Assembly (NCBI GenBank): GCA_951406725.2
Contig: OX597825.1
Span: 83,638,001 to 83,702,000 of the forward strand
Length of the DNA stretch: 64,000 nucleotides
Reading direction: 5' to 3'
Source: Octopus vulgaris
Taxonomy: Eukaryota
The notes beneath the pieces are model-generated. The model made no database searches. It was given only the letters and a program-made list of their open reading frames with translations, and was not told the origin of the DNA. Position 1 is the stretch's first letter. Each line of letters begins with the position of its first letter. This document shows positions 1 to 64,000 of this stretch, piece after piece. A program made the translations under genes and the position numbers.

Positions 1-546
1 TCCCCACTTTGGGTGCGCATGTTAGGAAGCTTGTTAGGAAGCAAGATACTTAATACACTGTTCCATTTCTACCTATATTATTCCCTTTCTATTTTGTTGT
101 TAATTGCCACAACTATCTTCAAAGGAATTCCAGCAAATATCATTGTCTTTCTTTTATGGTAATGGTATAGTTAGGTTGTGTCTCACCCGGGATAGCCCTT
201 CGACTTGCTGGCCTGTTCAGGACACTAAGCCTACACAGGTATACACAGCAGACCCAAAAGGGGGCTCCCATAAAAACGTCATTTGGGTTAAAACATCGCT
301 TCTCCCCTAGCACCGTTATATATATATATATATATAAATATATAAATAGATGAGTGCATTTTTACCTTGTTAACAGTTAACACGGAAAAAATAAATAAAT
401 AGTTACCAGGGTAGCAAAATTCTCACAAGTAAAGATGTTGTAACTCCTTGTTTATAAAGGTAGAAACGTCGTGTTTACGTGAAATATTTTCAATAATATA
501 TGAATAATTAAATGGAGTTTAACGCAGGTGTAAATCAAATATTTTT

Positions 547-632
547 ACTTTCGACACATGTTTCGAAAATTCCACTGATACTATTCAAAAGAATAAATGG
601 TATAAACAATGCAATCTTCTCTTCAGGAAAGT
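547..632 (-). ncRNA. Type I hammerhead ribozyme motif (inverted copy of 730-815)
   Basis: Reverse complement reads ACTTTC-CTGAAGA...GAAA-CATGTG-TC-GAAAGT. Confidence 0.75.
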
Positions 633-729
633 GAAAAAAACGGAATTAATATTAATAGCGTTCTGTCAATCGCTATACAAATCCATCATTTTTTGCTAAA
701 ATATCTTATTGACGAGTTTCGGTTTTATC

Positions 730-815
730 ACTTTCCTGAAGAGAAGATTGCATTGTTTATACCATTCATTCTTTTGAATAGTATCAGTGGAATTTTCGAA
801 ACATGTGTCGAAAGT
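730..815 (+). ncRNA. Type I hammerhead ribozyme motif
   Basis: ACTTTC-CTGAAGA-(stem II GAAGATT.CATTG...CAGTG.AATTTTC)-GAAA-CATGTG-TC-GAAAGT; stem I ACTTTC/GAAAGT is perfect; predicted cleavage after C809. Confidence 0.75.
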
Positions 816-876
816 AAAAATATTTGATTTACACCTGCGTTAAACTCCATTTATTTATTCATATATACATAAATAA

Positions 877-915
<39 letters not shown>

Positions 916-1578
916 TGTATGCATGTTTGTATGTAGTCATGTATGTATATATATGTGTGTGTGTTTTTTGTCCTATGGCTAAGCAACATCAGCAAGGAAG
1001 GACACATTAGATGACATAGTCCAAGATACACTATCCCTGAATAAATCACAAGGTAGTTACAATCGAAGCACGTTTCATCGTAGGTCAGTCGTGGCACAGT
1101 AAATCTAGGACTATATTTTCCAATGTATTATATTGCTATGTAATATACTAGTTCGTGACTACTATATACAATGCAGTTAGTTGATTCACAACACGTACGA
1201 ACCCACAAAAATGCAAAGGATATCGGCCCAAACAAACATAACTCCGCAAATGCAATGAATACTCGCCCCCGCAAATGCAAACCATGCAAAGGCAATTCCC
1301 ACACACATACAAAAGCGCAACCAATACAGGCCCTAACAAATGCTACACCTACACATCCATTCATACATACGTCATTTATACAAAATTACTAAGTTGAAGG
1401 AAAATCACTCCAACTCGGTCGAAAGCCCCATACAACCACGCTAAGATGGCGCCTAAATATATTTATATCCTCTAAGTGGAATCTTCCAATTCTCAAGTAT
1501 TTATCTTCCGAAGATTTCCGGCCTTGATGAAATATTTTGGTCTCGCTGCGTAAGGAACCATACAATACCGGCAATAGT

Positions 1579-1652
<74 letters not shown>

Positions 1653-1743
1653 GCACGCAACCATAGACATCGCATCTAGATATATATTTCACAAACATAT
1701 ATAGTTACAAACATGTATATTCAGAGATACATTTATGTATATA

Positions 1744-1808
<65 letters not shown>

Positions 1809-1934
1809 TATATACACATATATATATATATATACATATATATACACACACACACATATATGTATATGTATCCACAAAAACGTACTTTTGACTTCGCTTT
1901 TACATTTGCAGAAATCGATAGCCAGGTAAAATAT

Positions 1935-1968
<34 letters not shown>

Positions 1969-2460
1969 CTATACATGTACGTATGTACGTATATATATAT
2001 ATATGTCTGTGTGTGTGTGTGTGTGTGTGTGTGAGTGTGCGTGTTTTTGTGTATATATATGCATTTATTTACACATGTATGTATATGGGTATATAAGCAT
2101 GTATGTATATGTCTATGTATGTATGTGTGTTTGTGTACCAATTAATAATGTACCTAGTTATCGATTTATTCAACTGTTGTGTATATTTATCAAGGCATTT
2201 TTTCCCCTTACAATAATAAATATAGGCAAATACAAGTGTATACGTGTGTGCATGCGTGTATATGTGTATGTTTGTCTACATAGCACTATATTAATACTTT
2301 ATCTATGGAAAGAACTCATTATTTTGATTCCACCATTTGGTTTGGCGGGTTGAATAGCGTTGCCAAACTAGTGTTCTCGATTACGTCTCACAGCGATTCA
2401 ATACATATTATTCTCGCGGCGGCTTTATCAGCACACGCATTGACAGAGTATATACACATG

Positions 2461-2511
<51 letters not shown>

Positions 2512-2537
2512 TGCGTGTGTGCGTCTCTGTGTCGGTG

Positions 2538-2634
<97 letters not shown>

Positions 2635-2720
2635 GTATATATGTATATATGTATATATATATATATGTTTATGTGTGTGTTTGTGTGTGTATATATATAT
2701 ATATATATACACACACAGAG

Positions 2721-2787
<67 letters not shown>

Positions 2788-3253
2788 CGTGAGGTTCTAC
2801 GCTGACTCCTCTGATTTTACTCCAGCTATCGATCCAGACAACGAGTGATACTTAATGTAAATGTAAATGTTTGCTGATAGGGAAAGGGAAACATAATTGT
2901 GGAAAATGCGACAGATCTATATAAAGATTATCATGCAGGTTTATAGTAATGCTTTTCAGTATGAGAGTTTGAAGGGTTGAGGCGGGGGTGTCGAGAGAAA
3001 ATCAGTCCATTAGCGTTGAATTAAGAAGTGAAAACATTCCTTGCCATTAAAAAGGTTTACGTGTCATTTTTTCATGTAAATTTTTATCTCGAAAAACTAT
3101 TTCCGAATAAAAATAAAGACACATTTTAGAAATTTAGATATATTATAGCTAGTGTTGAATATTCTCTGTAATGAATATACACTAAAGCACCGTTGATTTT
3201 TAAATGAAAATAGAAAGCAGAAAATGCGACTGATATATCCAAAATACATATGC

Positions 3254-3314
<61 letters not shown>

Positions 3315-3664
3315 TCTATGTATATATAGAGAGAGATTAAAGATAGATATTCTCTGTATAGAATACACTTCGTAGTGCTCAAGAGATTAGAACTCGAACA
3401 GGTAAAGCAATAGAGGTAAGGACAAGCAAGTGAGTCAAGTCGAGATAAAAAAATGCTAAATAGTACATATGTATACACATAAAAGAAGTCCAATGCAGAG
3501 TGGAATTGATATAAAAAATTAAGGGGGATTGGGTATGGATTTTACAAGTCCAACAGCTATTCCTGGGGGGCTTTGTGGTGCAAAACAATGCTTGAAACTA
3601 GATTGCTTAGGGGAAGAAATTTACATTTGAGGTGTTGACAGAATGACAATTAAAGATATATATA

Positions 3665-3935
3665 TAGTGAGAATTTAGGAAACAACAAAAGATGAAGACG
3701 GGCGTGTAAATAACAAACATATGTATTTGTTTAACGCTCGGGAAGTGAGGAAGTCCTTTACGTTTCGAGCCTACCCTCTCCGACAGAAAGGAACACAGAA
3801 ATAAATAAGGAAAGAAAATTTTAAAATGGGTTAGAGGCTAGCGATCTATTATGGCGAATGCAGGACAAAGAGGTCACACAGGAGATCTAGGAAGGAGGGG
3901 AGGTAATAAAGTAGTGGTGTTCCCAAAACGAAGGA
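3665..3935 (-). mobile_element. PLE-like repeat with a mutated minimal HHR (3755-3791)
   Basis: RC: CCTTT-CTGTCGGA-GAG...CTC-GAAA-CGTA-AAGG; layout similar to the repeats at 12590 and 32785. Confidence 0.45.
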
Positions 3936-3999
3936 GCTCGTGTGTGTGTATGTAAGAGCGTGTATGTGCGTGTGGATTCTTCCCAGCACCTACACGCAC

Positions 4000-4174
4000 A
4001 TAGTGAGAAAAAGTTGTGGTGAAAGATTACAGCGTGATCGGCAACCACCCGCTGCTCATGGAGTTCTAGGTGTTTTCGCTCAGTAAACACGCACAACGCC
4101 ATGTCTGGGAATCGAAACAGCGTTCCTACGACCGCGAGTCCACTGCCCTAACTACTGGGCCATTGCGCTTCCAC
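4000..4174 (-). mobile_element. tRNA-head SINE family C, 5' part
   Basis: RC starts GTGGAAGCGCAATGGCCCAGTAGTTAGGGCAGTGGACTCGCGGTCGTAGG...GTTTCGATTCCC; homologous to 13591 and 35161. Confidence 0.8.
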
Positions 4175-4470
4175 GTAGGTGTATACATGTAGGTGGAACG
4201 TGGTCTGTAAATCATTGTATGAAATAGTAGTGTCATAGAGTGATTGCATCAGAGCGTGGTTATCTTTTGTTAGACGACGGAAAACGACAAAAAACGGCTT
4301 TTGTGTGCACCAAACGAAGTCAGAGAGCGCTGACAATACTGTGAGAAAAAGACAGAAGATCACAAAGGGAGTTTCAAATGTGCAAAAATAGTTCTAATGT
4401 TGATAGACAGCAAAGTAAGGGAATGTCGTGCAATGCATGGTGGCCATGTTTTTATATGAGCTGTTGGCAT

Positions 4471-4624
4471 TTACGTTCTAAGTTCGAATTCCACCGAGAT
4501 CGACTTTACCTTTCATCCTTTCAGGGTCGACAAATCAAGTACCAGTTGCGTACTGAGGTCGGTCTAATCGACTGGCCACCTCTCAAACAAATTTCGGGCC
4601 TTGTTCCTAGAGTAGAAAAAGAAT
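4471..4624 (+). mobile_element. SINE family B, 5'-truncated variant
   Basis: GTTCGAATTCCACCGAGATCGACTTTACCTTTCATCCTTTCAGGGTCGACAAATCAAGTACC matches the copy at 6488. Confidence 0.75.
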
Positions 4625-4795
4625 AGCTGTTGACATTCTTATATCTCTGATTTAGAAAACATACATAGAGATGTTTCACACACTCTCAAACACACTAAAA
4701 TATATACACACACGCACACACACTCACACACGCTCTCTTTCCTTCACTCTCTCCATTTCACTGTCTCTCTGTCTCTCTCTCTCTGTCTCTGTCAG

Positions 4796-4864
<69 letters not shown>

Positions 4865-4972
4865 GGGGCGGGATCTGTGTATGTAGGTATGTGCTTTATG
4901 GGTATGTTCGCTAATGATGTATGAATGCAAAATAACTTAAATAGGATAATAGACAATATATATGTGTGTATG

Positions 4973-5007
<35 letters not shown>

Positions 5008-5008
5008 G

Positions 5009-5064
<56 letters not shown>

Positions 5065-5288
5065 CATATATATATATACATTATGTGCATGCATAAACAT
5101 TTTAAATATATATATCACGAGTTCATTCTCATTAGACAGGTACAGATATATTAAATTGATGTAAAAAAAACACACACATATATACATACATGACTACATA
5201 CAAACATGCATACACCTATATATATATATTGTTTATATGTGTTATTTTAATGGACACCTTATTAAAACTTTATTCTTTTACACTCCTA

Positions 5289-5338
<50 letters not shown>

Positions 5339-5591
5339 ATAATAGATGTAAACATCAAACGTTATCGCATCCTTAATTATCTCTTAGAGTTTAGAAGCGT
5401 GCAGACGTTGCGGCATCAAGTTTTACACATCGAAAAATTTAGCTTGAAAATGAATCCGAATATCAGTGCCTTCACTTTCATAAACACATGTAACTTGCAT
5501 AAAGCATATCATTAGAAGAATCTAAACTACAAGCTTACATCCAACATCTTCACAGATGCCGTACTTTATTGAAAGATTTCAATACACACAA

Positions 5592-5648
<57 letters not shown>

Positions 5649-5757
5649 CGTTTGTGTGCATTTATGTGTTTACATGTGCATGCATACACTCACCCACACT
5701 TATATATATGCATGTATTTATGCTGTGTATATATATATATATTACTATTTATATATA

Positions 5758-5806
<49 letters not shown>

Positions 5807-5882
5807 TGTATATGTATGAATGTGTGTATATGTGTGTATATATGCACGTAATTTTTATGTGTCTATGTATGTATACAGGTAC

Positions 5883-5934
<52 letters not shown>

Positions 5935-6487
5935 ATATATATATTATATTTGCGTGCATGAATATACATATAAATATTATATACATATATACATACATAC
6001 ATATGTGTGTGTGTGTGTACCTACATATATATGCATATATGCATATATACATGTATGTATGTATGTATATATGTATGCATGTATGTATGTATGCATGTAT
6101 GAATGCATGTGTTGAGGTTGGTGCATTGATGTCTTATGTTATATTCTTTTGCTGGTTTCAGCTTCTATCTTTAAGAGTGGTGTACCGAACGACTTATGGA
6201 AAACATCTCAATTAATGGAAGTTTCTCGCTTTAAATAAAAGAAACAAATATTTACTGATAAAGTTTAGCGATTCACAAAAGGCGTGATAATTCTATGAAA
6301 TTATAAACTTACATGCTTGAAGCCTTAAAACCCAGTTAAAATATCAACCAGCTCTCAGTGGACTGTATTACACAGATAAGATCGAATTAGTGAGATATGT
6401 CCATAGGTTATCTAGTATTTTATGTTTAATGTTTTCTTTAATGTTCAGATGGAAGTGGCTAAGCAGGGAGGTCGGATGATTTCTAAA

Positions 6488-6705
6488 GGCGAGCTGGCAG
6501 AATCGTTAGCACACCGGGCCAAATTCTTAGCGGTATTTCCTCTGCCGTTACGTTCTAAGTTCAAATTCCGCCGAGGTCGACTTTGCCTTTCATCCTTTCG
6601 GGGTCGATAAATTAAGTACCCGTTACGTACTAGGGTCGATATAATCGACTTAATCCTTGTTTGTCCCTTCTGTGTTTAGCCCCTAGTGGGTAGTAAAGAA
6701 ATAGG
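6488..6705 (+). mobile_element. tRNA-head SINE family B (reminiscent of octopus OR-type SINEs)
   Basis: GGCGAGCTGGCAGAATCGTTAG (A-box-like) ... GTTCAAATTCC (B-box-like); further copies at 9306, 43870 and 63902. Confidence 0.85.
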
Positions 6706-7383
6706 TTGATTTCTAAATCTATTAGAGGCCCTATCGTTTATTCATCAAAATACCATCATCCCCGTAGAGCTCTCTAGTGACTGATGGTCATTTTGCGAGT
6801 GTGGTTTGTCGAGAAGAAATATGGTCATCAGGTCACGTGCCTGGATGGTGTCAATGTCCCCAATTTCGATATCAGAGTTTCTATTCCATTTAAAATTTTT
6901 TGTTTTGTTTTCCTTTTTCTTTGACCAAGTCTCACTGAACCATACTACTGGGTAATAACTGAAACCAATTATAGACTTCCATTCTGGATATAGGGGTTTT
7001 GTGCTTTTCTTTAGTCTCAGAAGAATCTTAATGGAACAGCGCTATGGTTAGAGGTTTATCGAGTTCTTTCTTTCCCAGCTATTATTTACAAACAATATAC
7101 CTAGGAGTACGGCATATAAATATGAGATATAAATCACCTCCAATCAATAACCATTCTTCATTTTGACCTAATATTTCCACAAGTGCATTATCGAATGCAA
7201 CGTTTCATTTGATAAGATTGCTATCAAATGTGGCAGCCACGTAGAAATGTCCCCGTTGTCTAGTAACTTTTAAAATAAGTACAAAAAAGCGAAGGGAATT
7301 ACTGGGAAAACGAAAGTAATATGTATATGTGTTTGTGTCTGTGTGTGTGTTTGTGTTTGTGTTTGTGTGTATATGTTTGTGTT

Positions 7384-7420
<37 letters not shown>

Positions 7421-7599
7421 GTATGTATGCATATATACGTTGTGAAATTACTGAGAAATGGGAGAGAATCTTTTCTATTCATTTTTCTTGTGGAGAAATT
7501 CTTATCAAAGACTGAAAGAAGCATATACCTGTGTATGTGTGCGTGTGTGTGCGTATGCATGTTTAAGTGTGTGTGTGTATGTATACACACAAACACACT

Positions 7600-8055
7600 A
7601 GGGGGGGGGGGGGTCATCAAAGGTTTCCCCTGACCCATTTTCGGTTATTGTAGGAAGCGGAACTTGTACAGGTGTAATCATACATGTCTCTACATGTCAC
7701 ATTTTAAATAGCAGCTTTCCACTAGTATTTGTTTGTCTTTTACGGCTGCTGAAGTGGACTAAAGTGTTTATAATGGAGACAGTTGAATGCAGATCAGTGA
7801 TCAGGTTCTTATACTTGAAAGGTCGTACACCAAAAGAGACTTTCGATGAGATGAAAGAAGTTTATGGTGACGATGCACCATCATACGACGTAGTCAAGCA
7901 ATGGCATCGCCAGTTCAGATGTGGTGGATATCGGTGGAAACTGGACCACCACTTTCCACCATTGATGATGACACTATCCATAAAGTGGAATCCGCCATTG
8001 TGGAGGATCGTCACATAACTTTTCGGCAACAAAGTAACTGCAGAGTCCGTGAAAA
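7600..8055 (+). mobile_element. Mariner transposon 5' remnant (N-terminal HTH of transposase, frameshifted)
   Basis: ORF 7764-8018 RSVIRFLYLKGRTPKETFDEMKEVYGDDAPSYDVVKQWHRQF, then IHKVESAIVEDRHITFRQ in another frame. Confidence 0.85.
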
Positions 8056-8090
8056 ATTATATATGTATGTATATATATATGTATAGTATT

Positions 8091-8138
<48 letters not shown>

Positions 8139-8407
8139 AAAGGGGACAAGAACGTAAAACATCTAGATAGACGATACAAAAAACACGGACGGGTCATTCG
8201 AAGCCTTTAATCTTCAGTCAAGAACCTGATCATCCTCACAATTTCGGCTGATTAATCTTGAGATTGCTCCAATCTGGCCAGCCTCAATAAAAAACTAAGC
8301 TAAGAGCATTAGATTCCTTGGACAAAAGCTTCGAATGTAAACGAAACAAGGACGGAAAAAGGACGATGTTACACGAGTATAAATACAAAAATAATACAAA
8401 AAAACTA

Positions 8408-8451
<44 letters not shown>

Positions 8452-9191
8452 AAACGTAGCTAAGATTCTTCCTGAGCCTGTGACCCATAAAACTGGTTTC
8501 TTGTATTACGTGAGAGTAATGAATGAGTTGAGAGAGATTTAGCTGCTATTACTACGGGATTCAACAATGATAGAATCTTCTTCATTGACATCAATCCGAA
8601 GAAGAGCTCACTAATGGATTGTCCTTACGTTCTCAATCTATCTACTTCTTCGTTCCACTCTCTCTCAGAAACGCCTTGTTTCTTACTCTACCCCTCACTC
8701 TATCTCCCTTACTCCATATCTATCTATCTGTCTATTTATCTATATATCTGTCTGTCTATCACACTGCCTCTCTATCTATGTCTCTGTTTATCTATATGTC
8801 TATATGTCTATTTATCAATCATCCTGCCTATTTATCAAATCATTTCTGCCAAATAACTTTCGTTATATTACAGTACATTAAATTCAACTTTGTCAATTGT
8901 ATACCATATAGATTAAACGTAATGGAACTCGTTCGAGAAGAAAATATTCAAGTTATAACATGTCGAAGTGTCTTGGGAGCAATTTCATCTGCACAAGTTA
9001 AATAACAGGAATTATTAGAAAACATAACTCAGTAGTGTCATCTGGAATAATTCCAGGAATGATTATTTCTACCATAATTAGAAAGACAAGTAAACAGTAA
9101 AACAAAGAGAAAAACAAAGCAACTCACACGTAGGGAACAGACAAAAACATCTTTATTATCATCCTAATTTATATATGTATATATAGAAAAT

Positions 9192-9239
<48 letters not shown>

Positions 9240-9305
9240 TGTATGTGTAGGTATGTACGTATATGTATATATAAATATATATATATATATATACATTGAT
9301 ATATA

Positions 9306-9529
9306 TATTTCTTTACTACCCACAAGGGGCTAAACATAGAGGGTACAAACAAGGACAGACAAACGGATTAAGTCGATCACATCGACCCCAATGCGTAACT
9401 GGTACTTAATTTATCGACCCCGAAAGGATGGAAGGGAAAGTCGACCTCGGCGGAATTTGAACCCAGAACATAACGGCAGACGAAATACGGCCACGCATTT
9501 CGCCGGGCGTGCTAACGTTTCTGGCAGCG
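9306..9529 (-). mobile_element. SINE family B
   Basis: Reverse complement matches 6488-6705. Confidence 0.85.
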
Positions 9530-10025
<496 letters not shown>

Positions 10026-10711
10026 TGTGGGGGTGGGGTGGGGAATTGTCGAATTGTTCGATATACATACATACATACATGCATGTGTGTATATATATAT
10101 ATATATATACATATATATATACACCCACAAAACTATATCTGCATATATATTCATTTTTATGATTATTCTTCCTTCGGCTTTAATGATTGAAATGCGTTCA
10201 ATTTGGACCCCACTTTCTAAGATTACTCAAGAGATCGTATCGAGGATTCCCGTATTTAATTTGGTCTGCTACATATAAACGATCACTTTTTACTAATCAT
10301 TAATTACGTTTTACTTTTTCTTTTTTTTTTCCTTTTCGCACATAAACGACTTCATATCATGCACCGGTTTAAACCGTTAAACATAATCACAAATACAGAC
10401 ACCCATACATACTTCATTCAGTATCTATTTATCTACATACGCATCTGTTACGGTAAGGGTGAATGTAATATACGCGAGATAGGATCGAACGTGAAAACCA
10501 TTAGCTGCAAACTAAACATCTTAAACACATGGCTACGCAAAGCACTTGCATTAATGCAAATATGCAATAATATTTTATTTCAATAGTTAATAAATTCCCT
10601 AAACGCCAGTTTCGTATTTACAAATTTATTTCCACGAACTTTACAGATGCAATTTCATATTTCAATATATCTATTGTAAAAGTAGAGCATAAAAGTATTT
10701 GGAGTGGAAAT

Positions 10712-10757
10712 ACATCATCAGCATCACTATCATCATCATCATCATCATCATCATCAC

Positions 10758-10835
<78 letters not shown>
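10712..10835. repeat. (CAT)n(TAT)n compound microsatellite
   Basis: Read directly from sequence. Confidence 0.95.
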
Positions 10836-10836
<1 letters not shown>

Positions 10837-11359
10837 GGAGTAAAGGAAATTACAATTTTTGTACGCAAAGTAATATTTATGATGAGAAAATAGAAGTAAA
10901 TAATAATCGGTTTCTGAAAGAATTATGGTGTGGGAATTTAAACATAAGGTGAAGTAATTACTAAGTCAGTTTGAATGGGGTGGGGAGAGGAGGGAATGTC
11001 AAACATCTTACCAACTTTTAAAGATAGGTAACTTTTCTATAGATAATATATAAGAAATAAATTGCTATATATGGTGAATATTGTTGTCGTTGATGTTTTA
11101 ACCCCACCAAGCATGTTTAATTCACGTGAAGCAGACATATGATCAAAGATATTCCATTTGTGACCGTCTCGTCAATTGAGAGTATTTTTGCAACAAGTGG
11201 GTCGAATGCATAGAAGGACCGAAGGTAAGAGAAACCATATAATAAAAGCACAAACAAACGGAAAATAGACACAGAAGACACCCAACTCCCCATCAGTTAT
11301 CAGCGTGAAGGTCAAACGCAATTTCGCATCTTTAACGATGATATTGGTCCCTTCTATAA

Positions 11360-11500
11360 ATATAAGTAAATAAACAGAGTCGAACGCAGATGCTATTCAA
11401 ATTCTTTTACATTTGACATATGTTTCGAAGACAACATTGGTTTTATTCCAACATATGTTTTATTCGAAACGTATGTCGAAGCTATTTATTCACTTATATA
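11360..11500. mobile_element. Internally deleted relative of the 497-865 inverted-repeat element
   Basis: AACGCAGATGCTATTCAAATTCTTTTACATTTGACATATGTTTCGAA aligns to 520-566; right remnant TTCGAAACGTATGTCGAA. Confidence 0.65.
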
Positions 11501-12589
11501 TATATATATCACTTAGACATTGCGATACTAAAGACTTAATGTAGAATCAATATAGATGTACCCAGGGACCAAACGTTGGTCGAGTATAGACAGGTAGTAA
11601 GAAATTACGGTGGTAAAGGAATAAACAATTATGTAATCAAATTCATTGGCCCACAGGTCTTTCTGCAATACGATGCTGTGAGCCTATATTTGAGTACATG
11701 AGTATTAAATCATAGCTTCATCGGGCCTTCAAATATAAAATGCAATTCACTTGCGAAAGCATTTCCATTGAGGCACTTCACGACTGAAGCGCATATGAAG
11801 CTATAAAGTGATAATAAGGCACACAACCCTGTGTTCGCCGCATCTTATTGCGGAAACACATGTGAGCCAATGTAGTTCACGAATTAAACTTTATTTATTT
11901 TTAACGCCAGTATATTTTATGTACGTATGTGTGTGCGCGTTCATGCATGTGTGTGTATCTGTGTGTGTGTGTCTTGCATTGAGTTCATTACTGTAACTCA
12001 CCCTACTCTGTTGTTGTGTAACTTAAAAGTCATTGGATAACTTACTGGAGAACATGAGAAAGCATTCTAGTTTGTAATATGTCGACGATATATTTGGACC
12101 AGTGACCAAATATAACCGAATATATAAATAAAGATTCCTCCTCTTAGGAATTCGGACAAAAATTTCCATGTGTCTTGGGAACTATTTCATCTGCACAACT
12201 TAAACAGCAAAAATTATTACAAAATATTACTCAGCAATGTCATCTGGAAAATTTCCAGAAATAATTATTTCTGTCAAAATTAGGAATATAAATGAAGACA
12301 AAACGAAAGAAAACAAAGCCTCTTGGAAGCAAGAAACAGACACAAACATCGTCTTTCTTGAAGATCCTAATTTATGCGTCCATTTTAACATTAGTAAAAA
12401 CAATACAAACAACATCATCACAAACTATTCCAAATTTGATTTGTGTGTGAGCGTGTGCGTCTGTGTGCATTTGTGTGTATGTATTTATGTATGTATCGAT
12501 GTATGTATGTGTATATATGTGTATATGTATATGTAATGTAATAAGAGATAAACATGTGATCTCTTGAGCAACACCAGCAAAAATATTTT

Positions 12590-12770
12590 TTCCCTCTGTC
12601 TTCCCTTCTCGGGATCTTTCCTTTTCCTTGTTTCCGACGAAGAGCTCCGCTCGAAACGTTAAACCCTCCTTCCCTTCTTTCCTGAGCGTCAAATAATACT
12701 TTAATTGTTCCACGTCCTCGCGTTGCTGTGTTTTTTTCTGTGTTTTCTTGTTTGGATTAACTATATGTAT
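12590..12770 (+). mobile_element. PLE-like short repeat with a minimal HHR (12630-12664; core U4>C)
   Basis: GTTT-CCGACGA-AGAGCTCCGCTC-GAAA-CGTT-AAAC; close homolog at 32785-32980 (-). Confidence 0.65.
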
Positions 12771-12916
12771 ATGTATGTACATGTGTATATGTATATGTCT
12801 GTATAAGTATGAATATATATACATATATATACATATATATATATGTATATGTATATATACACATATATATATATGTACACACACACACACTTATATATAT
12901 ATAGATATATATATAT

Positions 12917-13024
<108 letters not shown>

Positions 13025-13471
13025 GTGTCTGTAAACATTGACCATTCAAAATTGTTGTGCGTTTCCGATTTTCAAGCGACTGCCCTAGACTCAGCTTTGA
13101 TTAATAAAGAAATTATATTCCACGTTGTCTTTCAGTATTCAAATTATTTTATTTGACCGTCTTACTCGTGTGATAGGAAACAACATGTAATTTATGCAGT
13201 GAGCAAAAGAGTGTCTGAGCGCGTTCATATGTGATTGTGTTTCTATCCATAAATTCGTTAACATTTGTGATGTGTGTACAAATAACTCCACCCGTTAAAA
13301 GCCACCGCTTACGGAATGAGGATAACGACGTAGCTTTCGCACCCGTGCAACCGCCAGTCTATCGCGTGTGGTGGGTGGATCTCCAAGTTGCCACACGCAT
13401 TCTAAGCAGCTTAGAGTAGGCTCGAATTAGAGATTATTCTTTGTAGCTAATGGCGGGAGTCCTGATTGGAG

Positions 13472-13577
13472 AGAAGAAGAAGAAGAAGAAGAAGAAGAAG
13501 AAGAAGAAGAAGAAGAAGAAGAAGAAGAAGAAGAAGAAGAAGAAGAAGAAGAAGAAGAAGAAGAAGAAGAAGAAGAA
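13472..13577. repeat. (GAA)n microsatellite
   Basis: Read directly from sequence. Confidence 0.95.
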
Positions 13578-13590
13578 ATCAGCAGCAAAT

Positions 13591-13967
13591 GTCGGGGTGC
13601 AATGGACCAGACATTAGGGTAGTGGACTCGCGGTCGTAGGATCGCGGTTTCGATTCCCAGACCGGTCGTTATGAATGTCTATTGAGCGAAAACACCTAAA
13701 GCTCCCAGAGGCTCCGGCAAGGGGTGGTGGCTAACCCTGCTGTATTCTTTCACCACAACCTTATCTCTCACTCTTTCTTTCTGTTGTACCTGTATTTTCA
13801 AAGTTCCAGCCTTGTCACACTCTGTGTCATGCTGAATCTCCCCAAGAACTACGTTATTGCTACACGATTCTGTGGAATACGCAGCCACTTGCACGTTAAT
13901 TTCACGAGCAGGCTGTTCCGCTCATCGGTTCAACCGCAACCCTCCTCGTTGTAACCGACGGAGTGCC
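13591..13967 (+). mobile_element. SINE family C, near full length
   Basis: tRNA-like head (GGTTTCGATTCCC B-box); tail ...GTAACCGACGGAGTGCC is also seen at ~55400-55562. Confidence 0.8.
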
Positions 13968-14540
13968 GTGAAAAAGAAATTGCTTGAAGTAGAAGCAAAT
14001 CACCATCAAAGCTTACTTTAGTGATGAAACAAGTGAATGTTGTTCAGAATATGAACAGATAAAATTTTGGCCGTGGCGTTAAGAAGCTTGTGTGTGTGTG
14101 TATGTGTGTGTGTGTGTACTTAGGCTTGTACTCACAGTGCTTGACAGCTGGAGTTGGTTTGTTTATGTTCCCGTAGCTTAATATTTCAGAAAAAAAAAAA
14201 CAGAAAGCAGAAAACAAGACGGTAGAAGGGTTAAGAAACTGGGGCTAATTTCTTCAAATGAAACTCTTTCAAATCGTTGCTCCAGCACAGCCGCAGACCA
14301 GTGGCTGATACAAGTAAAAATGAAAATGTTGTTCATTAGGTGATCGACTGTGATCATAATTCTGTCTACTTGATCTGCTTTGGCCAAGGGTTACACAACA
14401 CGACGACGACGACTACCACAGTGATTCTATATATATGAAAGACATTGATAAAATATCTAGATATAAATATGGAAGACCAGCCGTGTAATTATTCGCATCG
14501 ACATTCTTTTCCATATAATAATAATAACGATAATAATAAC

Positions 14541-14616
<76 letters not shown>

Positions 14617-14689
14617 TGGCTGCTTTGCTGGTTGCTAAGATAAACAATTTTATTGTCTATTAATTTCCAGTTGCCGTAGTTGTTGTTAT

Positions 14690-14905
<216 letters not shown>

Positions 14906-15000
14906 TTGTATGAAGGCATTGCAGAGAGCTAAAATTACATATAATTACATATTGCGTACACCTGAGACAAACGCATTGGCGAACTATGGATGACTGTAGT

Positions 15001-15032
15001 CTTTGATCTTGACCAAATGGCTGAGTAGCGAT
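15001..15032 (-). pseudogene. U2 snRNA 5' fragment (nt 1-32)
   Basis: RC ATCGCTACTCAGCCATTTGGTCAAGATCAAAG vs recalled metazoan U2 ATCGCTTCTCGGCCTTTTGGCTAAGATCAA(A)G; about 27/32 identity, starting at U2 nt 1. Confidence 0.7.
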
Positions 15033-15299
15033 TAACTTGGGAATAAGCGGAATAGAAATACGAATTAATAAATAACTAAGCAAATATATATACATAACAA
15101 AATATTCTGGAATTCAATTATACAATTCTACTTATTCTATTATTCTTTCTACTTTGTGTTATAGAATATTATTTTCATCATTTCAAACTGACAGAACAAT
15201 CTAATGCTATTCTCACCTCTGTGTATTTAATTATATCTATGTTTGTTTTATATCTTGCAAAATTTTCCATTCCAATCCATTCGGAAATTTTTGGCACAG

Positions 15300-15872
<573 letters not shown>

Positions 15873-17687
15873 TATCTTTATGAAAGTATGTATATGTGTC
15901 TGTGTTTGTGCATGTTTGTGTGTGTATGTATGTGCGTGTATGTGTATGTGTGTGTGTGTGCTTTGGGAGACATTTATCTGCGTTAATCTAGCTGTCTATC
16001 TATGTATGTCTTTTTTTTCATATCTTTCTTGTAATTTGTTTGTCATTGCACTGCTGTCATGCTGGGTCAAGTCCTTGAAGGGTTTTAGTCGAACGAATCA
16101 ATCCTAGCGTTATTTACCTACAACCTGGTACGTATTCTGTAAAGTTAAGGGGACGTAAACTAACCAACCCCGTTTGTCCAAACGGCATAAAGGGACACAC
16201 ACAAACAACACCCCCCCATCATACATGTGTACAAATATGTACACACAAACATGTGTCCGAGTTTGTGTGTATGTATATGCTAGTGTGTAGTATTTATACA
16301 CTCACACACACATATATATATATGTGCGTGTGTGTGTATGTACGTATGTATATATGTATCTGTGTATAGAATATCACAAGGTGGCAGCACTGGAGCAGAT
16401 GTTGACGATTAGATAAACCTCAAAATTTGATTGCTAGTGTTCAACTTCAATGAGTTCTGATCGTGCAGAGTTATGTTCCAAGACATCCTAGTATAGGACA
16501 TCTTTTAATTCACATCCAGTGTATATTTACTTTAACACACTGGAAATTGATATGAGGAGGGTTTAGCTATTTCGTCTCTCAGTTAAACCAACATTTGACT
16601 GTTAGTATATACGAGGCGGTGCTGAAATATTCCTGGCTTTTGTGAAAAGAAAATACAGGAAAATGTTTTGATTATGAATTAATTTTCATCCTTTCGCGAT
16701 AGATAAAATAAGTGACAGTTAAGTACGTCTCTCTGGGATGTGTGTACTGAGGTTCCTTGCGAATACCGCAGCTCCCTCTTCCTGACCGTTTCCAAACTTC
16801 TCTTCCTCTTCACATTTCCACGTTGGTATGGTGCTCAGTCTAGGAGATACCCAAAAACATTCCTTCATTCATTGCTTTTTTTTTCGTCTTAGAATCCCGA
16901 TTACACATCCGTACAGAGCATCAGGCTTGAACAAATAGGTACTATGTTGTGTATATTCTATAACAGAGATTGATTGATATCACACTCTCCATCGTTAAAT
17001 ACAGCTTTATGTATGTATGCATGTTTCTGAAGATTTTAAATTCTAGTAATTGAGAATTTTTTTCCTTTCTCATCATTGTTTCGAAATCTATGGATCTAGA
17101 AATAGTGAAGAATTGCCCCAGTGCTCTAAGAATATTCTATGATTGCTAGTTTTAGTCATTGCCTTGTGGCCATGCCGGAGCACCACCTCTAGAAGTTGTA
17201 GATGTTAATGTCGATGTCTGTACACAAATTTATTTGGCAAACATGTTATCGTTCTCTATTCATCGAAGCGCTTCACTACAGTTTTCGAGAAGGAATAGAT
17301 ACAACACCTATTTTCACAAACACACACACACATACACACACACACATACACACACACACATACACGCACACACACACACACACTCACACATATAAACACT
17401 CATAATTGTATGTATAAATATGTGTGCGTTTGTATACGACGGAATTCCACTCAGCTTGCATCTACCAAACGTCCTTCACAAGACATTGATTAAGCTAAGT
17501 TACACCAAAGACTCCTACCACAAGAAGCTCGCATCCAGGAGAAGAGTATTGCAAAGCGACCTTATTAAATGCACAGTTATGCCTACAATGCAGGAATCCA
17601 AATAGGAATTACAACATACTTCTAAACACATATAGTTTCGAAATTTAATTTTTTCATGAAATAATTTTGAACGAGTTTTAATTAAAA

Positions 17688-18070
17688 CTAGCAGTATCGC
17701 CCGGCGTTGCTCGGGTTTCTTTCGACCTTTTAGAATTGGAATTTTTAAAAAGTAAAAATTCTGTATTATGTAGCTTGTTATTCTATTTAAGTGAACATTT
17801 TTCTGGTTGAAATACACCGAAAAATGACAACACAGCAGTCAAAAAATCGTAAAAAAATAGGGATTTTCATAGATAAAAAGCACCTTTTTAATGTAAATAA
17901 TTTTTGGCCTTAACATGGTTCGATTTAAATTTTTATTTCTTCTACGGAATGAAGAGCAACCCTTCGTCTATCATACTCTCAATTTCGGTCAACTTGCGCC
18001 GCAGGAGATAGTGTTATCTGAAGATTACCAAATCTGCCATACACAGACAACTTCAGCTTTATATATAGAG
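17688..18070 (-). mobile_element. Non-autonomous Helitron
   Basis: Minus strand: 5' TC(TATATATAAAGC...), 3' hairpin CCCG-AGCAACGC-CGGG then CGATACTG-CTAG followed by T; same 3' end as 35190-35513. Confidence 0.8.
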
Positions 18071-19368
18071 AGAGATTGGTCTTTGTTGTTTCGCACTACC
18101 TTTGTTGTTGTTTTAGTTGTCATTTAAGAATAGGTTATCTACTATTTGATACAAGGTATTCCAGCCCTAAGTAATATTATTTAATGCCGCCTTTCGTTTT
18201 TAAGATTGTATTGTATGATTTGAAAGCGATTTTGCTGGTGTTTCTTGGTTTTAAACAACCACGTATAAGACAGCGTTCTTTGAGTTAGAAAGAAGCCGTT
18301 AAACAGCAACGTGATATTATTATTCACAGAAATAATGGAAACACTAAAATATTTTTTTACTAAATATTAAATGTGATTCTTTCGAAAATATGATACCAGC
18401 GCCAACTTTCTCGGAATCTCAGATAAACATAGAGGAATTATAGTCTAATGGTGGTTTGTGTTTTTATTAAGCGTAAAAGGGACGAAGTTACAAAACAAAG
18501 TTGTTATATAAGATGTTATAATGTCTCGTAGAAAACGGTTTTAGTTTTAAAATTTGAGAAACAATAAAACTGAGACTTGATTTGAATGAATCAAAGTAGT
18601 GGCGCTTAAGTGGTCACATAGCCATGTAAAAATAGCAGGCAACCGGGTCTCAAATCACATTGTACGGTCTGGAGACAGGAAATAATATATTGGATAATGT
18701 AGTGCTAGATATAACCCTTATAAATACGTGATGGTCAAGGAAGGAATGACTACTCGCACTGAAAGTTAAAGCCAGAAGATTAGCAACATCAACGATTGGA
18801 AATTAATTCTAACTTCAGGGTAGAGAGATATACAATGGGAATCGAAACCTTTTCCGCTGGTTACCAATCACCGAACGGTCATTGACGTTTTGAATTAAGA
18901 ATGTTGAACCAATTTACGCGAAGAAACCTTTTAGCAGAACCAGGTTTCTTTTCCAAATAAAAATCATTGAATATGCAGCGTTTGAAGTTTACATTTGAAG
19001 TGATACAGGCTCAAGAAGAATTTACCATTGAAACAGATCATAGAGAATGATTCCAAATAGCTTTCATCTCTTCTTTGAGACACAATGTTATTTCTTGCGT
19101 TAGGAAACAATTTTCCCTGAGATAATTTTTCGAAACTTTCATCAGCTGTTCCTCTCAAAAACAAAATCCAAGACTTTTCCTGAATACACTTCTACATTGC
19201 GGGTGTTTGCCTCAAAGGCACATTATACATTATGCACCCACCACAAAAGTATTTTATTTTCTGTTAATTGCATGTTTTATATTTAAGAGATAAGGAAATA
19301 TGTACATTATTTTCATTATTTATATTTTTCACATTTGACGGATATTTGTCCACATCTTGTTTGTTCTT

Positions 19369-19414
19369 AACACAATGTTTCGGCTGATATACCCTTCAGC
19401 CTTCATCAGGTATC
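19369..19414 (-). ncRNA. Minimal type I hammerhead motif within a PLE-like repeat (~19290-19445)
   Basis: RC GATAC-CTGATGA-A-GGCTGA-agggtata-TCAGCC-GAAA-CATT-GTGTT. Confidence 0.6.
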
Positions 19415-19449
19415 TTGGGGAAATTTCGAACCTAGGTTCTCATACCAAT

Positions 19450-19790
19450 GTGGTCCGAAAACTACGGGTGAAAGGATACGGCTGTGGACCGTTGGTAATG
19501 GGCTTTGCATATCAAAAATCCAAGATACATTTTGAGTTTAATAACTATTTATTATTGTAGCTACAGGATTTGTACTAACACAAGGGCAATGTAAGGCAGA
19601 AATTGTGTTCTTGAGAAAGAAAACCATGCAACTCTTTAATTCATACACTACAAATGATGACGATATCTAGGACAATATAAATCTGCAGGGACTTCTTAAG
19701 AGCTAATGGATTATAAGAAAAACAATATGTTATCCTTTACAGTCGTACAACCAGTCAACATTAACTATAAATTAACAAGAGAAAAAGAGA
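19450..19790 (+). mobile_element. Decayed 3' end of an R4-like (REL-endonuclease) non-LTR element, followed by (CATA)n
   Basis: Translations LFIIVATGFV and TLQMMTISRTI*ICRDFLR parallel the element at 19860. Confidence 0.4.
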
Positions 19791-19859
19791 ACATACATAC
19801 ATACATACATACATACATACATACATACATACATACATACATACATACATACATGCATA

Positions 19860-20242
19860 TGTAGCACACTCCAAAGTACCAATCCTGAGTAATTAAGCTT
19901 CTCAAAACCAGAAAGAAGAAAGCTGGTTCGAAGATTACGGATTCAAGCCATCACTGGAACTGTGAAAATCTGAAGAAAAAAAACATTCCAGAAGTTTATT
20001 ATTTAAATATATATGAGTATGTGTAACTATGCTAGTATATGCATGAGAAGACAAAGCATGCAAATCTCCACGTATACATACATACATACATACATACATA
20101 CATACATACATACATACATACATACATACATACATACATGCATACGTGCGTACATACATACATACATACATACATACATACATACATACATACATACATA
20201 CATACATACATACATACATACATACATACATACATACATACA

Positions 20243-20275
<33 letters not shown>

Positions 20276-20470
20276 GCATACATATATATATATATACATA
20301 CATACATACATACATACATACATACATACATACATACATACATACATACATACATACAAAAATAGCCTGTTGTTGATGTTGAAATTCCAATGACGGATCC
20401 TTGGATCTATATTAGAAACCAGCTCTTTCTTTATTGGCAAAAAATCTTGCAATAAAACGGAACAATGACA
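19860..20470 (+). mobile_element. 3' end of an R4-like non-LTR element embedded in (CATA)n
   Basis: FSKPERRKLVRRLRIQAITGTVKI*RKKTFQKF C-terminus, then 3' UTR with internal and terminal (CATA)n. Confidence 0.55.
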
Positions 20471-20659
20471 TACATACGTACATACGTACATATACACATA
20501 CATACACACACATGCATACATATACACATACATTACATACATGCATACATACATGCATACATACATACTTAAATACATACATACATACATACGTATACAT
20601 ATATACGTATACATACATACATACATACACACATATATACGTATACATACATACATATA

Positions 20660-20930
20660 TGATGGCTGCCCCCTCGTTATCGAGTATGGACATTGCACGA
20701 AGCTTAACCGTTACTGGTGATGTGATCGAATGTAACGTTTTAGCACAGCTAAAGATCTACAACGTCTTATACAGAATTGGCAACTAAAATATTTACCGTA
20801 ATAGCCGGCTGTAGTTGTAACTGTGCTTCATGTAACTTTGTATGTCGTTTAAGTCCCAGTGGCCAGGTTGTCACTCATCTGTCTCACTTTATGACTACGA
20901 AGATGACTCTAGAGTCCAGCTTTACTGAGG
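20660..20930 (-). mobile_element. Probable RTE-type LINE 3' end fragment
   Basis: RC ends ...CTCGATAACGAGGGGGCAGCCATCAT, resembling RTE 3' tails. Confidence 0.35.
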
Positions 20931-21198
20931 CATACATACATACATACATACATACACGCTCATACACATATACATACATACATGTACGAGTTTTGGCCCG
21001 AAAGAAAAGCAAAATGTGTGTGATTTTGTTATTAAATGAATTAAGACTTTAAAATTTTGGATGATGATGGGTGGCGTGTCTTATATAATGCTCAATATAG
21101 TTGCCATGACGCGATGCATCTGTGCATTACATTATTGTATTATGCTCTTTAATGCACATTAAATGACCTCACAATTATACTGCACACATGAATAAATA

Positions 21199-21371
21199 GG
21201 CGCAGGAGTGGCTGTGTGGTAAGTAGCTTGCTTACCAACCACATGGTTCCGAGTTCAGTCCTACTGCGTAGCACCTTAGGCAAGTGTCTTCTACTATAAC
21301 CTCCGGCTGACCAAACCCTTGTGAGTGGAGTTGGTAGACGGAAACTGAAAAAAGCCCGTCGTAAACATGTT

Positions 21372-21453
<82 letters not shown>

Positions 21454-21689
21454 TGTGTGTGTGTGTGCGTGCGTATGTATTTGTGTGTGTGTTAGTCCCC
21501 CCAACATCGCTTGACAACCGACGCTGGTGTGTTTACGCCCCCGTGACTTAGCGGTTCGGCAAAACAGACCGATAGAATAAGTACTAGTCCTACAAAGAAT
21601 AAGTCCTCGGGTCGATTTGCTCGACCAAATACGGTGCTCCAGTATGGCCGCAGTCAAATGACTGAAACAAGTAAAACAGTAAAAGAGTA
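21199..21689 (+). mobile_element. tRNA-head SINE family A, full length, with internal (TA)n(TG)n
   Basis: GGCGCAGGAGTGGCTGTGTGGTAAG...GTTCAGTCC...; tail CAGTCAAATGACTGAAAC plus short repeats; many copies in the window. Confidence 0.9.
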
Positions 21690-22009
21690 TACATTTATGC
21701 ATAATAAATTCATATTCATTCACACAATGTGTGGTGCGCTTAGTTTTGTGTGTAATAGTAACGTGAGAACTTAAATAGGCTATGGTTTCCATATAAAGAA
21801 ATCCATATAAAGAAATCAAATACAACTAACATATTATAAATAGAATCTATAAATGGAACGTTAAAAATATGCAAGACGTTTTTCAAGTACATTTGTGGGT
21901 TTGTTTTTGTTATCTACATTCCATTATCGGAGATTTGTATCCGTGTTAAAAATCCAACACCTTTACAGAAAAACTTCAAGCACTTCAAATTAGGAAGGAA
22001 TCATATAAG

Positions 22010-22390
<381 letters not shown>

Positions 22391-23252
22391 AGATATACAT
22401 TGACATGTATGCATTTGTGAATGTATATTTTTGTAAAAGTATTTTCTATAGAAACATTCTTAATTAGGTGTTAGTGTGTGCTTATGGATATTTCCAACAA
22501 AGTTAGGTACACAGTGCACATACATTATGAAGCAGTGTGGGAATACAATAATAATAAGCTGAAATTTAATTAAATTCGACAAAACTAACGAGAGAAAATT
22601 GAGCAAAATTTCAACACAAATTTTCATAATTTTTGCTTCACACAGGATAAATATAAAAAATAAAACACTTATATTTGAATGTACCCATTAACAGAGAATG
22701 CAATTATAAAGCGGAGGCTGTGAACTTAAAAATCATTACTTGGAATCTCTTTTCCAACTGAGGTTTTACCTAGTTTAATTAATGCAATAATTAGTAAAAT
22801 AAGCTTCTGGTTAAACAACGAAATTGTTTTCATGCTTCTAATGTTCTTGAACTGATAATTTTGATTTCACGTGTAATTGTGTAATTAAAATGAAAATATG
22901 AACAGAATAAGTACAACGTAAGTATGCGTGTACGTGTGTATAAATTCATACACACACCAGCATATACATACATACATATATTTATATATATTTTCTGTGT
23001 ATTCTTTTCGTATATTTGCTGTAATTTAATAATGTTTTTTCTCTCTTTAATGCATGTGATTGATGTCATACATGCAACATATGCGCGTTTCTTTCTGTGT
23101 ATATACATACACGCAAACAGGTGTATTCACACACGCATTTATTTATACTCATGTATTTATGTAGGCGTATCTTAGCAGTATTTTGTGTGCGTGTATATGT
23201 GCGTGTGTGTGTGTGCGTGCGTATACATTTAAACGTATTATGCTGACGTATG

Positions 23253-24813
23253 TACTGTAGTAGTCAAAATTAGGAAACGAAAATGAAATTTAATGATATT
23301 TACATTTCTTTAAATTCCTATTTCTTCATTTTTCTGAATGGGATTTTTTTACTGCATATACATTAAAGTATATTCATTATTAACAATACATTTTGTAGAA
23401 AGTAATTTATAACGAAATAATTTATGATAGAAAAAATAGTTATTTGAAAAATACAAGATCGAGAAAATTAGAGAACGTATGATATAAAATTCAAAAAATT
23501 AAAATCTGACAGCACTCCAACCGATGCAAATTAAGTTCACCTAATGTGCAAAGATTTATATAGGACATTAGAAAACCGATGTAAAGTTGATGAAAGCCTG
23601 AGGAAGCGGGTAGTCACATTGATAAAAGAAGGAATGGCATTTTCTTCTATCGTCAGAGACAGTAACAGATCAAAGAGTGTTGTTTGAAGAATACACAAGC
23701 TTGATAACAAAACAAGCTGGTTTGTGTCATTAGAAAAACGAAGACCACGGAAAACAAGTGTTTGCCAAGACTGTGTGATTCAGAGGCTGTCGTTAAGAGA
23801 CCATTAAGATACTGCTGCAGGAAATTCTCGCAAAGCAAATCGTGATTATGGAATGAATGTGTCTCGGAGGACTGTGGCTTGTTGTTTGAAGAAAATTGGA
23901 CGTCATGCCCATTTAATCTGCCACTAAACTTCTTAACAGTTTAAGGCACCGAAAAGCGAGGTTAATCTTTGCAAGTGAGCAGATGCGTTGGACGGACGAC
24001 AACTGATCACGTGTGTTCTTCAGTGATGAAAGCAAATTCAATTTGGTCGGTTCTGATCGAAGCCAATACATGAGATGTCGTAAAACTGAAAGATTGCTCC
24101 CCGAATGCATGAAGATGTCAGTGAAGTTTGGAGGTGGGGTTTTTATCGTATTGGGAATGATTTCTGAAGCAGGTGTTGGGTCTTTGATCCGAAGCCACGG
24201 TAATGTGAATGCAGCCTTATACAAAATCATCGTTCTGCAATATATCGTGTCAGCTATCAGGTCATCTCTAACTCGTCAGTCAATCTTTATACAGGATAAT
24301 ACACCGTATCCGTGCTAAAATAGTTAAAGTGGTGTTTGAAGCTAAAAGCCTTAATATAATGCGTTGGTCAGCTCAGAGCACTGACCTTAATTCCAATTAA
24401 AATTTATGGAAGATACTTAGCGATAAGATCCTAGAACACAGACCTGCGAATGTTATGATTTTGTGGGGGGAAAACCCCAGGGAGAATGGTATAAAATTAC
24501 GTCAGAAGAATGTGAGAAATTGGTCAAAGTCAAGAAAAATAAAGGATTGAACTCATCTAATCAATATATTGAAGTGGATTGTAAATATTTCCGGAAAAGT
24601 GTTGATTTCTTGAATTTTACGTCATACGTTCACCAATTTTGTCCATCGTGTTTTTTTTTTCAAATAAACGTTGTTATTTTTTTCTATTACAAATTATTTA
24701 GTTATTAATCTCTTCCTACAAAATTTATTGTAAATAATGAATGTACGTTACTGAAGTAGAATTGTAAATATCTATATTTCTTATTTTTGGTCTCTAATTT
24801 TGGTCACTAATAT
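23253..24813 (+). mobile_element. Decayed full-length Tc1-like (DD34E-type) DNA transposon
   Basis: FFSDESKFNL, VKFGGG, FIQDN and a decayed W.AQSTDLN..NLW motif; imperfect TIRs TACTGTAGTAGTCAAAATTAG (23253) / CTAATTTTGGTCACTAATATA (~24800); multiple stops and frameshifts. Confidence 0.85.
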
Positions 24814-24895
24814 ATATATATATGTAGATAGATAGATACATACATACATTCATGCACACACACACACGCACATACACATACACACACACACACGT

Positions 24896-24924
<29 letters not shown>

Positions 24925-24930
<6 letters not shown>

Positions 24931-25230
24931 GGGTATCCCAAAGTAACTGACGGGTTTCAATTTTTAAATTTTGATCATATTGGAAATCAATATGCACAAA
25001 TCGTATTTGGCAACACCACTACATCACTTAGGAAAAATGACATCGCTTAAATGGCAGCCATTTTGGGATTCGCATGCCCGTGCTCGTTCCAACACTTGCA
25101 TCGTAGCACTCTCAAGAGATTCAGACCGCATTTCCCTGATTTCTTTATGGATGTTCTCTTTCTGTTGCACCAGGGTCTCTGGTTTGTTGACGTAAACCAT
25201 CTCTTTCAGGAACAAGTGTTACACACAACT
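24925..25230 (-). mobile_element. 3' remnant of a second Tc1/mariner-superfamily transposon
   Basis: FLKEMVYVNKPETLVQQKENIHKEI...ERARACESQNGCHLSDVIF C-terminus; TIR-like CAGGGTATCCCAAAGT. Confidence 0.7.
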
Positions 25231-25311
25231 CTAAGCAAATTTATTTCTTTAATATCTTTACACACCAGAAACTGATTCTGACATGGTTTGATTCTATCTC
25301 ATCTATTAAAA

Positions 25312-25709
25312 TTCTTTTATTTGTTTCAGTCATTTGACTGAGGCCATGCAGGAGCATCACCTTTCATCGAACAAATCGACCCCCGGACTTATACTTAATC
25401 TTTGTAGGCCTAGTACTTATTCTATCGGTCACATTTGCCGAACCAGGGACATAAACACACCAACATCGGTTGCCAAGCGATGGTGGGGTGACAAGCCCAA
25501 ACACACAAACAATACCAATGATTGTGTGTGTATATATATATATATACGACGGGCCTCTTTCAGTTTCCATCTACCAAATCCACTCACAGGGCTTTGGTCG
25601 GCCCGTTGTTATATTAGAAATCAGTTGCCCAAGGGGCCATGCAGTGGGACTGAAGCCAGAACCATGTGGTTGGGAAGCAAGCTTCTTACCACACAGCCAC
25701 TCCTGCGTC
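25312..25709 (-). mobile_element. SINE family A
   Basis: Reverse complement matches 21199-21689. Confidence 0.9.
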
Positions 25710-26895
25710 TATATTTAAGATGTTTAAATACAATACTCTATTGCTAAGCAATATTACTTAAGATGAATATTGTTAAGTAATATTACTTAAGATGAAAGAT
25801 TACAGCTAAGCCAAACTTCATACTCAGGGAATAATAGGGATTCAAACAATGGCACAGCTGACAGCATACAAAGCCAATATTCTTATGCTTAATTAACAGC
25901 CGGAAAATAACTCCTCGTGACAACATAAAACTTTTAAGACTTCAAAGCATTACAAACCTTTTACATATCCCAACAGCTACTATAAACTACTCAGACACAA
26001 GTAATTTCTTTTAACACTTTTCACACTGAATACAATAAACTATATTTCCGTACAATTTTAAATTAGATTTCTCTGCATTACATGGCTTGTTTCTAATTAT
26101 TTATGCACACTAACACACTCACGTACGCACGCCCACGCAAGCGCAAACCAAAGAAACGTCACAAGATGGATCTACCTAAGGCCTGCTTCTTGAAGATTCC
26201 CCCCACGTTAATGTGAAGACCACATCCGCCATTTATAAGGCCATCTAAAAAGAATTCCGCGACATCTTACTGGTCCATTGAGGACCATGCCTACGTAAAC
26301 ACCTATCAACGAGGTGGTCACGCGCAAAACGACAGCCCTGCACACTAGCAAGCTGTCCTATTTCGCTAAATTAACATGTGCATACGTACATACGTAGTAT
26401 ACTAGTGACGTATCTTTATTCTGCAAAACCTATCCAAATGCAGCAAGACCACTACAGAGATAGGCGCCTCGAAACTGGGCTCGGAAAAGAACACTGGAAA
26501 TCTCCGAATCAAAGAAGTTATATTGATCCACCGCCTCAGCCCAAAAATTAACAGCCGATTGGAGATTAGCCGGTGACTCCTATGAAAACATTACCGCGAC
26601 ATCGAGGAACAGTATAAGATACGCCACGAACTGCATCTGCCCCCACCACCACGTGAAAATTAATCACAACAACCAGCAGTTGGAGACTTACTGCTACCGC
26701 TACTAAACCAAACGCCGAGCAGTTTAAATAAAATTACGAAATCGATGTGACTAGACATTTCTTGGACTGCTTGCGCCAGTAATATAAAGGTTTTTGTAAA
26801 CCTTTATGCATTGTTAGAAGCTTTTTACTTTATGTTTTTCTACACGTGTGCTACGATACTTCAAGCGCTAGCACACACACACTTATATATATATA

Positions 26896-26942
26896 CTAGC
26901 ATTATGACCCGTCATTGCCGGGTCATAGTGCTAGTGCATGTA

Positions 26943-26983
<41 letters not shown>

Positions 26984-27283
26984 ACATATTACATGTACAT
27001 CTATATATATACATCTACACACAAAATACAAAATACAAAGTTATATCTTGATATCGCTAGTGATAACAATACTCAAAATATATAACAGACTGGAATTGTT
27101 AGCTCGTCTCTTGTAATTTCGATCAATTGTATGTTGTCCTCCCTCGTGTATAGAAGTGTAGCTACAATCCAGCCCACATCTACTTCTGGGGATGGGGGGG
27201 GGGCATTTAAAATTTTTTTTCTGGCACGTCCTACATCCCAGATATAAAGGTAAAAATAAAATATTTCCAATTTGCAAGTTCGA

Positions 27284-27290
<7 letters not shown>
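26896..27290 (-). mobile_element. Probable non-autonomous Helitron
   Basis: Terminal palindrome ACTAGCATTATGACCCG..CGGGTCATAGTGCTAGT with a CTAG end; the other boundary is uncertain. Confidence 0.5.
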
Positions 27291-27334
<44 letters not shown>

Positions 27335-27549
27335 ATTCTATATGGCATTGTACGACACCCAATCATACAGTGTTGTCATCCTCAAAAGTTTTATAATTAT
27401 AACATCCATTCAGTATCACAGTACAATTACTATATCAGCACAAACACGATTATCTTCTGTGGACCGGCCACTTATAATGGCTGACAACTACGACTTTTTT
27501 CCGGGGCTGGTGTACAATTTCACTATACAACATTTATATATTTTCCTTA

Positions 27550-27890
27550 TTCTTTAATAGTCTTAAGTCGAGAGCTACGGTCATACTGGGGCATCGACGC
27601 TAGCTTTGCTACACGTTCACTACTTGAAACCTCCGGTGATATGTGGTATTTGGTGAATGGAAGTTTTGATGCTGCTATCTTCGTCCAAGAAGACTCACCC
27701 GGGAAACTTGACAGAAGGAGATCCAGTTTTGCTTTGAAGACACCTAAATCCACCCCATGCAGGTCTCTCGGCAGTTTTGAGAAAATATCGAAGAGTTGTG
27801 GTCCCTTGAAGCCCAAGCTGTTGCAGTGTCTGCTCCTGTATTTTGATAGCGATGTTTAGATATTTGGTATTCCAAACTTTCGTACAAGTT
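27550..27890 (-). mobile_element. 3' end of a CR1-group LINE (ORF2 C-terminus plus 3' UTR)
   Basis: LGFKGPQLFDIFSKLPRDLHGVDLGVFKAKLDLLLSSFPGE; 3' UTR GATGCCCCAGTATGACCGTAG. Confidence 0.65.
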
Positions 27891-28456
27891 CTTCTAGGAT
27901 TTTCCCCATGTATATCACTGCATATCTTTCCCGACTTTCCTAATAGCTGACATTTCGCATTGAGTAAGTAAAGCTTTGTGTAGCTTTGCAGGATTGTTTC
28001 ATTGGACAAAAATGTGTGAAGTTTTCCTATATCGTTAAAGCAATAGTTGTAATCTTCATAGAAATTTTCGTAAGAGAAAAAACAGCTACAATACTTCAAT
28101 TCCCTTCATTAAATCTTCTTACGTATCAGGTCAATGTGATACCCTAGTTTCTTAACAAATTTCAACAATTTCACCTCTGTATAGTTCCACTACTGAAGCT
28201 ACATTCTCCTTTGCTTTTGATAAGCTCTAAGGATATGCTACAGTGTTTAGAATCTAAGATAACAGCATTTAATACAGCTACATGAGAAACATCACAAGTA
28301 TTTTATCTTTTAATTATTCTACAAAGATTACAATTGTTTTAAAATAATTATGTATTTTCACCCATTTTCAAAAGAAATACATATGCGGAAATCACTTTAA
28401 CCAATTTTCAATTGATATATATATAAACAGGGAGAGGGAAGGATAGATAGTTAGAT

Positions 28457-28563
<107 letters not shown>

Positions 28564-29279
28564 AAAAGGTATGTTGATGCAATTAAGATAAATAGAACTC
28601 AAAATATGAGGGTATATATATATATATATTTATTAATATTTAGCAGGTCTGAGAGTTTCTGCATGTGTGTGCTGTGTTTGTATGTTCCCGTGGCGGGGCT
28701 TCATGCTATGTATATTGTGTGTGTGTGTGTGTGAGATGAATAAAAATTGAATAATGTGAAAACGAAGAATTAAAAAATTAAAAATATAAATTTTTAGAAA
28801 AATGAAAATATAAAATTAAAAACTTAAAAATATAAATTTAATAAAAATTTAAATATAAAATTAAAAAATAAATAAAATCTATAGGTTCCGAGATGCTAAG
28901 TGGAGAATAGAGCACAAAAGATACGTGTGTATGTATGGCATATACATGTGCTTTACAAATATTCAGCAGAATTTCTAGAATGACCCGAGAGCCGAGAGTT
29001 CCCTGCGCGGTCCTTTATCAACCATACGAATCTTTGTAACTTGAGACTCTCTGTAACTTCTGCAGATTATCAGAATTTTTTTTACAACCACATGGCTGCG
29101 GTTTTAGTCCCACTGCGTGTTGTTTTGTGTAAACAATTTCTGCAATAGCCTCAGGCTGACCAATGCCTTGCGAGTGGATTTCATAAAAGTCATTAATGAT
29201 TTTACCAGGGGGTGGGGGTCAGCACGGAATTAAAAAACCTTATAGGTAAATATTAAAAATATTGTAACATTTATATAAC

Positions 29280-29525
29280 TAATTATAACAAGAGATTGGC
29301 TATGAGCCCCACCACGCGCTGGAAAAATAGACGCCAAAAATAGACGCCAAAAATAGACGCTATTACAACCTTAAAATCCTCCGAGAATAAACGCACTCGG
29401 TTGTAGACGAACAAAACAACCCAGTGTGTTATTGTCGGAGATTTTAAGGTTGTAATAGCGTTTATTTTTGGCGTCTATTTTTCCAGCGCGTGGAGAGGCT
29501 TATAGCCAATCCCTTGTTATAATTA
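29280..29525. repeat. Foldback inverted repeat (arms of ~110-125 bp, short loop)
   Basis: TAATTATAACAAGAGATTGGCTAT...CCACGCGCTGGAAAAATAGACGCC mirrored on the right; a single arm end recurs at ~36457-36502. Confidence 0.85.
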
Positions 29526-29828
29526 TATCACCATAGCACCGATATTAGTTTTGATTGATACATTTCTCCATATTCTTCTTCCTCTCGCATTTAATTTAAA
29601 GCATCAATCGAAACATGTGTCGGTGGTATCGTGATACAAGTTATTTAAATAGCATCATGTGTGTTTGTGTCTATTTTCCATTACTCTTATGTTGTCCAAA
29701 ACAAGTCTCACTTCTCCTCGGAGTTATCACCCACGCAAGTATGATTACTAGCTTCTTAGGCGATTATGTGACATCTTAGCTACCTTGTAACTGTTTCTCT
29801 AGATCTTTCCTTATAAATTGAACACACA

Positions 29829-29912
<84 letters not shown>

Positions 29913-30493
29913 TTTAAGTTCATATCAAATATTAACCTCAGTATTCACCATACATATTATAGCCACCACCCTAACTCTATTTATACATTTAAAGCCGTTT
30001 ATCAACAGACTGTCAACCACGACGCAATTTTTGATACAGTGAATGAATGCTTACTACTACCTCACAAGCGAAGACAGACAGAAAGGATGCGTTTGAAACC
30101 GAGAATTTGAGTTTGCAGGAAAAATTTCTATATATCACCTGAGGAAACACAACTAGATCCCATTATGCAGGGAAACGGTTACATAACGAGATACCTGCGA
30201 ACTCGGAGAACACGGCTGCGTGAAAACAATTGTAGTGATTACAAATAAATGTCCTTCTACACTCCTTGTTGACTCCAACATATTCAATTATCCATTCACA
30301 CACTTCAGAAACCCCAATGCAAATCTGGCCGCATGTATAATACCACTGCTGCATGGCACCGGCTGAAATCTGAAGATGGACAAGCTTGAAGCTGTACTCT
30401 GCCGCATTCTCAATAGAATGTGACTTAACTCTACATAATATGATATATATATATATGTATGTATAAATAGAAAAAGCTATACTCTCTCTCTCT

Positions 30494-31115
<622 letters not shown>

Positions 31116-31424
31116 TATATGTATATGGTATGCATAAACTGATAATGTTCCTGGTAAACTCTTGAAATTCAATTTTCTTCACTTTCATGTAGTATTCATG
31201 ACCGTTTGGACATGCTATCTTTCCATGTGAGATATGCTTCTGAAATCACTTTGAACTCAAATGTCAGGTGTTGAACGCAGTTTCCTCTTTCTCATTTCAA
31301 CATTTTGTTTATCGCATTTGTATTTGATCACCATCTTCACGAACCTGTATTCTTACCTGTAACTTGTATGAATAAGTAATTTTCCTTCTAACAACTTTTC
31401 TCTTCTTTCTTTTATTATACTTGA

Positions 31425-31645
31425 GTCAGTCAGTCATTCGATTGCGGCCATGCTGGAGCACCGACTTGCTAAATATTTAGTTGAATGAATCGGCCCCAGT
31501 ACTTGGGGTGTTTTTCTGTTTCATAAGGCCTGGTACTTATTCTATCGGTATCTTTGCCGAACCGCCAGATTGCGGGAACATAAAGACACCAACACAGGAT
31601 GGCCAGCGGTGGTGGTAGGAGACACACAGACAGAACGACACACAC
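31425..31645 (-). mobile_element. SINE family A, 3' half, diverged
   Basis: CAGTCATTCGATTGCGGCCATGCTGGAGCACC...GTACTTATTCTATCGG. Confidence 0.75.
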
Positions 31646-31649
31646 TCAA

Positions 31650-32125
31650 GTGCAAGTCTCATTTTGCGTTTCTTCCAGTTGCTTACAGTAAACTTCCGAT
31701 GTAATGCTTACCTTGGGTTCCTGAAAGGTGTATTCTTTTCGAATACTAATCATCAACGGTGGGTGGTCGCCCTTTAACTTTTCGATCTTCAAGGTTCTTA
31801 TCCCCACTACGCACTCTCTAAAGCCACCATCATACTTTCCTATCACTTATGGACCTTCATCTTTTGGTCATTATGTTCAAGCTCGAATCCATGCAAAAAT
31901 AAACTAAAATAAACGCATTTCTTTTCTTCTTTGCCCCATGTTTGAAATTAAGGATTTCTACGCTTCAAAATTAAATTCTGAAAGAAATCAATAAAACTGA
32001 ATTAAAGAGTTCATAATAATTATTAAGCATGTAAAATTTCGTCTAAAACACAGCAAAAATAACATCTTAAAGTGAATTTGAAAAAATGTTTTTGAAAATT
32101 CTGATAGTATTTTCCGAACAACATA
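31650..32125 (-). mobile_element. Highly decayed mariner remnant
   Basis: SITSEVYCKQLEE motif; TIR-like TATGTTGTTCGGAAAATAC on the minus strand near 32120. Confidence 0.5.
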
Positions 32126-32145
32126 TATACATATATATATATATA

Positions 32146-32217
<72 letters not shown>

Positions 32218-32658
32218 CGTGGATATATTTCTTTATATATTTTGTATTCTAGAGTATTTAAAGTAATTTCATTGAGTTAGAAAATTAGACTGCTGTCAAA
32301 AGAGCTACATTGCTCAAGGCTACCATCACTTTCTAACAACCCTAAATTTTGCATTTTCCCTCAGTTTATTTAAAAATTCGAACCTTTCTAAGCCATTGCT
32401 TGCTTATGATTTAATTCATGTAGCAGTTATCATAAATATGATCATTTTGTATTTTAACATAATGCTAAATTTTATTGTACTCGGGGCGACTCCTATAGAG
32501 AGAAATATAATACGAATTATTTTATCGCATATATATTTTGATCATTTTCTTATATCTATGACGTATTCTGTATAACTCGTTTAACGAGGATGTTCATCTG
32601 AAAACATAAAGCCACAATATTCGTCCCGAGAAAGAATTTAGATAGATAGAGGTACATA

Positions 32659-32723
<65 letters not shown>

Positions 32724-32749
32724 CATACATACATACATACATACATACA

Positions 32750-32783
<34 letters not shown>

Positions 32784-32784
32784 G

Positions 32785-32980
32785 TTAGTTAATCCAAACA
32801 AGAAAGCACAAAAAAACACAACAACGCGAGGACGTAGAACAAATATAGTATTACTGGACGCTCAGGAAAGAAGGAGGGTTTAACGTTTCGAGCGGAGGTC
32901 TTCGTCAGAATCATAGGAAAAGGAAAGATCCAAAGAAGGGAAGACGGAGGAAAAAAATCGCCAACGGTACACACGCGGTA
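32785..32980 (-). mobile_element. PLE-like short repeat with a minimal HHR (32878-32912)
   Basis: RC GATT-CTGACGA-AGACCTCCGCTC-GAAA-CGTT-AAAC; homolog of 12590-12770. Confidence 0.65.
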
Positions 32981-33271
32981 CATATATATACATGCCGTCT
33001 GAATAGCCAGTCGTTGCTAGGCAATTTTTACAATTGAATGACATATAAATTTTTATTTATTCCACGCCAGAGCATGCCTTTCCCGGAAAATGGACCTCTT
33101 AATCGGGACATATTTGCGCAATGTTTCACCAATGTTTTAAGCCCTTAAAATCTTTGAGAGAGATTTTAGTACAAGCATTTTTGCTTGCTGCAAAATCAGC
33201 GACTGTAGATCGCTTGAAATTATACATATTGCCAGTAGAAGCGAGCTACAGCCATCTCTAGTAGACGAGGT

Positions 33272-33325
33272 GTCCAGTACTGAAGAGAGGCAGAAATAGC
33301 CCGAAACCAGGCTGGTCTGCTGGAC
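33272..33325 (+). ncRNA. Canonical type I hammerhead ribozyme motif
   Basis: GTCCAGTA-CTGAAGA-G(A)GGC-agaaata-GCCC-GAAA-CCA-ggc-TGG-TC-TGCTGGAC: 8-bp stem I, 4-bp stem II, 4-bp stem III, GUC triplet. Confidence 0.85.
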
Positions 33326-34385
33326 CCGTTGCTCCAGGGTGATAGGGTTTCTCTCCCCCTACTCGCAGCATCTTGGATGCAGATGTGCATCGTTAACCAG
33401 CCAGAGGAGATGTCCTCTTGGGGTTAAAAAGTCGCAGTAAAATCCGTTCGAACGGGAAGCCATGTTGAAGTGGCTACGAATATTACTTATCAGTACAACT
33501 ACTGCGTTGATCTCTTACAGAGATTTTAGAACCGCTATTTTTAGTTATATATACATACATGCAGCTCTTTCCCAGGTTTCTCATTCCCTGTCACTCTCTA
33601 TTCATCTATCTATCAATCACATTCTATCTACTTATTTATTCATGAGCCTACGTATCACTCTCTAGATTACTTTATCTATATTTCTCTCACTCTACCCCAT
33701 CCTCTCTCTCTTTCTCCTTCATTCTCTCTCTCTCTCATACCCTCTCTGTTCTCCAGACTACTCTCTCTTGATATCGCTCTGTATATATTTACCCCCAAAT
33801 ATATCCCTTGAATCAAATTGGCTGCGATTTTTCGCTATAAACATTCTTGTCTTTTTGATGTATTTAATATTTTTTCTGCTTTATATTTTCTTTTCATTTT
33901 CTTCGTTTTTCGTTTCATTAATTTTTATAGACTGAGAAGAACAGATGATATATTGGATTGATAAATATATATGCATGTGGGTGCATGCGAACTCGCGGGC
34001 GCATGCGCATAAATGACTGCATTTGTTTTGTGTATATTTTTGCGTATGGGAGTATGTACAATTCTACATATATATGTGTGTGTGTGTATACACACACAGA
34101 GATATATGAAAATACATACATACATACACACATGCATACATACATACATATATACATATATACATACATACATACATTCATATATTGAATGACCGCTGCA
34201 TTAAGTGTATGAATTTGTGGGGGAAATATGTTGAATAAAATCATAATTAACTGATTCTGTATTTTCTTTTACTCAAATCCAGGAACTTTTCTGCATTTCC
34301 ACGTATGTGTGTGTGCGAATGCGTGTGCGTGTGCGAGCGCACGTGTGAGTGTAGAGAGAGAGAAAGAGAGAGAGAGAAAGAGAGC

Positions 34386-34428
<43 letters not shown>

Positions 34429-34864
34429 ACAGACAGACAGACAGACAGACATACAGACAGACAGACAGACAGTCAGACAGACAGACAGACAGACAGACAG
34501 ATAAATAGATAGATATATAGATAAATAAATACATACATACTCATATACATACATATATACATATACATACATACATACACACATACATACATATATTTGC
34601 AAATGCATACAGATTTATATACACTTTTATTGCTTTAGTTCATTGTACTGCGTCCAGTTTAAAGCTACGCCTTCCCGGTCAGTTGAAAGTTTTCTCCACA
34701 ATATCCTTCATCACGCTGGTCGGGGATAAACGCAAAGATACAGAGATATTTATACGCATGCATACATGCATACATACATACATACATACATACATACATA
34801 CATACATACATACATGCATACATACATACATACATACATACATTTATATTTGCGTATAACTATA

Positions 34865-35161
34865 TCACCGTGATCACCGTGACCGACCAGGCTATCAGAT
34901 GTTGTTACATATCGCTGGTCACAATGCGCTTTGCATTGTTTTAGCCTTCAAGTGACGCCACCCCTCTGGCTAAGCGAGCAGGCCAACAGAAGAAAGAGTG
35001 AGAGAAAGTTGTGGCGAACGTGTACAGAATGGATCGCCAGCCCCCCTGCTGGAGCCTCGTGGAGCTTTGGGTGTTTTCACTCAATAAACACTCACAATGC
35101 CCGGTTTGGAAATCGAAACCGCGAGTCCGCTACCCTAACCACTGGGCCATTGCGTCTCCAC
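34865..35161 (-). mobile_element. SINE family C head with an alternative 3' tail
   Basis: Head matches 13591; tail ...GACCAGCGAT...ATAGCCTGGTCGGTCACGGTGATCACGGTGA differs. Confidence 0.8.
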
Positions 35162-35164
35162 ACA

Positions 35165-35189
<25 letters not shown>

Positions 35190-35205
<16 letters not shown>

Positions 35206-35512
35206 GGCAGTTTGTCTGTGTGTGTTTCTGTGTGTCTGTTAGGTTGTACCCTCACCCTGACCACGGCTTTCAACCGATTCTGATGAAACTTGACACACAC
35301 ATAGCCCAATGTCATAATTCAAAACTAACGCAGCGAAAATTTTGAAAAGTTCCCCCAGTTCTGAAAAAAATCGATAAATTCGACATGTGGTCGAGAATCA
35401 GAAACACAAACCACAGACTGTCTAGGGGACGCAACTCCACCTTTTTAACTCTCAAAAAATGCTTTATAGTTATTTCCCTTACAAACCCGAGCAACGCCGG
35501 GCGATACTGCTA

Positions 35513-35513
<1 letters not shown>
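35190..35513 (+). mobile_element. Non-autonomous Helitron
   Basis: 3' CCCGAGCAACGCCGGG hairpin + CGATACTGCTAG then T; the same end is at 17688 (-). Confidence 0.8.
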
Positions 35514-35565
<52 letters not shown>

Positions 35566-35727
35566 AATATAAGAGAGTTACCGCTAAGTGGTTAACTCTA
35601 GTGCTAAAAATAGCTCCTTATTCTGGTATAGACACCGAAGTTGTTTCCACCAAGAAATAACATTACCTTCAACATAAGGAAAGTGAAATACAACGAAAAT
35701 ATAGATATTTTTCACCCTTATTTATGA

Positions 35728-35837
<110 letters not shown>

Positions 35838-36292
35838 ATGTATATATGTATGTATTCAGCGAACTACCATAGAATATATATTTATCGAATTCAATCAGAA
35901 TACTTGTGTCGCCAAGGGGCACTTGCACTCGAATTTGAAACCACCTGGTTACGAAACGAAAAGAGTAATAACACAGCTATGCTCGTACATGTGTTACACA
36001 CACGCACGTACAAACACAAACACACGCGCATACATGTACACACAAAAACACAAACACAAATACGTACATACGCACTCACACATATACATATAAACACACA
36101 TATACACATATAACATATATTATATTACATTATCTATTATATATTATATGGCCTTTTCGTCTAGCCACAGAGGAAGCGACGTTCCAAAACTAAACCAATG
36201 TGAGAGGTATTGTGACCAGCGATGTACAACCACATATAATAGCTTAGTTGATACCATTCTATATATTTAAATATACATATATATGTAAATTT

Positions 36293-36344
<52 letters not shown>

Positions 36345-36355
36345 ATCTATCTATG

Positions 36356-36440
<85 letters not shown>

Positions 36441-36506
36441 ATCTATGCATATACATAATTATAACAAGGGCTTGGCTTGTGCCTCACCACGCACTGAAAA
36501 ATATAT

Positions 36507-36571
<65 letters not shown>

Positions 36572-37759
36572 GTGTGTGCGTATACATATATATGTGTACA
36601 TATATGTGTGTCTGTATATGTATATTAGTATGTGTGTATATGTGTCCGTGTATATGTGCGTGTATGTGTGTATAGTGTTATCGTTTCAGCTCGAGCGACA
36701 GGAAGAAAAGTGTAATCACACTCTACCTAACGTTGATAAACCGATTCTCAGAAATCGCCGACGAATTTCAATGAATAAAGAACGACATGAAAGCCGTGTG
36801 CTGTTTTCCCCAGTATATAAAACAAATATAACGTACAACATAAGTAAAAATCAAAGAAACACACAGAAAAAAAATCCCAATTATACAAAACGATAGATAA
36901 TAAAGACAAGAAAAAAACAGTTTTAAAAAACAACAACCGAATTTTACTAACATCCAATTCCGCCCTAAAAGTTGATTTATTTTAATATAAGAACGGAAGG
37001 AAAACGATAAACAAAATGCGAGCAGATAAGTTTTACAGACACACGTTTTGTATGTGAGAATGCGACTCGATCTGTATGTATTTACATGTAGGCAAGCAGA
37101 TTGGAGACAGGAAACCTACGAGGACATAGAAAATGTTATTTCCGTCTGAGGTTTAGCTTTGAGTTATTGGAAGTCACTAGATAGAGAAATATTTTGCTGA
37201 TGGTCGACCAATAAGCTTTGTGGGTGGACGTTGAAGGATTTTCGTGTGTGTGACTTTTGTAATTACATAAGACGAACCAGAATATTTGATAGAGTGACGT
37301 AAGGCGGGGATTTGAAGTATCGGCGTATTGACGGATTGCCAAAAGGTTAGAAATAAAGCGTACATTTGCTATCTTTGTAGCCAAAGTAATATATACACAG
37401 TGATAGTTCGTTGATGGGCTGAAGGAACGGTGGTGCCACCAATGCTTATATATATATATATATATACGTATGGATGATCATGTATGTGTGTGCTTGTATT
37501 TATGAAGGTATGTGAAAACGTATGTATACATATGTATGTGCGTATGGTCTCTTCTATTTTTAATTATTTGAAGTATCTATGAATGTAGGTTGTCAAGATC
37601 GATAGATAGACAGATATATAGATTTGGGCGTTTAGCTCAAATTGGAAAGTATCGATAGAAAGGGGTGAAGGGTGGTTGCTTCATAACTCCATACATATAT
37701 ATATATATACGCATATTAAAATAAATTCAACATTTTGTTGATAAGAGTTCAAACATTTA

Positions 37760-37800
<41 letters not shown>

Positions 37801-37962
37801 TGTATATATGTACACACACATACATACATGCATATATACATACATGCAAATACATATAGACATATATATGCATACAAATGTTTATGCTTATATGGATATG
37901 TAAATATGTAGATACATAGTCATATATATGTACGGATGTATGTATATATGTATATATGTATG

Positions 37963-38011
<49 letters not shown>

Positions 38012-38044
38012 GTGTGTATATATATGTATATACATATAGACATA

Positions 38045-38435
38045 GGCGCAGGAGTGGCTGTCTGGTAAGAAGCTTTGTTTCCAAACCACATGGTTCCGGG
38101 TTCAGTCCCACTGCGTGGCATCTTGAGCAAGTGTCTTCTATTCTAGCCTTGGGCCAACCAAAGCTTTGTGAGTCAATTTGTATGCAGCGGGTGGAAACTG
38201 AAAGAAGCCCGTTGTATATATATATATGTGTGTGTGTGTGTATTCATCCTTCACCGCCATTGCTTGACAACCGGTGCTGGTGTATTTACGTCGCCCGTAA
38301 CTTAGCGGTTCAGGAAATGTCACCAATAGAATAAGTACTGGGCTTACAAAGTATGTCCTGGGGTCGATTTGTTCGCTTGAAGGTGCTGCTCCAGCATGGC
38401 CACAGTCAAATGACTCAAGTAAAAGAATAAAAGAA
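38045..38435 (+). mobile_element. SINE family A
   Basis: Matches 21199-21689. Confidence 0.9.
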
Positions 38436-41270
38436 CACTCACACTCATATATACACATACATATGAATGTAGATATGTACATAGATACATACAGGCACGC
38501 ATACATACATATACGCCTACAATCATTCATACATACACACATACATACATACATGCATACACACCCATACATACATATACACATATATACATGCATACAT
38601 ACATGTACACACACACATACATACATACATACGTACATACATACATACATACATACATACATACATACATACATACATACATACATACATACATACATAC
38701 ATACATACATACGTACGTACGTACAACTATGGTATTTATATTATACCCTGACAGCTGTGAGGCTACTTAGGTAATTCTTCAGGTTTTGAATGAAAAAAGA
38801 AATTGTTGTGACGTTTCGTAAGCCAATCCTTCGTCAGAAGAAGGAAAGAGAGAAAGGAGGAGAGGGAGAAGAACGAAAGAAAATGAGTGAAGATTTAGAA
38901 ACAAGGTGGAACCACTGTATATAGTATATAGTATCCTCAGTCGATAAATAAGGTATCATTTAAAGACTAGTGTACTTTGTCCTGGTTCTCCTTCGTTGTC
39001 ACCTCGTGTCACCTCCTGTTAATTCTTTTCTCTCTCTCTCTCTTTCTCTCTCGATCTGTGGCTAATTTTTCCTGCCTTTCTGTCAACCTTTCTCTGTCTC
39101 CCTCTCTCATCTGCTCTCTTTCAGTCAGAATCTGCCTCGTCGTTCCAGAATAAGTGTCGAAATGGATCATATGGAACGGAGTATCGATTGTTTCTCTACG
39201 AGAAAAGCTTACTCGTTCATCGATCAACAGTTTGCAATTTTTAGAGAAATTTACAAAATCGGAGCGCTGATTAAATGAACAGATCGATGTAGAATAGAGA
39301 ACTGAAAGGAAATAAAGATATTTGTCGGCAAATATTACGGGTCAGGTTAATAATTCATCTCTTTATTGCATGAAATATTATTCTTAATTAGAACGCTATC
39401 TCTTTGACCGAGTCTTATTTATGGCATATAAAAAAAAAATGCTAAATTCATCCTAAAATATCTTACAGCTCACCTGTGCCATCAATATTCCCGTATAATT
39501 AAGGGAAAAACCTGATAAAATATCACAGAGAATCACGTTTTATTACCGCGACGAAATTTTGATTTTGTTAAATTCTGGATGACTCTTAGTAAGAGGGATA
39601 TTTTTTTTGGGGGGGGGTGTTCTTTTTACTCTTGTTTGTTTCGTTTTTCTTTTACTTCTTTCTGCGAGAGTCTTTGTTATATTTAAAATTAAAATACACC
39701 TAAAATATTTAGAAATACAAAAATCAGCGTGATTCTTTAATTCGCGAATGAAAATGGTGATTTTCAAAAGTAGAATCTTAATGAGAGTTAATTTCATTTG
39801 ATTCACTTGCCTTAATTAGTAAGGAAGAGCTCAATCTAGCATAAAAACATCTTGCTGTCTTAATGAACCAACCGAAGGTTAAAGGCTGAGGGGTGGGGTA
39901 GTCATGCCCAACATAATAAGGCACTGACAGGACTTAATATATTCCACAATCCAACCTCTGTTTGTTTTTTGTTTGTTTTTTTGTCTGTGAGTAACGTAAT
40001 AGTTGACTTTGTTCTTGCCGTTTCCTATCGGTCCATCGTTCGTAAATCATCGCTTATGCAACCTTCAGGTCGTAAAGACCTCATTTTGAAAATGGTCAGG
40101 TGAAACTCTGACGGAGATTAGATGAAGAAAACTAAGTGAAAAGTGGGTAGAAATTGAGAAAATAAACAACGGGAATATGAAGAATTGTATGAGTGGGAGA
40201 GAGACAGAAAGAGGGAAGAGGGAGAGAGAGAGAAGAAGAAGAAGAAGAAGAAGAAGAAGAAGAAGAAGACGAAAAATAACAACAACAACAACAACAATAA
40301 CAACAACAACAAGACACACTGAGAGGCAGAGTAATTGTATGTTTATAATTATATTTGTAATCTCATAATCTCATATTATAGTTAATTTCATATTTTTGCT
40401 GTTGTTGTTGTAGAGTAGGTCCTGTTGTTATTATTATTGCCATTGATGTCTGTTACTGAAGTGGTGCTGCTACCGTTACTGCTGCTGCTGTAGTTTAAAT
40501 CTCAGTCGGGCGTGAACCAGCGAATCAGTCACCCAAAACAATCCAACCGTGACTATCCCGTCTTTTTCCTATGTGCAGTAAACACCGAGTTTATACAACA
40601 AAAGGTGCCATTTCTAAGAAGGTGCGATGTTATATGAGGGATACTTGGCTTTTATTTCTATCTGGTTGGACACTTATAATCAGAAGCATTCCGTACATGG
40701 CCACCTCGTCTTGTTAAATTTCAAATCACTCCCCAGTGTATTATTTGCCTACTAAAACATCAATCCATGACGTGACGGAGATTTGGCTGCTAATTCAAGG
40801 TGGTCGAGTAACTGCAAAGAGGATCTTTTGTTGCAGATTTCGTTGTTCTTGTTAATCCTGTGTTATATTCTTGTTGCTTTTTGTTTTGTTTCTTTTTGAT
40901 TTTTGTATTTCAGGCACTATATTGCCTAATGTATCTTGCTTTCGATTCCAGCCTTGCCCACCCCACCTGCCATGGATTTTATGATACAAACATCTCGTTT
41001 TAATGTAATCTAAAGTAAGATTTCCAAAGCAATTTCTTGTTATGCCCCCAAAACTAGTTTGGTGAGTTATTTATAAAATCCTTCATAATTTTCAAAATAA
41101 TTCGAAACAAACAAAATTAATTCCAATAAAAACGACTAAACAAATATTGGGGATTATTTCCCACATTCTTCAGAACACTTTTAATGCAAAACCGACCGAG
41201 GTTGCCTCCAATTTCTGTGAGAAAATCTTTTTTTAAAGAGATCTAACTTCAAAGATTCCATCAGAATGAT

Positions 41271-42085
<815 letters not shown>

Positions 42086-42611
42086 TACATTTTGATAGTT
42101 CTTTGGTGTATTAAAGAAAATCTGGAAAAACGTCTTGTGTCAGTAATGTAACTAAAGAGTGGAAAGCTGTGGGTTTTATTTAATTTGTTATGTAAGTGTG
42201 AGTGTGTAAAGGGAAACAAATAGGGGCAGTCCATCATAGAGAGTGGTAGTAAGAATGGAGAGCTGTGTATATAAATACATATACGTGCGATTCTTGTGGT
42301 GTTAAGTATGTTTCCCTATGTGGGAAATGGTGAGAAAAACATAGTGAGAAAAAGGAGAGTGGGAGAGTAACAGAGAGACAGAGATGGTGTGGGAATACGA
42401 GAGAAAAAGGAAAGCAGAAACACAGAGACCCTGTGGCAGAGAGCAAAGGAGAAGAAATACATACACACACGCGCTAACACACACACGTACACGCTCATAT
42501 ACATTGATCTATCTATCTATATGTACGTAAATATATATATATATATGTAGGTTGATAGATTGGTAGGTAGATAGATAAATAGATTTATTTATATATATAC
42601 ACACATTCATA

Positions 42612-42646
<35 letters not shown>

Positions 42647-42757
42647 GCATAGATAGATACATACATACATATAGATATACATGTACATAGATGTATGTTG
42701 TATATGCATGTATATATAGTTATGTATGTATCAATGCATTTATGTATGTATGTGTGC

Positions 42758-42806
<49 letters not shown>

Positions 42807-43001
42807 CGTAAGCATGTATAATATGTATGAGTGTATAAACATATATATATGCATATATACACGCTTATATATATATATATATAAATATACATGTATGTAC
42901 CTACGTATGTATGTATGTATGTATGTATGTATGTATGTATGTATGTATGTATGTATGTATGTATGTATGTATGTATGTATGTATGTATGTATGTATGTAT
43001 G

Positions 43002-43032
<31 letters not shown>

Positions 43033-43869
43033 GCATGTATGTATTTATGATAAGAGTCTTTTAGAATCGGTAATGAAATTTAGTCGGGCAGACAAAATAT
43101 TTTTACTTCTTCTTAAGACAGCCGAAGCTCGTAGTTAAAACCATTTTTGTGGCGCTACAAACTCAGCAGTAATGGTCACCAGCTTACGTGACTTTAATTC
43201 TAATTGTCATCTGCAATACTAACAGTAATAATAATAAGAATGCTAATAACAACGGTAGAATAATAATAACCATCATCATCATCTTCACCATCATTATCAT
43301 CACTATCAATAATAGCGACAGCTGCAACAACGACAACTACAACAACAACTGCAACAAAAAGGATACTTTGGCCACCATTCGCTTGCTTTTTATCTCAGAT
43401 CTTCATCTTACTGTTGTAGTATCCGTCTGTCTGTCAACGTAATATTTTCTTTTCAGTTCCTTGTTTTCTCACGTTTTTTCTAAATTATGCCGCGTTGAAC
43501 GTTCTTCTTTGTTTAAAATATTTCTACTGAAGAATTTTTACCATTTTCCTCGCAGCAACTTCTTATCAGACTGATGAGCCGTTATTGATTTTTAATTTTG
43601 AGTGTTTTGCGAGCCGGGTTTTGTGTTGGTATTTTATGCCATTGTGTATCTTGGTGTTCTGTGAGCATTTCGAAAAAAAAACATTCTCAGAAAAGCATCC
43701 TACATTCATTGTTCACGACTATTTTAAGTAACCGCCCTCTCTTTCTTGAAAGTTTTAAAAAATACCTCTATTTGCTTCCCAACCACACGGTTCCGGTTTC
43801 AATCCCACTGCGCAAATATCTTCTGTTGTATCCTCGAACTGACCAAAGCCTTCTGTGTGGATGAATACT

Positions 43870-44100
43870 TATTTCTTTACTACCCACAACGGACTAAACA
43901 CAGAGAGAACAAACAAGGACAGACAAACGGATTAAGTTGATTATATAGACCCCAGTGCGTAACTGCTACTTATTTAATCGACCCCGAAGGGATGAAAGGC
44001 AGAGTCGACCTCGGCGGAATTTGAACTCAGAACGTAACCGCAGACGAAATACCGCTAAGCATTTCGCTCGGCGTGCTAACGATTCTACCAGCTCGCCGCC
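43870..44100 (-). mobile_element. SINE family B, full length
   Basis: RC begins GGCGGCGAGCTGGTAGAATCGTTAGCACG. Confidence 0.9.
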
Positions 44101-44104
44101 TTCG

Positions 44105-44690
44105 GAAAGTGGATAAATACCATTATGAATAACAGTGGTCCCATGACAGTGCCCTGTGGGACACCACACATTGTTTGTGTCTCCTAGGAAGTTGTCCCGT
44201 TGGCTACTAACCCGACTTCTATCATTTAGGAAATCAGGCAGACACTCCTCGTACATTTCCAACTATGCCGAAATTACGCAGCTTGTAATATAACATACCA
44301 TGGTCAATAGGCTTTTGTGAAGTAGAGATATGTCACGTCCACGTATGAGTTGCTGGACAGTCGTAGTACTGCAAGAGCTGTGTCAGACAGCTTCACGTGT
44401 TACATGTCAGTCAGCAAATCATTGTCTACAAGAAATGCAATTAGTTCCCTTCGGATTATTCATTTCATAGGATTGCTGATGCAAGAGGTCAAAGAAATAG
44501 ATCATAAACATTGAACGTCCGCTATGTACATGTATCAAGTTCGCCTCTCGAGCCCGTCTCGTTTTGGCAGGTTTTGGCCTCATTCCCGGTAATTTTCTTG
44601 CGGATCCCTCCAGAGTGGAAACAGCCCTATCGATAATGGCTAAAACCCTCCAGCCAATAACTGATGTGGCGTTGCTAACCTTCTGTGTTT
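44105..44690 (-). mobile_element. Decayed LINE reverse transcriptase fragment (CR1/jockey group)
   Basis: Minus-strand VDVTYLYFTKAY (compare DVIYLDFAKAFD) and CGVPQGTVMGPLLF; interrupted by the SINE at 44100. Confidence 0.75.
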
Positions 44691-44999
44691 GCTGTTCACC
44701 TGTGTATTTAGTATATTATGCTCATTTGTTTATTTACTACAGGTTTTTTTATATTACAGATATATATATATATATCGGTATGTCATATTTTACGGATGTT
44801 TTATTATTTAATCATATACATGCATATGTGTATATATGTGTGTATGTATATATATATATATATAAATACATGTGTGTGTATATGTATATGTTTGTGTTTA
44901 TATATATGTGTACATATGTATATGTGTGTGTGTGAGCGTGTGTGCATGTGTGTGTGTGTGTCTTATATAATGTATGTACTTGGACGCACATACATAATG

Positions 45000-45295
45000 G
45001 ACTCTCCCGTCGAAGACAACGGCTGAGCGTTCAGCTGTTGCCAAATGAACTGCACAAATGATTTGTTTATAGTGATCACATGTTCGTGCCGCGCATTAGG
45101 TCCCTTCTGCCATCCATATCGTCGTTGTCTGAACGGGTGCGCTGTGTGCCACCCGTCACTTATCGATGTGATTGCAAAGCAGAGTGAGATGAAGAGTTTT
45201 ACTCAAGAAGACAGCGCACCACCCGGTCTAGGAACTGAAAGCACGATTTCGCAGTTGTCAGTGCAACACCCTAAACACTAGGTCATGCACCCTCA
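45000..45295 (-). mobile_element. Diverged SINE related to family C
   Basis: Decayed tRNA head at ~45230-45290 and C-type tail at ~45000-45060. Confidence 0.5.
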
Positions 45296-45301
45296 TATAT
45301 G

Positions 45302-45372
<71 letters not shown>

Positions 45373-45406
45373 TATCATATACCAGCATATATGAACATAT
45401 ACACAG

Positions 45407-45456
<50 letters not shown>

Positions 45457-45628
45457 CAAGTATATGTACATATATTTATATATATGTGTGTGTGTATTTG
45501 AGTGTTTATTTTCATCTAACTTAAGATGCTGTAAGGCAATGATGAATCAGTACTCATAACTTATAGAAGCCTTCCTACACGGCTTAGAACATTAGATACA
45601 CAAACACACACACACAAACACACACACA

Positions 45629-45667
<39 letters not shown>

Positions 45668-46114
45668 ACAAACACACACTCACTCACATTCAAGCACACA
45701 CTCGCTCACACTCGCACACACTCAGGCAAACACAGATACATATGTGTGAGTATATATATATATATATTATGGATATATGAATACATGTGTATATGGATGG
45801 TACGCGTGTGCGAAGATGGGTTTATGGAAGTATGTGTGTATATGTGTAATGTTTGAACTATGTGTGTATGTGTGTTTGTAAGCGTTGGTGAGTCAGGAAA
45901 CGCACAGGAGCAGAAATTACTATGAATAGATAAGGTTTGTTGTTTTCGTTAAAAATCTTTTGATTACTCTGATGAAACCTAACAGTTTAAGTTTGGTCTC
46001 TTTGTTGTTTTGTTTTTGTTGTTGCTGCTGGTTAGCCCCAGGGTCAATGCTAACACACACACACACATATATAGATAGATAACATATAATACATAATATA
46101 CACACGTATATATA

Positions 46115-46254
<140 letters not shown>

Positions 46255-48940
46255 AAAATAGATAGATAGATAGAGAGAGAGATAGAGAGATAGATAGATA
46301 GATAGACAAACAGAGAGAGAGACAGACATATAGATGCATAGACAGATCGATCGATAGATAGATAGAATGAACAATATATATATATACATACTTGTATATA
46401 TCTATTTAGGTAGCTAGCTATCATTCTCTTTATCTGTCTATCTACCTATCTTTCTCTGTCTTTATTATTTATGTATGTATGTGTGTGTATTATGTACTAA
46501 ATATTATATATATTATATATATTATATATATAAACGAAAGAGAGAGATATATAGAGATAGAGAGAGAGAAAGATAGATAGAGAGAGAGAGGAATTGTCTC
46601 TCTCACAATAATTCGACTTGTTTCATCTGTTGTCTTGTCTTATAACTTACAATAAAGAAGAAAGTACCAAACAACCTGACCTTCGACCTGTGACAATTCC
46701 CGTCAAATTTCAAAAATCCCTTTCTAACTTCACCATTGGAATATCAACTAAATAGATTACTAGACGTCTATATCGATAAACCCCTCGACGAGATGGTCAC
46801 GTCCAGAATATTTCTGATATAACTGAACAGATGTACAGTTGAGCAAGTCCAATCAACCCATACCATGTTAGCTGATCTGTTTGTTACAAGTAGCTTCATT
46901 GAAATTACTGTTTATACAGCCAGAGAAGTATGATTTTACACGCCATTGGTGTTGTGGCCAAATGCTTAAGTCGTTAGCTTCGCAAAGAAAAGGTTATAGG
47001 TTCGACTCCACGGCATGGCATCTTTACAAGGAGCCTTGAGTTGATTCAAATTTTACGAGGAGAAATAAAGTGATTAAATTGCGCGAAATCCTTTTAATTG
47101 GCTTATAAGGTTAATACGAAAGTCCAGATTTGGTTCGATTCTTAGCACGGGCGATGCGCTTTGCTTTTGAAGACGGTGTTTTATTTCATAATCTCCAGTC
47201 TATTCGGCTGTAATAAGTACCACCCAAGGTGCTCGTATAGCCCTTTTGCTTCCAGTTATCATATCCTGGCTGTTCCTCTAGGTCAGGATAGAAGAAGGGT
47301 GGTAAAACATCGTTTATATCCGCAGGCCACTAAATAGACACTTAAAAGAATTAGCGAAATCACGGAACCATTTACCTTTCTGTGGACTGCTAAGACTACA
47401 CACGGTTCTATTTAATGAGTCGTTTTAATTTATGGCTGTCATTTCATGCGTATGTAATAACCATGAGATGACAAATGTTAATTTGATTTTAAATTTGAAC
47501 ATCCTCTCTGATCCCAAACCGTTAGTTTTTTTTTCGCAAGTGACATTTTATTTTCTTGCTTCTCTTGACCGATAACGTCGATGTTTAAAGATCCTCAACG
47601 AACCAACCAGTGGCTCATTTGTATCAAACCCCTAACCGTTCGTGATAGGAAATGAATACATGAAATAATTGTTTACATGGATTCCTACAATGTCTGCAGA
47701 AAATGTCTGAATTTTCATAGTAGAAACTATGCTTGATCATGGCTATTTTTGATCAGAGCCTAACTTGGAACAATGTTTGAGGTAAAATTTCAAATCTACA
47801 CCTTCGAGCCTCTATGTGATCGTTTAACTGCTAGAAATATCAACCAGATCCTTCAAATTGGATCATATTGATTACATGTCTGTTCCATTCAATGTCATCT
47901 GGGAATAAGGGACAATTAAAGAGCCAACATCTTAGTTTAGCACAAGCTAAACGAATGCTGGGGTTAGGCCACATCGTTGAAATGACGGGCACAAGACGGT
48001 ATGGTCTTGGCCCGTCCCATTTCCAAGAATAGGGGCAAGTAAATACCAAGTAAAAGGGGACAAGATCTTGGACGACAGCAGTAAGATGACGTGTTGAGAA
48101 GTTTGCACCCCAGAGAGCCTAAATCAAATGGTATGTCTCCAAGATGAAGATCTTGTCGAAACCTGTGGAGATTATTAGCCTTCTACATTTCTTTTCGGCC
48201 TCGAGCGGTGTATGAGTCATTCTCATCGTCAATAAATGTATATAGGTGGAGAATAAGGGAGAACCAGTCATGTAGGTTTCTGCAGAGAGTGGCATTTTGG
48301 TGCACATCTTGTCAAGGTATAAAACAGTACTTACCCAAGAGAGATACAGGTGGCATGACAAGTTGCTCATAGCACTCGCTGAAACCCTGGGCCAAGACAA
48401 AGACAAGTAGCGTCAAACCATACGGAATATAAGACTATCGACAACATTCACGACGGATGGAGTAAAACCGTTTACCACATAATGAACAAGGAATTTACGA
48501 CAAAATTATAATCATGAACAATAGCCTGTAGTTCCTCTAGATCGACCTTAAGGCCAGATGCAATTTGCGGACCTGAGAAGTCAAGAACTTAATTGCTGAT
48601 CCAGCTTACAGCCCACATCAAGCACTTTCTGGTGTTAAAAAGCATGAACAAGATTTTAATTTATATTTTTATCTTGTATTATTCTTTAATCACTTCAATC
48701 ATTGGTGTGCGGTGAGGCTGCAATACGCAGTCAGGGGTTTTTCATAGATTCATATCGAATCCAGTATTTATTTCCGTCTAGTTCTTATTGTATCGATCTC
48801 TTTCCGTCTAATGGCTAACTTAGGCCTTTTGAGATAACATCTGGCGAGCAGAAATACTAACAAGAAAACATGCATACGGCTATTCTATATATCTATGTAG
48901 GTATATTTCTCTCTCTATTTCTCTCTCTCTCTCTCTCTCA

Positions 48941-48976
<36 letters not shown>

Positions 48977-49085
48977 TCATGTATATATATACACACATAT
49001 GTATATATATTTATATATACTTACATATATATATATATATATATGTATATACACTTTCATACATATAATATATATATGTACAAGC

Positions 49086-49125
<40 letters not shown>

Positions 49126-49150
49126 TTATATGTATATGTACATACACATT

Positions 49151-49208
<58 letters not shown>

Positions 49209-49423
49209 AATATATTTACATACATACACATATACATAAATATTTATATATGTCTCTGTGTGTGTAGAGAGTGAGAGAGAGGGAGAGAGAGGGAGAGAGA
49301 GGAAAATACATAGATCCGTACGCGCACGAATATATATATATATATATAATTAATTAATAAGGGTGAGAGAATTAGATATAATTTAATAGTATATTTATTC
49401 AACGACCACTCTCTTATATTTAT

Positions 49424-49460
<37 letters not shown>

Positions 49461-49950
49461 GCACACATATATATATGCATAAATGTATTTGCATTTGTAT
49501 ATATGTGTGCGTTTGAGAGAAAAAGAGAGCGAGACAGGTTTCTTCATAGTTTCCGGCAACATAATTCACCCTTGCTATTTATGGGTGGCGCTATAGCTAC
49601 GGTAGAACACACTGGCTCAAAATCCCCAAGAAGTACGATCGAACGGTAGTTATATGACATCAGTCATTCTATAAATATAAATAAGTGTTTATGGAAATCC
49701 CCATCACACTTAGTAACCACATTTCACTGTGGTAATACAGGAATAATTATCGATGTTGCTGTAAAACCTAATGGGAATTCAATGATGTGTGAAACGGAGG
49801 ACACGTTTCTTTTAACCTTTATTTATTTATAGCACTGGGAATTGCTGTAATTGTTGGTGCAATAAATATGGTAAAAATAGACTCAGTGTGAACGTGGGTA
49901 GATGTGTGTATATGTGTATATAGGCATACATACAGACAGACATATATATT

Positions 49951-49998
<48 letters not shown>

Positions 49999-50059
49999 AA
50001 TTTATATATATATAAATATATATATATGTATATATATATATATAAATATATATAAATAT

Positions 50060-50107
<48 letters not shown>

Positions 50108-50138
50108 TATATAATATATATATATAAATATATATATT

Positions 50139-50175
<37 letters not shown>

Positions 50176-51278
50176 TATATATGTATATATATACATATAT
50201 TCACAAACAAAGACACAACACACAAACACACACACAATTTATATTTTGCCTATTTCAGTCATTGGACAGCGCTCGTGCTCGGGTATGGCCTCGAAGAATT
50301 TTCGGTAGAATATATCGACTTCAGTTGTTTTCGCTTTTTGTACTTTTTTTAAGCGTATATCGCACGGATGTAAATTCTTTTTCGAGTATGAATTGCACTT
50401 CAAACTCGAGGCTCCGATGAAACTCAAATGTGTTGTTTGGGTACTTAACTCTGACACCACTACATTCTATCGCAGAAACAACGGTAAGCTGATGAAGAGG
50501 CTATGCAGGGGGATCGGACCTTGCCATCACATGCCCGGAATGAAATTCATGTACACACACAAACACACACACACACACACACACAAACAAACACACACAC
50601 ACACACATATACACACACATATACATATATATATTCTGGTGTTCTAATCTGAAATTTTTCGCCTTGAACTCTTCAGCGACTCTTCATCGTACGGAACAGG
50701 AGACCGGTGATGGAGTGGAGAGTCATTGCAGAGGACACAGAATATGTAACGAAAGAATTCAAGCAAGGACACTAAACTAGGAATAACATATGAATGTAGT
50801 CTGTGTATATTCATGTGTGAATTTTGATGTATATATGTATCATGATATTTATATAATGCAGCGTTAAAATTTTAATTTTAATTTTTATTTTCAATGTGTT
50901 AATTGTATTAATTGAATTATATTTCGTATATAATTATATGCGATATGTATTTTGAATCCGCCCTTCGATTTAAGGTTATTCCTCGATTGTTTATAATAGG
51001 ATAAATTTATATTGAATTCATTTATTTTGTTTATTTTTTTCATTGCATGCTTAAGACCGTTAATTGAAAGGACCAATGGAACAAATCCATTTTAAAAGGT
51101 GTATCCTTTACCTAGTTTTGATCATATCATTATTTCTGTTCTATTTTTAAAAAAACTGTCCGACGATCGGGAACGTGAAACTCTGAGTAACAGCTTGTGT
51201 TATATTTCTGCTGCTTTTAAATAGAGTAAATAAATATATGTGTGTGTGTGTGTGTGTGTGTGTAGGTAGATAGATATA

Positions 51279-51378
51279 CATATATCATAAGGGCGCACAA
51301 TGCAACTACAGCTAGAAAGAGGAGTTAAAAGCCTCATTTAAATGAAGTTTAAATGAGAGTGCGCCCTTATGATATATG
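51279..51378. mobile_element. 100-bp MITE-like element with perfect 20-bp terminal inverted repeats
   Basis: CATATATCATAAGGGCGCAC / GTGCGCCCTTATGATATATG. Confidence 0.65.
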
Positions 51379-51492
51379 ATTGATATAAATCCTAATTCTA
51401 TAGATATCTGCAACCACCTATATTATTGTTTTTGTTGTTATCAACTATTTATATTACCGCAGATGATAATAACTATATAAATATATATACAA

Positions 51493-51783
51493 GTATTAGG
51501 CTGTCCGGAAAGTTCGTGCCAATTTCTAAAGGAAAGAAAAAGGTCAATAAATACTTGCCATTTGAAACATTTTGTTGCACAATGCGTCTGCATCTTTCCT
51601 TTAACTTGAAAATACTCTCTTCCCAGAACTAAGGTGGTTTCATGGCAAATAATTCATCAAGGTACTTTTTTACGTCATCCAAGGAATTGAAATTTTTACC
51701 AATAAGACTATTCTGCAGGGACGTGAATAAATGGAAATCCGAAAGAGCAATATCTGGTGAATATGGAGGGTGGGATAACACAT
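51493..51783 (-). mobile_element. Mariner (DD34D-type) transposon 3' end with TIR
   Basis: VLSHPPYSPDIALSDFHLFTSLQNSLIGKNFNSLDDVK...FWEESIFKLKERCRRIV; TIR TATTAGGCTGTCCGGAAAGTTCGTGCC. Confidence 0.9.
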
Positions 51784-51846
51784 GTATATAGATAGATACC
51801 TACATACATAGAGATAAATAAATACATATATAATTAATATATGAAT

Positions 51847-51882
<36 letters not shown>

Positions 51883-51917
51883 TTCATGTATTTACGGATG
51901 TATCTATGTATATATGC

Positions 51918-51963
<46 letters not shown>

Positions 51964-52022
51964 CGAATTTTTTAGACTTTGTAGCTTAGTTGTAAAGCAC
52001 GGACACTTTCACAGTGATCGTT

Positions 52023-52411
52023 ATGGAATATACGAGAATTTATTATTAATCACGACAACTGTTTCAACACATCTTGCATCTATCCCTAACGGGTGAGACA
52101 CACAACAACTGGTTCAGGAGCATCCGGCGGTGTAGATATATATAAATAACAGTTAAAATAACAGTTCTGCAATGTAACTTCCTGTTTTGTAGAAAGAAAA
52201 GAAGCGAGAAGAGGAGGAAATATTTTCATTTACCGAGATCCCAAAAAAATCACAGATGGATAAAAAAGAAAAATGTATACGCAATAATTCGAGAACCTTA
52301 TTAAAAACAACTGCTCCTAAACCAGTTGTTGAGTGTCTCACTCGTATGGAATCGAGGCTAGATGTGTCGAAGCAATCGTCGTGAGTAATAAGAAATTATC
52401 GTATATTCCAT
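52023..52411. repeat. Diverged inverted repeat (arms 52023-52122 / 52312-52411)
   Basis: ATGGAATATACGA...CAACAACTGGTTCAGGAGCA mirrored as TGCTCCTAAACCAGTTGTTG...TCGTATATTCCAT. Confidence 0.8.
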
Positions 52412-52453
52412 TTTCCGTCTTTCATTTCGAAGATATATATATATATATCTTCG

Positions 52454-52855
52454 AGGAGTGGCTGTGTGGTAAGTAGCTTGTTTACCAACCACATGGTTCC
52501 GGGTTCAGTCCCACTGCGTGGCACCTTGGGCAAGTTTCTTTTACTATAGCCTCGGGCCGACCAAAGCCTTGTGAGTGGATTTGATAGACGGAAACTGAAA
52601 GAAGCCCGTCGTATATATGTATATCTATATATTTGCGTGTGTGTGATTGTGTGAGTGTGTTTGTCCCCCTAGCATTGCTTGACAACCGATGCTGGTGTGT
52701 TTATGTCCCCGTTACTTAGCGGTTCGGCAAAAGTGACCGATAGAATAAGTACTGGGCTTACAAAAGAATAAGTCCCGGGGTCGATTTGCTCGACTAAAGG
52801 TGGTGCTCCAGCATGGCCGCAGTCAAATGACTGAAACAAGTAAAAGAGTAAAAGA

Positions 52856-52858
<3 letters not shown>
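52454..52858 (+). mobile_element. SINE family A, little diverged
   Basis: Agrees closely with the other copies; (TAAAAGAG)2 tail. Confidence 0.9.
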
Positions 52859-52891
<33 letters not shown>

Positions 52892-53403
52892 TGGCATATC
52901 AATTTTACACAAATTGCATTACCAATATATTTTGTTTACATCTTCATCGCATGCATATTTAATTCGGTTTATTTCGTTCAATAATTTTATTACCCTCGAG
53001 GGTTCATTTTCCCTAACACCCACGAAATTTTCTAAACACTGTATTATTTTCTCATAAAAGCGTATATACACTTCATAATTAATGCCATTATCCAAATACA
53101 TAGTGTTTATACGCATTTTATAAATGTTTAACATATGCATACAGTAATCAATAAGTTTAACTACTATAATAAAAGACGTGGCCCAAGACGGTCTCATGTT
53201 GCGTTTGTATACAGCATAATTTTAAATGCATTTACAGCGATTTTCTCTGTATTTATGGTAATCAGCCCTCGTCAACCCGACAGCCGTCTTGAGTTCAACA
53301 TGCGTCTTTTTTATTCTTCTTCTGATGGACGTTTAATTGATTTGCGTTTTCAAAAGCTATTTGAAACACATTTTCTTTTAGAATTTCCACCATATTCTGT
53401 ATA

Positions 53404-53809
53404 TGACTGTGTCGTAAGTAGCTTGCTAATCAACCACATGGTTCTGGGTTCAGTCGCACAGCATGGCACCTTGGGCAAGTGTCTTCTACTATAGCCTCGG
53501 TCCGAACAGAGCCTTGTAAGTGGATTTGGTAGATGGAAACTGAAAGACGCCCATCGTGTATACGTGTGTATATATATATATATATATGTGTGCGTATATG
53601 TTTGTGTGTCTGGGTTTGTCCACCAACATCGCTTGAAAACCGATGCTGCTGTGTTTACATCCCCGTAACTTAGCGGTTCGGCCAAAGGGATCGATAGAAA
53701 AAGTACTAGGCTTACAAAGAAAAAGCCCTGAGCTTGAATTTCTCTACTAAAGGTGGTGCTCTAGCATGGCTACACTCAAATGACTGAAACAAGTAAAAGA
53801 GTAAAAGAA
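53404..53809 (+). mobile_element. SINE family A
   Basis: Matches 52454-52858. Confidence 0.9.
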
Positions 53810-53837
53810 TGTATATATATCATAGGACATGTATACA

Positions 53838-53915
<78 letters not shown>

Positions 53916-54260
53916 CGTGTGTGTACGGAACAAATCTTTCAGGAGGAAACATTTGCGAAGACATCATTCACTCAATTATTATCAGTGAATTTTAGCGATT
54001 TAAATGAGAGTTTTTACTGTTATTTCCAGCAGGTAGACATACTTATAATGTCCTTTGATTAAGTTTAATATATATAAATATATACAATTAATATTATCAG
54101 GGTAATAAAACTTTTAGACATTTTTACTACCAGTGGCCTGGCGTGTAGAAAAATTGGTCAATAGACTATATATTATTCATATAAATACAGTGTACATTTA
54201 AACACATAACACAGACAAACACACACACACACACACACACATACACACACACACACACAT

Positions 54261-54327
<67 letters not shown>

Positions 54328-55169
54328 CATATATAAGAAAAAGCGATGACAGTAAAAACAATAGTTAAGTTATGAGCTTCATTGCCTTACAGCTGTTTCT
54401 GTTATGGAATGTAGTAGGCACTCATAGTTTAATGCGTGAATAACGCCTTATAACTTCATCGGAGCCTCCAGTATGAAGGGCCATTATTTTCAAAAGCATA
54501 ATTACATTTGTGCGTGTGCTGAGGGAAAGATATTACCAAGCGAGAAAGTCAATACAAATGTACATAAAAGTATGTATGCTAACGCTAATGAGATTTAATT
54601 GTAGAAATATAAGTATATATACACACCTACGCACGTACTCAACAACACATGCTGATAGACAGGCATATACATACATACAGTTACATACACAGACACACAC
54701 ACATACACACTTTGTTACGGATATAAACTTAGCGTTAAGTGCTTAGTCCTATATTTATTCAGAAATCTCGTATATAATGATAAATAATGAGACAAATTTC
54801 TGATAAGCCCTAATCAATATCCTATTTCTTTAGCAACTGTATTTATTTAACATCGTTCTTTCTTTGCGTTCAATCATTTCTCTTTCATTAGATCGGTAAA
54901 CTTAGTGCTGTGCACAAACATTAACAGTGTTTCAAACACGAGGCAAAAGGGTAACCTGTATGTGGTTGATCAACAAGTGAAAATAACAACCAAACTCTTT
55001 TTAAATCCCAAACTACTGACTTCAGAAAGATGAGATGCTAAGCATTGGAATGCTTATAAATGTGTCTCATCTCATTGATGACTAGCTTTAGGCTAAATAT
55101 GAACGTAGACATGAATTGATTGACAAAAAAAAGGATCTTCAACGAAGTCCAATGCACTAACTACATTAA

Positions 55170-55655
55170 TGGCAGCGAGATGGCAGAATCGTTACCACGG
55201 AGGGAAACTGCTAATGGCATTTCTTCCGGGTTTACGTTAAAAATTGAAAGGAGCGTGGCATTGTGGTTAGAGGGTAGTGCTCACCTTTGTAAAGTGATGA
55301 GTTCGATTCCCGGTAGCGTATTGTTTCCTTGAGCAGACACTTTATTTTACTTTTCTCCATTCCACCCAGCTAGCGAAATTCTGTTGTAGCAACAATTCTA
55401 GGCGCCAACCTTATCACAGTCTGTGTTATGCTGAATCTCCCTCAGAACTACGCTAACAGTAAGCATGTCTGTGGAGTACTCAGCCATGTTACTTTCAAGA
55501 GGAGGCTGTTCCGTTTCATCAGATCAACTGGAACACTCGTCGTCATAACCGAAGCAGTGCCAATTTATATCCTAACTCCAAATGCATAAAATATCGATTT
55601 TGCCTTTCATCCTCCCGTGTTTGATATGATTTAGTACCAGTCCAGTATTGGGTCA
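55170..55655 (+). mobile_element. Diverged family-B SINE interrupted by a family-C-tailed SINE (55250-55562)
   Basis: B head GGCAGCGAGATGGCAGAATCGTTA at 55171; B continuation CGATTTTGCCTTTCATCC at ~55595. Confidence 0.65.
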
Positions 55656-55657
55656 AA

Positions 55658-56990
55658 TTAAAAATGCGACCAGATGCACGAAATCTTATTCCGATTCCCA
55701 TACCAAAGCAATTCAGCAAAATAAAAAGGGAAAGTGTAGGGGGCAGGAATATCCCCCTGTTTGATACAGTTGTCCACCAAACATTCATGAGATAGCTCAT
55801 CATTAAGGACTACTAGAACTTTCATGTTTCTGTGTAGATCCTTAAAGATGCACACAAAATGTGTTGGGCAACCAAGTTTACACAAAATAATCCACAGTGC
55901 CTTCCTGCTTACCATGTCAAATACCTTAGTTAAATCTATGAAGATCTGGTATAGTGGCATTTGTTCCTCTAAGCATTTCTCTTGAACCTGCCTCGCAGAA
56001 AATATCAGGTCCATTTTTCCTCGCTCAGATTTGAAACCACACTGTTCTTCAGGAATCACATGTGGCCACACATTCTCAACGAGACGATCTAACATGATCC
56101 TTGAAAGTATCTTCCAGGTATATGCCAGAATTATATATTTGGCATATCCCTCTAGAATTACCACACACTGCTTTTGGGCCCTTACCATTGTATACAGAGA
56201 TTAGAATGGCATTTATCCATTCTTGTGGCGAAGAAGATTCATACCAAACTCAAGTTATCAGGTTATGCATTTCAGATGAAATATCATCCCCACTTACTTT
56301 CAGAATTTCACCTGGAATACCATCCATTCCAGTTTCACCTGATCTCAGTTTACATAATGCTAGATTTACTTCTTCAATGGAATGTGTATCCTTCATGTGT
56401 TGCACTATTTCTGTTTGGTATCCATGTTCACTAAACACGGAATGTGGAGAAGATCTGAAAATTGTTCTCTACATTTATTCATTATTCCAGGAGGATCTTT
56501 AATAACCTCATTTTCCTCTTTTGACTTCAGGGGAACATATGAGGAAGAGCGCGGTCCAAAAGCTTGCCGCAATAAACTATAGAAACTTTTAATGTCTTTT
56601 CTGTCATAGACTGCCTGTACTTTCTCAGACAAATTTGTCCACCGAATGTCTTTAAGCTTCCTGAGTTCTTTTTGCAAGTCTGCTTCCTGAGACTTGTACA
56701 ATTTTGTTTGTTCTTAACTTTGCATTTTGTTCTTAACGTTTGGGTGAAGAAGCTTTCCATGAGTGGATCTCTTTCATTTATCTCTGTGTTATTGTAATCA
56801 AACCAGTCTTGGTGCTGTCTTCTCTTAAAACCTAACACATCTGATCTCATTTTATATATTCCATCCCAGAAAAGTTGCCATAAACCATCAGAATATAATC
56901 TTTCTTCGGCCCCCTGACAAGGTTATAGATATTTTGAGTGATTGCATCAGATCGCACCCAGCTGAACACATCTGCGATGCTGCTAATGTT
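55658..56990 (-). mobile_element. RTE-clade LINE ORF fragment (linker + RT N-terminal domains), frameshifted pseudogene
   Basis: RQHQDWFD; GMDGIPGEILK; IPEEQCGFKSERGKMDLIFSARQVQEKCLEEQMPLYQIFIDLTKVFDMVSR...LCKLGCP; CIKQGDIPAP. Confidence 0.92.
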
Positions 56991-58899
56991 TTTTTTATGT
57001 TGGGTAACACATTAAATCGCCCACTCAATTGCTCGGGTGTCTAAAAATATACTACATTTACTAAACATATATTAATTAAATGAAGCATAAGTTGAAAGGT
57101 ATGGTTAGTTAAACTGATTGGAACTATTTTTGGAACAGCCATCAGGTAAGTTCTTTGTCACACAGCTCGTTAATTCTCATTGTAATCAAAGTGTTTGTCT
57201 ACGGCATTTCATCAATGAATACTTTTAATTAGATCTATCGATCTGTACCTTGGTTCTCATTTCATGCCTCATAAATTACTATTTTCTCATCGATCTATAT
57301 TTAGTAACATTTATTTAGTCATCTTTTCTTCATAAATATTTCTGCTAATGCTTCCACTGAACAATTATGGCAAATGGCAATAATATGGGAATTGTAATCT
57401 GGATGTTTTTCTAGTGCTCGTGTCAGAAAACAATGTTAGCCTGTTTCAATATATGTCTCACATGCTTCCTGGCTGTCTGATGAGAAACATGAACATTTAC
57501 GGCCAGTCAAACAGATATGGCGTTCAGAGATTTTTTTTTATATTTCTCGCTTTTTCTGTTGTATTTTTTAACAGCAGTTTTTGATCGATATTGAACTCGT
57601 AGCGCGTGTGTGCGCGCGTGTGTGCGCGCGTGTGTGCGCGCGAGCGCGTGTGTTTTTATAAGAGCTGTCGAAAAACATCCAGCGGAAGGCGTTGTTTCCC
57701 ACCAATTAAACAGCGGTCGTGTTTCTAAATCACCAATTAATTATAACAATTTCACCTTCGACAATCAGGAACTTTTTAATCAACAAATTTCTTACAGTAG
57801 AGTTGTATATACTTTAAGTACGAATAGTTTGTAAATAAAGAGAAATTTTTGATATATTGATATTTCCTACATCTAAAACATCAAGGGCTAATTATTCGGC
57901 TGTTATCTCTAGCAAATCTAGCTAACATTCTTTTCTAATTTTGATACAAAAACCAATGAATTTTAGGAAAGGTGTTTACGCTTAGTTCCATTCCAATACT
58001 GGTCAGGTACTTTATCTTATCTGCTCTTTATCTTATTCAGTAGCTCTTTCATGTAAAATAAAAACATGCTCTACGTTTAATTACTTTCACTCCAAAACAA
58101 TACGTGTCATGGAGGCCCTCCATTAAAAACCTCATTCTGTGTAGTTAAAAACTTAATTAGAACTAAAACTGCGGAGCTTGATCCATGTGGTTTCTGATTT
58201 AGATACAAGACCAGCAGTTTTGAGGAAGTGAGGTAAGTCAATATCAACGATCCCAGAATTTGACTTGGTATATGTGCGTGTGCGCGTGTGTGTATTTGTG
58301 TGTGTGTACAGGAAAGGAGAGAGAGAGAGAGAGATACAATATGTATGCTGTATTTGTGTATGTGGGTGTGGCGAGGAATATCCCATTAATATACAAAACT
58401 CATTACATGTTACATGTCCCATTTTAATTGCAGAACTTGCATGGATATATTCCACGTCTAACTGTAAGATTTCCCTCAATATAACACGTTACAGCAAATA
58501 GACAGAAATTTGAGATAAATATGAGAACTTTTGCATTTTTACCTCTTGCTACACACTCCGAATTCCTCACATTTGTTCTTTATAAATACTACAGTAACAG
58601 GGAGAGCTGCTACATTGCTCCGGCTTATAGCCGTAAATCAAACGTGGAAACAATCTTGTGTCCCGCCAGTGTAATATATGCCTATTTTAGTTAAACTGGT
58701 TTATTCAAGAATTGCTGGTTCTGTATTATTATTTCCTTGACTCAAGCATTTTTATAGCCTTAATTAATTTTTAATTAGTTATTAAGCCGTCTGAAGGCAA
58801 AAATACTTCGTTTATTTTAATTAAATGTGTTATGTAAGATGTATGTGTGTGGAAAATACACAGAGACATCGCAAATGCACACGGCCGGACTAACGCACT

Positions 58900-58942
<43 letters not shown>

Positions 58943-59104
58943 ATACACATAGGTAAATATAGACAGATATAGATTGATGCTATAATAGGTGTGTCTGTAT
59001 GAGTCAGTTTGTGTATATATGCTTATGAGTATGTGTGAATATATATATATATACGGACGTATGTATATGAATATAGATAACTGTATGCATGTACATGTAC
59101 ACAA

Positions 59105-59147
<43 letters not shown>

Positions 59148-59168
59148 CATATACATATATATATATAC

Positions 59169-59232
<64 letters not shown>

Positions 59233-59689
59233 GAATACACACATATATATATCGGTATGTGATTATATACATATATATATATATAGATATATACATATAA
59301 ACGGATATATGTATATGAATATATATGCATGCATGTATGTATGTATGCATATATTTTTTGTATGTGCGTAAATAAATGTGCGTTTATGTGTGTTTGTGTG
59401 CATGTTTATATATCTGCATCAGTTAAAACTGGTTTTGTAGACTTAATTAAAACGCAATTTTGCCATAATAGAAAATTATATGTAACTTAATATATTGATG
59501 AGATAATAATTAATTACAAGTTTACGTCATGTTATTTAATGTCTCCTTATGTATCAACTTTAACTTCCACACACTTTATCGGTCTCTACACTCACTTAAC
59601 ATGGTTATGTGAGTGTACACGGTGTTTTTCGTGCTAAATATATATATGTTATTTCAACCGGTACACCATGACAGGACAGACAGTTTCTC

Positions 59690-59830
59690 TATAGGCACAA
59701 TGCCTGAAATTTTGAGAAAGGGACTAGTCTGTTACAGCGACCCTTGTGTTCACCTGGTACGTATTTTATCGATTCCAAAATTATGAAAGGCAAACTCGAC
59801 GGCGGCGGAATTTGAACTCAGAAAATCAAG
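59690..59830 (-). mobile_element. Diverged SINE family B variant
   Basis: TTTTATCGATTCC...ATGAAAGGCAAACTCGAC..CGGCGGAATTTGAACTCAGAA. Confidence 0.7.
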
Positions 59831-60563
59831 ACAGAGTGAGTGGCCAGACGTATGATAAATGGTATTTAACTTGTTACATTTAGAATCACGTCTGTATAGG
59901 GAGGATCTTACATTCACAGGGCTCACTATTCCCTTTATTGAAATAGTAAATTGTGTTTTTATTGAGGAAGATTTGGCTGCTATTTTAACAGTTCGAATTA
60001 TCACAGAGCAGCACATGCTGGTTTACTATCTAAAAAATAGTTGTACAATTTGAGGAAGAATAGACTACTATTTTTGGCATTCGCTACATTGGAATATTAT
60101 TGCTTCTTCTCCGTGGTGAGTTGGCAGTATCTTTAGTATGACGCATGCGCTGTGGATGTATAGTAGAAAGGCAAAGACTTTTACAACTCTCTCATATATC
60201 AAGAAAATTCAACGAATTAATTTAATTAATTTACGGATGCTTTGACAGCTAAACTTCTACAAATATAGGCGTAGAACTCAAAGTCATCTTTAGTATGTGA
60301 AATGTCACTGTTAGCACCGCAATAATTCATCTAATAACAGGATATGCACCGAATATTCAAATCTCTCTCATTTAGTCTGAAGTCTAGCAACTGTAGCTAT
60401 AAATACAAATTCATATTGGCTCTAGAAAGGATTTAATCAAGTTGGATATTCTTTACTGTCCACACTGAGACTGTATGGTACCCATAACAGAAATTTACGA
60501 CTCTCCCACGTATCAGTCAATTTTAATTTATTAAATACGAATGAAGAAACAGTAAATATCTGT

Positions 60564-60649
<86 letters not shown>

Positions 60650-60728
60650 GAGTATAACTCCAAACTTACAGGGGAAAATTCAATTTAGTATTAATTCAAA
60701 TTTCACAGTATAACTATATTAAATATAA

Positions 60729-60964
60729 ATTAGAGATAAATCCATTATTATGCAACTCAAACTTTGATAGACATAAACCAATACATAAATAACAAATATA
60801 TATTTTTATAAAACATATAACTTATAACTAGATCTCAATATTTATATATAATATATTAATTAATTAATTAAGTTATATGTTTTATAAAAATATATATTTG
60901 TTATTTATGTATTGGTTTATGTCTATCAATGTTTGAGTTGCATAATAGTTGTTTTATCTATAAT
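60729..60964. repeat. AT-rich inverted repeat (arms 60729-60824 / 60869-60964)
   Basis: TATTATGCAACTCAAAC.TTGATAGACATAAACCAATACATAAATAACAAAT mirrored. Confidence 0.85.
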
Positions 60965-62199
60965 ATATATATTTTATATATATACGGGTTTCCAAAAAAC
61001 CGGCCAGCGTAAATTCTACAACCCTAAAACCCCCAAAAGCCATGTTATGCGACAAGTGCAGTAGGCTTACTTCGTCGCTATTGTCACTAGTCTATTTGGG
61101 ATTTATGAAGGTTGTTGTCAAACCACGCCGAGCAAATGAGTGGAGTGCAGAACTTATAAATTGTGTTCAAACCATTAGGTTATAAGTCGCGCTTTCCAGT
61201 GACTGCATATATAGGTGTGAAAAGAGGGCAAGATGGAGACAGTTGTCTGCGATATACTGCGACACGCTACGGTTTTATAGATGAGTAGTTATCTCCCTGT
61301 ATGTATGTATGCATATATTTGTCGGATATTGTTAACAGAACGTGGCAGATACAGTGGGAAGACACAATGGTATCCTTCCATCTGAGGGATACCATTGCTT
61401 GGATAGTAGTCTAGTTGGTCGTTACTTGTAGACGCGAATCCGTTGCTAGCTGCGAAGAAGACATTCCATAGCCCGTCTTGTAAATTGTAGCTGTAATTCA
61501 AAAGATACAGCCTTGGCACGACCTGAAAATTTCGTTTCTGGTACACGTCTTAATGAATCGGTCAACCAATGAATTCATTTGATCGAACAGCTGAATCCTC
61601 GTCGACAAACGACGAAGAACCACCACCACCACCACCTAAACCTTGTTTGATATTCTATTGCTATTTTTGGTTTTTAGTATTTTTGTTTTCTTTTGTTGCG
61701 TAGTTGTAATTCGAACCAGGATCAGCTGTGAACTAGCAGAGGAGTTTCCTACTCGAAGATATAAGAGCCATTAGCAAGGCATACGTTGTAGAATATGTCC
61801 TTCTTTGGGACGTAATTTGAGGTCGGTCTGGCTACTATGTGTAACAGCTCCTGTGAACTCTTGGCAGTCCTCCAATCAATATAGATTTCCTTATTTGTGC
61901 TTGCGTTGTTTTGCCCGCAGTTTCACCCTGGTGGGACTAACTTGTCACTAAAACGGTAGAGCAGATTCACGGCTGACGTTTTTGTCACATGTGACCATTC
62001 TACATTTATGCTTACATTGCACTATACTTCTCAATATCTTGCTTCTATGATGACACAGGGAATATGAAGGGAATTTGGCTGCCATTTTGAACAGGTAACA
62101 TCACCGCGTAAATTTCCTCTCATTGGCTCAACTGTACCGATGCCGGTTTTACTGTTGATTTTTGTTGTTTTTATCCGGCTGCTGTTGTTTTTGGCTTTC

Positions 62200-62315
62200 T
62201 TCTTTTTCTTCTTCTTCTTCTTCTTTTTCTTCTTCTTCTTCTTCTTCTTCTTCTTCTTCTTCTTCTTCTTCTTCTTCTTCTTCTTCTTCTTCTTCTTCTT
62301 CTTCTACTACTAATT

Positions 62316-62387
<72 letters not shown>

Positions 62388-62400
62388 ATACTAATTCTTC
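62200..62400. repeat. (TTC)n(CTA)n compound microsatellite
   Basis: Read directly from sequence. Confidence 0.95.
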
Positions 62401-63901
62401 TTGTTTAGCTTCAGTTTAAATCTGATGAAGCAGAGCAGATGCATGGCCAAAAGCCATTTGATCTTTTTCCTTACTGAAGATTATATTTTCTACAAGCCGC
62501 TGTTTCATTTATAACGATATGGTGTAATTTGAAGCAGAATTAGCTGCTATTTCAGGTAGATCGATACCGTGTCGAGGCTTCCTTCCTATTGAAGTATTGA
62601 CAATAGTCGAAAAGCGAATAAATTTTATCGTCCCAGAATAACCATTCATCGACACATTAACGAAGTTAGATGAAGTTGCTGGCCAGCAGAGTCGTCAACC
62701 AGTTCACAAAACGAAAACAAAATAACAACTAAAAAAGAAAATTAATATACTCTCTGAAGCGATTCCTGTATTTTAATACCATACAGGATAAAGAAATTAT
62801 GCAATTAAAATTCATTAAAATACTTTGATCCGAAGCTGAACAATTGCACATTCCAATAAAAGGTCGTCTGTTAATAATAATGGGAAAGAAATCGCTGCGA
62901 TAACGTTGGAGATACGAAGACTGATGGCTTGGCGATGTTGGCTTTGCCGGGGACGTTGTCGGTAGATGTTCATCTGATTTAGAAACAGAAAATTAAACGT
63001 ATTTCATCATGCCAGTATCAATTAATTTCAAGAGAACATCACTATGGGTCATTTAGGTGATAAATACATCTATAGTAATTATTGATAATTATTGTTGAAA
63101 CCAGTTATATCTGAATAATTTTGTTTCGATCGAACTTTAATTGTATTCCGTTACTGAATTATACTTGTTTAGTTAAACATATACCTTTTTTTTATCTCTT
63201 ACACACACCTACACAAACACACAACACACAGACATCTATGGGCATTTATTCTTCAGTGAATTATTTAATTGCAAAATTTACTTTGTTAATGGCAAATGTC
63301 AAATGTTAATTTTACCATAGATGATAATTAAAGCTGTAATTAACAATTAGCGGGACATTTGAGCAATTGTAACAGAGAAATCGACAAAATCTTGTTTTAT
63401 CGTAATGACTCTGCTGTTTAGAATTGCAGTGGTTTAGAGGATAGGGTTTCATTTGTGTAGCAACCGGCAATTTATTGACGCTGCTTTCATGTCCATGGCA
63501 CTTCGTATTGAACAACACAGGCGTCCATAGAAGCTGTAAGCAATAACAATCTATAATTACCAAACTCTGCATTAACTTTGAAGGAAGTGAGTTCGAGGTT
63601 TACATGGTTACCAACCCATGATAAAAATGCTGAGTGCATTCTGTTTTATTGGAGTCTAGTTTAATTTACTAAAGTAGATCAGGAAAAATAAAAATGAATA
63701 TTGATGGAGCTTGAGGATAGTGTTCGAACCATTGCCATCCGATTTTGCTCATTGTTTCTTTAATCGCTAGTTTCTATGACACTTTCAGTCATTTTGTGAA
63801 TGGAGAAAAAAAAACATTATCTTAGAACAGAAACCTCATCGAAATATGCTGTTGTCTTAATGGTCTTGTGGGTAAAGACATGGACACAGCAACACACGAA
63901 A

Positions 63902-64000
63902 GGCGGCAAGCTGGCAGAAACGTTAGCACGCCGGGCATAATGCTCAGCGGTATTTCGTCTGCCGCTACGTTCTGAGTTTAAATTCCACCGAGGCTTACTT
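63902..64000 (+). mobile_element. SINE family B, cut by the window edge
   Basis: GGCGGCAAGCTGGCAGAAACGTTAGCACGCCGGG. Confidence 0.85.

Follow-up and report, generated by a model that had tools for sequence, protein, structure and literature searches.

Two opposed hammerhead motifs in Octopus vulgaris DNA: a probable truncated, inverted Penelope-type insertion

Penelope-like elements, retrozymes and their hammerheads

EN+ Penelope-like elements (PLEs) carry a single ORF that encodes a telomerase-related reverse transcriptase (RT) and a GIY-YIG endonuclease, and they have direct pLTRs in full or partial tandem and a pLTR intron. Non-LTR retrozymes are known as circular RNA monomers, and MITEs and foldback DNA transposons have long inverted arms around a short centre and lie beside TA repeats.

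Metazoan pLTRs have been described as holding type I hammerheads with a small palindromic helix III (Cervera and De la Pena 2014, PMC4209133). The same source reports paired minimal hammerheads (min-HHRs) 100-700 bp apart on opposite strands in Penelope-like elements, as well as a truncated PLE with a second, opposite-strand motif at its 5' end. The typical PLE insertion, in the account of Craig et al. (PMC8557442), favours (TA)n and has a tail on one side as well as a 5'-truncated copy in inverted orientation; how PLEs form inverted copies is listed there as unresolved. Rotifer PLEs occur as head-to-head repeats with palindromes at their junctions, which were read as the outcome of self-priming, and pLTRs are reported to be all that is needed in cis when mobilisation occurs in trans (PMC3846280). 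In experiments with a purified PLE protein, both strands were cut and extended at AT-rich sites; the protein, a predicted dimer, initiated internally at two sites. The same report found that the PLE hammerhead depends on the protein and that insertion in vitro does not require the hammerhead (PMC11167929). Dimeric PLE hammerheads have been described by Lunse et al. (via PMC6765202). Animal non-LTR retrozymes consist of monomers of ~300 bp, each with its own hammerhead, repeated head to tail (PMC7229834; 10.64898/2026.07.22.740005), and have been argued to be non-autonomous PLE derivatives (10.64898/2026.07.22.740005).

The locus described here lies in a window of 64,000 nucleotides of Octopus vulgaris DNA, the whole stretch that was analysed. 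It matches the published head-to-head PLE insertions as these sources describe them, including those with paired opposite-strand hammerheads (PMC4209133), a likeness that suggests membership of this group. It is probably an ordinary example of a truncated, inverted Penelope-type insertion, in which two 5'-truncated copies of a repeat family lie head to head between (TA)n runs; the pair is likely to be the by-product of a single insertion event that was a dead end.

Anatomy of the locus and of its repeat family

A repeat search at the locus identified two inverted arms of 150 nt each, at 496-645 (minus) and 717-866 (plus), which are 97% complementary, are separated by a gap of 71 nt and differ at five positions (719/643, 722/640, 727/635, 767/595 and 854/508). 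The inverted arms of ~149 bp described in an earlier note on this DNA were therefore recovered at essentially that length, but the extent of 497-865 given there for a single element did not stand, since 346-495 belongs to a left copy and the spacer between the arms to a right copy of one repeat family. As defined by contig cover and loose ends, the left copy occupies 346-645 on the minus strand and is 5'-truncated at ~645, and the right copy occupies 648-866 on the plus strand and is 5'-truncated at 648. The left copy alone has a tail-like 3' extension (346-495, minus), while 648-716 (plus) is family sequence upstream of the hammerhead in the right copy. The left copy is thus longer than the right, and the 3' ends of the two copies are 150 nt apart. 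Letters 646-647 are part of neither copy. A perfect 12-bp palindrome, ATTAATATTAAT, lies at the head-to-head junction (645-656), as placed by the sequence and the family loose ends; it is weak evidence, since only two untemplated letters would be needed to make it. The left flank (317-345) is rich in (TA)n and the right flank (867-912) consists of (TAAA)n followed by (TA)n. Both are likely target site, and any target-site duplication is unreadable inside these microsatellites, with (TA)n on both sides. No direct, head-to-tail repeat was found in the repeat search at the locus. Near the family 3' end there is also an imperfect small hairpin (358-392, 30 of 35 nt), which could be a protein-binding or priming signal.

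This two-copy reading comes from public sequence data. Among 24 runs listed, 20 contain part of 346-860, under five organism labels, and none contains half of it or more. Contigs of four of the public runs (X1, X4, X5 and X13) were aligned on 346-760 at 85% likeness, where the recommended cut-off is 95%. The whole of 346-760 proved to be one very abundant repeat, with every part of it represented by contigs, which numbered 1,408-2,703 in each DNA-scale run. Summed depth reached ~600,000, against 9-90 for contigs of single junctions, a rough contrast that is not a copy number. Deep contig cover extends over 346-639 in all four runs and also over 654-737, and depth falls at the window's junction. 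In X1 the bin 640-653 has a depth of 4,540 between neighbours of 169,730 and 35,980, and weaker dips are seen in X4, X5 and X13. Loose ends at 639/642 (X1, X4 and X13) lead into the reverse complement of the spacer. Those at 648 (X1 and X13) lead upstream into family sequence that is absent from the window and that, in an X13 loose end, extends over at least 63 letters, of which 30 were seen. The spacer is therefore the family's own upstream sequence, and the locus is the sum of the left and right copies. The sense strand of the family reads from the upstream part through 648-716 and the arm to the reverse complement of 495-346, and then into TA repeats.

The upstream motif of the family had no match in the 64-kb window, and a family-specific 22-nt pattern had none in prokaryote genomes or in viral contigs. 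No RNA run was listed among those that contain the sequence. The substitution spectrum in X13, which is guessed to be an RNA run, was the same as in the DNA runs, and contigs are blind to editing, strand and level. We did not find the family described in the literature, but it may already be catalogued in a repeat library such as Repbase or Dfam. The two copies at the locus differ from the family majority at similar proportions of sites, ~2.3-2.7% (left 7/300, right 3/113), which fits co-insertion followed by neutral decay and speaks against a fold-back artefact.

The window's own junction was spanned by none of the 32 pieces listed out of 6,341. Other junctions of the family were found, and all 14 joints listed have breakpoints distinct from that of the window. 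Eight of them are head to head as given, with an antisense 3' piece joined to a sense copy, and three of the six strand-switch joints can be added, since the alternative would cross the window's private junction; the remaining three have no stated direction, leaving 11 of 14 assignable as head to head. Two whole hammerheads are present in none of the 14 and one in nine, and none of those listed is a head-to-tail joint at the 3' end. These joints were called at 85% likeness, and some are flagged as less reliable: seven have one side shorter than 30 letters and six have unknown letters between the sides. The joint between 371 and 648 bears upstream letters of the family that are missing from the window, and must therefore be of independent origin. 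In three of the four runs, other head-to-head junctions of the family occur at single-copy depth. An older head-to-head relic of the family, at 77-78% identity, lies in the window itself at 11308-11506 on both strands, with a long arm on the minus strand (~11451-11308) and a short arm on the plus strand (from 11463). In family coordinates the short arm stops, in (TA)n, close to the position that corresponds to 866, so that the window has two cases of such an end. Both relic arms keep the GAAA...GTC half of the hammerhead, with helix III variants, and lack the CTGANGA half.

This anatomy is in agreement with published insertions of EN+ PLEs (Penelope/Poseidon, Neptune, Nematis and Hydra), which, like the locus, have a head-to-head inverted 5'-truncated copy, a junction palindrome and a hammerhead near the 3' end (PMC8557442; PMC3846280), and which likewise are described with an extension at one end and (TA)n flanks without a readable target-site duplication. 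Of the reading in the earlier note, the Penelope-type type I hammerhead with its short self-complementary helix III, the inverted copy and the (TA)n flanks are supported. The locus differs in that its extension is 150 nt, against the tail of 30-40 bp described, and in that no ORF sequence remains between its copies.

The linked PLE RT/GIY-YIG ORF that the earlier note had proposed to look for was found neither in the window frames searched nor in the frame 648-824, and no such ORF was tied to the family. A Pfam search of the window that covered 122 of 231 complexity-filtered frames detected no PLE-type domain, and the only matches above the curated cut-offs in the frames searched were an RVT_1 relic and a mariner HTH. 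These two are observations in their own right: a reverse-transcriptase relic (PF00078) at 55661-56200 on the minus strand and a mariner transposase HTH relic (PF17906) at 7602-8015 on the plus strand. The plus-strand frame 648-824 is open for 59 codons, through the right hammerhead. None of 42 candidates in a comparison of this frame with longer proteins was credible as a homologue, and the frame was rejected as an ORF link after a full HMMER search that returned one tandem-repeat protein only, at 25% identity and E 6e-4. With no RT/GIY-YIG ORF linked to the family, we infer its Penelope-like membership rather than regard it as demonstrated.

The hammerhead motifs and the folding of read-through RNA

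Each arm contains a type I hammerhead motif with a complete core, exactly where the earlier note had placed one on each strand. In the left motif (547-632, minus) CTGAAGA is at 626-620 and GAAA at 564-561, with predicted cleavage after C553; in the right motif (730-815, plus) they are at 736-742 and 798-801, with predicted cleavage after C809. Both motifs have a 6-bp stem I (ACTTTC/GAAAGT), a GTC cleavage triplet and a 55-nt stem II domain closed by G10.1-C11.1, with 7 contiguous pairs and ~21 in total. Stem III is weak in both, at two pairs. A single difference among 86 nt separates the two motifs, and it lies in the distal part of stem II. The sequence and pairing features that define the type I hammerhead are all present, namely the core elements CUGANGA, GAAA and UH, stems I and II and G10.1-C11.1. 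A type I descriptor with a threshold of at least 5 pairs in each of stems I and II recovered three sites in the window, the two arm motifs and one at minus 19409, and none in any of 200 dinucleotide shuffles. As a control, a core-only pattern was run on viral and metagenome collections, where it gave 33 loci (3 in viral and 30 in metagenome contigs), none with both stems; these were discarded as chance occurrences, all 33 being without paired stems and without blastn likeness to the element. The hammerhead family was not among 89 Rfam matches at E up to 5 for window positions 1-3000, probably on account of the long stem II.

These motifs resemble the type I hammerheads of PLEs, as described in PMC4209133, in topology, full core, G10.1-C11.1 pair and a small self-complementary helix III fit for dimers, and also in their U-rich 5' and AU-rich 3' flanks and in the occurrence of two opposite-strand motifs, here ~110 nt apart. 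The hammerhead lies ~200 nt from the family 3' end and has a short palindromic helix III, as do the type I hammerheads that EN+ Penelope-like elements carry near the 3' end, in the pLTR. The motifs differ from those of PLEs in the length of stem II (55 nt, ~21 bp, against 6-8 bp), in lacking the extra nucleotide between 9 and 10.1, and in a stem I of 6 bp rather than 4-5.

Helix III in the monomer has a predicted probability of only ~0.04, and is self-complementary over 8 nt for a dimer. The earlier note had described a weak stem III with a palindrome capable of dimerisation, and the self-complementarity was borne out, though not in the register proposed. In a dimer A15.1 must pair with U16.1, and the 6-nt ACAUGU leaves U16.1 unpaired; the working register is therefore the 8-nt ACAUGUGU, running from A15.1 to U16.1 with two G-U pairs, as judged from folded energies and from hammerhead numbering for the register. 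This sequence becomes a perfect 8-nt helix III palindrome in a variant of the family at 557 and in the relic copy at 11,42x. No core position varies at 5% or more (0/13), but against the background this is not significant (P = 0.40), and the hammerhead as a whole does not differ significantly from the sequence outside it (Fisher P = 1.0); the data do not demonstrate selection on the core. The six variants inside the hammerhead comprise two that keep a pair, one that perfects the helix III palindrome, one at a mismatch and two that break distal stem II pairs.

Several other motifs were noted in the window. The minus-strand site at 19415-19367 (core 19409) is a minimal type I hammerhead of another family, with a 5-bp stem I, an extra nucleotide after A9, a 6-bp stem II and almost no helix III. 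A type I hammerhead-like motif of unrelated sequence lies on the plus strand at 33272-33326 (core 33280), with a stem I of 8 bp, a short and bulged stem II and a stem III of 4-5 bp. At 29280-29525 there is a 246-bp inverted-repeat element that is MITE-like, and after it, at 29554-29627, a hammerhead half with GAAACATGTGTC as in the arms and stem II-like pairing, without CTGANGA. Further AT-rich fold-backs at 60708-60985 and 42507-42662 lie beside microsatellites or are built of them.

The head-to-head geometry means that read-through RNA in either direction makes the antisense arm first. RNA of 496-866 is predicted to fold at -230 kcal/mol, and forcing the active hammerhead would cost 116 kcal/mol. 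Stem I was computed to be practically absent from this RNA (probability ~0), and at all five prefix lengths tested the sense motif had already been captured. Read-through RNA is thus predicted to be a locked 150-bp hairpin in which the ribozyme would be dead and switching would not occur. This is at odds with the switch between dsRNA and a self-cleaving form suggested in the earlier note, since the antisense arm comes first and the active fold is so costly. Transcription from a start within the spacer would leave out the antisense arm; stem I is nonetheless predicted to be rare there too (0.004), which agrees with the reports of low activity and dependence on helpers for Penelope-type hammerheads.

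Origin of the head-to-head pair

The locus has two copies with differing 5' and 3' ends and a junction palindrome, and the family has variable junctions elsewhere. For an insertion of Penelope type, the RT/GIY-YIG protein of the element would cut an AT-rich target and prime cDNA on both strands, with one start at the 3' end of the family (346) and the other at an AUAUAU run in its interior (861-866), each aided by a short match to the (TA)n end. Both cDNAs would then stop early and be joined via a short fold-back at the palindrome 645-656. The proposed two-strand, internal priming is modelled on the behaviour published for the PLE protein (PMC11167929). Self-priming and two-strand priming are not separable by these data. 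That both arms keep a whole ribozyme is due solely to where the two cDNAs ended, just upstream of the hammerhead in each case, and the presence of two complete ribozymes at this locus is an accident of the copy stop points. In the parent element, by analogy with described PLE hammerheads, the hammerhead would be likely to cleave tandem transcripts as a dimer through the 8-bp intermolecular helix III, perhaps with help from protein.

A family without an ORF of its own would differ from this account only in the identity of the parent, the head-to-head pair being formed in the same way. The parent would then be a short hammerhead retroposon, either a solo-pLTR derivative or a dispersed non-LTR retrozyme, that is non-autonomous and is moved in trans by a Penelope-like protein. 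The very high abundance in contigs and the failure to find an ORF link would fit such a family, as would the argument that retrozymes are non-autonomous PLE derivatives (10.64898/2026.07.22.740005) and the sufficiency of pLTRs in cis for trans mobilisation (PMC3846280). The locus shares with non-LTR retrozymes, as these are described, a type I hammerhead, a weak helix III and a non-coding, AT-rich, high-copy repeat. Its copies, however, are inverted and truncated, and the head-to-tail repeat that characterises retrozymes was seen neither at the locus nor in the 14 listed joints, though a monomer longer than 346-760 would escape this comparison; at least 63 further letters of the family also lie upstream of 648 (X13). 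We regard an ORF-less parent as unlikely on this balance. More specifically, the parent might be a hammerhead retroposon that has escaped description, has no ORF and reaches very high copy numbers, with an unusually long stem II (55 nt) and two priming sites 150 nt apart. Such an element would ride on a Penelope-like protein and would have left hundreds of head-to-head junctions scattered in host genomes, a proposal that is speculative and rather doubtful.

The earlier note had suggested that the two arms may be a mobile unit, a non-autonomous foldback family with a transcript that could alternate between a dsRNA hairpin and self-cleavage. The arms are indeed 97% alike with both hammerheads complete, and eight 'skip' joints could in part be explained by internal deletion within a two-arm unit. 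Against this, family contigs depart from the junction on both sides (639/642 and 648), the 14 listed joints are all broken elsewhere and none holds two whole hammerheads, and the 371-648 joint is of independent origin. The insertion is moreover asymmetric, with 150 extra nt on the left, the differences between the arms are private decay on both sides, and in read-through RNA stem I is predicted at ~0 with the sense ribozyme captured at all five prefixes. Fixed inverted repeats and a centre common to the copies, as MITEs and foldback transposons have, were not found: the arms do not behave as terminal repeats of fixed extent, the centre belongs to the family itself, breakpoints vary by copy and there are loose ends on both sides of the junction. 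Such loose ends and variable breakpoints leave a fixed two-arm foldback unit unsupported, and we consider it very unlikely. An inversion after insertion, by replication fold-back or by repair between neighbouring copies, or a fold-back artefact of assembly or library preparation, seems just as improbable. AT-rich, microsatellite-flanked DNA is prone to fold-back and assembly errors, and the window's own junction is in no listed piece from the four runs. Yet 5 of 150 positions differ between the arms, and each side has changes of its own, a pattern that no chimeric read would produce. The spacer is present once and is asymmetric, and further head-to-head junctions of the family occur in three of the four runs and once more in the window. 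A truncated, inverted Penelope-type insertion is therefore the reading that we prefer.

As a single locus this insertion matters little, being one more example of a published insertion pattern. Its family, in contrast, is abundant, occurs under five organism labels and has many independent inverted junctions, possibly with two priming sites 150 nt apart. The escape of its long stem II variant from Rfam indicates that such motifs may be undercounted. If the parent were an ORF-less retroposon, the junctions would be a ready data set on self-priming versus two-strand priming in PLE insertion and, where they fall in transcripts, a genome-wide source of long dsRNA for ADAR. With the host genome, the junctions of the family could test how Penelope-like elements form inverted copies.

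Follow-up and report, generated by a model that had tools for sequence, protein, structure and literature searches.

The hammerhead locus

The window, by which we mean the whole stretch of 64,000 nucleotides of Octopus vulgaris DNA that was analysed, is located on contig C12 of the 2.8-Gb genome that was searched (G000), and it carries a motif with the layout of a type I hammerhead ribozyme inside a single copy of a dispersed repeat, which we call F1 (Table 1). An earlier note, made from the letters of this DNA alone, had described the motif between 33265 and 33329, and its description of the letters holds. The core CUGAAGA (33280-33286), GAAA (33303-33306) and GUC (ending at 33317) is present; stem I is formed by 33272-33279 and 33318-33325 with eight pairs, one of them G-U; stem II consists of G33287-C33302 plus GGC/GCC, with A33288 as a bulged A; stem III pairs ACCA with UGGU around a loop of three nucleotides, and ACG/CGU can extend stem I. 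By its letters, the motif has the CUGANGA, GAAA and NUH cores, the three helices and the open stem I of a type I hammerhead, and stem II is just three to four pairs long with an atypical base. As a whole, the observation made in the note is confirmed in part, and the interpretation that it offered is supported in part.

Table 1. Features of the hammerhead locus, in window coordinates.
Feature	Position	Strand	Remarks
Solo F1 copy	33150..33546	+	one unit of 360 nt (33150-33509), followed by 37 nt from the start of the next
Empty LINE target site (unit 104-123)	33253..33272	+	duplicated over 13-20 bp in occupied copies elsewhere
Type I hammerhead motif	33272..33325	+	cores 33280-33286 and 33303-33306; predicted cleavage after C33317
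Near-palindromic helix III	33306..33316	+	10/11 pairs as self-duplex; predicted between-copy pairing
Private T>A	33324..33324	+	closes the U-U mismatch of the family; stem I from 6 to 8 pairs
Favoured 3' end A, at 33546 (unit position 37)	33533..33560	+	abuts a short (TA)n/(TACA)n run

Contigs from two runs, X3 and X7, span the copy's left and right junctions with two and zero differences, and for this reason we take the locus to be real and not an artefact of assembly. Nor is the motif a chance occurrence, because a genome-wide search with its 32-nt core at up to two mismatches returned 97 sites (5 exact, 26 with one mismatch and 66 with two), whereas a reversed control pattern of the same core returned no genomic site at that threshold.

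A dispersed family of 359-nt units

The motif had been placed in an unclassified segment, and this stands inside the window, where the segment is unique, and fails across the genome, where it is a repeat. A search with 32990-33560 gave 76 matches from the 40 that were scored among 1825 candidates, the main ones 79-85% identical, and these cover positions ~160-570 of the query. The sequence at 32999-33149 was considered as a part of the element and rejected, being a fragment of another repeat of which nine other fetched copies have no hammerhead unit; it corresponds to the 5' fragment of a dispersed repeat (222 candidates, ~80-85% identity) whose copies begin right after (TA)n.

The F1 unit is 359 nt long and is arranged head-to-tail. 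The window copy, at 397 bp or 1.1 units, has an internal direct repeat at a spacing of 360 nt and is 90.6% identical to the F1 majority sequence (38 substitutions in 396 positions), which was derived from 63 fragments in 51 of 61 loci, ten duplicates having been dropped. As a rough estimate, the genome holds ~600-630 ribozyme-bearing F1 copies at ~14% divergence. Head-to-tail continuity extends up to 805 nt, 4 of 107 segments span two ribozyme positions, and no large F1 array was seen among the examined loci. Tandem units of the retrozyme kind are thus found at the level of the family, in these F1 segments and in a three-unit array of the sister family F2; the window copy, with 1.1 units and one ribozyme, is no multi-unit retrozyme and fits the class of solo monomers as set out in the accessible part of bioRxiv 10.64898/2026.07.22.740005. 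The unit is non-coding and its 359 bp lie within the 150-450 bp of such units with a type I hammerhead; no open reading frame of at least 100 aa covers it in the window, and its G+C content of 47% lies above the descriptive retrozyme limit of <45%. Of the three origins that the earlier note had considered, a retrozyme monomer is the one that these data support. A retroelement 5' end is not, there being no adjoining open reading frame, and the sole upstream sequence that other copies share comes from the 3' end of a LINE inserted there.

In the family, stem I meets a U-U mismatch after six pairs, so that the 8-bp version is private to the window copy. Position 33324 is T in family contigs of four runs, and frequent variants within the motif in these runs fall at N7 (33284) and the bulge (33288), and also at 33302, 33315 and 33324.

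Sister families and predicted folds

F2 has a 353-nt unit that is 62% identical to F1 over the whole length, with an alignment score of 195 against a shuffled maximum of 41.5; a first look yielded 4114 candidates, and two of the three units in its array are 98.6% alike. F3 was found in six loci. F1, F2 and F3 all keep the core, and the changes in stems I, II and III are compensated, stem I for instance being CCAGUA/UGCUGG in F1 and UCUGUG/CACAGA in F2. In helix III, sequences that differ between the families form a palindrome or near-palindrome, which is 11 nt long in F1, 8 nt in F2 and 6 nt in F3. Since palindromic helix III has been tied to double-hammerhead cleavage in tandem copies (in the accessible text of PMC4209133), its presence in three families points to cleavage of this double kind, and on such models the family would be cleaved mainly as dimers. 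For frog retrozymes, just one of nine tested dimers cleaved according to the part of bioRxiv 10.64898/2026.07.22.740005 that is accessible. Divergent hammerhead units at four further loci (L145, L168, L173 and L225), 62-75% identical to F1-F3, suggest that there are additional subfamilies.

Thermodynamic prediction is less favourable to the motif than its letters are. The earlier note had called it well paired, and ViennaRNA favours another hairpin, in which the stem II region pairs with the stem III region: for 33265-33329 the hammerhead fold is predicted at -14.5 kcal/mol against a minimum of -21.6 kcal/mol, a gap of ~7 kcal/mol, stems II and III have pair probabilities of ~0.01, and the fold of 33255-33340 has z = -0.72. 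Nearest-neighbour models give no credit to the non-canonical hammerhead core, and for this reason the unfavourable fold weakens the description without refuting it. The Rfam search that the note had proposed found no family at gathering score anywhere in the 64-kb window; the best hammerhead match was HH9, at 12.2 bits and E 9.1 against a gathering score of 52, and Hammerhead_1 was absent among matches at E<=10. For the F1 family the hammerhead is likewise not the predicted minimum, whether as a single form (-9.6 against a minimum of -14.8) or as a double one (-33.4 against -42.6), and the same applies to F3; in F2 the double hammerhead is the predicted minimum of the cofold (-29.5).

These predictions bear on the suggestion that the motif could cleave as a monomer, which on modelling appears doubtful: the single fold is not favoured, and the near-palindromic helix III is predicted at -1.2 kcal/mol as a hairpin and at -16.6 kcal/mol as a self-duplex. 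Folded as a circle, the majority sequence of the family has a z score of -9.8 and the window copy one of -3.3, and the long rod by which stem I is prolonged in family members has decayed in part in the window copy.

Insertion pattern of the units

We compared the ends of 107 F1 segments in 67 loci, 14 of 81 loci having been dropped as duplicates. The 5' ends are scattered, and the 3' ends fall largely in two zones 58 nt apart, which together hold 76 of the 107: 45 end at unit positions 15-45, with a mode of 37 and 30 cases in the 30-39 bin, a further 31 end at 322-345, with a mode of 338, and the other 31 end elsewhere. Paired segments are oriented head-to-head in 32 cases and tail-to-tail in one, and in half of the head-to-head pairs (16/32) the two ends are of different kinds. 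The two 3' ends recur in F2, near positions 233 and 291. Target duplications, which as called measure 8-16 bp, were found in 12 of the 15 F2 loci, out of 22, that have a head-to-head pair, compared with 12 of 210 mismatched controls; for F1 the figures are 13/32 and 230/992 (23%), in a test blurred by (TA)n flanks. Truncation at the 5' end, partial tandems, an inverted 5' copy and a tail at one end, all of which characterise Penelope insertions, are present, and the F1 and F2 pattern matches the one set out for Penelope-like elements (PLEs) in the accessible part of PMC8557442.

The cleavage site leaves no mark on these ends. Just 2 of 107 segments have their 5' end there, against 3.3 expected, and 74 run through it, as is expected for a circular or an uncut template. 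At unit positions 124-130 the 5' ends form a small peak, which we disregard because it likely results from the choice of loci via the core pattern.

One alternative is that an autonomous Penelope-like element has this unit as its pseudo-LTR, and the window would then hold a 5'-truncated piece of that element. The insertions are indeed of PLE type (PMC8557442), and PLE pseudo-LTRs carry type I hammerheads (PMC4209133), as far as the accessible texts of these two sources extend. We nevertheless consider this alternative improbable, because what lies upstream of the unit is another unit, an inverted arm, an unrelated flank or a LINE 3' end, and a comparison of 5' flanks gave no recurrent junction except that with the LINE. 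GIY-YIG elements with 781-aa frames are present in the genome, in which there are at least 150 GIY-YIG hits, yet among the 30 of these hits that were fetched we found neither an autonomous Penelope partner nor linked homology; one has a unit as an antisense neighbour, and none (0/30) has a unit in sense. An autonomous structure in which an RT and GIY-YIG frame lies between pseudo-LTRs was likewise not found. Since no fetched GIY-YIG locus carries the unit in sense, a Penelope-type partner of non-autonomous units is something that we infer.

A LINE inserted upstream of the ribozyme

In F1, F2 and F3 alike, a LINE has inserted at one exact place 27 nt upstream of the core. The site is empty in the window copy, and no sequence of this LINE lies in the window. 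Seven F1 copies that start at unit positions 103-105 share upstream sequence encoding RVT_1 and zf-RVT, and at one locus (L076) the unit stops at position 116, gives way to 1.9 kb of LINE and resumes at position 104. When the LINE alone served as query and the best 40 of 559 candidates were taken, its 3' end directly abutted a hammerhead unit at 35 of the 40 places (F1 at 14, F2 at 15 and F3 at 6), two of which, L111 and L158, are near-duplicates; this lies above the one target in >20% of flanks that is given as a criterion in the accessible text of PMC4494074. The remaining five places comprise two at which the apparent 5' end of another LINE follows, opening with a target-like word, one at which the unit is on an inverted arm, and two (L170 and L181) at which the sequence that follows matches neither hammerhead units nor the LINE 5' end. 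The proportion describes the nearest subfamilies, as the query came from a hammerhead-adjacent LINE copy, and the number 35 overstates independent insertions, as many LINE-adjacent loci lack the upstream half of the target.

Ten loci, eight among the 40 and two found via the unit, have both halves of the target and a duplication of 13-20 bp, and their LINE 5' ends range from near full length down to ~0.7 kb. In a tree of 44 LINE 3' regions, the starred branches force at least five changes for F1 and at least three for F2, and one supported LINE clade (15 rows) includes copies that precede both F1 and F2. The ten two-half loci and the LINE tree together argue for repeated insertions at homologous sites and against the copying of one chimera. 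LINE and unit occur together in inverted arms at L167, L171 and L179, a sign of later copying at these loci. No LINE piece was found after three units that end near positions 99-132.

The seven longest hammerhead-flanked LINE copies are broken, with a longest open stretch of 347 aa. Young relatives, at 71-77% protein and ~81% DNA identity, have an ORF1 with a zinc knuckle and an ORF2 with APE, RT and zf-RVT domains, so that the full set of LINE domains (APE, RT, C-terminal zinc finger and ORF1) is found in these relatives, for which the closest solved structure is LINE-1 ORF2p. They form head-to-tail arrays at G000:C9:59.204-59.253 Mb (L122-L127), and also at L128-L131 and L132-L134; the C9 array has ~9-10 units of 5277 bp that are 94-97% alike, several with long ORF2 frames. 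A short leader, different in each young subfamily, resembles a duplicated target of that subfamily, and the sequences beside young LINEs are other ones, specific to the subfamily and free of hammerheads. That each ~5277 bp array unit contains a hammerhead was considered and rejected, as no F1 unit and no core occur at the junctions. Upstream flanks common between loci (L128, L136 and L137; L133, L139 and L140) point to other fixed target repeats.

Alternatively, the L1/Tx1-like LINE could be the enzyme donor that mobilises the repeat, the unit being the 3' end of the LINE itself and not its target. Many loci with LINE and unit are truncated inside the LINE, lack the upstream half and end at the fixed 3' ends, and LINEs have been named as possible partners (in the accessible part of PMC7229834). 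Against this, the ten loci that keep both target halves and the duplication differ in their LINE 5' ends; two families that are just 62% alike are joined to members of one LINE clade; young sister LINEs share this type of 3' terminus and have other, hammerhead-free sequences after it; and among 28 loci found via the unit, one is joined to a LINE 3' end and one has a weak LINE match 1.4 kb away. We therefore regard a LINE donor as very unlikely.

Decay of the ribozyme

In 29 loci chosen on whole-length score, non-CpG substitutions affect 8.1% of the ribozyme region and 8.5% of the rest (P = 0.62), and the core is intact in 19 of 36 sampled copies. The 11 core positions have fewer non-CpG changes (16/364, or 4.4%, vs 8.5%), in a comparison where composition and locus choice are uncontrolled. 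The ribozyme therefore decays like the rest of the unit, which does not favour the host-retained ribozyme that the earlier note had also proposed. That the window copy is kept by the host as a functional monomeric ribozyme seems to us highly improbable: it is the only exact genomic match to a 50-nt motif of the family and is free of substitutions across unit positions 114-174 (61 nt; P = 0.002 if a copy is drawn at random), but one such clean run is expected among ~600 copies and this copy was chosen for being intact, its supporting rod is decayed, intact cores and flank-like decay are general in the family, and no host gene frame lies near the site.

No clear orthologue of the window copy could be picked out in organism E, none of the runs listed as containing the sequence is registered as RNA, and the contigs of run X20, which is RNA only by guess, are short paralogue-like pieces with no bearing on expression. 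The motif taken singly is ordinary, one among hundreds of decayed copies, and the window copy with its single ribozyme is most likely inert.

A probable non-autonomous repeat that serves as a LINE target

The reading that we consider probable is that the locus is an old solo copy of a 359-bp hammerhead repeat, likely a retrozyme that is non-autonomous and Penelope-spread, and that L1/Tx1-like LINEs insert at a homologous site in this repeat and its relatives. The family, its unit length, its sisters, the insertion pattern, the neutral-looking decay and the LINE insertions are observed; from them we infer transcription, cleavage of dimers, circularisation and a Penelope-type partner. Tandem units would be transcribed as multimers, which the predicted double hammerheads would cut and which would then probably be circularised. 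Re-insertion would likely depend on a Penelope-type reverse transcriptase and endonuclease, with target-primed reverse transcription by the Penelope-type protein starting from unit positions 37 and 338. This model agrees with that for retrozyme insertion in PMC7229834 and bioRxiv 10.64898/2026.07.22.740005, in so far as it is laid out in their accessible parts. Two-ORF LINEs of an L1/Tx1-like lineage insert just 5' of stem I, at position 104, likely by means of a sequence-specific APE endonuclease; the target duplication restores the 5' side of the downstream ribozyme, leaving the ribozyme and most of the rod whole, and LINE fragments are also taken along in later insertions of the retrozyme type.

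A more far-reaching version, which we put forward tentatively and judge unlikely, sees parasitism on three levels: the LINE would target retrozymes since flanking hammerheads free its co-transcript, and the retrozyme, itself a Penelope passenger, would spread pieces of the LINE. The LINE RNA would be cut by hammerheads ~300 nt upstream and 65 nt downstream. It counts against release that the upstream ribozyme position is present in just one of the ten two-half loci (L076), where it is itself degenerate, and release is further weakened because sister LINE subfamilies manage with targets that have no ribozyme.

The RNA of R2 is released by its own HDV-like ribozyme. R2 in 28S rDNA is co-transcribed with its target (cited in the accessible text of PMC4494074). 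By analogy, the octopus LINE, a site-specific element, may be transcribed jointly with its tandem target and freed by a ribozyme; unlike in R2, that ribozyme would be a part of the target, not of the LINE, and could cleave on either side of the LINE.

Comparison with known elements

F1 resembles the non-LTR retrozymes of animals, such as the 350-390 bp repeats of mussels, as these are described in the accessible parts of PMC7229834 and bioRxiv 10.64898/2026.07.22.740005. In both, a single type I hammerhead lies in a non-coding unit of 150-450 bp, copies are joined head to tail, solo monomers are numerous, the predicted circle is strongly self-paired and PLEs are present in the genome, and the U-U mismatch at the base of stem II in F3 is as in HHR_Amex2 of the axolotl. 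Unlike the retrozymes of those texts, the family consists mostly of dispersed insertions of 1-2 units, in which head-to-head inversions occur, 3' ends are fixed at two places and targets are duplicated; its G+C content is 47%, it is known here from sequence, and the F1-F3 units are targeted by a LINE.

With the pseudo-LTRs of PLEs (PMC4209133 and PMC8557442, in their accessible parts) the units have in common a palindromic helix III suited to dimers, partial tandems, an inverted 5'-truncated copy, a tail at one end and, in F1, a bias to (TA)n. In contrast to these pseudo-LTRs, they have no RT-GIY-YIG frame, their ends are offset by 58 nt as against 30-40 nt, and their helix II is short where that of the pseudo-LTRs is long.

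A preference for other repeats as targets is already known in the Tx1 clade (PMC4494074, PMC4640811), where, as listed in the accessible text of PMC4494074, Tx1L is found in Tx1D, Tx1-Mar in Mariner-N4, Keno in U2, and Kibi and Koshi in microsatellites. Like target-specific Tx1 LINEs, the octopus LINE has two ORFs, of which ORF1 bears a zinc knuckle and ORF2, in young relatives, the APE, RT and zf-RVT domains; it also inserts at a fixed site in another repeat with duplication of the target, inserts into itself in tandem and has sister subfamilies with different targets. It differs from the Tx1 elements in these sources in that the target is a hammerhead unit of retrozyme type and the site lies beside the ribozyme; the LINE itself may belong to Tx1 or to L1.

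A site-specific LINE that targets a ribozyme-bearing repeat was not found in the literature searched, which lies outside Repbase, Dfam and subscription papers, and no description of the hammerhead family was found in the literature on octopus or cephalopods, though the family or the LINE may be already catalogued. Within that literature, it is the targeting of hammerhead repeats by a LINE that is new, and it is new at the level of the families; a LINE on a ribozyme-bearing repeat adds a new class of target for L1/Tx1-like elements. How animal retrozymes insert is still open in the accessible text of the cited papers, and the signature seen in F1 and F2 gives exact candidate priming sites. For an APE endonuclease, the unit also supplies a short and defined target, and the genome contains sister subfamilies that differ in specificity and have intact ORFs.

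Other features of the window

A different repeat at 32784-32985 has a minimal hammerhead-like core at 32908 on the minus strand, and similar cores occur at 38837 and 19409, also on the minus strand; this repeat matches a locus (L223) that lies ~0.8 kb downstream of a GIY-YIG hit, at 87%. By eye, a broken frame at 55658-56922 (minus) is like a LINE reverse transcriptase, and broken frames at 7602-8018 and 24007-24318 are like Mariner/Tc1 transposases. Near-identical opposite stretches at 626 (minus) and 736 (plus) are probably the inverted ends of a small element, and the window is rich in microsatellites.
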